Part shown: positions 1 through 64,000 of the stretch, piece by piece | Layout of the letters: the number at the start of each line of letters is the position of its first letter | Position numbering within the stretch: the first letter of the stretch is position 1 | Source: Eledone cirrhosa | Taxonomy: Eukaryota | NCBI GenBank assembly: GCA_964016885.1 | Contig: OZ024741.1 | Location: 221,588,001-221,652,000, forward strand | Direction: 5' to 3' | DNA: 64,000 nt | The notes under the pieces: model-generated | What the model saw: the letters and a program-made list of their open reading frames with translations, nothing else | What the model was told of the DNA's origin: nothing | Databases searched by the model: none | Translations under genes and position numbers: made by a program

Positions 1-34
1 TCCTCCTATTTTTATAGGCATCATTTCTACAGCT

Positions 35-3000
35 ATGGATGTGGCTCATTATAAGGTGGGCCACATAGGATGTGGCTCATTATAAGGTGGACCACATAGG
101 ATGTGACTCATTATAAGGTGGACCACATAGGATGTAGTTCATTATAAGGTGGACCACATAGGATGTAGTTCATTATAAGGTGGGCCACATAGGATGTGGC
201 TCATTATAAGGTGGGCCACATAGGATGTGGCTCATTATAAGGTGGACCACATAGGATGTGGCTCATTATAAGGTGGGTCACATAGGATGTGACTCATTAT
301 AAGGTGGACCACATAGGATGTGACTCATTATAAGGTGGGCCACATAGGATGTGGCACATTATAAGGTGGACCACATAGGATGTGACTCATTATAAGGTGG
401 GCCACATAGGATGTGGCTCATTATAAGGTGGACCACATAGGATGTGGCTCATTATAAGGTGGGCCACATAGGATGTGGTTCATTATAAGGTGGGCCACAT
501 AGGATGTGGCTCATTATAAGGTGGACCACATAGGATGTGGCTCATTATAAGGTGGGCCACATAGGATGTAGTTCATTATAAGGTGGGCCACATAGGATGT
601 GGTTCATTATAAGGTGGGCCACATAGGATGTGGCTCATTATAAGGTGGGCCACATAGGATGTAGTTCATTATAAGGTGGGCCACATAGGATGTAGTTCAT
701 TATAAGGTGGGCCACATAGGATGTGACTCATTATAAGGTGGGACACATAGGATGTGACTCATTATAAGGTGGGACACATAGGATGTGACTCATTATAAGG
801 TGGGACACATAGGATGTGGCTCATTATAAGGTGGACCACATAGGATGTGGATCATTATAAGGTGGGCCACATAGGATGTAGTTCATTATAAGGTGGTCCA
901 CATAGGATGTAGTTCATTATAAGGTGGGCCACATAGGATGTGACTCATTATAAGGCAGGTCACATAGGATGTGGCTCATTATAAGGTGGACCACATAGGA
1001 TGTGGATCATTAAAATGTGGGCCACATAGGATGTGGCTCATTATAAGGTGGGCCACATAGGATGTGGCTCATTATAAGGTGGGCCACATAGGATGTGGCT
1101 CATTATAAGGTGGGCCACATAGGATGTGGGTCATTATAAGGTGGGCCACATAGGATGTGGGTCATTATAAGGTGGACCACATAGGATGTGGCTCATTATA
1201 AGGTGGGCCACATAAGATATGACTCATTATAAGGTGGGCCACATAGGATGTGGCTCATTATAAGGTGGACCACATAGGATGTGGCTCATTATAAGGTGGG
1301 CCACATAGGATATGGCTCATTATAAGGTGGACCACATAGGATGTGGCTCATTATAAGGTGGACCACATAGGATGTGACTCATTATAAGGCAGGCCACATA
1401 GGATGTAGTTCATTATAAGGTGGGCCACATAAGATATGGCTCATTATAAGGTGGGCCACATAGGATGTGGTTCATTATAAGGTGGGCCACATAGGATGTG
1501 GTTCATTATAAGGTGGGCCACATAGGATGTGGTTCATTATAAGGTGGACCACATAGGATGTGGCTCATTATAAGGTGGGCCACATAGGATATGGCTCATT
1601 ATAAGGTGGACCACATAGGATGTGACTCATTATAAGGCAGGCCACATAGGATGTAGTTCATTATAAGGTGGGCCACATAGGATGTGGCTCATTATAAGGT
1701 GGGCCACATAGGATGTGACTCATTATAAGGCAGGCCACATAGGATGTAGTTCATTATAATGTGGGCCACATAGCATGTGACTCATTATAAGGTGGGCCAC
1801 ATAGGATGTGACTCATTATAAGGTGGGCCACATAAGATATGGCTCATTATAAGGTGGGCCACATAGGATGTGGCTCATTATAAGGTGGGCCACATAGGAT
1901 GTGGCTCATTATAAGGTGGACCACATAGGATATGGCTCATTATAAGGTGGGACACATAGGATGTGGCTCATTATAAGGTGGACCACATAGGATGTGGTTC
2001 ATTATAAGGTGGGCCACATAGGATGTGGCTCATTATAAGGTGGGCCACATAGGATGTGGCTCATTATAAGGTGGGCCACATAGGATGTGGCTCATTATAA
2101 GGTGGACCACATAGGATGTGGTTCATTATAAGGTGGGCCACATAGGATGTGGCTCATTATAAGGTGGGCCACATAAGATATGGTTCATTATAAGGTGGGA
2201 CACATAGGATGTGGCTCATTATAAGGTGGGCCACATAGGATGTGGCTCATTATAAGGTGGGCCACATAGGATGTGGCTCATTATAAGGTGGGCCACATAG
2301 GATGTGGTTCATTATAAGGTGGGCCACATAGGATGTGGTTCATTATAAGGTGGGCCACATAGTATGTGGCTCATTATAAGGTGGGCCACATAGGATGTAG
2401 TTCATTATAAGGTGGACCACATAGGATGTGGCTCATTATAAGGTGGGCCACATAGGATGTGGCTCATTATAAGGTGGACCACATAGGATGTGGCTCATTA
2501 TAAGGCGGACCACATAGGATGTGGCTCATTATAAGGTGGGCCACATAGGATGTGGCTCATTATAAGGTGGGCCACATAGGATATGGGTCATTATAAGGTG
2601 GGCCACATAGGATGTAGTTCATTATAAGGTGGGCCACATAGGATGTAGTTCATTATAAGGTGGGCCACATAGGATGTGACTCATTATAAGGTGGGCCACA
2701 TAGGATGTAGTTCATTATAAGGTGGGCCACATAGGATGTAGTTCATTATAAGGTGGGCCACATAGGATGTGGCTCATTATAAGGTGGGCCACATAGGATG
2801 TAGTTCATTATAAGGTGGGCCACATAGGATGTAGTTCATTATAAGGTGGGCCACATAGGATGTGACTCATTATAAGGTGGGCCACATAGGATGTGACTCA
2901 TTATAAGGTGGGCCACATAGGATGTAGTTCATTATAAGGTGGGCCACATAGGATGTGACTCATTATAAGGTGGGCCACATAGGATGTAGTTCATTATAAG

Positions 3001-3749
3001 GTGGGCCACATAGGATGTGACTCATTATAAGGTGGGCCACATAGGATGTGACTCATTATAAGGTGGGCCACATAGGATGTGGTTCATTATAAGGTGGGCC
3101 ACATAGGATGTGGTTCATTATAAGGTGGGCCACATAGGATGTGACTCATTATAAGGGTGGGCCACATAGGATGTGGTTCATTATAAGGTGGGCCACATAG
3201 GATGTGACTCAATTATAAGGTGGGCCACATAGGATGTGACTCATTATAAGGTGGGCCACATAGGATGTGGTTCATTATAAGGTGACCACATAGGACTGTG
3301 ACTCATTATAAGGTGGGCCACATAGGATGTGACTCATTATAAGGTGGGCCACATAGGATGTAGTTCATTATAGGTGGGACACATAGGATGTGGCTCATTA
3401 TAAGGTGGGCCACATAGGATGTGGCTCATTTATAGGTGGGCCACATAGGATGTAGTTCATTATAAGGTCGGGGCCACATAGGATGTGGCTCATTATAAGG
3501 TGGGCCACATAGGATGTGGCTCATTATAAGGCAGGGCCACATAAGATGTGGCTCATTATAAGGTGGGCCACATAGGATGTGGCTCATTATAAGGTGTGGG
3601 CCACATAGGATGTAGTTCATTATAAGGTGGGCCACATAGGATGTGGCTCATTATAAGTTGGGTCACATAGGATGTGGGTCATTATAAAGTGGGCCACATA
3701 GGATGTGGATCATTAAAATGTGGGCCACATAGGATGTGGCTCATTATAA

Positions 3750-3750
<1 letters not shown>
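35..3750. repeat. 31-bp tandem satellite (AGGTGGGCCACATAGGATGTGGCTCATTATA), about 120 units, with an internal hairpin
   Basis: CCACATAGG recurs at 61, 92, 123 and onward; each unit contains GCCACAT-AGG-ATGTGGC. Confidence 0.97.
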
Positions 3751-4120
<370 letters not shown>

Positions 4121-4347
4121 GCTAAAAATATGGATTAATATTATCTCCAGTGAAGTAACAAGTATATATGTGTATGTCATTGAAAGTGGTGGTATTGAAG
4201 ACATTTAAGTTAAAAGACTTCATTGGTGACATGGTGACATATTGATAAAATGACATCATGACAGATGTTGACAGGCTGCTCCTGATTCTCTCAATCTATC
4301 TATCTGCACCTGAGCACTGTACACAATAATTTCATTATTATTATTAA

Positions 4348-4537
4348 GGGCAGTGGATTGGCAGTATCGGTAGAGGGTCGGACGCCATGATTTCCAGCAT
4401 AGTTACGTCCCTTTACGATCTGAGTTCAAATCCCGCCGAGGTTGACTTTGCCTTTCATCTTACGGGGTCGATAAAATAAAGTACCAGTAATGCACTGTGT
4501 AATTGCTGGCCTTGTGCCTAACGTAGAAACAATTATT
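4348..4537 (+). mobile_element. tRNA-derived SINE family A (Meta-domain-like core, ATT tail)
   Basis: A-box-like TGGCAGTATCGG, B box GAGTTCAAATCC, core GCCTTTCATC..GGGGTCGATAAAATAAAGTACC; nine copies in the window. Confidence 0.85.
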
Positions 4538-4554
4538 ATCTATGTAACTATCTA

Positions 4555-4589
<35 letters not shown>

Positions 4590-4590
<1 letters not shown>

Positions 4591-5062
4591 GTGGTAGAAC
4601 ACTGGAAGTTAATATCTGTAGTGGTAGAGCACTCAGTCCATGGGACAAGTTAGGTAGAAGGTGGTTACACAACAGGCTAGTTCACCATACGAGAACAATT
4701 GTTTCACCTTAGCGGATCCTCAGCTCATAATGGACATGGTTATACGGAACAGGAAGGATAACGAACGCGCGTGCGCAGAACGATCACTTCCCACAGGCAA
4801 TACTAAATTGCGTGCGAGAAGTGTAAGGGAGATAACTGTGAAAGTCCGAAAGTTTCTAGTTGATAAGAAAATTAGGATGTTCTTTTTATTTCAATCCGGA
4901 GCTTTGTAGTTATGTAAAGGTGTTTCCAGACGTGTGGACAACGTGTGAAAGAATTCATTTTTCGTGTTTAGGCAATCACTATTGCGTAATCTCTTTAGAA
5001 TATTTATTCGTTCATCAATACATAGCCCACACGACGGATTGGACTTAGTGATGGCTTTCCAT
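4590..5062 (-). mobile_element. 3' end of a Naiad-type PLE (GIY-YIG C-terminus + pLTR), same family as 28.7-30.8 kb
   Basis: Clear similarity to 28710-29220; starts at a (TA)n tract. Confidence 0.9.
4688..4729 (-). ncRNA. Minimal type-I hammerhead ribozyme
   Basis: ATGAG-CTGAGGA-tCCgctaaGGt-GAAAC-AATT-GTT-CTCGT; palindromic stem III, weak stem II. Confidence 0.75.
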
Positions 5063-5131
5063 ATCTATAAATCTATCATTCCATGAATCTATGTATATAT
5101 CTATCTACATGTCTATCTATCTATCTCTTCT

Positions 5132-5237
<106 letters not shown>

Positions 5238-5244
5238 ATAGGTA

Positions 5245-5365
5245 GAATGCTTTGTGGTATTTCTTTTGGTTCTCTGCTTTCTGAGTTCAAATCCCGCTGA
5301 GGTCAATTTTGCCTTTCATCCATTCGAGGTGGATAAAAAAATGTACCAATCAAGTACTGGGGTCA
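5245..5365 (+). mobile_element. Diverged SINE A copy
   Basis: CTGAGTTCAAATCCCGCTGAGGTCAATTTTGCCTTTCATCC. Confidence 0.75.
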
Positions 5366-5462
5366 ATTCTTCTTCAATATCTCACTTTCTATCCTTCTCT
5401 GGAAGAAATCTGCTGTATGGTTTCCCCCAGGATTAAACTGACCAAGAAATGCTGGGACCATA

Positions 5463-5559
<97 letters not shown>

Positions 5560-5934
5560 GAAAGAAAATGTAGCTCTATATAAATATATATATAGTAATA
5601 ATAATAAATGTGAAAACTAAAATCCAAAGAGGGCTCGATAAGGATAAATATATATCAAATATATAAGAACCCTAGAGCAAATACTTATTAATGTATTTGC
5701 AAAAAAAGTAAGAAACAACCTTCGGCCTCCAGGACGCATGGTAGATTTTTTAGACTTATTTTACGAAAAAAGTAGCATCTTCGACACCGGGAAATACGGT
5801 ATTTATATGTATATATAGTATATATATATATACATATATATATATATACATATCATGATAAATTAACGGAGCCATAGACTCTCGTTATTTCCTCTCAATA
5901 ATGTGCTCAAAGGAAAAGGAATCCTGAGCTCTTT

Positions 5935-6405
5935 CAAATACAATGTTGAAAAGGTAACATACTAGAGAGAGATAGTGCACCATCAATAAAACAGGGAAAA
6001 CCACCAGTGTGTGGAATCTATAATCTATGGAAGGCGTCACTCAGATACTACTGGTTCACTGCCTTAAACACGCTGTGACATCTCTCTGCCGCGTGTAGCT
6101 GGATGGTCGCTTTAGATTCTCTTAGAGTTGTCTGGAATGTATAGTCTTGCACGCGCTGATGAACCATAGGCTATTCCATTTCAGTCAACAACTTCCTGGC
6201 GAAACAGATCTCTTTGGATTTGTACGCGTGTGTTATATAGTTATAGAGGTGCGTATATACATTTTAATTTATATTTTTAATTATTGTGTGTCTACCCTGC
6301 CTTCCATAGGTTATAGATTCCATACACTGGTGGTTTTCCCTGTTTTATTGATGGCACATTATCACTCTCTCTCTCTAGTGTGTTACCTTTTCAACATATT
6401 GTATT
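5935..6405 (+). mobile_element. ORF-less module with about 100-bp inverted terminal arms and an internal hammerhead (solo pLTR-like)
   Basis: 5935-6036 is the reverse complement of about 6299-6405; hammerhead at 6150-6230. Confidence 0.75.
6150..6230 (+). ncRNA. Type-I hammerhead ribozyme with a complete stem III
   Basis: CACGCG-CTGATGA-aCCA..TGGc-GAAAC-AGATCT-cttt-GGATTT-GTA-CGCGTG. Confidence 0.85.
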
Positions 6406-6471
6406 TTATATACACACACACACATATATATATATATATAATATATATATATATATTATATATATATATAT

Positions 6472-6655
6472 AGAAGTGGTTACACAACAGTTAGTTCACC
6501 ATACCAAGAACAATTATTTCACCTTAGCGGATCCTCAGCTCGTAATGGACATGTCCATTACGAGCTGACGATCGGCTCGTAACCACTTCTACCTAACTCG
6601 TCCCATGGACTGAGTGCTCTGCCACTACGGATATTACCTTCCAGTGATCTACCAG
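6472..6655. mobile_element. Miniature inverted pLTR derivative of the 28.7-30.8 kb family, with a minus-strand hammerhead at about 6505-6543
   Basis: Minus-strand pLTR piece, palindrome CAGCTCGTAATGGACATGTCCATTACGAGCTG, then plus-strand pLTR end; (TA)n on both sides. Confidence 0.8.
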
Positions 6656-6767
6656 TATATATATATATATATATATGTGCGTGTATAAATATATATATAT
6701 ATATATACACACATATATATATGTGTGTGTGTGTGCATATATATTTGTGTGTGTGTTTGTATATATA

Positions 6768-6816
<49 letters not shown>

Positions 6817-6823
6817 ATGTGTA

Positions 6824-6877
<54 letters not shown>

Positions 6878-6879
<2 letters not shown>

Positions 6880-7035
6880 TTGGTGTTAGGAAAGGCATCC
6901 AGCTGTAGAAATCAAGCCAAATCAGTTCCTGTATGAGCAAGGCATGGTCAGCCGACCAGACACTGCCCACAACAGGACAACCCGTCTAACCCATGCTAGC
7001 GTGGAAGAACGGACGTAAAACGGTGATGATGATGA
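6878..7035 (+). mobile_element. SINE-like family B with (GAT)n tail, probably RTE-partnered
   Basis: GGTTGGTGTTAGGAAnGGCATCCAG...AACCCATGCTAGCGTGGAAG...GATGATGAT; four copies. Confidence 0.7.
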
Positions 7036-7189
7036 TATATATATACACACACACACACACAACATATCCACTGCGCTCTACACTACTACACTTCTATGAG
7101 TCATAGCAGAGTCTTTAAGCTTTTCAAGAGTATCCAAGATGTCTGATGCAGAGTGGAAGACAGGATGTGACTGAGAAAAGGGTGGATGT

Positions 7190-10100
7190 CTGTGTGAGTG
7201 TGTGTATGTAGCTTTGTCTGTCTGTGTGTGTCCGTGTCTGTGTGTGTGTGTAGCTATGTGTATGCCAGTGTAAGTGTATGTGTGTGTGTCTGTGTGTGTG
7301 TCAGTGTGTGTAGTTATGTGTGTGTGTGTAGTTATGTGTATCCCAGTGTGAGTGTCTGTATGTCAGTGTGTGTAGCTATGTGTGCATATGTCTCTATGTG
7401 TATGTGTATGTAGCTATGTGTATGCCTGTGTGAGTGTCTGTGTGTCAGTGTGTGTATGTGTGTCAGTGTGTGTGTGTGTGTGTATATCTCTATGTGTGTG
7501 TGTATGTCTCTCTCTTTAAATGTGTATATGTGTGTGTATATGTGTCTATGTATGTGTAACTATATGCATGTTTGTGTGTGTGTGTGTATGTTTGTGTGTA
7601 TGCCACTGAGAGTCTGTGCATGTTTGTGTGTGTGTGTGTATGTTTGTGTGTGTTTGTGTGTACGCCACTGAGAGTCTGTGTATGTATTTATGTGTATGTG
7701 TGTGTGTTGCTATGTGTATGTCTGTATGTGTGTGTCTGTGTGTATGTCTCTGCATGTCTATGTGTGTGTCTCTATGTGTATGTCTGTGCGTGTCTTTGTC
7801 TGTGTGTATGTGTGTGTGTGTGTGTGTGTGTAGCTATGTGTACATCACTGTGTGTCTGTGTGTGTGACTGAGTTTCTCTGAGTGTCTCTAAGTGTATATC
7901 TGTATGTGTCGGTGTGGTCCTTGTTTGTCTTTGTGTGTATGTCACTGTGTGTGTGTATATGTATATCTACGTCTCTGTGTCCATATGTATGTGTACATCA
8001 CTGTCTGTGAATGCATTTCTTTGTGTGTATGTGTGTGTCACTGTATGTGTATGTAAGTATACATCACTGTGTGTGACTGTTTCTCTGTGTGTACGTGTGA
8101 GTGCATGTATGTATCTGTGCATGTGTGTCTCTCTGTGTTGACTTAACACAAAATACAGCACACACAGACAGATGTACATATACACACACATTCACACACA
8201 TGTGTACACACAAATACAGATACACACATACAGGCATCCACACACATATACATACAAACTGACACATGTACATCCATGTACATACATGCAAACACTTACA
8301 CATGCACACACACACACACGTCCCCACACACACATGCACACACACATGTACACACATATCCCCCCACACACATGTACACACACACAAAAGTCCCCACACA
8401 GGCATGCCCCACCACCAACACCAACACCACCACCACCACCACCACCACCACTACCACCACCACCACCACCACTACCACCACCACCACCACCAGAACCACT
8501 ACCACACCACAACCACCACCACCACCACACCACCACCACCAAACCACCACCACCACCGCCACCACCACACCACCACTACCACTACTGTTTATAATACCAC
8601 CACCACCACCGTACCCTCACCACCACCACTACCACCACCTCCACCACCACCACCTCCACCACCACCACCACACCACCACCACACGCACCCTCACCACCAT
8701 CACCACCACCACACCACCACCACCACCAGACCACCAACACCACCACCACCACCATCAACACCAACACCACCACCACCAACATCACTACCACTACCACCGC
8801 CACCATCATCAACACCACCACCACCACCACCACCACCATAACACCACCACCACCACCACCACCATAACACCACCACCACCACCACCACCACACCACCACC
8901 ACCATCACCATCCACCCCTACCCCACCACCACCACCACCACCACCATAACACCACCACCACCACCACCACACCACCACCATCACCACCACCACCACCACC
9001 AATGGAATGAGTCATACAGTTCAGTAAATATTACATCTCATTGAATTGGTTGGGAAACATTGATTCTACACAAGCACACACACACACTTAGACACAGACA
9101 CACACACACACACACACACTTAGACACAGACACACACACACACACACTTAGACACAGACACACACACACACACACACTTAGACACAGACACACACACACA
9201 CACTTAGACACAGACACACACACACACTTAGACACAGACACACACACACACACACTTAGACACAGACACACACACACACACACTTAGACACAGACACACA
9301 CACACACACACTTAGACACAGACACACACACACACACACTTAGACACAGACACACACACACACACACTTAGACACAGACACACACACACACACACTTAGA
9401 CACAGACACACAGACACACACACACTTAGACACAGACACACAGACACACACACACTTAGACACAGACACACACACACACACACACTTAGACACAGACACA
9501 CAGACACACACACACTTGGACACAGACACACAGACACACACACACTTAGACACAGACACACAGACACTTAGACACAGACACACAGACACACATAGACACG
9601 CACACACACACGCATAGACAGAGACACACAGACACACATATAGACACACACATAGACACACACACAGACAAACACACACTCATATACACACACACAAACA
9701 CACAGACACACACACACATAGACACAGACACACAGACACACGCACACACATATATACACACACACAGACTCACATCCAACAGCTAGTGTGCATCTGTGTG
9801 CGTGTGTGTGTCTTTGTGTGTCTGTGTGTGTGTCTGTGCGTATGTGTGTGTATGTATGTGTGTGTATGTCTGTGTGCCTGTGTCTGAGTGTGTCTGTATG
9901 TGTGTGTATGTGTGTGTGGGTATATGTGTATGTGTCTGTGTGTCTGCCAGTGTGTGTCTATGTATGTGTGTGTGTGTCTGTGTGTGTGTATGTGTCTGTG
10001 TGTGTGTTTGTGTGTGTCTGTGTCTGTATGTCTGAATATGTCTCTGTGTGTATGTGTGTGTGTATATCTGTGTGTGTGTCTGTATGTGTGTGTATGTGTA

Positions 10101-10330
10101 GACCGTTTATTATACACACACACACCCTACATCGGAGTGCGTGTGTCTGTATGTGTATGTCTGTATTTGTATGTCTGTGTGTGTAGATGTGTGTGTCGGT
10201 GTGATGTGACTATGTGATGTGTGTGTGTGTGTGTTCATGTGTATGTATGTGCGTGTCTGTGTAGGTGTGTTCGTGTGTATGTATGTGTGTTTCTCTGATG
10301 TGTGTCCTTGTATGAATGTATGTAAACCTA
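7190..10330. repeat. Compound low-complexity block: degenerate (TG)n/(CA)n, (CAC)n at 8410-9000, TTAGACACAGA(CA)n minisatellite at 9075-9580
   Basis: Direct reading; the ORFs here are homopolymer or dipeptide artefacts. Confidence 0.95.
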
Positions 10331-10963
10331 GAGAGAGAGAGTGCCGGTGCCAAAACGGCTTGGTGCCACGGTTTATATATGTATAATTTGATATTTTATA
10401 TACTATTATATCATATGCATACAATACTATAATAATTTAATAAATGATAAATTCATGGCGTCCCCCAATCCGAATTCTTTTTTATACCCCGTGAATTTCG
10501 TTATAACGGAATTTCACTGTATATATAAACAGTAGCAGATGTTGAGAATGGTAGTGTTCAATTACTTTGAGGAAGAAGCAAATTTGAATTGATGGAATGA
10601 GTACAGCACGGAAAAGATAGGTCACGTGTCAATCGGTCCCATGATTCCTTTGAAATGTCCCATGATTCATTTGTAACAACATTTTTACCACCATGATTTA
10701 TTTAAAACATTTTTATTCCAATTATTCTTTTGAAACGCAACTTTTATCTAGCATTGTGAAGAAACGCAAAAGAAAAAAAAAAGAAATACTTGAAGCCATA
10801 ATAAACAGTAATTAATTATTGTATCAATTAATTATAGAACGTATATAAATTTTAACAGTATATATGTGTATGTGTGTATATATTTATATATATATATATA
10901 TATATATGTATTTAAAATGCTGGAGAGAACAACAAAGATTTATGAATACATATATATATCTAA

Positions 10964-11089
10964 TTGCTGACAAGTTGTTTCAAATATTATACAGTAAGAA
11001 TGGACATAGATCTTGAGATATCGAATATAAAACGATATTAGTACATTAAAAATAAATAAATATGTGTGTCAGTATTTTCATCAGAGCCT
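10964..11089 (-). ncRNA. Hammerhead ribozyme with a long (about 95 nt) stem II region
   Basis: GCT-CTGATGA-AAATACT...AATATTT-GAAAC-AACTT-GTC-AGC. Confidence 0.6.
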
Positions 11090-11485
11090 AAACAAAAAAT
11101 TCTTTATAACATATTAACTCATAAATCAGAATATATGACCTAAGTGAAAAACTTACTTTAAATGTGGAATGTTATTAAACTATCTCTTTTTCCATCTAAT
11201 CGCATGGCTCGCTAGTCTAGCAACCTATATGCATTAAGCACACTAACCTTGTCTCTACTGGCTTGTAATCTGCATAACTAATCCCTTTTCTTTCCTCCTG
11301 ATTAGCTTACTTGCTTTTTACTCTGCTTATATATATATGTATACATATCTCTCCAAGATGACCGCTTGAATACGCAAGCGTAAATTTTTACCTCCACAAT
11401 TATTTTCTCATTTTCCCCTGTTCCTTCCACTTATCGCCCTTTACTTTCTAATTTCTTTTATTTCTAACTCTCTAACTTGTGATGA

Positions 11486-11520
11486 AGGACTAGTGTCCGA
11501 AATATTAAGACTCTCTTCCT
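11486..11520 (+). ncRNA. Degenerate hammerhead, paralog of 21267-21302
   Basis: CTT-GTGATGA-AGGACTAGTGTCC-GAAATATT-AAGA; downstream flank also matches the 21.2 kb copy. Confidence 0.55.
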
Positions 11521-11594
11521 GCTATTTCAAGTGTTAAACTAATACATTTCTTCCATGTACTGTACCGTCTGTTTTGTTATTTCTGTTTACCTTT

Positions 11595-11695
<101 letters not shown>

Positions 11696-11811
11696 AATAT
11701 TTCCGTAGAAAAGGTAACGGAAAGAAGAGTGCTCTATGTATAGTACAGAGCTATTTAATTACATAATAAACAACACAATATAATTATTCCATTACCAAAG
11801 GTTATATGTAT

Positions 11812-11980
11812 ATATCTATATATCTAAAACAGAGAATGTGTGTCTGTCTGTCCAATCACTAAAACTCGAGAACCACCCAACCGATTGTTTTCAAACTTTA
11901 CACATGTAAATCTTATGGTCCTATTGAGTGTTTTGAGAAAATAAAATTTCAAATTTTCTATGCCCTATTAGGCGATTTAG
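11812..11980 (+). mobile_element. Possible non-autonomous Helitron 5' end
   Basis: TCTATATATCTAAAACAGAGAATGTGTGTCTGTCTGTCC resembles the 5' end at 35510. Confidence 0.45.
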
Positions 11981-11981
11981 C

Positions 11982-12060
<79 letters not shown>

Positions 12061-12299
12061 AGATAGATAAATAGATATTACGTTGCGTCCTTATAATATC
12101 TGTCTGTATGTCTGGCTGTCTGCATTGCGTCATTATGACGCGGTGTGTGTGTATATGTATATATAGTGTGTGTGTATATATATAGTGTGTAACGTTTTTC
12201 GAAATATTTACTTCTGCGTTCACAGATTTATTATTTTAGTTTCAGAAGATCCCGTTAAGAGTGAAAGCAGCGATTCTTTGCTTAAACTTTAATCTGTTA

Positions 12300-12369
<70 letters not shown>

Positions 12370-12373
<4 letters not shown>

Positions 12374-12555
12374 AAAAAGTATGACCCCGACGGCCGAGCT
12401 CAAGCCATTTCGACGGCTATTTCCGTCGAAACGGCTTGAGCTCGGCCGTCGGGGTCATACTTTTTCCTATTACCTACTCTACTACCCTAAGTATTGAGTA
12501 CTCTGGTGCGTTATAGTCTATCTGGTTCCTTACCACAATTCCTTCGTTATATATA
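12370..12555 (+). mobile_element. Fold-back mini-element carrying a half hammerhead (copy 1)
   Basis: About 47-bp inverted arms at 12370-12469 plus an 85-bp tail shared with the copies at 14678 and 45590. Confidence 0.85.
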
Positions 12556-12699
12556 TCCCCACCCCCATCAACACCACCCCTTTCTCTGTAAAGTTATGTT
12601 GGTACCACAACATCCAGTCCTAAATAAATGAGGTCGTGTAGGTATCACGACAAAAAAACACACAGTCCATGCTGTAATGTGGCCGTGTAGGTAACACGG

Positions 12700-12875
12700 T
12701 AAAAACCTCCCAGTCCACACTGTAAACGTGGTTGGTGTTAGGAAGGGCATCCAGTCGTAGAAAACCCGCCAGACAGTCCGATACGAGCAAGACAACCAAT
12801 CTTGACTCAAGTGGGACAATTCACGTCTCAACCCATGCTAGCGCGGAAGATAGACGTTAAACGAGGATCATGATG
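12700..12875 (+). mobile_element. SINE-like family B
   Basis: Similar to 6878, 13690 and 61000. Confidence 0.7.
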
Positions 12876-12927
12876 TATATATATGTATATGTATATGTGT
12901 GTATGTATATATGTGTATATGTGTGTG

Positions 12928-12989
<62 letters not shown>

Positions 12990-12993
12990 TGTT

Positions 12994-13040
<47 letters not shown>

Positions 13041-13065
13041 GTATGTATATATATATATATGTTTG

Positions 13066-13102
<37 letters not shown>

Positions 13103-13689
13103 ATGTATGTGTATACATATATGAATGTATATATATATATATATATATGAAGGTGGCTGTTCTATGTATCTCACCTAGAAAAACACCTGGAACTTTTCTG
13201 GTATATTGCCAAGATGTAATCGGTAGGTTACCCAAAGCTTAACTCTTGATACCAAACGACCTGAAACCAGTCATGGTTCTATGATACAAATCTGTTTCTT
13301 TTAAAATGTTTATATTTATCTAAATACTTTCCATCATAATTTTATGTAAGAACTTTTGTTTAGTTATGCTCCATTTACCAACTTAGTAATGAAAAAGTTA
13401 CTTAAATGACTAAATCCCTTCAAATATTTTATTCATTTTAAAATTATCTGAAAATTTTAAGCAGTGACTTTTACTAAAAATATGGTAACAAAAAAGGTTA
13501 AAGTGTATATATTTATCTAAAGCCATTCCATTTTATGTAATAATCTTTATGTTCCAAACACCAGCTTAATAATGAGAAAGTTAGTTATATTATTAACTCA
13601 TTTTGAAATCATAATTATTTGAAAAATATAAGCAATATCCTTCATTAGAAATATGTTAACAAAAGGGTTAATGATATACATACTGGAAA

Positions 13690-13865
13690 TGTGGTTGGTG
13701 TTAGGAAGGGCATCCAGCCATAGAAAACCTGCCAGTCAGTCCTATACGAGTGAGACATGGTCACCCGACCAATCTTGCCTCAAGTAAGACAATTCCCGTC
13801 TAAACCCATGCTAGCGTGGAAGATAGACGTTAAACGATGATGATGATGGTGATGATGATGATGAT
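13690..13865 (+). mobile_element. SINE-like family B
   Basis: Same motifs, long (GAT)n tail. Confidence 0.7.
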
Positions 13866-14617
13866 ACATTCTTTGTATTTATAAAAGGTTTTGAAGATGT
13901 CAAGAAGGCATGTTTGAGGAACAGCTTCATGGAAAATCACCTGACTGTGGATAAGTTTAAAGAAATAAACAGTATTCTGGTGAAAATCTTCACAAACCAC
14001 CTCTTCCATTATTCAATGCTATTTTGAAAACAAGAATAAAAGTTCTGGTGGACTCCTTGCTTCAACCCCTGTAGAAGTAACTAACAGTACTTTATAGGGT
14101 AACTTTTCAAGAGAAATCAGGTAAGTCGTTCCCCCCCCCCACCCCTCTCTCTCTCTCTCTCTTTTTATCTGGTCTCCCACACAGTACTGGCTGTTGTTGT
14201 TGTTGCTGTTGCTGTTGTTGTTGTTAGGGCAATTGTTTGGCAGAATCATTCTAGTGGTGGACAAAATGTCTTGTGGTAAGGACCAGTGCTACCAATAAGG
14301 TTAACTAAGCAGTTGCATGGGGTACAGACCCAAGGCCAGGTTCAGACTTTGGGGGCCCTGCAGCACTTCAGGTTTTGTGTCCTCCTCTTTCATACACTAA
14401 AATAGAATACACAGCAAACCTTCAAATTTACATATCAAAATCCACTTGGTTCATGTAATTGGAATCGACAAGTTGTATATACATACAAATGTTAAATGGA
14501 AAAAACTGACCAGTTATACGTAAATGTAAATACATAAATACAACATGGATATATGTATGTATGTATGTATCTATATATATATGTATGTATGTATGAATGC
14601 ATGTATGTATATGTATG

Positions 14618-14677
<60 letters not shown>

Positions 14678-14680
<3 letters not shown>

Positions 14681-14870
14681 CGAAGGAAATGTGGTAAGGA
14701 ACCAGGTGGACCATAACGCACCAAAGTACTCAATACTTAGGGTAGTAGAGTGGGTAATAGGAACAAGTAAGACCCCGACGGCTGAGCTCAAGCTGTTTCG
14801 ACGGCTAATTCTGTACAGAATTAGCCGTCGAAAGGGCTTGAGCTCAGCCGTCGGGGTCTTACATGTTCCT
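14678..14870 (-). mobile_element. Fold-back mini-element carrying a half hammerhead (copy 2)
   Basis: Palindrome 14757-14870 plus shared tail, inside (TA)n. Confidence 0.85.
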
Positions 14871-14910
14871 ATATATATATATATATATATACCTTTCATT
14901 TATACCTTTC

Positions 14911-14957
<47 letters not shown>

Positions 14958-14958
<1 letters not shown>

Positions 14959-15843
14959 GAGGTGTGTCAGAAAAGTTCCAGGACTGATGTCACAAAAGAT
15001 TTATTTCAAACCAAAACTACTCACTAAGAGTTTTCTCCTTCAAAGTAATCCCCCTGGAGTATGTAACTGTTATCTTAGCTCTCTGCAGTGATCAAACTTT
15101 TTTCTTCATAATTTTATATACATGTCCTCTGTTTCAGTTCGTCAAGCAATGAGCACAGAGCAACGAACAAACTTGAAGTTTCTGGTACGGTTGGGGAAAA
15201 CTCCGTCAGAAGCACTGGGATTGCTGCAGCAAGTGTAATGAGATGAGACGATGTCACTCTCACGTGTTTTTGAGTGGTGCAAGATGACCCCAGGAGCGGA
15301 AGGCCCTAAACAACCAAGACTGAGGTCAACGTTGAGCGCGTCAGGCAGATGGTGCGTAGCGATCGTCGGCTGACTGTTCGACTGATGGCAAATGAGCTGG
15401 GCATGAATCGGGACAGCGTCTGGAAGATTCTCACTGAAGATTTGGACATGCGGAAAGTCTACGCGAAGATGGTGCCAAAACTGCTGAACGATGACCAGAA
15501 GGGTCGACGCATGCAAGTGTGCCAGGACATCCTCTAGCGTCTTGAAACCGAACCAGACTTGCTAGGGACAGTCATCACCGGTGATGAGTCATGGATCTTC
15601 GAGTACGCCCCGGAGGGGACCCGTTTTGAAGACGTGGACGACATCAATAAGGCCGTGACGACGGAACTGCGGAGGATCCCGGAAGAATCCTTCCAGGAGT
15701 GCATGCAAGCGTGGCAGAAAAGGATGGAAAAGTGCATTAGACTCCAGGGGTGTTACTTTGAAGGAGAAAACTCTTAGTATGAAGTTTGGGTTTGAAATAA
15801 ATTTTTTGTGACATCAGTCCTGGAAGTTTTCTGACACACTTCG
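14958..15843 (+). mobile_element. Internally deleted mariner transposon
   Basis: About 55-bp TIRs CGAGGTGTGTCAGAAAAGTTCCAGGACTGATGTCACAAAA, TA flanks; transposase remnants VPKLL, ITGDESW, WQKRMEKCI..G.YFE with stops and a deletion. Confidence 0.93.
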
Positions 15844-15864
15844 TATATATATATATATATATAT

Positions 15865-16110
15865 AAATGAAGTAATTCCGTCGGAAAAGTCCAGAAAAAA
15901 GAGTGCTCTATGTAAATAACAGAGCTTAATAGTTATGTAATAAACAACATAAGGCAATTATTCCATTTACCAGTGGTTTCTTAAAAGCAAAAAATGTTGC
16001 TTTCTATCATCAGAATGAAAAAATCCTGGTGTATTTATTGATATTGGATTCTAAAAACAAAAATGCAATCTACATGAAAGTGAGGCTGGAGAAGGAAGAA
16101 GGAAAGGAAA
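15865..16110 (-). mobile_element. pLTR-like module (paralogs at 58420-58650 and 11695-11800) with a hammerhead at 15961-16020
   Basis: TTTCATT-CTGATGA-tAGAAAGCAA..TTGCTTTTa-a-GAAAC-CACTG-GTA-AATGGAA on the minus strand. Confidence 0.8.
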
Positions 16111-16142
16111 AATAAAATAAAAACACACATGCAAACACACAC

Positions 16143-16176
<34 letters not shown>

Positions 16177-16186
16177 TTATATACAT

Positions 16187-16220
<34 letters not shown>

Positions 16221-16828
16221 ACACTCATACATACACACACACATATACACATATATATGTGTATATATATACATACACATACATATACACATACATACAT
16301 ACAAACATAAATATCAACATATACATACATACACATACATATATACAAACACACACACATATATACACATATATATATAGAAATAGAAATATATATATAT
16401 ATGCATACACATACACATACATAGCCATACACACATACATATACATACATACATACATACACACAATCATACGTATATACACACGTACATACATACACAT
16501 ATATAAATGCATACATATGCATGCACAAAATTAGAAAAATATACACACACCTCTACATATTCACACACGCAAATAAATATAAGAAAAAATATATATATAA
16601 AATAATAAAAGAAAATAAAGACTATTATAAAGTTGACAGCGATACAGGCAACAAATAAATGAACAAACACACGTGGTAAGCAATACACACAAATGCACGT
16701 ACACATACATACGTAAAAATAAATACATACACTCTCACACATAAATATACATATAAAAATACATAAACACATACATACGCATACACAAATACATACACAC
16801 ACACACATATACATATATACAAACACAT

Positions 16829-16919
<91 letters not shown>

Positions 16920-17067
16920 TACATACATAGCCATACAATTATACACATACAAATACGTACATATCACAAACACGCACAACCAAATACAAACACACACATA
17001 TATATATATATGTGTGTGTGTAAAACTCATTCTTAGATAATTCATATGAACCTTATTTAACTCTAAA

Positions 17068-17100
<33 letters not shown>

Positions 17101-17237
17101 CACCTACACATACATACACATACATACTTACTAACATACACATATATACCTACACACACATATATACATACACATACGTATGCATACGTACACACACACA
17201 CACACACACACACATACACATACATATACATATATAA

Positions 17238-17353
<116 letters not shown>

Positions 17354-17532
17354 AAGAACATGAATATTATAAAATAAATATTTTATATATAAAAAAAATT
17401 TGGACTACGACAAATAATAAATAAAAATATATATATATTTAGAAAGGGGTATAAATGCCCATAGCACCTAGAGCACTCAACAAGTTCATGGAGCAAAAGA
17501 TCAATGAAAATAATCATCAAATCACTATATAT

Positions 17533-17720
17533 AATTGTTTCTACTTTAGGCACAAGGCCAGCAATTATTCCAGTGCATTACTGGTACTTTATTTTATCGA
17601 CCCCGTAAGGATGAAAGGCAAAGTCAACCTCGGCGGGATTTGAACTCAGATCGTAAAGGGATGTAACTATGCTGGAAAGCTTGGCGTCCGACCCTCTACC
17701 GATACTGCCAATCCACCGCC
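17533..17720 (-). mobile_element. SINE A with TSD CTATATATAAT
   Basis: Full-length copy with flanking duplication. Confidence 0.88.
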
Positions 17721-17869
17721 CTATATATAATGATACACATACATACACCCTTACACTTATAACATATACACACACACACATAAATATATATACATACACA
17801 CACACACAAAAAAACCCCAACCACAGAAATACAAACACACATACAAAAACGTATATATATATACACACA

Positions 17870-19010
17870 CATAGGGAAAAATCCTGACCCTACGGCAGAG
17901 CTCAAGCCTTTTCTGAGGCTATTATATAAAAACACACAAAACCATTATATAAAAAATTATTGTATAAAAAATTAATATCTAAAAATAAAAAAAAAATGTT
18001 GGTATATGAAGGGTAAGGCAAAAAAATAGGGGGGGGGGATATAGGAAAAGGTTAAATATAAGGGGAGATAAGGGAGAAAGAGAATACAAGAATATAGAAC
18101 GTGGATTCAGCAGGTAAAAAAACCGTAGTAGAAGTAAAGAGCAGAGAGGGAGTTCTAGGCGGTTGAGTTATCAGGAATGTCAATCCAGTTACAGATCAGA
18201 TGTAATTTCAGATGAGGACAACATCTGAAGATCTTAGTCTTTGAGTTCAGGCAAGCAGAAGTGGTCTCAAGTTTAGCAAAATCCTATTTTTTTCTGTGGT
18301 ACACAAAGAACAATTCTTTGTGCCCCTTTGGTACTCCCTCGAATGGTCTAAAATAGACCAATCGATAGAGTACGGGATGTTATTATCCTTGAATTCCCAC
18401 ACCTTACTTGCGAGGGCCGTTGTTGTTCGTTTATCGGAGTGCTTAAAAGAAGCGACATGTTAGTAAAACCTGGTTTTAAACCTGTCCTGGGTCATGCCGA
18501 CATATCGCTCACTCCTGGTTGGCTGGTTGTTGATTAAAGGTGTTATTTTAGCCTCATAAACAACAGATTTGGTGTTACATTTGCCCTGCAATGGGCATTC
18601 ATCCGGCTTCCTGCAACTGCATCCTGGATTTGTTCTCGTATGATTTGAATTAGTGATCTTGGACTTCATAGATGGGCAACAAGAGTAACTGATCTTAACT
18701 ACGTTCCTATTAAATATCTTATAATATCTATGATTAGGAGGAAAATGTTTATCTAAGAGTTCAAGGAATTTCCTTCCTACATTAGTTTTGACAGTTAGAG
18801 AGAAGGGGGGTGTGAACCAAATAATTTTCCTTTTCCTGTTATTGTGGTTAGTTTTAGAGGGGGGGAGTAGGTAAATAAAAAAAATTCTGTAAAACCGCTG
18901 TTCTTAAGGGCTTTATTATAATAAGGGGCGGCTTTATTAAAAATGTCTATAGACGAAGATAAGGTAGAAATCCTACGGCTAATGTTGTCCAAGATCACTA
19001 ATTCAAACAA
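17870..19010 (-). mobile_element. 5'-truncated, decayed Naiad-type PLE (thumb + GIY-YIG)
   Basis: CSCRKPDECPLQGKCNTKSVVYEA...YVGMT...RF; RRISTLSS..FNKAAPYY. Confidence 0.9.
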
Positions 19011-19019
19011 TTAGTCTTT

Positions 19020-19794
<775 letters not shown>

Positions 19795-19795
<1 letters not shown>

Positions 19796-20340
19796 ACTAC
19801 ATCACATAACGCACTACACCACTACACCACTACACCACACACTACACCACATAACACCACATAACACCACAGCACAACACACTATACCACATAACACCAC
19901 TAGGAGGTCAGATTAGTTGACAGCACAGGAAAAATACCGAAAATAATTGTCCCAGAACATGTGAGTGGGGTGTAGATCTGCAAAACACACTATACCACAT
20001 AACACTTTGGAGGTTGGATTAGTTGATAGCACATGAAAAATCAGATGAAAAAGTTTTTTCCAAAATAAATCAAAGAATAAGACCACACCACACGTCACCA
20101 CACAAACTGTACCACACCACACGTCACTACACCAACTGTACTCACCACACGTCACCATACCAACTGTACCACCCAACATGTCACCACACTACACCACACT
20201 ACACCCCATTACACTACACTACACCACACCACACACCCTGAACTACACTACCCCACACTACACCACACTACATCACACTGCATCACACTACACAACACTA
20301 CACTACACTACCCTGAACTACACCACACTACACCATACCA
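19795..20340. repeat. Degenerate (CACTA/CACCA)n pentamer repeat
   Basis: Direct reading; similar tract at 23165-23505. Confidence 0.85.
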
Positions 20341-20550
20341 TTGTCCACTCTAACATTTCTGTTTTCTATTTTGCAGATATGTCCAGTTACATTAAGAGAA
20401 AGGAAGTTATTTCAAAGGATCTGAGAAATTAAACACCTCATTGAGCATCATTTTAAGGTATGAAATCATTTTAAATTGACCTCTTGATATGATTACACCT
20501 CAGTCTTAAATTAATGACCTATAAATATAATCTCAATTCAGTCTTACATT

Positions 20551-20738
20551 AATTGTTTCTACTTTAGGCACAAGGCCAGCAATTACCCAGTGCATTACTG
20601 GTACTTTATTTTATCGACCCCGTAAGGATGAAAGGCAAAGTCAACCTCGGCGTGATTTGAACTCATATCGGAAAGGGACGTAACTATGCTGGAAAGCATG
20701 GCGTCCGACCCTCTACCGATACTGCCAATCCACCGCCC
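20551..20738 (-). mobile_element. SINE A with a 17-bp TSD
   Basis: TTCAGTCTTACATTAAT at 20537-20553 and 20739-20755. Confidence 0.92.
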
Positions 20739-21266
20739 TTCAGTCTTACATTAATGACCTCTAGATATGATCTCAGTTCAGTCTTAAATTAATGACCAAT
20801 AGATATGTTCTCAGTCAGTGCAGTTTTAAACTAATGACATATAGAACTTAATGACCTATAGCTACGATTACACTTGTCTTAACTTAATGACATGAGGATG
20901 CTACATAGGTATTGTTAACATTTATCTAACGCTGTCTTCCCCCACCCCACAACGTCATACCACACCATACCACACCATGCTGTACTACACCAGACCACAC
21001 ACCATATGACACCATGCTATACCACACCATATATATATATATATAAGTATGTATACGTACATACATATATGTATACAGACGTACAGTAGTATGTATATAT
21101 ATACACACATGCACACATATATATGTACGTATGGGTTTACCGAACATTTATTATAATGTTCGGTTTGTTTGTAAACAAACAGCCCGAATTAAGCCGTACA
21201 GTGTTCGGCAACAGAAATAACAACACAATCGGTACAGTGTATGGAAGGGATATAGCTGGAAGAGGG

Positions 21267-21302
21267 TCTTAACGTTTCGGACGCTAGTCCTTCGTCAGAA
21301 GA
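21267..21302 (-). ncRNA. Minimal hammerhead ribozyme
   Basis: TCTT-CTGACGA-a-GGAC-tagc-GTCC-GAAAC-GTT-AAGA; loopless palindromic stem III. Confidence 0.75.
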
Positions 21303-21694
21303 AAGAATGAGAATTAAAATAGATTGCGGGGACGGGCGGGTTGGAATTGGAAAAAATGTCTTTAGATAAAAAAATAACAGGTCCCTTCATGTTGACATCT
21401 CTTGCAAAACTGTTGGTGCTGGCGTTTTGTGTATGATTTATTTATTTTTTAAAAGTGGATTACGAGCCCACGACTCTTTATATTAACTTTATCTCCTCAG
21501 CGCTTCGTCAAAGTCTGAGAGATCAGCTACATATATATTTGTTTACAATTTTTTTTATGTTTATACGGAAGAGAAGAAAGAGTAGATAAAGCAACGACAA
21601 AAACGAAGATGACAACGAAATCAAAGATGCAGAAAATGAAGATAACAAAACTGAAAAGGAAAAGACAAAATAGGAGAAGAAAATGACGAAGGTA

Positions 21695-22170
21695 TGATTT
21701 CAGTTCAATCTTAACGTAATGACCTACAGACATGATCTTAGTTCAGTCTTGACCTAATGATTTATATGCATGATCTTAGTTCAGTCTTAACGTAATGACC
21801 TACAGACATGATCTTAGTTCAGTCTTGACCTAATGATTTATATGCATGATCTTAGTTCAGTCTTAACGTAATGACCTACAGACATGATCTTAGTTCAGTC
21901 TTGACCTAATGATTTATATGCATGATCTTAGTTCAGTCTTAACGTAATGACCTACAGACATGATCTTAGTTCAGTCTTGACCTAATGATTTATATGCATG
22001 ATCTTAGTTCAGTCTTAACGTAATGACCTATAGACATGATCTTAGTTCAGTCTTGACCTAATGATTTATATGCATGATCTTAGTTCAGTCTTAACGTAAT
22101 GACCTACAGACATGATCTTAGTTCAGTCTTAACGTAATGACCTATAGACATGATCTTAGTTCAGTCTTAA
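21695..22170. repeat. 38-bp minisatellite with a 76-bp A/B dimer; related units at 20480-20890 and 22485-22720
   Basis: CATGATCTTAG at 21731, 21769, 21807; alternating GACCTAATGATTTATATG and AACGTAATGACCTACAGA variants. Confidence 0.93.
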
Positions 22171-22249
22171 ATGAAAAAAGTAAAGACAAAGAAGACAAAG
22201 TAGACGCAGGTATGATTTCAGTTTACTCTTGACCTAATGACCTATAGTG

Positions 22250-22470
22250 AAGGCACATGGCTTAGTGGTTAGAGCATTGGGATTGCAATCGAAAGGTTGT
22301 GAGTTCAATTCTCGGACTGGGTGATGTGTTGTTTCCTTGAGCAAGACACTTTATTTCATTTGTTCCAGTTTACTCAACTGTAGAAATGAGATGATAGAAC
22401 TGGGGTCCCTATCATTAAAATCACCCAAGACACACCTTGGAGGAGGCCAGCTAAACCTGCATAGGTGTGA
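22250..22470 (+). mobile_element. tRNA-derived SINE family C
   Basis: TGGCTTAGTGGTTAGAGC...GAGTTCAATTC, then a CCTTGAGCAAGACACTT core. Confidence 0.7.
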
Positions 22471-22880
22471 GCTGTAACGTAACGTAATGACCTATAGATA
22501 TTACACATCAATCTTAACCTAATGACCTATAGATATTACACATCAATCTTAACCTAATGACCTATAGATATTACACATCAATCTTAACCTAATGACCTAT
22601 AGACATGATCTCAGGTCAATCTTAACCTAATAATTTATAGATATGATCTTAATTCAGTCTTAACCTAATGACCTGTAGATATAATCACACCTCTTAATGA
22701 CCTATAGATATGATTAGATAGGATCACAGTGCATGAGCACACTGCTTTTTAAATTAACTTTATCCCCTCAGCACTTCGTAAAGTCCAAGAGATAGGCAAC
22801 ATATATTTTTTACGTTCTTCTTTTTTTTGTATTCAGATGGAAGAGAAGACAAAGACACAGAAGAAGACAATTATTATTAC

Positions 22881-22911
<31 letters not shown>

Positions 22912-22912
22912 A

Positions 22913-23105
22913 AGGCTGGTGGGTTGGTAGAATTGGTAGAGCGTCGGACACATGCATCACGGCATAGTTACGGTCCTTTACATTCTGAGTTCAAATCCCG
23001 CCGAGGTTAGCTTTGCTTTTCATCCTTACGGGGTCAATGAAATAAAGAACCAGTAATGCACTGGGGTATTTGCTGTCCTTGTGCCAAAAAATTAGAAACC
23101 ATTAT
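22913..23105 (+). mobile_element. SINE A
   Basis: Family similarity; sits in (ATT)n. Confidence 0.85.
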
Positions 23106-23544
23106 TATTATTATAATCAAACTGGCCTGGTGCCTAAATCAGAAACCATTATTATAATCAAACTATGCCACACTACACCACACCATGCTACAAAACACTA
23201 TACCATACCATACCACACCACACCGCACTATGAAACACTATACCATACCATACCACACCACACTACGAAACACTATACTATACCATACCATACCACACCA
23301 CACTACGAAACACTAAACTATACCACACTACACCACACCATGCTACAAAACACTATACCATACCACACTACCCCACACCACGCTACAAAACACTATACCA
23401 TACCATACCACACCACACTACGAAACACTATACTATACCATACCATACCATACCACACTACAGCACACTACCAAACACTATACTATTCCATACTACACCA
23501 CACCACTTAAGTTAGAAAGAATCAACTTCTTTACCTGGAAAGCA

Positions 23545-24260
23545 GAAAACCTAACTGTAAACTAAAACCAAGCCCTAAAATAAAACACTTACACTAACAT
23601 AAAAGCTAACACGAACAGCAACACTAAAGAGAAAACTAACACTAACACTAAAACTACCACTACCATAAACACTAACACTAACCTGAACACTAACCCTAAC
23701 ACTAACCCTAACACTAACCCTAATTCTAACACTAACTCTAACACTAACACTAACCATAACCCTAACACTAACCTTAACCTTAACACTAAACTTAACCTTA
23801 ACACTATACTTAACACTAACACTAAACTTAACACTAACACTAACCTTAACACTAATATTAACACTACACTAACCTTAACACTAACCTTAACCTTAACACT
23901 AACACTAACCTTAACCTTAACACTAACACTAACCTTAACGCTAACCATAACACTAACCATAACACTAATCCTAACCCGAACACTCACCTGTACACTAATA
24001 ATTATACTAACCTGAAAACTAACACTAACAGTAAAATAAATACTAACTGAAACACTAAAACTAACGCTAATACTAACACTAAAACAAAAATTAACACTAA
24101 AATAAACACTCACACTAACACTAAAACTAAAACACTAATACTAAAACTAAAGCTAAAACAAACACTAACACTAAAACAAACACTAACACAGACACTAACA
24201 CTAAAACTAATGGAAACGCTAACACTAACAGTAATGTTGACATTAACACTAACACTGACA
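23545..24260. repeat. Degenerate (TAACAC/TAACCC/TAACCT)n hexamer repeat
   Basis: Direct reading. Confidence 0.85.
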
Positions 24261-24309
24261 CAGATTATAAACTTAATATTAACAGACAAACCTATCTTAA
24301 CACTAATCC

Positions 24310-24820
24310 AGGGGGAAAATTAGAGAGGATAGGCATTACATTTTAAAGATTTTAAGTTAGAGAGAATCACATTATACCACACAATAACACTGCACAGCAC
24401 ACCACAATAACCTACACTACACCAAGCCACATTATACCACACCCCGGTAAATTTATAAAACACCAGAATTTCTGTCCTACGCCATCTTGTTTTTGTGTCA
24501 CAAAACAAGATGGCGTAGGACAGAACAAAGGAGAGGCACAAAAACAAAGAAAAGAATCCCCAGTCACTGAAGAGGTCACAGAATGTGTGACGAAAGAACT
24601 TTGACAATATATAAACAATCATCTGGTTGTTGAACCAACCAACTAACCAGAAATTTATAAATTCCTAAATTAATAAATTTATTATAATAAATTGAAGTGA
24701 AAGCAACTGGTGCGTGTGTTTCTTATTGGCAACATGACCCTCCCAAAGTATAACAATATCGGTTTCAACACACATTTTCAGATAAAGAATCTTGCTAAAC
24801 AAATTCAGAAACAAAATATA
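24310..24820 (+). mobile_element. Solo pLTR of the 53.4-56.1 kb family, with a hammerhead at 24563-24605
   Basis: Matches 53725-53975; GTCA-CTGAAGA-g-GTCACA-gaatg-TGTGAC-GAAA-GAAC-TT-TGAC. Confidence 0.85.
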
Positions 24821-24848
24821 TATATATATATTAATATATATATTTATA

Positions 24849-24932
<84 letters not shown>

Positions 24933-25350
24933 TATAATCGAAGAAAATGAAGAAAGAGAAGCAGACCGTTAAAATATAATTTATATGGAGCTCTTCCACG
25001 TGTTACGCCCAAGTTGGGCTCGTCGGAGGCTCTAATGTTTAACCCCGACTGTATAAGCATCGAGGACTAAATCACTTGCTGCTGGCAATTAATTATCTGT
25101 ATCGTCTCCTCCTATAACGTTTCTTCTCTCTATATTCTCTCTCACGATACTATAACATTTTATTATATTAATATATATATAAAAAAGAAAATTTCGCTCT
25201 ACATGGCTGAATACCATAAATGTAATCTGAGTTTTTCGAATATTAATAAAAACATTCGATTCGTTTGCAATTATGCAAACAAGCCTCAATTTTATAGCCA
25301 TGTCAGTAGAATAAACACTTCATTCTTGCTCTTATGTTGGCATGCGAACA

Positions 25351-25400
25351 GAATTGCAGACACTAATGTTTCTGGGTATCACCCTTCATCAGTACAGCTC
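25351..25400 (-). ncRNA. Type-I hammerhead ribozyme
   Basis: GAGCTGTA-CTGATGA-aGGGTgatACCCa-GAAAC-ATTAGT-GTC-TGCAATTC. Confidence 0.8.
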
Positions 25401-25589
25401 ACTCTTCACCTGCCAAACTGTCAGAGATAGTGAAAATATATGCTATTTTCAAAAATACACGGCGTTGCGCGGGATTTGCTCTAGAGTTCTTATATATTTG
25501 ATATATATTTATCCTTATCGAGCCTTGTGAAATAAATACGTTTGTTTATATTTTGTTATTGTGTATGCAAAACTATCTGTACATAAATA

Positions 25590-26050
25590 TATAATTTGGT
25601 AAAAGGAAAAGAAAATATATATATTGGTAAAAGGAAAAGAAAATGCTGACAAATTGTTCCCAATGAAAAATAGTTTAATTAGGAATAAGTAAAAATTAGT
25701 AATAAGTATTGATTAGTATTCAGTTTTAGCTTTAAGTTTTTACCGGTTGCGCATTTCTAATGCTTTTCAAAAATAATTTTGAGATAGAGCGCCCGTGATT
25801 TTTGCTCTAATCTGATTAGCTTTGGAAATTCTACCTGTTTTATGTGAAAAAAGTGGCTCCAGAGGTATTAAAATAAGTTTCGCGCCAATTCGTGTTGCAA
25901 AAATTCTTGTGGTCAAAACAATTTTGATTGGTCGGTAGAGGTCACGTGAATGTTAAAAATTGATTTTGCGTCAAATGTAGGTTTGTCGAAGAGTGTCCTT
26001 TTTCGCCTGATTGAGAAGTCACTGAAAAATAAGTCTTTTAAGACAAATAT

Positions 26051-26086
<36 letters not shown>

Positions 26087-26182
26087 TGAAGAGGTTCATT
26101 GTTGTGATAATGGTCAGTAGGGATGTGTGTGTGAATTGCAGTCATGTTTAAAGGTCAACAGTTCAGGTGCCTATTAAGACAA

Positions 26183-26185
<3 letters not shown>
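25590..26185. repeat. Unclassified interspersed repeat; second copy at about 63465-63992
   Basis: High similarity over about 550 bp. Confidence 0.85.
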
Positions 26186-26279
<94 letters not shown>

Positions 26280-26399
26280 CGTGTGCGTGTGTGCGTGTGC
26301 GTGTGTGTGTGTGTGTGTGGCAGAGTAATTCGTGGTAGAGGGATCGGTCAGTAGGAATGTGTCTGTACGTGTGTGGGGGTTATTTTAACATGTTGAAAG

Positions 26400-28705
26400 A
26401 TATTTTTCAGCTCTTGTCTTATACGGAGAAGTGTGTGTGTGTATATATGTCTCTTTGTATGTTAGTGTACACGTGTGTATATATATGTGTGTGTGTGTGT
26501 GTATGTGTGTATGTGTGTGTGTGTGTATGGGGGTGGACCAGTATTTTTGTGATACTGGTAAAAATGGTGTACATTTTTCGATATTTTCAGCAAAAACGAT
26601 TCTCTTAAGAGAACATCAAAAACCTTAATAATAAAAGGTGTGAAATGATATATAGTATTGTCATAACACCAAGGTGTGTGTGAGTGTGTCCAGATTGTAC
26701 GTACTGCAAGGGGAATCCATTAGGCCCTGCCGTATTGGAATACTTGTGTACAAATATGTATGTGCCCATCAGTGTGCAATGCATGTGTGCGTATATGTAT
26801 GTGTGTGTGTCGGCACGTTTATATCTATAGACATCAAAAGGTATGCAAATTTGTGTATATTTGTGTTGCACCATAGAACATGTGTGTTTACGTATGTCAT
26901 TGTGTTTATATGTGGATAGAGATGTATGTAGGATGTATGCTGATGTAGGTATGTATGTTGACGTGTGTATGTTGTGGGTTCGTCTTAGGGAGAAGTGTTT
27001 AGACGGGGTCCGTATTTGTTAATAAAGTGAGATTCCTTGCTGGTGCGCTGGGTCTAGGTGGCATTATCTTTAAATTTGTAGAGGGGAAAGATTCTAAAGT
27101 TGGGATGATTTTGGGCGGCACAGGTATCAATGTGTTCACTCAGTGGTATTTTCCTGTATTCCCGTATTTTAATTTGGGATCTATGGACAGTCATGCGTTG
27201 GCGGAGGCTGTTTTTGGTCTGGCCTATGTATTGTTCTCGACAACCTGAGCAAGTTAATACATATATTAGATTTTCTGATGCGCATGTGAAATTGTGTTTT
27301 ACTATAAAACGTTGTCCTTCTTTGAAATAGAATTCCGAACCCTCTATTAGGTTGATGCATATGCCACAGTTGGGTCTATCGCATTTTTTTACTGTGGATT
27401 TCGTTGTGTGTGGTTGGCAGTACTTTGGCATGTGTTAGGATGTTTTTCATTGACTTAGATTGTCTTTTGCTCTTTATGATATCGTGTGTTCGAAGGATTT
27501 GGTTCATTCTATGGTCCTTTTTTAACACAGGGATGTTCTGGAGGATGGTGTCAAAGGCCTCATTGTTGAGGGGCTTGTGTGTGGAAATGTATGGAAGAGC
27601 TTTTAGTTTCAGTTGATTTACTTTAGGGTGTCTAAGGTCCTGGGTACTGAGTTTTAGGGCACGTTGGATTCCATTGTCAATTAGTGATGCAGGGTAGTCC
27701 CTGCCTATGAGTGTGTCCTTTAGTTCTTGTAGCCGTAAGTAACAGGTGTTTTTATTGGAGATTATAGTACAGATTCTCTTGGCTAAGTTGTAGGGAATAT
27801 TAATTTTAACGTGTCTAGGGTGGCAAGAGTTGAAAGGAAGATATTGCTTGGAGTCTGTGGGCTTGTAGTATATGTCTGTTTCTATTTTTTGTTATGAATA
27901 TTAATGAGGATGTCGAGGAAGGGGAGTTGTTGATGGCTGTATTCCATCGTAAAGTTGATATTCGTGTTGAGCCCTTTTATAAGGGTGTGAAATTCTTTAA
28001 GTTTCTCGATGTTTTCGTGCCAAAGGATGAAGCAGTCATCTAGATATCGCTTCCAGTTCTTTTCTATGTGTAAGTGGAGAGTGTTTCCAAATTTGTTTGG
28101 TACTTTAGTGTAGAGGGTGATTTCCAGGTATCCCATGACTAGGTTGGCATAAGTGGGGGCTGTTTTCGTTCCCATAGCGGTCCCAGATTTCTGCCTGTAG
28201 GATTTGTTATTGAAAACGAAGTAAGTGTTCTCCAAGATAAATTTGAGTCCCTCTATCACAAATTCTTTTTTGATGCGTTGTGGGAGTTCATTGTGGTAAT
28301 TATCCAGCCAGAATTGGATAGCTTCTATTCCTAGGTTGTGGGGGATGTTGGAGTATAGGTTGACTACATCGAACATCACTAGTAGGGTTTGTTCAGAAAG
28401 GGGAATATTAGGGAGGTGATTGAGCATATCTAGGTCGTCCCTTATATAGCTTTTGATGTGTTTGAGAAAAGGCTTGAGAAGGGTATCAATGAAATTGCTA
28501 AGGTGGTGGGTTTTTCAAACGGGGCCTGCTATTATAGGTCTTAATTTGAGATCATTGGGTGAGGGGACATTGATGACTATGTCTGTGGCTTCCTTGCATA
28601 CCTTACTTATTAATTCGCTTTTATGTACTTTAGGCATACCGTAGAAAAGGCTGGATTTACTTGTGAAGTCTGTGATGAAGCTGAATTCCTTGTTAGTGAG
28701 TCCTT
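26400..28705 (-). mobile_element. 5'-truncated Neptune-type PLE (RT, Cys linker, GIY-YIG)
   Basis: FDVVNLY, GTAMGT, RYLDD, FLD; CDRPNCGIC linker; LIYVLTC..C..QYIGQT; frameshifted. Confidence 0.9.
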
Positions 28706-28709
28706 ATAT

Positions 28710-30800
28710 ATAGTGGTGGAACACTGGAAGGTAATATCCGTAGTGCTAGAGCACTCAGTCCAAGGGACGAGTTAGGTAGAAGTGGTTACACAACAGTTAG
28801 TTCACCATACCGAGAACAATTATTTCACCTTCGCGGATCTTCAGCTCGGGATGTGTATGGTTATAGGAACAGGAAGGACAACCGTACGAACGAGCATGCG
28901 CAGAAACTCGGTCACTTCACACAGGCAATACTAGACTGCGTGCGGGAGGTGTAAGGGAGATAACTGCGAAATTCCGGAAAGTTTTTAGGTTGAAAATAAA
29001 ATTTAAAAAAATTAAAAATAAAATTACAAAGAATCAGTCCGGAGCCTTGTAGTTATGCAATACATGTTTGGTGACGTGTGGACAACGTGTGAAAAATTCA
29101 CTTCTCGTGTTTAGGCAATCACTATTGCATAATATCTTTAGGATAGTTATTCGTTCGTCAATAAATAAGCCACACGTCGGATTTCCCCTTGCGTATGGCT
29201 TGGACATAGTGATGGCTTTCCATTGAATGGAGTAGCCTATACTTGAGTCCTTGAGGGACCATACGTGGCTCGCGAGTCTTGTGGATGAACGTCTGTCCGG
29301 GTATCTGAAGGTAGACTGGTGGTTCAGGAAACGCTCCTTGAATCGGCCCTCCGCCATGCCCACATAGAATTTGACCTCCTGTGGTTGTGGTTCGTTTGGT
29401 CGGTTGGAAGTGATTCATAGATTACAGCTGGTGTGTTGCATTCCCGGACTTCCACACGGGAATATACCGTGACGATGGACTGACTCTATCGAGCCATAAA
29501 AGTGGTCACGACCTCGAGCGGTTTAAAAAAGACTTAGCTTCTACCTTCAATGAGTTAGGACTTAGGATAACAGTAGCCACAAACCTCTCTAGCGTAGATT
29601 TCTTAGACATTAATTTAGACCTTCGCACACACACCCACAAACCCTTCCATAAGCTAAACGAGAAACTTAATTACATTCACAAGGACTCATGTCACCCTCC
29701 CACTGTTTTTAGAAACTTCGTTAAGAATATCAGTACTAGAATCTCAAACCTCTCCTCTAATAAGGCTATCTTTGACAGGGCGGCACCCTTCTATAACACG
29801 GCGTCGGCTAACAGCGGCTTCTCACAACCTATTACCTACTCTCCCACTAGCAACAACACCATTAAGAAAAGTAAGCGCATCAATAGACAAACTATCTGGT
29901 TCTCTCCTCCCTTCTCACTCAACGTTAAAACCAATGTAGAAAAAAAATGTCTAGCCCTCTTAGATAGACACTTCCCCATAGGTCATAAATACCGCTCCAT
30001 CTTTAACCGACACAAAGTTAAACTAGGATACTCCTGCGCTAAGAACATGAAGGCCCACATCACCAGCAGCCCTAGGAGCAACACCCCACCAGGGTGCTCT
30101 TGCCGTAAGCCTGAAGCTTGCTCCCTTCAACAGCAATGCAACACATCAGCTGTAATCTATGAAGCTGTGGTCACTTCTAACCGACCAAACGAACCACAAC
30201 CACAGGAGGTCAAATCCTATGTGGGCATGGCGGAGGGCCGATTCAAGGAGCGTTTCCTGAACCACCAGTCTACCTTCAGATACCCGGACAGACGTTCTTC
30301 CACGAGACTCGCGGGCAACGTATGGTCCCTCAAGGACTCAAGTATAGGCTACTCCATTCAATGGAAAGCCATCACTAAGTCCAAGCCATACGCAAGGGGA
30401 AATCCGACGTGTGGCCTATGTATTGACGAACGAATAACTATCCTAAAGAGATTACGCAATAGTGATTGCCTAAACACGAGAAGTGAATTTTTCACACGTT
30501 GTCCACACGTCACCAAACATGTATTGCATAACTACAAGGCTCCGGACTGATTCTTTGTAATTTTATTTTTTATTTTTTTAAATTTTATTTTCAACCTAAA
30601 GACTTTCCGGACTTTCGCAGTTATCTCCCTTACACCTCCCGCACGCAGTCTAGTATTGCCTGTGTGAAGTGATCGAGTTTCTACGCATGCGCGTTCGTAC
30701 GGTTGTCCTTCCTGTTCCTATAACCATACACATCCCGAGCTGAAAATCCGCGAAGGTGAAACAATTGTTCTCGGTATGGTGAACTAACTGTTGTGTAATC
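28710..30800. mobile_element. Naiad-type PLE with an inverted 3'-end duplication (minus copy 28710-29440, plus copy 29445-30800)
   Basis: ORFs 29034-29363(-) and 30047-30550(+) are near identical; GIYRDDGL at about 29459; hammerheads at 28810-28849(-) and 30735-30774(+). Confidence 0.93.
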
Positions 30801-30802
30801 AA

Positions 30803-35499
<4,697 letters not shown>

Positions 35500-35516
<17 letters not shown>

Positions 35517-36623
35517 GAAAATGTCTGTCTGTGTGTGTGTGTCTGTTCCGCACCAACTTTTGATCCGCAAGGCCGATTTTCAAAATTCTTCTTTGTAATC
35601 AACCACAAATTTATCAGGACAGGTCGGCATGACATTGCGAATGATCGACTCCCCCTTTGTCCAGGTAAAAAATCGATAAAACTGACTATAGGTACGACTT
35701 TGCACAGAAAAAATCTCTATCTCTATAAAAATGAAAAAGAAAGAGTGAGAGTGAAAGAAACAGACAGACTAAAAGAGGGGGATAGCGGGAGAGATATAGA
35801 AAGAAAGAGCGACAGACGCTGTGTTTGATACATGACAGTGGAAGAGGGAAAGGAAAGCTATAACTAATATGTCTGCGTGTGTGTGTGCGTGCGCGCGTGT
35901 GTGTGTGTGTTCGTGCAGCGTTCCAGTAAGAGTTAAATCTATTAACATGTGTGTGTACGTGCACACGTGCGTGCGTGAGTTTGCGTGCGTTTGAGCGTTT
36001 GCGTGCGTAAGTGTGTGTGTCTTTGAGCTCTGCTGATGATGAATTCCAACCGTGACCATCTCCACTGAAAGTTTTCATGAAATAGTCTTCAAGACTATCC
36101 AGAGCATTTGATGTTTTTCCAAATTGAAGGATAAGTATTTTAGACTTTATTTTATCATGAGTTAAGGCTCTATTGATTTTTCCCTGGATTTCACTAAATT
36201 CTGTGGATGAATTTATATCCTGATTCTCTTTTGAGATGAGTTTGAATTATTTTTCCTACATTTTACGTTAACTATTTTTCCCATCTTGACGACATAGTCG
36301 CATATATGTTATGGAATACTGTTAGCTTATCGCTAAAACAATTTCTATACCTTTCATTTATATATATATATATAGTTGTTATATAGTAAGGTGTATTATT
36401 GGTTGTGTCAAACGAGGGACTATATGAGGAACTAAACTCTGAGTAACATCGTTAATTTTCTCCCTCATATCAAGGATTTGAAGACAATTCATTTTCACCT
36501 GACGAGATCAGTGATAATCGATCATGGCTACACGATCGATCTATCTCTTATTGAAACATGTGTCGTGCTTAAAATGATTGGAAATGTATACCATGCCTTC
36601 GGATCTTTATTTTGTTATATATA

Positions 36624-36719
<96 letters not shown>

Positions 36720-39241
36720 AGGGAAGACTTTTGTCATACGACTTCTCCTTGCCAAGATTCGACAACACAGACACATACCACTTGCTGTTGCGTCTTCCGG
36801 TATTGCAGCAACCTTGCTTCCCGGAGGCAGGACAGCACATTCAGCCTTCAAACTCCCCCGCAATATGACAGCAAATGACACACCCTGCTGTAATATTACC
36901 AAAGGATCAGAAAAGGCAGAACTGCTTAAAAGGTGTGAACTTATAGTTTGGGACGAATGTACCATGGCTCATAAAGGAGCTTTGGAGGCACTGGACCGGA
37001 CTTTAAGAGACAAAAGAGAATCCCAGGATCCCATGGGAGGCGTGACTGTCCTTTTATCCGGAGATTTTAGACAAATCCTCCCTGTTATTCCCAAAGGAAC
37101 AAGGGCTGATGCTATTCGAGCATGCTTAAAGTCATCTCCACTTTGGCGTTATGTCACAACATTAACGCTCTCTACGAATATGAGAGCTGGAATGCTTGGT
37201 GACCAAGTGTCATCAGATTTTGCTACCAACCTATTGACACTTGGGAACGGCAAAGTGCCACTTGATGAAGATGAAAAAATCTCTCTCGAACCTGTCTGCA
37301 CTTTAGTCGACAGTGCTGACGACTTGACAGATGCAGTATTCCCTGAGTTGAGGACTAACTACCAAAATCCAAACTGGCTGTGCGAAAGGGCAATACTGGC
37401 TCCAAAAAATGAGACTGTCGACAAAATCAACGGACAACTACTTAAGTCTCTTCCTACAGCTTCGTCTACATACAAGTCCATCGATACAGTCACAGACCCC
37501 ATTAACTACCCAATTGAGTTTCTTAACTCATTGAACCCCTCCGAGTTGCTGTCTCATCGATTGGAACTTAAGCAAGGATGCCCAATTATGCTTTTGAGGA
37601 ATCTACACCCACCAAAACTCTGCAACGGCACCCGCCTTACAGTAAATAAACTAACGCAAAACTTGATCGAGGCGACGATTCTCTCGGGGTGTGGAAAGGA
37701 AGAAAATGTTTTCATCCCAAGGATTCCCCTTTGTCCGTCAACATCAGAGATCCCCTTTTCATTTAGGAGGCTCCAGTTTCCAGTTCGTTGTAGTTTCGCT
37801 ATGACGATAAATAAGTCTCAGGGGCAAACATTGTCCGTCGCGGTAATAAACCTAGAAGAGCCATGATTTTCGCACAGTCAGCTATACGTTGGATGTTCCA
37901 GAGTGGGAAGCAAAAGAAACGTTTATGCATTTGCTCCAAACAGTAAAACCACAAACATTGTGTACCAAGAAGTCCTGTAATCAACACTGCGACACAAACC
38001 GTCTTCTAACAATCAAATACCTCGCTGCTTTCAATAATTACCAAATTGTAGACATACTGCCTTTTTGAAATTCATAACATCATACATTTTCGACTGTAAA
38101 CGTTGCGACCACTTTGAGCTGCACGGTATTGAAATCACGTTCCCCTCTGGTTGGTTGAGCCAGTTTTCCATGGATTCGCCAGCGCGTGCAGCAGACGTTG
38201 ATTCACATGTCTTTGCTGCCGCAGTTGACGCCGTGTTTCGGTTGATACAGCTCAAACAGCAGACGTTGACTCACAGTTCTTTGCTGCCGCAGTTGACGCT
38301 GTGTTTCGGTTGATGCAGCTCGAGCTGCGGAAGTTGACTCCCATTTCTTTGCTGCTGCAGTTGACGCTTTGTTTCGGTTGATGCAGCTCGAGCTGCGGAA
38401 GTTGCCTCAGCATGTCTATGCCGCCGTAATGAACGCTGTGATTCGTTCTCTGCATCTCCTACAATAGACCTTGCCTCAATATTTGCTTTCTGTCGCAGTG
38501 AGGGTTGAGAATCGTTTTCTGCACCTCAAGCAGCAGCGGTTGCCTCAGCATTTATTTGCTGTCGCATCGAATGTTGTTTCGTTTTCTGCATCTCGTGAAA
38601 TAGAAGTTGCTTCAGCATTTTTCTTTTGGCGTAATAATCGCTATTCGTTATTCTCTGTTACTTTTGCAATCGAGGTTGGTGCAGAATTTGTGTTGAGGAA
38701 TTTTGAGCGTCCTTCATGTTTGGTCTATGTCACTGCAATCAGTCTAAGGAAAGCAACGTCACAGTTTCTATTGGCAGCCACAACTATACAGAATGGTAAG
38801 CATTTCAAACTACATAAATCATTAGAATGCCTACATATACGCAATGCATAACGAAAAATTTACATGTTTCTACTGTAGCAAACGTATGTCACCCCCCTCA
38901 GTTGTACCTTTCACTCAAAGTCGTTATACATTATCTCCGTCATCCCGCAACGTCTTCAGTCCCTGAATTGCCAAACATCCCACATTATTGTCATAAATTC
39001 CATGTGACTCACTTTTGGCATAGTTGGCGTTTGGAGATTCACCGCATCAATGTCACACATTTACACTCATTCACCTTTCATATGCCATAACATTTTACCG
39101 TTTTTACATCGAACAACACATAATTCTTATGGTTAAAAATAAATGTTTTGGGAGGGGTTCGTGCTACGTTGTTTTCTATTTAAAAAAAGTATTTACTAAT
39201 GGTAGACTTATACCCGGGCAACGCCGGGTATGGCTGCAAGT
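35500..39241 (+). mobile_element. Deleted or composite Helitron
   Basis: 5' TATATAAAAATGAAAATGTCTGTCTG; 3' hairpin CCCGGGCAACGCCGGG followed by CAAGT (CTAG variant); internal Pif1 helicase. Confidence 0.75.
36721..37980 (+). pseudogene. Helitron Pif1-family helicase domain (Rep domain missing, one internal TGA at 37864)
   Basis: [72 protein letters not shown]. Confidence 0.93.
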
Positions 39242-39247
39242 ATATAC

Positions 39248-39339
<92 letters not shown>

Positions 39340-39340
39340 C

Positions 39341-39432
<92 letters not shown>

Positions 39433-39449
39433 TGTATATATATATATAT

Positions 39450-39930
39450 GAATGTATATATAATGTATTTTGCAATACACTTTATGCTTAATTCAAAGCA
39501 TTTTGAAGACCGTATGCTATTGTTTTAGAGTAGTGACAAACTCACTTACTTTAATCTCAGCAAACAAGGGGAGATAAGCCGACAAGGCCTTGTTTCGCAT
39601 TTATTGATGCTTATCAAGGCTAACTACTCCCTCCTGTCTACTGAGATCACTGATGTTATATTCTTATAGAATTCTAGTAAATAATCAGGAACTGATTATA
39701 CAGAGCGGTTGCCGGTCAGGCAGAAATTAAAAATTAGAATTGGAGCTCTGAAATAGCAATATATATATGAATGTATATATAATGTATTTTGAAATACACT
39801 TTATGCTTAATTCAAAATGCTTTGAATTAAGCATAAAGTGTATTGCAAAATACATTATATATACATTCATATATATATTGCTATTTCAGAGCTCCAATTC
39901 TAATTTTTAATGCTTTGAATTAAGCATATA
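39450..39930 (-). mobile_element. pLTR-like module with a 90-bp-arm fold-back and a variant hammerhead (39576-39622)
   Basis: Palindrome 39727-39910; AGCC-TTGATAA-GCAT-caataa-ATGC-GAAAC-AAGGCCTT-GTC-GGCT. Confidence 0.7.
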
Positions 39931-40044
39931 TATATTTTTTTTTTTTTTTTTTTTAAAGGTTAAACAAGGTTCAATGAATAAATCAAAGAATGAGTTTTAC
40001 AATAGATTGGAAGCACTCAACAGGCTTTGGTTTTCCGGAGTTAT

Positions 40045-43000
40045 TAATATTAATTCAAAATATTAACAAAATAGATATTCTTGTGATCAAGTATATTTTA
40101 TTATACATATTTCAGATGTACTGAGTTAACTTCAACAGTACCTCCTCATCAGATAAAATAAGATGATGCATGACATACCCTGACATAGTAGATGGTTAAG
40201 ATTTAGTCATGGTAGTGAGTAATATATGACAAAACTCAATATTTATATACCTTAATATTGAAACATGAAAAAAACCTACATATAATACATATAATAGAGA
40301 GGGTGCGTGTGAGAAAGCTTAAAAAATATATAGCAACAATATAACTGTTAGAGATTCAAATAATTTAAATTACTGAAGAAAGAGGAAAGAAAAGAAAGGC
40401 ATAGAGAAAGAAACAGATGAGGGGATAATATAGCTAGTAAGAGCATAGAAAGCAAAAGAGAGTTGATTACAGAGAGAGATAAAGAGGAATAATTTTTAAA
40501 GTGTAAAATATAGGGAGATACTAATTGTATATTTTTATATAGAACAACGTTTGGGCTTAGCTTTAGGAAAAAGAAAAAAAAATCAATTTATTGAATTATT
40601 GAATTATCTAAAGGTATTCATCAATCGAAATTTTAAATATAATTAGGTGTATTCATATGAAGGTTAATAACAAATCTTTAGATAATTATCTATATATATA
40701 CAATATATATCCAAAACTATCTGGTTCACCGTTAACATTCAAAACATTTAATTTAAGTTAGTTCAGAGTAATGAATAATATTTTAGGTTATAAAGGTTAA
40801 TAAATATCTGTATTAATATTAAAGTATACTATCATATTTAATTTATAAAATCAAATTTTATGAAATCAAATTTAAAGGATTTACAAATACGAGAAAGAAA
40901 ACATAATGTTTTTACGTCTTCACGAAGGTAAACTTTACTAAATTTATTATATAATATTAAATTATTTATATTATTTTGAAAATAGTTTACATTATATAAT
41001 TTAGAAAGTAATTACAGTTATAATTTTTAAAGAATTTTAAGATTAACAATTTGAATGCCTAAAGGATCAACAGGCTTTATAATTAAACTTTAAAAAGTTT
41101 GATTATTAAATTATATATGCGTTTATCAAAAAAATACACAAAGATTATATTGTCTAAAGATTAAGATGATACCTCTCAATTAGACATAACATAATACAAT
41201 ACAATAAATAAGTTACTGATAATATTCTTAAAATTAATGTTTTAGATATATTATTATAATAGTATCATTTAATAGATATATACTATAAATATACAAGTCA
41301 AAACTTCATGAATCCTAAGGATAAGGACTAGATTCAAAATAAAAAGTGAAAAGGTAAAAATAATGAATTGTTTGCGATCATAAAAGTGCCCAATATCAAA
41401 AAATATAGTTTTAAAATGCAAGAGAGTTTTTTTTTATTTTTATAGTAGACTAACAACACTTCTAAAGTGCCCACGAAGATGATAGAAAGAGGAGCTAAGG
41501 ATTTCAATGACCCGAAGGTAACCCGAATTTGATTAAAATAAATTAAATTAAATTAAGTAATAATCGTTATATAATTTAGAACATTAAGAAAATATCTAAC
41601 AATTATAACAATAGAGAGTCATTTAAGTATCCAAATTACTTGAGCATGTTATTATACTAGTACCCAAATTACTAGGAGCATGTTATTATACTAGATAAAC
41701 AGATTTGTTCAAATATATAGAGAGAGTATTATAGGTATTAGTGAAACGATATACATATAATAAATAAATAATTACAATCATTATTAGTAATGTTATAATT
41801 GTAGTTTTACATCCAGTTCAGTGGAAAGAAAGACCAATATTTATCGACTAGTATCATTTGTGACATCTATAACTAAATATATATTTAAAATAATAAAAAT
41901 GTACAAATCTAACTTTCTGAATCCTAAAACATACTCAAAATGAGTAAAATATATAAATGCATGAATGTTTTACGGTTCAATTATAACCGGTAATCTTATA
42001 AGTTATATATCCAAATTATATATTTAAAACAAAAACAAATATATAAGGATCCCAATATAAATTATATATATCTAAAATAATCCAAAGATGTGCATATTCA
42101 TCAAGAGAACATGTTAACAAATAATGTTTATATACCTAAACAGGACCCTTTAGTCTAACATTAATTCTATCATAAATGAATAGAAAATAAAACATTATTA
42201 AAGTTTTATAATCTGTTATAACGTTTTAGGTACACAGTTGATAAGAGACGTCAAAAATTAAAACCTGTTTATTTAGTGTTTTTTCCTGATTTTTTTGCGC
42301 GGCTTGGAATGTAGACAAAACTTTATGAAGGCAGTTTGAGAATAATTCACTTTTTTGTTAATTCATTTTTCATAATTAGTAATTATTAATAGGGTCTCCA
42401 TGGTACAGAGGTTGCAGTTTGGTGATATTGACGAATTCGAGTAAATTCTACTATTACATAGCTTCGTCCAAAAAATCGAGTATTTTAATTTTTTGTCTTT
42501 TAATGACCATATAAGTTGTGATAAAGAAGTTGAAGACTTCCTATTAGGATTCGAAAAAGAACATTTATGATTCCCAAATCTCGATTTAAATGTCGAAGAA
42601 GTTGCCCCTATATAGTTGTATGTGATGTTATTTGCTTTTACGGTGCATTTATACACCAAATTGCTATCCAGACAATTTATTTTGCAGGGGGCAATCTGGT
42701 TTATTTCTACAATTACATTTCGATTTATTATTATTATAATTTATATTAACACTATTATTACTTCGAAATGTTCTATTGATAGTGCTTATATTGCTGTTAA
42801 TGTTATTCATAGTATCAATATTGTTAGTGTTATTATACTGATTATTGTTAAATGTATGCTGATTATGGTTTAGAATTCTACTATTTAATTTAGCGATGTT
42901 TTGGACCATATTCATAGTAGTAGAATAAGAAAGCTTAATTGTGTGTCTATTAAATATGGGACGGTATTTATGTTGAATAGGGAATGAATTATCTAAAGCT

Positions 43001-44826
43001 TTAAAGAATAGATTAGCGAGTGGTGTTTTTATTGCTACAGAAACAGGGGTGGCGGGGGGGAAAACCATATAATTTAGTTGTTTTTTTTCCCGATTTATTC
43101 ACAGTACTGGTGTTTGAATTATAATTTTTAGAATTTCGTTTATACATGTCAGTCATATTATTATTTTTATCAGGATTATAATTCAAATTATTATTGTCTA
43201 TATATTCTATATTATTTTATCGACCCCGTAAGGATGAAAGGCAGAGTCAACCTCGGCGGGATTTGAACTCAGATCGTAAAGGGACGCAGCATAGTTACGT
43301 CCCTTTACGATCTGAGTTCAAATCCCGCCGAGGTTGACTTTGCCTTTCATCCTTACGGGGTCGATAAAATAAAGTACCAGTAATACACTGGGTAATTGCT
43401 GGCCTTGTGCCTAAAGTAGAAACAATTATTTTTATAACCTGTCTTTCTTAGTAATATCCTGCTTTCATTGTAATATCCTGCTTTTTCATCAAATATGGAT
43501 TTATTAGCAGATATTCTAGTTATGCGTTTCTGTACACTATTGACAATTGCATTTTTCACAGATTTAGGGTGATTAGAATAATAGCTAACGTAATTTAAGT
43601 TTTCATTGGGCTTATGGAAAGGGTAATTAAAAACCAGAGTTTAAGTTAAGGGTAACATCAAGGAAGTTAACTATTTTGGTACCACTTTCAACCTCTAATT
43701 TAAGGTCGTAATTTTTAAAGAAATCAATTATAGTTTTCTTAACTCTATTTAGTTCGGTATTGCTGTGTTTGACAACCGTAAATAAAATATCGTCCCTATA
43801 TAAATCACCGGTAATCTCCGGCAGTTTTCTATTTACCATATTTAAGATGAAAATCCCCAGAAGGTCCGTGACCTGCGCTGAGTCCGATGATCCCATGGTA
43901 ATGTCAAAGTTTCTATTCCTATCTGAGCGGGTCCAATACTCATTGTTGAAATTAATTAGAGTTCTTCTAGCAGTTAATATGATATCGATTTCATCCGTAG
44001 TTAGATCTGTATGCTTGTAAGCGTAGGATAAAGCCTTATTTAATAGGTTAGGTGTAATGGAAGAGTAATAGCTTGTTATGTCCATTTGGATGTAATTGTG
44101 GTTTTTCTTATCATCTATATTTTTAAACCAATCAATCACTTCATTGGTGTCCTTCCATAAACTCAATTTAGACCTCAATTTCATAATAGGTAAAATTCTA
44201 TCAATAATATTCTTACTGATTACCCCAATGTCCGATTTAGATGGAGCAATCAGTCTAACTGGCAGGTCTTCCTCAAAGTTTCTTTTGTGATCCTTATGAT
44301 TATATGTATATCGTTTCACTAATACCTATAATACTCTCTATATATATTTGAACAATTCTGTTTATCTAGTATAATAACATGCTCCTAGTTATATTTATAA
44401 GTAATTTGGATACTTAAATGACTCTCTATTGTTATAATTGTTTGATATTTTCTTAATGTTCTAAATTATATAACGATTATTACTTAATTTAATTTAATTT
44501 ATTTTAATTAAATTCGGGTTACCTTCGGGTCATTGAAATCCTTAGCTCCTCTTTCTATCATCTTCGTGGACACTTTAGAAGTGTTATTAGTCTACTATAA
44601 AAATTAAAAAAAAACTCTCTTGCATTTTTAAACTATATTTTTTTATATTGTCATATATTACTCACTACCATGACTAAATCTTAACCATCTACTATATCAA
44701 GGTATGTCATGCATCATCTTATTTTATCTGATGAGGACGTACTGTTGAAGTTAACTCAGTACCTCTGAAATATGTATAATAAAATATACTTGATCGCAAG
44801 AATATCTATTTTGTTAATATTTTGAA

Positions 44827-44830
<4 letters not shown>
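40045..44830 (-). mobile_element. 5'-truncated Naiad-type PLE with a 2.2 kb AT-rich 3' region and an inverted, internally deleted pLTR at its 5' side
   Basis: RT 43627-44300 (LYRDD), GIY-YIG 42280-42730; 44300-44650 is the reverse complement of 41392-41757, and 44650-44830 of 40048-40232; hammerheads at 40095-40160(-) and 44720-44786(+). Confidence 0.92.
43212..43428 (+). mobile_element. SINE A with a 5' inverted duplication, inserted in the PLE ORF
   Basis: 43212-43286 is the reverse complement of 43298-43372. Confidence 0.9.
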
Positions 44831-44885
<55 letters not shown>

Positions 44886-45164
44886 CCATGGAACAACCAC
44901 TATTATAGACACCATATATATTTCCGTGGGTACTTAGTACCTACTGGAATATCTATATCATTTATTTGAATTCTCCTTAATGTTGAGAAAAATGTTGTAT
45001 CATGCTGCTATTTCTAGTAACATGAAATATCAACTAGTCTATTATTCCCGCTCTTTCTAGCGGCCCATTTGTGTGGTGGTCATTTTAACGGCTTGATTCA
45101 TTCACCGGGCAGAAAGCGACACATCCACATCTACGTGGATTTATATCTAGTAGGTTTGGAAAAA

Positions 45165-45242
45165 CTATCTGAAGAGCTATATCTTGCCATTGGAAATTCT
45201 CTGAATTTCTAATCTTTTGATTAGCGAAACCGTCGGTCATGG
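45165..45242 (+). ncRNA. Type-I hammerhead ribozyme in an ORF-less module (44885-45315)
   Basis: CTAT-CTGAAGA-GCTA..TAGC-GAAAC-CGTCG-GTC-ATGG. Confidence 0.75.
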
Positions 45243-45343
45243 CACTAGAAGAGGTAAATATTTAAATCGTATTTTAATTTATTTAAAAGATTGTTTAATG
45301 TTTACTTGTTCCGCTCATATATATATATATATATATATCTTTA

Positions 45344-45425
45344 TCATCCTTACGGGGTCGATAAAATAAAGTACCAGTAATGCATTGGGTATTTGCTGGC
45401 CTTGTGCCAAAAGTAGAAACAATTA
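45344..45425 (+). mobile_element. 5'-truncated SINE A
   Basis: 3' half only. Confidence 0.8.
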
Positions 45426-45434
45426 TATATATAC

Positions 45435-45917
<483 letters not shown>

Positions 45918-46514
45918 CATATGTTATATATATATATATATACATATATATATAGAAAGGATGAATATAAAATGAAAGTGCTTTTTTTAAAAAAGGAATT
46001 TATTAGGTATTGACATATGTTTCTGTAACAGACTGAATACCTATGTATCGCTGCTTGCGTAATCATATAATGTTAGCAAGTATTCGATAGCAAATGTATA
46101 ATCAGTTGTCACTTCTTCAGAGATTTTGGATAAATTGGATAAAATCAGAAAAATTGAAGTATTTATATTAGTAATAGAGGAAGAAACAGAGGGGATAGTA
46201 TATGACAGATGGTAAATTAATTTACTGCTAAACAAGTATATAATGGGTTTCTAATGAGAATACCATGAGTAAATCTAAATAAGAATTTTGGGAGTGCCAA
46301 TTTTAATCTCTACTTGACCAACTGGACAGTGGACAGGGCTGGTCATTTGGTGCAGTAGTATTAATTATAAAGTGTCAATTGGGGAAGGGGGAGATTTCGA
46401 TTGCTACTAAATAACATCAATGCTAGTAGCCAGCTGGTATATGCATTAGGGAATTGAATCAAGAAATCAGAAATCTCATTTTATCTATAGCAGTTTGTAT
46501 TAAAAGGTAAATAA

Positions 46515-46701
46515 TAGAAGAGTTGATAGAATTAAGACTAATAAAGAATGCTAATATCTATTTTGACAATCAAACGGGGATAGAGACAGGCGTTCAATCC
46601 TGGTAGTATTTATAAGGATTGAACGCCTGTCTCTATCCCCGTTTGATTGTCAAAATAGATATGAACATTCTTTATTAGTCTTAATTCTATCAACTCTTCT
46701 A
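46515..46701. repeat. Near-perfect palindrome, about 86-bp arms, 15-nt spacer
   Basis: ...GGCGTTCAATCC-tggtagtatttataa-GGATTGAACGCC... Confidence 0.92.
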
Positions 46702-46808
46702 CATTTTCTCCGGAATATAATTTATACTCGTTGAGCAAACCTGCACGTACGCTGTTCATCTCTAACGTAACGATATATTATCACTACATTATTGATAACC
46801 TGAAATTT

Positions 46809-46892
<84 letters not shown>

Positions 46893-46957
46893 ATAGATAT
46901 ATTATATATATATATACATATATTATATATATATACATATATTATATATTTATATAC

Positions 46958-47067
<110 letters not shown>

Positions 47068-47109
47068 GAGAGTAAAACAAAGAAGCCTTCAATACATCAA
47101 AAGAATTTA

Positions 47110-47153
47110 TTAGCCGACAATGTTTCGTCCTATTAAGGACTCATCAGGGCAAT
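47110..47153 (-). ncRNA. Canonical minimal hammerhead in the downstream pLTR
   Basis: GCC-CTGATGA-GTCCT-taat-AGGAC-GAAAC-ATT-GTC-GGC. Confidence 0.92.
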
Positions 47154-47567
47154 TAAAACAACAAGAAGTAATATCGGCAGATACAAGCCGGAAGCTCCGA
47201 AGAATATGGAGTGTACATACACTGAAGTATTACAAAAATATAAAATAAAAATATATGATAAAAATTACTAAGGATGTATATAACATTAAGAACCATATTA
47301 CAAATATAGTCCAAAGCAAAAAAACTAGAGCTAAACAAAGGTGGTTATATAGAGCAGGAATTATATATAATACAATATAATATACTATAATATACCTTTA
47401 CCAACATTAAAATTACAATAAAAATCAAAAGATACAATATGCATATGTATATATGTGCGCACACGTACACACACATACACATACAACAATACACACATCC
47501 ATCTTCAACTGCACAAATTAAACCTTATTAAGAATTTGAATATAAAAATAAGCATGATAGGAATGAA

Positions 47568-47599
<32 letters not shown>

Positions 47600-48939
47600 A
47601 TCTACCCAATATACATGAGGTAATAATATGATATAATTATAAGTAGCACATATAATAAATAATAAATAATACAATTATATACTATATAATACAATATAAT
47701 AGAATAGATAATCTCCGGTTAATTTACACAAACAATGTCACAATAATAATATAATAATAATATATTAACATTTACAATATACAATACACTAACATTTATC
47801 ATAAACAATATAAATGTACTCAAGTTAACAAATCAATTCATACTGGGTTACAGAGTAGGTGAGGAAAAATAAATTGTACAATACCTCAAAAAAATGTTGA
47901 TGGTACAGAAGTACAAATATCTTACATGATATATAAAGTTTAACATATCATAATGTTACATATAATTAACGGTAAGTAATAAGGATCAATATTACAATAA
48001 AAAATACAATATAATATAATATATTATATAAAATAAATTAATACAATATAATATATAATTACTTATAATTACAAGGTTGGTAGACAGACATGTATATGGA
48101 TGAGTGAGTAAGTGCCAGACAGTAAATATAATGCACAGTAGTATTACAAATAAAATATAAAATATCAAATATAGAATAAAATAAATAAATAGAATCAACC
48201 GGAAATTAAAAAAACAAAAACAAACGTATACATTTAGGTCTCACATGCAGTTAAGTAGTTAAGTAAAAGCTAAGGAAACAACCCCTGTAAATGACTCGAA
48301 AACCCTATTTGATAAATTAATATTAAAAATATTTAAACTATCCAATAAGGCAGTATAATATTGGCTATAGTTTAAGTCATTAAAGTTTATAAACGTTAAT
48401 ATTTCGTTCCGAAAGTTTACAAAAAGGAATGAAAATTTTTTATTATCATATACATAACGATATCCAAAGAACTGACTTAAGCAGAATTAAGGTAGGCTAA
48501 TAGGGACAGAAATGAAGAAATGTATGGAGGATGCAAAGGGGCATAAAATATAGTCGATATACTATATTACATAATAGAAAGGAGCGTAAAAGAGGGGGGG
48601 TTAAATATAATATAATCATAGTCAATTTGGCGGGGTTGACAATAAGTTTATGTCTGCATGGGGGGGAAAGGGGAGGTGTCCAAAGAAGAATCCGGATAAA
48701 AATAAAAATAAAAATAAGAATAAAATAAAATAAATAGCGTAAAATATATAATCTTATATACATTCATAAGGTGTAACAGTGAAAATTTAATGCGTAAGAA
48801 GATAGATATGGTACAGTAGCCAAAAGATTATGAGAGCTAGAATGAAGAGTCATCAAAAACCAATGATAATAATGATGATAATAATAATGTTGGCAAACAA
48901 AAGGACCTAAACTAAAAAATAAGTAATGGAATATATCAG

Positions 48940-51627
48940 CTAATGGGTACAATTTGTACTACTAGAACGTTTAGGTTTATAATAAAAGTATGAATTAGAA
49001 ATAGCATGGGGGCAAGAAGAGAATATCTCAGACTTTCTATTAAGTAAGGATGCGCTAGAGAAAATTATAGAGTGTGTCTCGAGGATACAGAGATTACAAA
49101 ACTTAGTATGTGTAGAAAGGTGGTTAGAGCGTGCTACTAAACGCCAGTTAAGGCTATATGGTATATTAGCTATCTTAAGATCCCAGACATAATGTGCTAA
49201 AGAAGTAGAATTCTTAAACTTAACATGCTTGAAATTAGAGATATGAGAGTTAAACCTAGTCTTAAAAGTGTTAGATGTAGAGCCTATATAAGTTCTATTA
49301 GAGGAATTAGTTATAACTTCGCAAGCATAGACAATGTTCTTAGAAAGGCAGTTACCGTTTAAAGGGCAGTTAGCACTCACTCTACAATTGCACTTCCGGG
49401 TGTTATTGGTTGACTCAAGTGGTGATGCATTACAGGTAGGATTGCTATTAGATAAGGACTGTTCTGGTGGTAATGCATTGCCAGATCTGTTCGGACTAGT
49501 AGTATGTAGAGAGGAGAATCCATCCCTAATTTTCCTATTGTTAGTGCTAGCTAAATGAGAACTAATATTAGGGGTGGTAGAGAATGAAAGTTTAATAACA
49601 TTTTTATTAAAAATACCATGGTATTTATGAGAAGGGGGGAAATTTTTCTCTAAGATAGAGAAGAAAGACCTAGGGATATTAGTTGATACTTCCTGATTAT
49701 ATGGCGGGTTAAAATAAGTATTTAATCGCCTTCTATTTTTATTCTTACCGACTCTACTATTATCAAATATCCCACCATCGAGACTAGGGTTACTACAAGG
49801 ATTAGTTAAAGCCGCATTCATAGAATCAGCCAAAATTTCATTAAGTCTATTACAGTTTCTACCTCCAGTAGATCCGCTGCTGTCCGGAATCCCATCATAA
49901 GGATCAGGGCCAATGATAGGATCAGTAGGAGCAACATTTTCAGAATAAGATCCAGCTAAATTATCACCAATGTGTGAGCGCTCAGGGGGTTCAACTTGTT
50001 TCCTAGAGGTATTATATTCACTATTGCAGGTTCGGTGGGTTAGCTTATGGGTGGGTTCGGATACACCTATATAATTTTTACGGTTACTATGTTTGCTACT
50101 CACATTCATGGCCATGTTATGTGATATTATGTTATTATTATTAAAAGTAGACGGAGACTTTCTAAGGTTACTATTAGTATAGTGTATTTTACTAGAGTAA
50201 CCTGAATTTGCTAGGGCATTATTATAGTACTCCGCATGTTCATTAAATGTTCCTACGTCCTTAGAGAGTGTGGAAATCCTATTAGATACACCCTTAATTA
50301 TAGAGCTTATCATAGACTTGGGGTGGTTAGAATTGGGACTAACATAAGAAAGTATTTCATTAGGCTTATGGAAGGGTTTAAAACTATTAGTGACCAAGTC
50401 CAAAGTCACACCCAAAAAGTTAACCGCTCTATCATTTCTATCTATCGTGATCGAAAGGTTATAGCTTTTAAAAAACTTATAAAGCTTCTTCTTATTATGT
50501 TCTACATTGTTGGTGCTAGAGTTAATTACAAACAATGCATCATCACGATATAGTCCGCCTGTAAGGTGCGGGAAGGTAGCATATAGTTCATTAAGGAGGA
50601 ACAACCCAACAAGATCAGTAACCTGGGCCGAATCACTCGAACCCATTGTAACGTCGAAATTGTTAGGCGTGTTTTTACGGGTCCAAAATGTGTCCTCAAA
50701 TTTAATAATAGTTTTACGGGCTGCTAGTATAATATCTACCTGTGATCGTGTAAGGCTGGACACTCTCATGGCCAACATTAAAGCTTTATTGAGGAGGATG
50801 GGTGAAATTGATGTGTAGTAGGCATCAATATCGTATTGGATAAACTTATTAGATTCAAGTCTATTAATCCCGGAGAACCAATCTATAACTTCCTTAGTGT
50901 TCCCCCATAGGTTAAAATTAACCTTATCCCTAACATCTGATATAATAAGGTCAAGGATTTTTTTACTGATAATGGCTATATCAGACTTAGAAGGACAGAT
51001 GAGTCTAACAGAGGGGTTACTAATAAAATCAACCTTATTATCCTTAAGAGTGAATCTCGGTTCTCGAGGGTAATATGGCTGGGTATACTTATCGAGGCCG
51101 AGGTCAGAGACAATTCTAAGGCCATCACTATTGATGTGGTTCAAATTCTCAAGTGTAGTTTTTTTATAGTTTCTATGCAGCTCCTTATAAATAAAGTCGC
51201 GGTAAGCACTATAATCCATGGAGTATAGATTTTTAGTCTTATCCGCCGGGACAAGAATGGACTTATTCTCACCGAAACCCTTAACAATATTTTTAAGTCT
51301 AGACTGGAACTTATCAAAATTATTATAATTTCTATGTCTATTATTTGGCCTATACCTAATATTTTTGACAAGAGAGAGTAAGTCACTTTCAAAACTATCT
51401 AACAGAATATTGTGTGGTGGGCTCTTATAAGTTTTGAAGCCATAGTTATTAAAAATAGTTCTATTCCTGGGGTCCTTCCTATTCTTATTATTATCATAGT
51501 GGAAAGCACGCCATCTAATCCTTTTTACAAAGGATTTAACACTAGCTATCAATAGTTTTTCGTAAGTATTCTTAGAGGGGGTGGGAATATTCTTCAGAGA
51601 TAAAGGCAGGTAACTCTTTGTTAGCAT
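48940..51627 (-). CDS. PLE reverse transcriptase + GIY-YIG endonuclease, 895 aa
   Basis: LKNIP, RIRWRA, ADKT, YDIDAYY, MGSSDSAQ, GLYRDD, CNCR....CPL...C, IVY..YIGST..RF..H, CNLC..E, LNRKSE....CPH. Confidence 0.95.
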   Translation of the reverse strand: MLTKSYLPLSLKNIPTPSKNTYEKLLIASVKSFVKRIRWRAFHYDNNKNRKDPRNRTIFNNYGFKTYKSPPHNILLDSFESDLLSLVKNIRYRPNNRHRNYNNFDKFQSRLKNIVKGFGENKSILVPADKTKNLYSMDYSAYRDFIYKELHRNYKKTTLENLNHINSDGLRIVSDLGLDKYTQPYYPREPRFTLKDNKVDFISNPSVRLICPSKSDIAIISKKILDLIISDVRDKVNFNLWGNTKEVIDWFSGINRLESNKFIQYDIDAYYTSISPILLNKALMLAMRVSSLTRSQVDIILAARKTIIKFEDTFWTRKNTPNNFDVTMGSSDSAQVTDLVGLFLLNELYATFPHLTGGLYRDDALFVINSSTNNVEHNKKKLYKFFKSYNLSITIDRNDRAVNFLGVTLDLVTNSFKPFHKPNEILSYVSPNSNHPKSMISSIIKGVSNRISTLSKDVGTFNEHAEYYNNALANSGYSSKIHYTNSNLRKSPSTFNNNNIISHNMAMNVSSKHSNRKNYIGVSEPTHKLTHRTCNSEYNTSRKQVEPPERSHIGDNLAGSYSENVAPTDPIIGPDPYDGIPDSSGSTGGRNCNRLNEILADSMNAALTNPCSNPSLDGGIFDNSRVGKNKNRRRLNTYFNPPYNQEVSTNIPRSFFSILEKNFPPSHKYHGIFNKNVIKLSFSTTPNISSHLASTNNRKIRDGFSSLHTTSPNRSGNALPPEQSLSNSNPTCNASPLESTNNTRKCNCRVSANCPLNGNCLSKNIVYACEVITNSSNRTYIGSTSNTFKTRFNSHISNFKHVKFKNSTSLAHYVWDLKIANIPYSLNWRLVARSNHLSTHTKFCNLCILETHSIIFSSASLLNRKSEIFSSCPHAISNSYFYYKPKRSSSTNCTH

Positions 51628-51851
51628 ACTGTCAGATATATATATATATAAAGGCCAAAATACCAGTATATATGAGGAAGCTCAACCGATCGGGAGCAGT
51701 GACAAGGGTTAAAATACTGAAGTGTGTTGGAGTTAAACACCCTCTTCGTATTATAGAAATGACAGTAAAAGGTATAGCTCAATGTAGTTAAACAGAGCCG
51801 AAAAATTAAGAGAGTAAAACAAAGAAGCCTTCAATACATCAAAAGTCTTTA

Positions 51852-51896
51852 TTAGCCGACAATGTTTCGTCCTATTAAGGACTCATCAGGGCAATT
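51852..51896 (-). ncRNA. Canonical minimal hammerhead in the upstream pLTR
   Basis: Identical to 47110-47153. Confidence 0.92.
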
Positions 51897-52409
51897 AAAA
51901 CAACAAGAAGTAATATCGGCAGATACAAGCCGGAAGCTCCGAAGAATATGGAGTGTACATACACTGAAGTATTACAAAAATATAAAATAAAAATATATGA
52001 TAAAAATTACTAAGGATGTATATAACATTAAGAACCATATTACAAATATAGTCCAAAGCAAAAAAACTAGAGCTAAACAAAGGTGGTTATATAGAGCAGG
52101 AATTATATATAATACAATATAATATACTATAATATACCTTTACCAACATTAAAATTACAATAAAAATCAAAAGATACAATATGCATATGTATATATGTGC
52201 GCACACGTACACACACATACACATACAACAATACACACATCCATCTTCAACTGCACAAATTAAACCTTATTAAGAATTTGAATATAAAAATAAGCATGAT
52301 AGGAATGAAAATAATAATAATAATAATAATAATACTAATACATCTACCCAATATACATGAGGTAATAATATGATATAATTATAAGTAGCACATATAATAA
52401 ATAATAAAT

Positions 52410-52596
52410 AATTGTTTCTACTTTTGGCACAAGGCCAGCAATTACCCAGTGTATTACTGGTACTTTATTTTATCGACCCCGTAAGGATGAAAGGCAAAGT
52501 TAACCTCGGCGGGATTTGAACTCAGAATGGCAAGGGCCGTAACTCTATGCGTCAAAGCATGGCGTCCGACCCTCTACCGATACTGCCAATCCACCG
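52410..52596 (-). mobile_element. SINE A
   Basis: Family similarity. Confidence 0.88.
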
Positions 52597-52672
52597 AATA
52601 ATAATATATATATATATATTTATACATATATATATATATATACATATATTATAATAATATATATATATATTT

Positions 52673-52717
<45 letters not shown>

Positions 52718-52765
52718 CATATATTATATATATATATACATATATTATGTATATATATATATATA

Positions 52766-53220
52766 CGTGGAGAAGTAAAATACAGAACAGACTGTTAAAA
52801 CATGATTATTTAAAATAGCACCTACGTACGTTTCGCCCGAATAGGCTTCTCAAAGGCATAATAACTAAAAAGCGTTCCTTACATGACCCGGAATGGGTTT
52901 TTAGAGATAAGTTCACGTCAAAGTTCATTCTTCGTAAAAAAAACATGTTTTGATTTGAGTTATTATGCCCTTGAGAAGCCCATTCGGGCGAAACGTACGT
53001 AGGTGCTATTTTAAATAAACATGTTTTAACGGTCTGTTCTCCTTATTTTACTTCTCCACGTGCTTACGCTCTGCTAATTCTCTCGCCCACTAGATATTAA
53101 CACTTCTAATATTTAACATTGCCGGCACTTGTATTGAGCACCCTCTGCATACGCTATTTGGCAAATAATTACATGTATCACCTATCCCTCCTTTTCTCTC
53201 TCTCGATACGTAAATATTCT
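52766..53220 (+). mobile_element. ORF-less module with about 105-bp inverted arms, each containing a variant hammerhead
   Basis: 52766-52870 versus 52952-53061; TGCC-YTTGAGAA-GCCY-attc-GGGC-GAAAC-GTAC-GTA-GGTG. Confidence 0.75.
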
Positions 53221-53259
53221 ATATATATACATATATTATATATATATATATATATACCA

Positions 53260-53334
<75 letters not shown>

Positions 53335-53335
<1 letters not shown>

Positions 53336-56110
53336 CTTTGGGAGTGTCATGTTGCCAATATGAAACACACGCACCAGGAACATTCACTCCAATTTATTAT
53401 AAAATATTTATAAATTTCCGGTTGGTTGGTTCCACAAGGGCAAATTAGAGAACATAGAAATAAAAATAGAACCTACACACAGAAAAGACGCAATGTTTAG
53501 ACTAATCACAGAGGCAATAAACATAAATGAACTCCAACCAAAATTAAATAGAAAACATGAATGGAATAGCAACATCACAACTTACAATTAAGGACAAAAT
53601 GAAAACACACACATATAGAACAAACAACCAACCAGTAACATGTAAATAAACAAATAAATAAACAAATAAAAACACACACAGACACCCGGATGTAACACAT
53701 GCGCAAACTAAGCACACAACACACACAAAAACAAGATGGCGTGGGACAGAACAAAGGAGAGGCACAAAAGAAAGAAAAGAATTCCCAGTCACTGAAGAGG
53801 TCACAGAATGTGTGAAGAAAGAACTTTGACAATATATGACCGACCGTCCGGTTATGGAACCAACCAACCAACCGGAAATTTATAAATTCTTAAATTTATA
53901 AATTGAATTCATAATAAAAGCAACTGGTGCGTGTGTTTCTTATTGGCAACATGACCCTCCAAAAGCATAACAATATATACAAGAAACTATGCTGACCAAA
54001 CTCGACCTTCATGTCTCCATGAAGAACATCCCAATCCCTCCAAGGAAACTTTACCTAAAAACACTCATCAGACGTACCGACGAGTTCATCAAGTGAATTA
54101 GAGGGAGAGCCTTCTTCCTCGACAACCCTGATGTAGCATCTACCAATGATGAGAAGTTCGGCTTCAAAACGAATGAAGCCCCACCCACCAACAGCCTACT
54201 TGAACCATTTGAAAAGACCTCTTCAAGATTATCAAAGATATCAAATTTCGTAGAGCCACCACACCATTCCAGGCCTACTTAAATACTGAATTGCGGAATA
54301 TAAAAAAATCCCCTAATCTTCATGTCTCCTCCGATAAAACCCAAAACGTTTATGAGGTAGACCCACAGACCTACAATAAGCTGGCAAAAAGTGCCATCAC
54401 GACCACCTACAAAAAGGTAATAAAGATGGCATTGACTGAGACAAACGCGGCCGGAAAAGAAATCGCCAAGTCCCTTAAATTACATGACCGAACCGAACCT
54501 TTAAGGGTAAAGAGCCCGCACTTTACCCTGAAGGACCATAAGGGAAACTTCCTCAACAAACCATCAGTCAGACTTATCAACCCCACTCGTTCAGACATCG
54601 GCTCTATCAGTAAGAAGATCCTAGATAGGGTTCTACCATCATTGCGGGTTACCTCACCACTCCCGCTCTGGAGCAGAACATCTGAGGCAATATCTTGGTT
54701 ACAGGAATTACCCGACAAACGCCACACTCGCTTCCTGCAACTCGACATAGAAAACTACTATGCTTCTATCTCGGAGCCCCTCCTGAAGGACGCAATTACC
54801 TTTGCCAGGAATTTTACCACCATAACCGATGCTGAGCAAGATGCTATCCTCCATGCCCGTAAGACCTTCCTATACCACGATGCATCTTACTGGATCAACA
54901 AGAAGTCTCAGACCCCATTTGACATCAGCATGGGAGCGAGTGACTTGGCTGAAATTACGACCTTGTGGGCCTGTACATTTTACATCACCTGAAGAACCTC
55001 TTTACTGGCCTAACCGGAGGTTTATACCGAGACGACGGCATCTTCGCCCTGCACAAAGTTAACCCCAGAACCACCGATGGGTTTCGGAGAAACTTAAGCT
55101 CGTTCTTACTCTAATCTAGGATTTAGTATAACTATAAAATCTAATATGACTAGGGCCAACTTCTTAGATGTCACTCTCGACCTAGATACTTCCCTCTATT
55201 ACCCGTACCACAAACCTAACAAGTCCCTTAGATATATTAATGTTAATTCTAACCACCCCCAAAACATCATTGATAACTTAGTAAAAAGCGTCTCTATTAG
55301 AATCTCTGGCCTCTCTGCCAATGAAGATTTTTTAACGCCCCTGCCTCCTACTACAATGACGCCCTCGCTTACAGCTGATTTAAAGGAAAGATAACCTACC
55401 TAGAAACCACCGCAAGTCTGCATAGGAGGAATAGGCATAGGCAGATTAGCTGGTACAACCCTCCCTTCAATAGAGAGGTCTCTACACCTATAATAAGGAT
55501 TTTCTTCACTTTGCTGAACACACACTTCCCCATACAACATAGGTACTACACCATCTTTAATAAGAACACAATAAGACTCTCTTACTCCACCACACCTAAC
55601 CTAGCTAGGAATATAACCAATCACAATTCTAAAAAATGAAATAAGCCAACAACCTCCGAACCCAATCCCCGGACTGGGGCCCTGTGTAATTGCCTAAATA
55701 AGGAAGCCTGCCCACTTGAAAACAAATGCCTGACAAATGATATCGTATACAAATGCGATGTCATCTCAGGCACCGATGATTGCAACAACAAAAAGACTTA
55801 CATCGGGATGACTTCCAATAACTTTAAGACCCGGTGGTATGCCCATACCCACTCCTTCAGAAGACCGGACAAATCAAACCAGACAACACTCGCCTCCTAT
55901 ATTTGGGACCTCAAAAGGAACTCCACCCCCCTTCACGCTTAAATGGAAAATACACCAGAAAGCGTGCTCATACAACGGAGGACACAAGTACTGCGACCTT
56001 TGTATCTCAGAGAACTACGAAATTTTATTCGCCAAGGGCCCGCTACTGAACAAACTCTCTGAACACTGCCCGAACTGCATGCACAAAAATTTTGCAACTT
56101 TCAAATAAGC
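53335..56110 (+). mobile_element. Decayed full-length Naiad-type PLE with upstream pLTR (hammerhead 53788-53830) and a short 5' inverted pLTR piece
   Basis: ATG at 53989 MLTKLDLHVSMKNIP; SDKT, LDIENYY, GGLYRDDG, CNC....CPL, YIGMT, CDLC; several stops and frameshifts; 53337-53433 is the reverse complement of about 53855-53963. Confidence 0.92.
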
Positions 56111-57675
56111 CAGTGTTAATGCCCGATGGCATCACAAAAAAAGTGAATTATTCGCTAGTTGCCTTCATAAAGCTACGTCTACATTCTTAGCCTCCCACAA
56201 AACTACAAAACTACAAAAAAAAAGAAAGAAACACTAAACCATTAAAAACTTGGTTTTCAGACTATATAATCAACAGGGAAAAACATTAACGGCCTTTAAT
56301 ATTGCATTATCTTATAACTATCTATAGAAGAAATAACGCTCGAATGAATGACACTTGTTCAATAACACGCTGACATGTTGATATACATAAGATAATATTA
56401 TTAACTTTGATCCATACCATTATTTCTCTATCTTTATTTTCCTATCTAAGTTTTTAATTTTAGTTTAAATATCCAACCCGTATATTTTTATGGAACTTAT
56501 TTTTAACTGTGAATCATTCATGTGTTTACATTTTTTATATTTTATTTATAATATGTATGTAATTATCTTTTGTAGGTTTTTAAATATACCTACCGTATTT
56601 TTATATCCATGATACAAATAAAGAGCAAATATCCAAACTATAAATTATTACGGACCTTATTTTGAACTCTGAATTATCCATGCATTTATTATTATTTTTC
56701 TTATATATATGTATGTATTTAACTGTAACACGTTGAAATCTATTATATAAGATTATAATCGTTATCATTTACCTAAAGTATACTGTATCACTAATACTTA
56801 ATATATATCTATATATACCTCCCTGTCTCTCTCTATACATAATTTTTAGATAACTTCTAAATTTTTAGATTATTATTTATTTTGAACTGTGAATAATTCA
56901 TGCATTTACACCCTTTTATATATAGGTATCTATTTAACTTTAGCATGCTTCAATCTATTATTTTATATTCGTTATCATTTACCTAAAATATACTGGCTCA
57001 TTAATATATCTCTATATACATAATCGTTATTTAAATATTTCTAACAATAAGTACTTCGTAAGCTTTACATACTGAAAATGTTGACATTTTTATAGGTAAT
57101 CTTCGTTAAAGTTTACATTTAGGAAAAATATTCAACAGTGTACATTTTCCTTTCGCTGGCCACGCAAATCCTTTAAATTTTATCCTCATAAAATTCAGAA
57201 GTTTAGAAATGTAAACACACTTATAGAATTTATAAAATTAATAAATATAAATAACCAGCAACTTTTTAAAAAAACCTAAAATCTTGATTCTTCACCCTTA
57301 AAATAACATAAATTAAATATTTTGAAACCTAACCGTTTAGCTTTTGGGAAAAAATCTCTTTCTGCATATATTACTCCCCTTTATCTTTCCCTCTCTTTAA
57401 ATCCTCTTTCAGCGGCCCTCATGGACAGTTATAATTCATGAGATGTTTTCCTAGATAACCATAACTTGTAGTATCCTACATTTTAAAACCTCTATAGCTG
57501 TCACATTAACCAACGTTTTTCTTACTCACACATTCTCTATTGAATTTATTACGTTTTCGCATTTTCTCATTATTAGGGTATAATCACTACCTTGATTAAA
57601 TTAACATCTATTTTATTAATATTTATATTTTAATATTTATATATATATATATAGGTCTTTTTTGTGCATTTGGTC

Positions 57676-57708
<33 letters not shown>

Positions 57709-57709
<1 letters not shown>

Positions 57710-57890
57710 GCAGTGGATTGGCAGTATCGGTAGAGGGTCTGACGCTATGCTTTGCAGCAAAGAGTTACGTCCCTTTATGGTTTGAGTTCAAATCCCGCCG
57801 AGGTTAACTTTGCCTTTCGGGGTCAATAAAATAAAGTACCAGTAATGTATTGGGTAATTGCTGGCCTTGTGCCAAAAGTAGAAACAATTA
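57709..57890 (+). mobile_element. SINE A
   Basis: Family similarity. Confidence 0.85.
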
Positions 57891-58493
57891 TTATTATTTT
57901 TATTTTTAATTTTGCCGTCTTGTATCGCTGTCAACTTAATAATTGTTTTTTATTTTTTTATTTATTTATTTTCTTAATCCTGATTTTTTATGTGACGGCC
58001 TATTATGATTATTTATTCTTATTTGTGTGTGTGCATATGTATCCTTTTATATGTGAGTACGTATGCTTGTGTGTGTATATATATGTGTGTATGTATGTGT
58101 GTGTGTGTGTATGTATGTATGTGTATATATATATGTGTATATATATATATGTGTATATATATATGTGTATATATATATATATGTATGTGTGTGCATGTAT
58201 ATATATGTATGTATATATATACATATATGTGTTGGTGTATTTATGTATGGATATATATATGTGTGTGTATGTGTGTGAATATGTGCCTCTGTGTATATTT
58301 GTGTGTATGTGTGCGTGTATATATTTATATATATATGTATATATGTGTGTATATGTGAGTGTGTGTGCATGTGTGTTGTTATATATTCTTATTTATTATT
58401 CTTCCCCCCCCCCTTTTTTTTCCTCCAACCTCACTTTCATATCTGTTATATTTTTGTTTTTCAAATCCACTGTCAATAAAGACACCAGGATTT

Positions 58494-58553
58494 TTTCATT
58501 CTGATGAATGAAAGCAATTTTGGTTGCTTTCAAGAAACCACTGGTAAATGAAA
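58494..58553 (+). ncRNA. Type-I hammerhead ribozyme
   Basis: TTTCATT-CTGATGA-aTGAAAGCAA..TTGCTTTCAa-GAAAC-CACTG-GTA-AATGAAA. Confidence 0.85.
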
Positions 58554-58701
58554 TAATTATCTTATGTTGTTTATTACATAACTAATAAGCTCTGTAACCT
58601 ACATAGAGCACTCTTTTTTCCTGGACCTTTCCGACGGAATTACTTCATTCACACACGTTTCAACAGTTGAAAATTGCAAACGTGACTGTCACCACACATT
58701 A

Positions 58702-58740
58702 TGAACCTGAAGATTGCGAAAGCATGAAAGTACTTGTTCA
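58702..58740 (+). ncRNA. Minimal hammerhead ribozyme
   Basis: TGAAC-CTGAAGA-tTGC-gaaa-GCAt-GAAAG-TA-CTT-GTTCA. Confidence 0.8.
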
Positions 58741-58886
58741 ATTAACACTAACATTTAATACTCTATCATACTATTTCATTATAATACCATTATAAATTTT
58801 AAAGGATTGTAAATAAAACGAGTAAATCAGACAAAGTTGGAATTCCTCTTATTAATATAATCTTCTATATACAATCATACACACCC

Positions 58887-58944
<58 letters not shown>

Positions 58945-58947
<3 letters not shown>

Positions 58948-61229
58948 CAGAAGGGATATTCAATTTGTTGGTAATTCAACAAATATAAATGTTTATAACT
59001 GATTCAGAGCACTGGACAGGTTTATATCGTGGCGATATGTTGCTTTTAATTGAAAACCATAGCAATTGTGAAATTAATAGGAAAAGAAAATCCATAATAC
59101 AATTTTTCAATAACTACAACCTTAAGTTAGAAATAGAGAATAACTACAAATCGTTAACTTCTTAGACGTAACCTTAAACCTTAGCACAGGTCTTTACTAT
59201 CCTGTCCATAAAATTAACGAAAATCTAAATTACGTAAGTTTTAACTCTAATCATCCTAGAAATATTAAAAACACTATTGTCAATAGCATTCAACAACGGA
59301 TTTCATGCATCTCTGCTAATAAAAATATTTTTGATGATAAGGCTGAATATTATAATGAAGCTTTACATAGAGCAGGATATTCGAATAAAATTAAATACAT
59401 TGATAACAATAACATGGAAAATCATCCTAGTATTAATTATAATAATAATAAACAATTTAACTTAAACACTAAACCAAACAAAAAAACTAGAACTAGAAAT
59501 ATTATTTGGTACTCCCCCCCTCCCATTCTCATTAAGCGTTAAAACACCTTTAGCAAAGTTATTCTTTAAAGCACTAGATAAATGTTTTCCTAAAGCCCAC
59601 AGATACCACTCTATTTTTAACAGACATACTATAAAACTATCCTACTCTACTACTATGAACATAGCACAAAATATAAATAGAATTAATAATAGAAACTTAA
59701 ATTTAAACCCTAACCAAAATAACCAAAATAGCAATAATAATATTTCTAGCAATATTCAGTATAATAGTACCGTTCCGAGTAACAACAACTCGATAAAATG
59801 TAACTGTAGAATCAAATCAAACTGACCTTTACAAAATAATAGTTTAGATAAAAACGTAGTTTATTAATGCACAGTTAAAACTAGAGATAAAATATTTAAC
59901 TATGTTGGTGCCACTTCTATAAAATTTAAAGAACGCTGGAATAACCATAATCATACATTTAAAAGATGTGATAAAAAATCTTCTACTTCACTTCCACATC
60001 TTATATGGAACTTAAAAGACAATAATATAGACTATTATATTATTAAAGCACCTGCGTACCGAAATATGGCTTTATCCAGATTCTGTAAATTGTATATCGA
60101 AGAAATTTTTTATACAATTAACTGTCAAAACTCTATTAATCTCAGAAGAGAGTTATTTTCTTCTTGCAGACATCGCCAAAATTCCACGTTCAGAACTATG
60201 TTTAATTTATAATATTCCTATAATCCTTCAAAATGATCCTTATCCTCTTTAACAATTTAAAATTTTTAATATTTTTAATATTTTAATATTTCTAAATGTG
60301 AATATCTCTAATATTTGTAATACTTTTACCTTTCAGCAAAAATTTCTTTTAATATATATATATATATATATAATTTTAATTTTTAATTTTTAATTCTTAC
60401 ATTATTTTTCTCATGACACCCTCTAAAGATATATTTTTTAGATGTAGATTGATAATCATTAACTGACATTAGAAGAATTTATCCTCTTCACGACAGTTTC
60501 TTATATAAGCACATTACGTATCTCCTCTTTTTTGATTTTCAAACATTCACACATCTTTCGACTAAAATAATTAATCTCACACTAAATAATATATAATTTC
60601 TTAAATCACTCTTCAAATTTATCGATTAACAAAGAAAATTGGAGTTATCTTTCCTTTCTCAATCGTGTAAACATATTATATACGTAACTTCGCTAAATTA
60701 ACAATATATTCAAAATATTCAAATCTATAAATTGTTCTCCTCTCACAACTTGAACCACCTATTTATTTACATAAAACACAAAATCAACTTCCCTCATAAC
60801 TCATATTAGAAATATAAACAACTAATAATTGTAAATTATCTGTATCTCTTTAATACTAATACATATGCAATTATTGATATATACAGATATGTATACATAT
60901 AACCTACTACAATATTGTAATAAGATAAATACTTACAAACATAATTCTCCATATAAGTATATACATAATATAGAGATATAGATATTCAAATTTTAAAGCA
61001 CCCAGTCCACACTGTGAAGTGGTCGTGCAGGAGACACGCTAAAAAGGGTCCCAGTCCACACTGTAAATGTGGTTGGTGTTAGGTAGGGCATCCATCCATG
61101 GAAATTCTGCCAGAGACAGTTCTGTACGAGCGAGACACGGTGTCCCAACCAATTCCCCATCGAATGGAATAAAACCGTCTAACCCATGCTACCATGGAAA
61201 ATGGAGGTTAAACGATGATGAGGATGATG

Positions 61230-61324
<95 letters not shown>

Positions 61325-61737
61325 ATACTTGGTGGGAAGGGGATCATATTGTTGTAATAACATTGCCAGAAATAATAACAGAACACACTCACTGACTTAA
61401 GGGAAATATAAATAAATAAATAAATAAATAAATATATACACAAGTACAATAACAACAAACACATATAAACACACACTAGTAAACAAAGATAGAATACAAA
61501 AACCAAAACACATACACTCAAACGCGAACACACACACCCAAACGCATGCGCAGAGACGGCGACAAAAATAAATAAATAAATAAAATAAAAATGGCGTTGA
61601 CATTACAATACAATACAATAGGAGGGAACATAATAATAGTACCACTGATGATGTTGCAGATGTGCAACGAAAGAACTTTGATAGACTATATGTATATATA
61701 TATATATATATATGTGTGTGTGCGTGTGCGTGTGCGT

Positions 61738-61793
<56 letters not shown>

Positions 61794-62595
61794 ATGTATA
61801 TATATGAATATATTCTTTTAATAATATATAGTTTTAAATTATATAGATTTTAATAATATATAGATCTCGATTTTAATGTATAGATCTCAATAATTTAATT
61901 GATAATTTAATTGATAAACTAAACATTTAATCATATTTAAACACTGGTTAAAATTCTCCAGTTATTATTATTTATTTATTTTCTATTCACGATTATTTAC
62001 TTTTCCTAACTCATCCAATAAATATTTTTTTTTTTACTTCATCTTAACAGTTACGCTAATACAACAACCTATCACTTAGGGCTTTGTCTTTGTCTTTCTC
62101 TTTCTCTTTTTCTCTTTTCTTTTTTCTTCTCTTTCTCTTTTTCTTGTTTTCTTATTTTCCTCTTAGAGTTTGCTCTTTTTTCTCTTTTTTCTCTTTTTTC
62201 TCTTTCTTTTCTTTCCCTTTATCCATACTCCAACGGATTGTTTTAAATCTACTGTGATTTAAACATATCCGACACTAATTTGCATAATATACTAAATAAA
62301 TTTAATAACCCCACTATCCGGGAGCTTCCAACAGAAATGGTCGCATTCTTTAAGGGTATGTCAATATTTATTTATAAAACTGATTTATATTATATTTTAT
62401 CTGATGAAAGCACACCATAATTTAACTTGGTGTCCTTGAAATATGTATAATGAAATAAATATGGTTTTATAAATATAGTTTCCATTTGTTAATATATCGT
62501 ATTTTTACTCCAATAATTTGTTGAGTGCTTTATATCAGTTATAAAAATATTTGCTTGTTGTATCCCAACAATTTAAATTGAACTTCTACATATAT
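58945..62595 (+). mobile_element. 5'-truncated decayed Naiad-type PLE with a short inverted pLTR piece at the 5' end; 3' region interrupted by SINE B and a pLTR fragment; hammerhead at 62393-62456
   Basis: GLYRGDML at about 59019, FLDVT, CNCR, YVGAT, CRH; about 58960-59012 is a reverse-complement match to 62524-62583. Confidence 0.88.
61000..61231 (+). mobile_element. SINE-like family B
   Basis: Family similarity; duplicated CCCAGTCCACACTGT. Confidence 0.7.
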
Positions 62596-62815
62596 TTATA
62601 TCTGTATTTTTAACCGTTGGTCAATCAATGATAAACGTTGATTGCCAAATAAATTAACTATGGAGATATAAAAGATACAGAAGTGAAAACCAACCAAACA
62701 GTGAGTGTGTTCTGTTATTATTTCTGGCAATATTATTACAACAATATGACCCTCCCCAAGTATAACAATATTTGTCTCGACACACGATTTCATATCAAAA
62801 ACCTTGCAAAACAAA

Positions 62816-62935
<120 letters not shown>

Positions 62936-63144
62936 TTTGTTTAAGCGTCAGTCATACAAAAGTGAGTTAGAAGCGAAACGAAATTTAATTTCGTTTCGTT
63001 ATTTGTTTTTATCGTTTCCGCTGAACCGGTGCGTACAATGACTCACGTTCTATGCAAATTAGTCTACCCACTACTAATTTTCATAGAAAAAGCATATAAC
63101 GATATGTGCTTTTACAATTCTCCAGAGAAGCCGGAAGATGGGTA

Positions 63145-63189
63145 AATATTGCTGATGAGATGTAATAACATCGAAACTAGTCCAATATT
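63145..63189 (+). ncRNA. Canonical minimal hammerhead within an extended stem I (63117-63211)
   Basis: AATATTG-CTGATGA-GATGT-aata-ACATC-GAAAC-TA-GTC-CAATATT; outer ATTCTCCAGAG/CTCTGGAGAAT. Confidence 0.92.
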
Positions 63190-64000
63190 CCTGTCTGGCC
63201 CTCTGGAGAATAGAGGAAATGTGTTTCCTTGAAAACCCGTATGACTCTAAAACCCGGTCCGTCTGTGTGGTTACATACAGACTAGCTGACACTCACTGTA
63301 AAGTGTCTAGTGAAAAGCTGAGTACATGTACATATGTATACATGTGTGTATTTATATGCATACTAATACTTCCGTATACATATGTAGATGTACACTTTAA
63401 CTTAATTGTTTATATATATATATATATATATTTAAAAGAATAGAGGTGTAACACACAAGTTATGATATATTGGTAAACGGAAAAGAAAATGCTGACAAAT
63501 TGTTCACAGTGAAAAATAGTTTAATTAGGAATAAGTGAGAATTAGTAATAGTATTGGTTAGTATTCAGTTTTGGTTTTAAGTTTTACCGGTTGCGCATTT
63601 CTAATGCTTTTCAAAAATAATTTTGAGATAGAGCGTCCGTGATGTTTGCTCTAATCTGATTAGTTTTGGAAATTCTACCAGTTTTTATGTTAAAAAAGTG
63701 GCTCCAGCTGTATTAAAATAAGTTTTGCGCCAATTCGTGTTGCAAAAATTCTTGTGGTCAAAACAATTTGGATTGGTCGGTAGAGGTCATGTGAATGTTA
63801 AAAATTGATTTTGCGCCAAATGTAGGTTTGTGTCGGCTGATTGAGAAGTCACTGAAAAATAAGTCTTTCAAAACAAATATGTGTGTGTGTGTGTAGTAGT
63901 AGTAAAGAGGTTCGTTGTTGTGATAATGGTCAGCAGGGATGTGTGTGCGAACCGCAGCCTGTTGACAGTTCAAATGCCTATTAAGACAAGTGTAGAGGGA

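What the first reader, a model, noticed from the sequence alone, without database searches (positions are those of the whole stretch)
12370..12555. Mini-element family folded back at hammerhead stem II: half-ribozyme palindromes (also 14678-14870, 45590-45783)
Seen: three elements of about 190 bp at (TA)n tracts, each a 100-115-bp palindrome plus a shared 85-bp tail. Each arm reads roughly GAAAC-GGCT-TGAGCTC-AGCC-GTC-GGGGTC, i.e. the GAAA / stem III / GUC / stem I half of a hammerhead. The symmetry centre is where the stem II loop would be, and the CTGAnGA half is replaced by the inverted copy. Centres differ among copies (CTATTT, CTGTACAG, CTGGACG). A related half motif ends the PLE at 17871-17920. 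Inference: RT stalls or template-switches at stem II, giving ribozyme-dead hairpins that may move as a non-autonomous family, act as trans-cleavage substrates, or yield hairpin siRNA against PLEs. I do not know of this being described.
Basis: partly seen in the sequence, partly recalled or inferred. Interest (0 to 1): 0.8.

Follow-up and report, generated by a model that had tools for sequence, protein, structure and literature searches.

The report
Penelope stubs recording RNA 5' ends
These 190-base palindromes are three of at least 16,000 stub insertions of a Penelope-like jumping gene, and their centres sit at the element's predicted transcription start (a smaller class at the predicted ribozyme cut), so they likely record two separate DNA copies running off the end of the RNA rather than a fold-back at the ribozyme's stem II.

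Summary
The three elements are real: head-to-head, extremely 5'-truncated insertions of a Hydra-clade Penelope-like element (PLE). An intact parent was found (L061). At least 16,236 such palindromes occur in the 3.0-Gb genome. The parent carries a complete type I hammerhead with a U3-A8 core. Arm ends cluster sharply: 50 of 98 tail arms and 52 of 67 short arms end within 13 nt (-5 to +8) of a conserved initiator-like A in loop II, 29 nt after a TATA-like box. A non-parental G precedes that A 6,094 times, against 992 for A, as a copied mRNA cap would give. A second family turns at its own TATA+30 site, upstream of a complete ribozyme, so stem II is incidental. A minor class ends exactly at the ribozyme cut (19 of 39 short loci). 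Short arms often reach further upstream than tail arms, which argues against fold-back. Best model: both nicked target strands prime cDNA at the two tail sites, both run off the RNA 5' end, and the ends are joined. The insertion architecture is known; the cap and cleavage signatures were not found in print. No RNA data were available.

The parts
12370..12423 (-). Element 1 short arm: parent positions +7 to +60 (+1 = initiator-like A), ending at the CCTA end next to (TA)n
   Evidence: coordinates
12424..12549 (+). Element 1 tail-bearing arm: +15 (or +14 with 1-nt overlap) to +140. It lacks 7 nt that the short arm holds
12470..12549 (+). Element 1 80-nt tail (+61 to +140), which is the parent's 5' UTR between the two fixed insertion ends
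14678..14816 (-). Element 2 tail-bearing arm, +140 to +2
14817..14871 (+). Element 2 short arm, +6 to +60 (or from +2 through a 4-nt self-complementary overlap)
45590..45728 (-). Element 3 tail-bearing arm, +140 to +2
45729..45782 (+). Element 3 short arm, +7 to +60, blunt junction
17872..17923 (-). 3' end of a related, more decayed PLE with a similar half-hammerhead (GUA triplet) and CCTA end; not the parent
18460..18903 (-). Linker/GIY-YIG ORF fragment of that related PLE, 35% identical to the parent over 139 aa

Best explanation
The palindromes are one-off stub insertions of an autonomous Hydra-clade Penelope-like retrotransposon, likely made when both nicked strands of a (TA)n target each prime a cDNA at one of the two ends of the tail, both cDNAs likely run off the RNA's 5' end (mostly a predicted capped start inside hammerhead loop II, sometimes the predicted ribozyme cut), and their 3' ends are then likely joined head to head. 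Shown here: the parent, the fixed outer ends (+60, +140), the end hotspots (+1 and +42), the excess G before +1, the varied blunt / microhomology / filler junctions, and the same pattern in a second family. Inferred: that +1 is a capped Pol II start, that +42 ends come from self-cleaved RNA, the two-ended priming, and the joining step. Because mRNA from this promoter would begin after the core strand, it would carry only the substrate half of the ribozyme, which explains the 'half ribozyme' look.
For: Parent L061: inverted arm with tail, partial tandem copy, full 3.0-kb unit with an open 786-aa frame, ending CCTA|TATA. First 100 tail hits on contig C1, 98 of them insertions: tail arms end at -5..+8 in 50 of 98, none between -6 and -92, 5 further upstream; short arms start at -5..+8 in 52 of 67. 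The short arm reaches 10 nt or more further upstream than the tail arm in 19 of 67 (17 if two ambiguous calls are dropped); overall right-longer 33, equal 11, left-longer 23. T[T/C]AGT[C/A] is kept across subfamilies whose loop II otherwise differs, with a TATA-like box at -29. G before +1: 6,094 hits, A: 992. Not explained by the partner arm in 18 of 30 G loci and 23 of 30 A loci, about 5:1 (one locus reclassified by eye). First filler base is G in 4 of 4 arms ending at +1, against 5 of 22 elsewhere. Family B turns at -1..+9 of an A lying 29-33 nt after TATAAATA, upstream of a complete ribozyme: 28 of 46 scored tail arms, 23 of 28 short arms. Ends exactly at +42: 19 of 39 short loci, both arms in 10 of 23 two-armed loci. 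In vitro, a PLE nicks and extends both target strands and starts RT at the two ends of the tail (PMC11167929).
Against: No RNA read shows a start at +1 or a cut at +42; both are inferred from DNA ends and from recalled TATA/initiator consensus. Ends spread over 13 nt, which needs trimming or several starts. Many lopsided junctions have 2-6 nt microhomology and could be later deletions inside palindromes. The two arms of a copy nearly always share subfamily alleles (72, 68 and 70 of 73 at three sites), which fold-back also predicts. GAGT occurs twice in the tail and supplies some of the G excess (2 of 30 loci). The +42 end lies 1 nt from the base of stem III, where RT could stall. 23 of the first 100 cores listed are C3-A8 mismatches (counted by eye), and PMC11167929 found no reads ending at the cut in the anole element. 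Samples come from the first 26-117 Mb of one contig; 24 of 70 family B loci could not be scored.
Confidence: 0.75

Rival explanations
1. One reading: one cDNA starts at the tail, stalls at or within stem II, folds back and copies itself to make the short arm.
For: Arms are allele-concordant within copies. The hotspot overlaps the 3' strand of a predicted weak apical hairpin of extended stem II. PMC3846280 proposed self-priming for PLE junction palindromes.
Against: The short arm holds sequence absent from the tail arm in 33 of 67 copies, by 10 nt or more in 19, including element 1. Zero-loop and 1-nt-spacer junctions leave no room for a priming hairpin. Short arms carry their own extra G where the tail arm stops at +2/+3 (L360, L376, L382). 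Family B turns outside any stem II.
Confidence: 0.08
2. Two-ended priming is right, but +1 is a processed or structure-imposed end (nuclease cut in the loop, 3' splice site, protein roadblock), not a capped transcription start.
For: The 13-nt spread of ends; AG dinucleotides at +1/+2 and +6/+7 that resemble splice acceptors; no RNA data.
Against: No spliced upstream exon is seen at junctions. The end lies 29-33 nt after a TATA box in two families with different ribozyme layouts. The extra base is G at +1 but mostly A at the +42 ends.
Confidence: 0.12
3. A non-autonomous family (MITE-like or SINE-like) that is copied as a unit from palindromic masters.
For: Very high copy number, fixed outer ends, and recurrence of some junctions.
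Against: 49 junction types in 73 copies; the commonest occurs on 4 concordant haplotypes. There is a continuum up to multi-kb inverted and tandem insertions. Stubs lack the TATA-like box. Ends are asymmetric, not terminal inverted repeats.
Confidence: 0.04
4. Assembly or library artefact (fold-back chimeric reads).
For: Palindromes are a known artefact class (recalled).
Against: Fixed asymmetric ends, point differences between arms, nested and dispersed copies. A contig of a run coded as another organism also holds a head-to-head joint at +11 (X5, depth 1.9).
Confidence: 0.01

Closest known systems
Typical insertion unit of endonuclease-bearing PLEs (Arkhipova et al. 2013, PMC3846280; Craig et al. 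2021, PMC8557442; passages read)
   Same: Inverted 5'-truncated copy head to head with a direct copy, partial tandems, a tail on one end only, palindromic junctions, (TA)n targets.
   Different: Here the tail is 80 nt (30-40 nt reported). Most insertions are ~190-bp stubs whose two arms end at one 13-nt site. The data favour two sense-templated cDNAs over the self-priming on an antisense template proposed in PMC3846280.
Hydra clade of C-terminal EN+ PLEs (Craig et al. 2021)
   Same: Single ORF, about 3 kb, DKT motif, CxCx5C linker, C-terminal GIY-YIG-like domain, (TA)n insertion.
   Different: RWR instead of RWK. Family A has a U3-A8 core rather than a canonical hammerhead. No tree was built.
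PAc Poseidon element in vitro (Frangieh et al. 2024, PMC11167929; passages and half of the main text read)
   Same: Two internal RT start sites bounding the tail; both strands nicked and extended; uncleaved RNA is the main template.
   Different: The text read does not address how the head-to-head junction forms and reports no reads at the ribozyme cut. Here genomic ends mark a predicted capped start and the cut.
PLE hammerheads, including the U3-A8 variant of Schistosoma Cercyon (Cervera and De la Pena 2014, PMC4209133; parts 1-2 of 4 read)
   Same: Type I motif in the pLTR, U3-A8 covariation, palindromic loop III, pairs of motifs on opposite strands.
   Different: Stem III is stable (5-6 bp), loop II is ~35 nt and holds the predicted start site, so the promoter splits the ribozyme.
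LINE-1 twin priming and cap-derived extra G; LTR minus-strand strong-stop DNA (recalled; extra G also seen in a passage of PMC11702581)
   Same: Two primers on opposite target strands give an inversion. A cDNA that reaches a capped end gains a G. RT starting near the RNA 5' end gives a short run-off product.
   Different: L1 inversions do not duplicate sequence; here both arms copy the same 60 nt. Strong-stop DNA is transferred onward; here the run-off products are integrated.
Non-LTR retrozymes (PMC7229834 passages; bioRxiv 2026.07.22.740005 first fifth)
   Same: Short, non-coding, PLE-related, hammerhead-derived repeats.
   Different: Retrozymes are head-to-tail tandems with complete ribozymes; these are dispersed head-to-head stubs without a core.

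Membership tests
EN+ Penelope-like element insertion | Parent with single RT + C-terminal GIY-YIG ORF between pLTRs | tested here: met
   786-aa open frame with YRDD and a YIG-like motif in L061; 2,054 homologues among 8,000 scored. Pfam scan gave no family.
EN+ Penelope-like element insertion | Inverted 5'-truncated copy, partial tandem, one-sided tail | tested here: met
   L061 self-alignment; 67 of 98 tail-ended insertions have an adjacent inverted arm.
EN+ Penelope-like element insertion | Target-site duplication | tested here: inconclusive
   Insertions lie in (TA)n on both sides.
Hydra clade | DKT, RWK-like motif, CxCx5C linker, (TA)n targets, short length | tested here: met
   DKT, RWR and CxCx5C read from the translation, compared with the description in PMC8557442.
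Hydra clade | Phylogenetic placement with Hydra references | not tested
   No named reference set was fetched.
Type I hammerhead (parent) | Three stems around a conserved core with a 3-8 pair | tested here: met
   The MFE fold gives the three-way junction with an open core (z -0.57). First 100 of 5,839 cores: 75 U3-A8, 23 C3-A8, 2 U3-G8; position 7 takes all four bases.
Type I hammerhead (parent) | Match to an Rfam hammerhead model | tested here: not met
   No hammerhead hit in L128, L131 or L284 at E 0.5.
Type I hammerhead (parent) | Self-cleavage | not testable with these tools
   Indirect only: cDNA ends pile up at the predicted cut.
Type I hammerhead (the three stubs) | Core strand present | tested here: not met
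   The arms end at +2 to +15; the core lies at -43.
TIR MITE | Terminal inverted repeats at both ends and a fixed interior | tested here: not met
   One-sided tail; 49 centres in 73 copies.
Non-LTR retrozyme | Head-to-tail tandem of complete hammerheads | tested here: not met
   Dispersed head-to-head units without a core.

The most novel reading that the evidence does not exclude
Tens of thousands of stubs are a built-in 5'-end map of PLE RNAs. They show that the head-to-head unit is made from two separate cDNAs of one sense, capped Pol II RNA species, integrated as strong-stop-like run-offs. They show that a PLE hammerhead cuts in the germ line and that cut RNA is still retrotransposed. They also show that one lineage has placed its promoter inside loop II, so that its mRNA is born with half a ribozyme and cannot decap itself.
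Probability: 0.6. Interest if true: 0.75.

Novelty: new variant of a known kind. Interest (0 to 1): 0.6.

Why it matters
How PLEs build their inverted-plus-tail insertions, whether they use a sense or antisense template, and whether their hammerheads cut in vivo are stated as open in PMC3846280, PMC8557442, PMC4209133 and PMC11167929. These junctions give base-level, countable predictions for all three: a capped start at +1, a cut at +42, and two primed cDNAs. The same end-mapping can be run on any PLE-rich genome without RNA data. It also tells annotators that such abundant palindromic stubs are not MITEs or microRNA hairpins.

Tried and rejected
Canonical-core parent pattern: 0 hits. Rfam found no hammerhead at the three elements or at three parent loci. 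Pfam found no family for the parent ORF. Sequencing runs: no RNA holder listed; only contigs could be laid, which show no starts, and the best holder may be the assembled sample. Arm discordance as proof of two templates: 5 discordant copies at one site all lie among the 30 loci picked for likeness to element 3, so ascertainment explains them. Family B ends at its ribozyme cut: only 2 of 70, both explainable by stem I microhomology; not counted as support. blurred +41/+42 because its references included point mutants; the counts were redone. Two tail arms with internal deletions (L170, L179) were called short though one search placed them at +5 and -3; left uncorrected, which is conservative. 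Earlier-finding look-ups by words, place and sequence were blank.

Full report
Observation. The three elements are present at 12370-12549, 14678-14871 and 45590-45782, each between (TA)n tracts, and are 84-96% identical. Each is a 100-116-bp palindrome plus an 80-nt one-sided tail. The window lies in a 3.0-Gb animal genome; a cephalopod is my unverified guess from recalled repeats. Exact-pattern counts, all with 0 for the reversed control: 21,538 for a 25-mer of the arm, 25,503 tail ends, 26,433 CCTA ends followed by TATA, and 16,236 palindromes with a 4-34-nt centre. The patterns differ in stringency, so these are lower bounds and not strict ratios.

The parent. Loci showed what lies upstream of the arm. 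L061 holds an 830-bp inverted arm ending in the tail, a partial tandem copy, and a 3.0-kb unit with a 786-aa open frame that ends at CCTA before (TA)n. The tail is the parent's 5' UTR. The protein has RWR, DKT, YRDD, a CxCx5C linker and a C-terminal YIG-like region, matching the description of the Hydra clade (PMC8557442, passages). It has 2,054 homologues among 8,000 scored but no Pfam hit. The PLE ending at 17872 is a distant relative (35% over 139 aa).

The ribozyme. The canonical-core pattern has 0 hits. The parent instead reads stem I, UUGAnAA, G10.1, stem II, a ~35-nt loop, GAAA, stem III with a palindromic loop, GUC, stem I; this pattern has 5,839 hits. Of the first 100 listed, 75 are U3-A8, 23 C3-A8 and 2 U3-G8, and position 7 takes all four bases (counted by eye). 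U3-A8 was reported in Schistosoma Cercyon (PMC4209133). The MFE fold gives the three-way junction (z -0.57); Rfam does not detect it.

Where the arms end. I set +1 at the A of T[T/C]AGT[C/A], which is kept across subfamilies whose loop II otherwise differs. Then a CArG-like box is at -62, the core at -43, a TATA-like box at -29, the stem II 3' strand at +11, the cut after +41, and the two outer ends at +60 and +140 (motif names recalled). I took the first 100 tail hits on contig C1; 2 run on into the ORF. Of the 98 insertions, 50 tail arms end at -5..+8, none between -6 and -92, 5 further upstream, and 43 are scattered over +9..+116. Of 67 adjacent short arms, 52 start at -5..+8. Of 30 loci picked by the CCTA end, 16 start at -3..+8. 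Junctions are blunt (13), have microhomology (19) or carry filler (13) among 45 palindromes. Some end in long A runs, as if RT slipped at a template end.

Not a fold-back. A self-copied short arm cannot hold sequence that the tail arm lacks. Yet the short arm reaches further upstream in 33 of 67 copies, by 10 nt or more in 19 (17 without two ambiguous calls); it is equal in 11 and shorter in 23. Element 1 is such a case. Against this reading, many lopsided junctions have short microhomology and could be later deletions. The arms of a copy also share subfamily alleles (72, 68 and 70 of 73), which fits fold-back, one RNA copied twice, or two RNAs from one source.

A second family separates promoter from stem II. 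A scan of 778 kb of fetched DNA found family B, with the same tail-plus-palindrome design but a complete canonical hammerhead in both arms. It has 16,543 tail hits, and 5,291 copies keep TATAAATA, a variable spacer and YCAG just before stem I. Its parents also encode Hydra-type ORFs. With +1 at that A (TATA at -29 to -33 in 38 parents), 28 of 46 scored tail arms end at -1..+9, 8 run beyond -70, 2 end at -6 and -19, and 8 end at +11..+23. Of 28 short arms, 23 start at +1..+9. 24 of 70 loci had no anchor and were not scored. The turn follows TATA+30 in both families and stem II in only one.

Cap signature. Parents have T or C at -1. A G there occurs 6,094 times and an A 992 times. The base is not explained by the partner arm in 18 of 30 G loci (19 by script; L363 reclassified by eye) and 23 of 30 A loci, or about 3,700 against 760. 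In unselected palindromes with filler, the first filler base is G in 4 of 4 arms ending at +1 and 5 of 22 elsewhere. Four pairs picked from the listing carry it on both arms (L478-L481). An extra G from mRNA capping is known for LINE-1-made insertions (passage of PMC11702581).

A second end at the ribozyme cut. A pattern for short products gave 39 loci in the first 117 Mb. The arm ends exactly at +42 in 19 (two are a tandem duplicate), with 4 more ambiguous through CpG decay. Among 23 two-armed loci the other arm starts at +42 in 13, and both do in 10. With the blurrier calls, 5 of 19 solo arms end there against 1 in 30 expected (p = 3e-4). From the rates (4/98 and 2/67), independent arms would give roughly one double +42 locus in this stretch, so the two arms appear to share one RNA end; this is a rough estimate. 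The filler after these ends is mostly A, not the cap-like base. A stall at the base of stem III, 1 nt away, is not excluded. Family B gave no clear support.

Not a self-copying family. 73 palindromes show 49 junction types, and the commonest occurs on 4 concordant haplotypes. Sizes run continuously up to multi-kb units.

Mechanism. Shown in vitro for another PLE: both target strands are nicked and extended, and RT starts at the two ends of the tail (PMC11167929). Inferred here: on mRNA from the pLTR promoter these start sites lie only 60 and 140 nt from the cap, so both cDNAs run off. Their 3' ends are joined, and fill-in gives the palindrome plus tail. Longer insertions need read-through RNA; read-through RNA cut by the ribozyme gives the +42 class. 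In family A the promoter-made mRNA lacks the core strand.

What is known. The architecture is described in PMC3846280 and PMC8557442 (passages). A pLTR promoter is described for Drosophila Penelope (PMC2377424, passages). A recent octopus repeat annotation did not mention such palindromes in a term search of its text (PMC13282606). Ten library searches listed no paper that, by title or abstract, reports PLE arms ending at the transcription start, a cap G in PLEs, or genomic ends at the hammerhead cut. The library lacks most subscription papers, and I did not read the supplements of PMC8557442 or PMC11167929, which may bear on this. Unchecked notes of this scan on shark-like genomes reach the same 'PLE stub' reading.

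Verdict. Real; a variant of known PLE insertion anatomy whose junctions carry unusually sharp mechanistic information. Interest 0.6.

Noticed in passing
L010:660-785, L018:1338-1457, L281-L310: Family B, a second abundant Hydra-type PLE (16,543 tail hits) whose stubs hold a complete canonical hammerhead in both arms; its predicted mRNA would start 6 nt before the core and could decap itself.
   Followed up: yes
window 47109-47153 and 51851-51895 (-), ORF 48940-51681 (-): A full-length PLE with a 913-aa open frame between two pLTRs, each with a canonical type I hammerhead (Rfam 31.7 bits, just under the cut-off of 34).
   Followed up: no
window 43212-43372: 75-bp-arm palindrome made of another abundant (TA)n-associated repeat, also seen at 17530-17722 and 45338-45425, with a one-sided extension like the PLE stubs.
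   Followed up: no
window 28783-30801: PLE fragment with 631-nt inverted arms (97%) around 757 nt: a longer version of the same head-to-head structure in another family.
   Followed up: no
window 46515-46701, 39726-39911, 24470-24525: Further unassigned palindromes (87-, 91- and 24-bp arms). Some 40 other palindromes appeared in the fetched loci, many abutting (TA)n, which suggests more families of this kind.
   Followed up: no
window 63134-63204 (+): Weak Rfam match to Hammerhead_HH9 (31.8 bits, E 5e-4) with a canonical core.
   Followed up: no
L061:4287-4296 and other parents: A CC(A/T)6GG (CArG-like) box at -62 is kept across family A subfamilies in two spellings.
   Followed up: partly
L185, L230, L392, L416: Arms that end near -3..+1 followed by 14-25 A residues, suggesting reiterative synthesis on the U run at the template end.
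   Followed up: partly
window 14957-15845; 36721-37866; 1-3300: A decayed mariner-like element with inverted ends, a PIF1-type helicase fragment (Helitron-like; label recalled), and a 31-bp tandem array of about 100 units.
   Followed up: no
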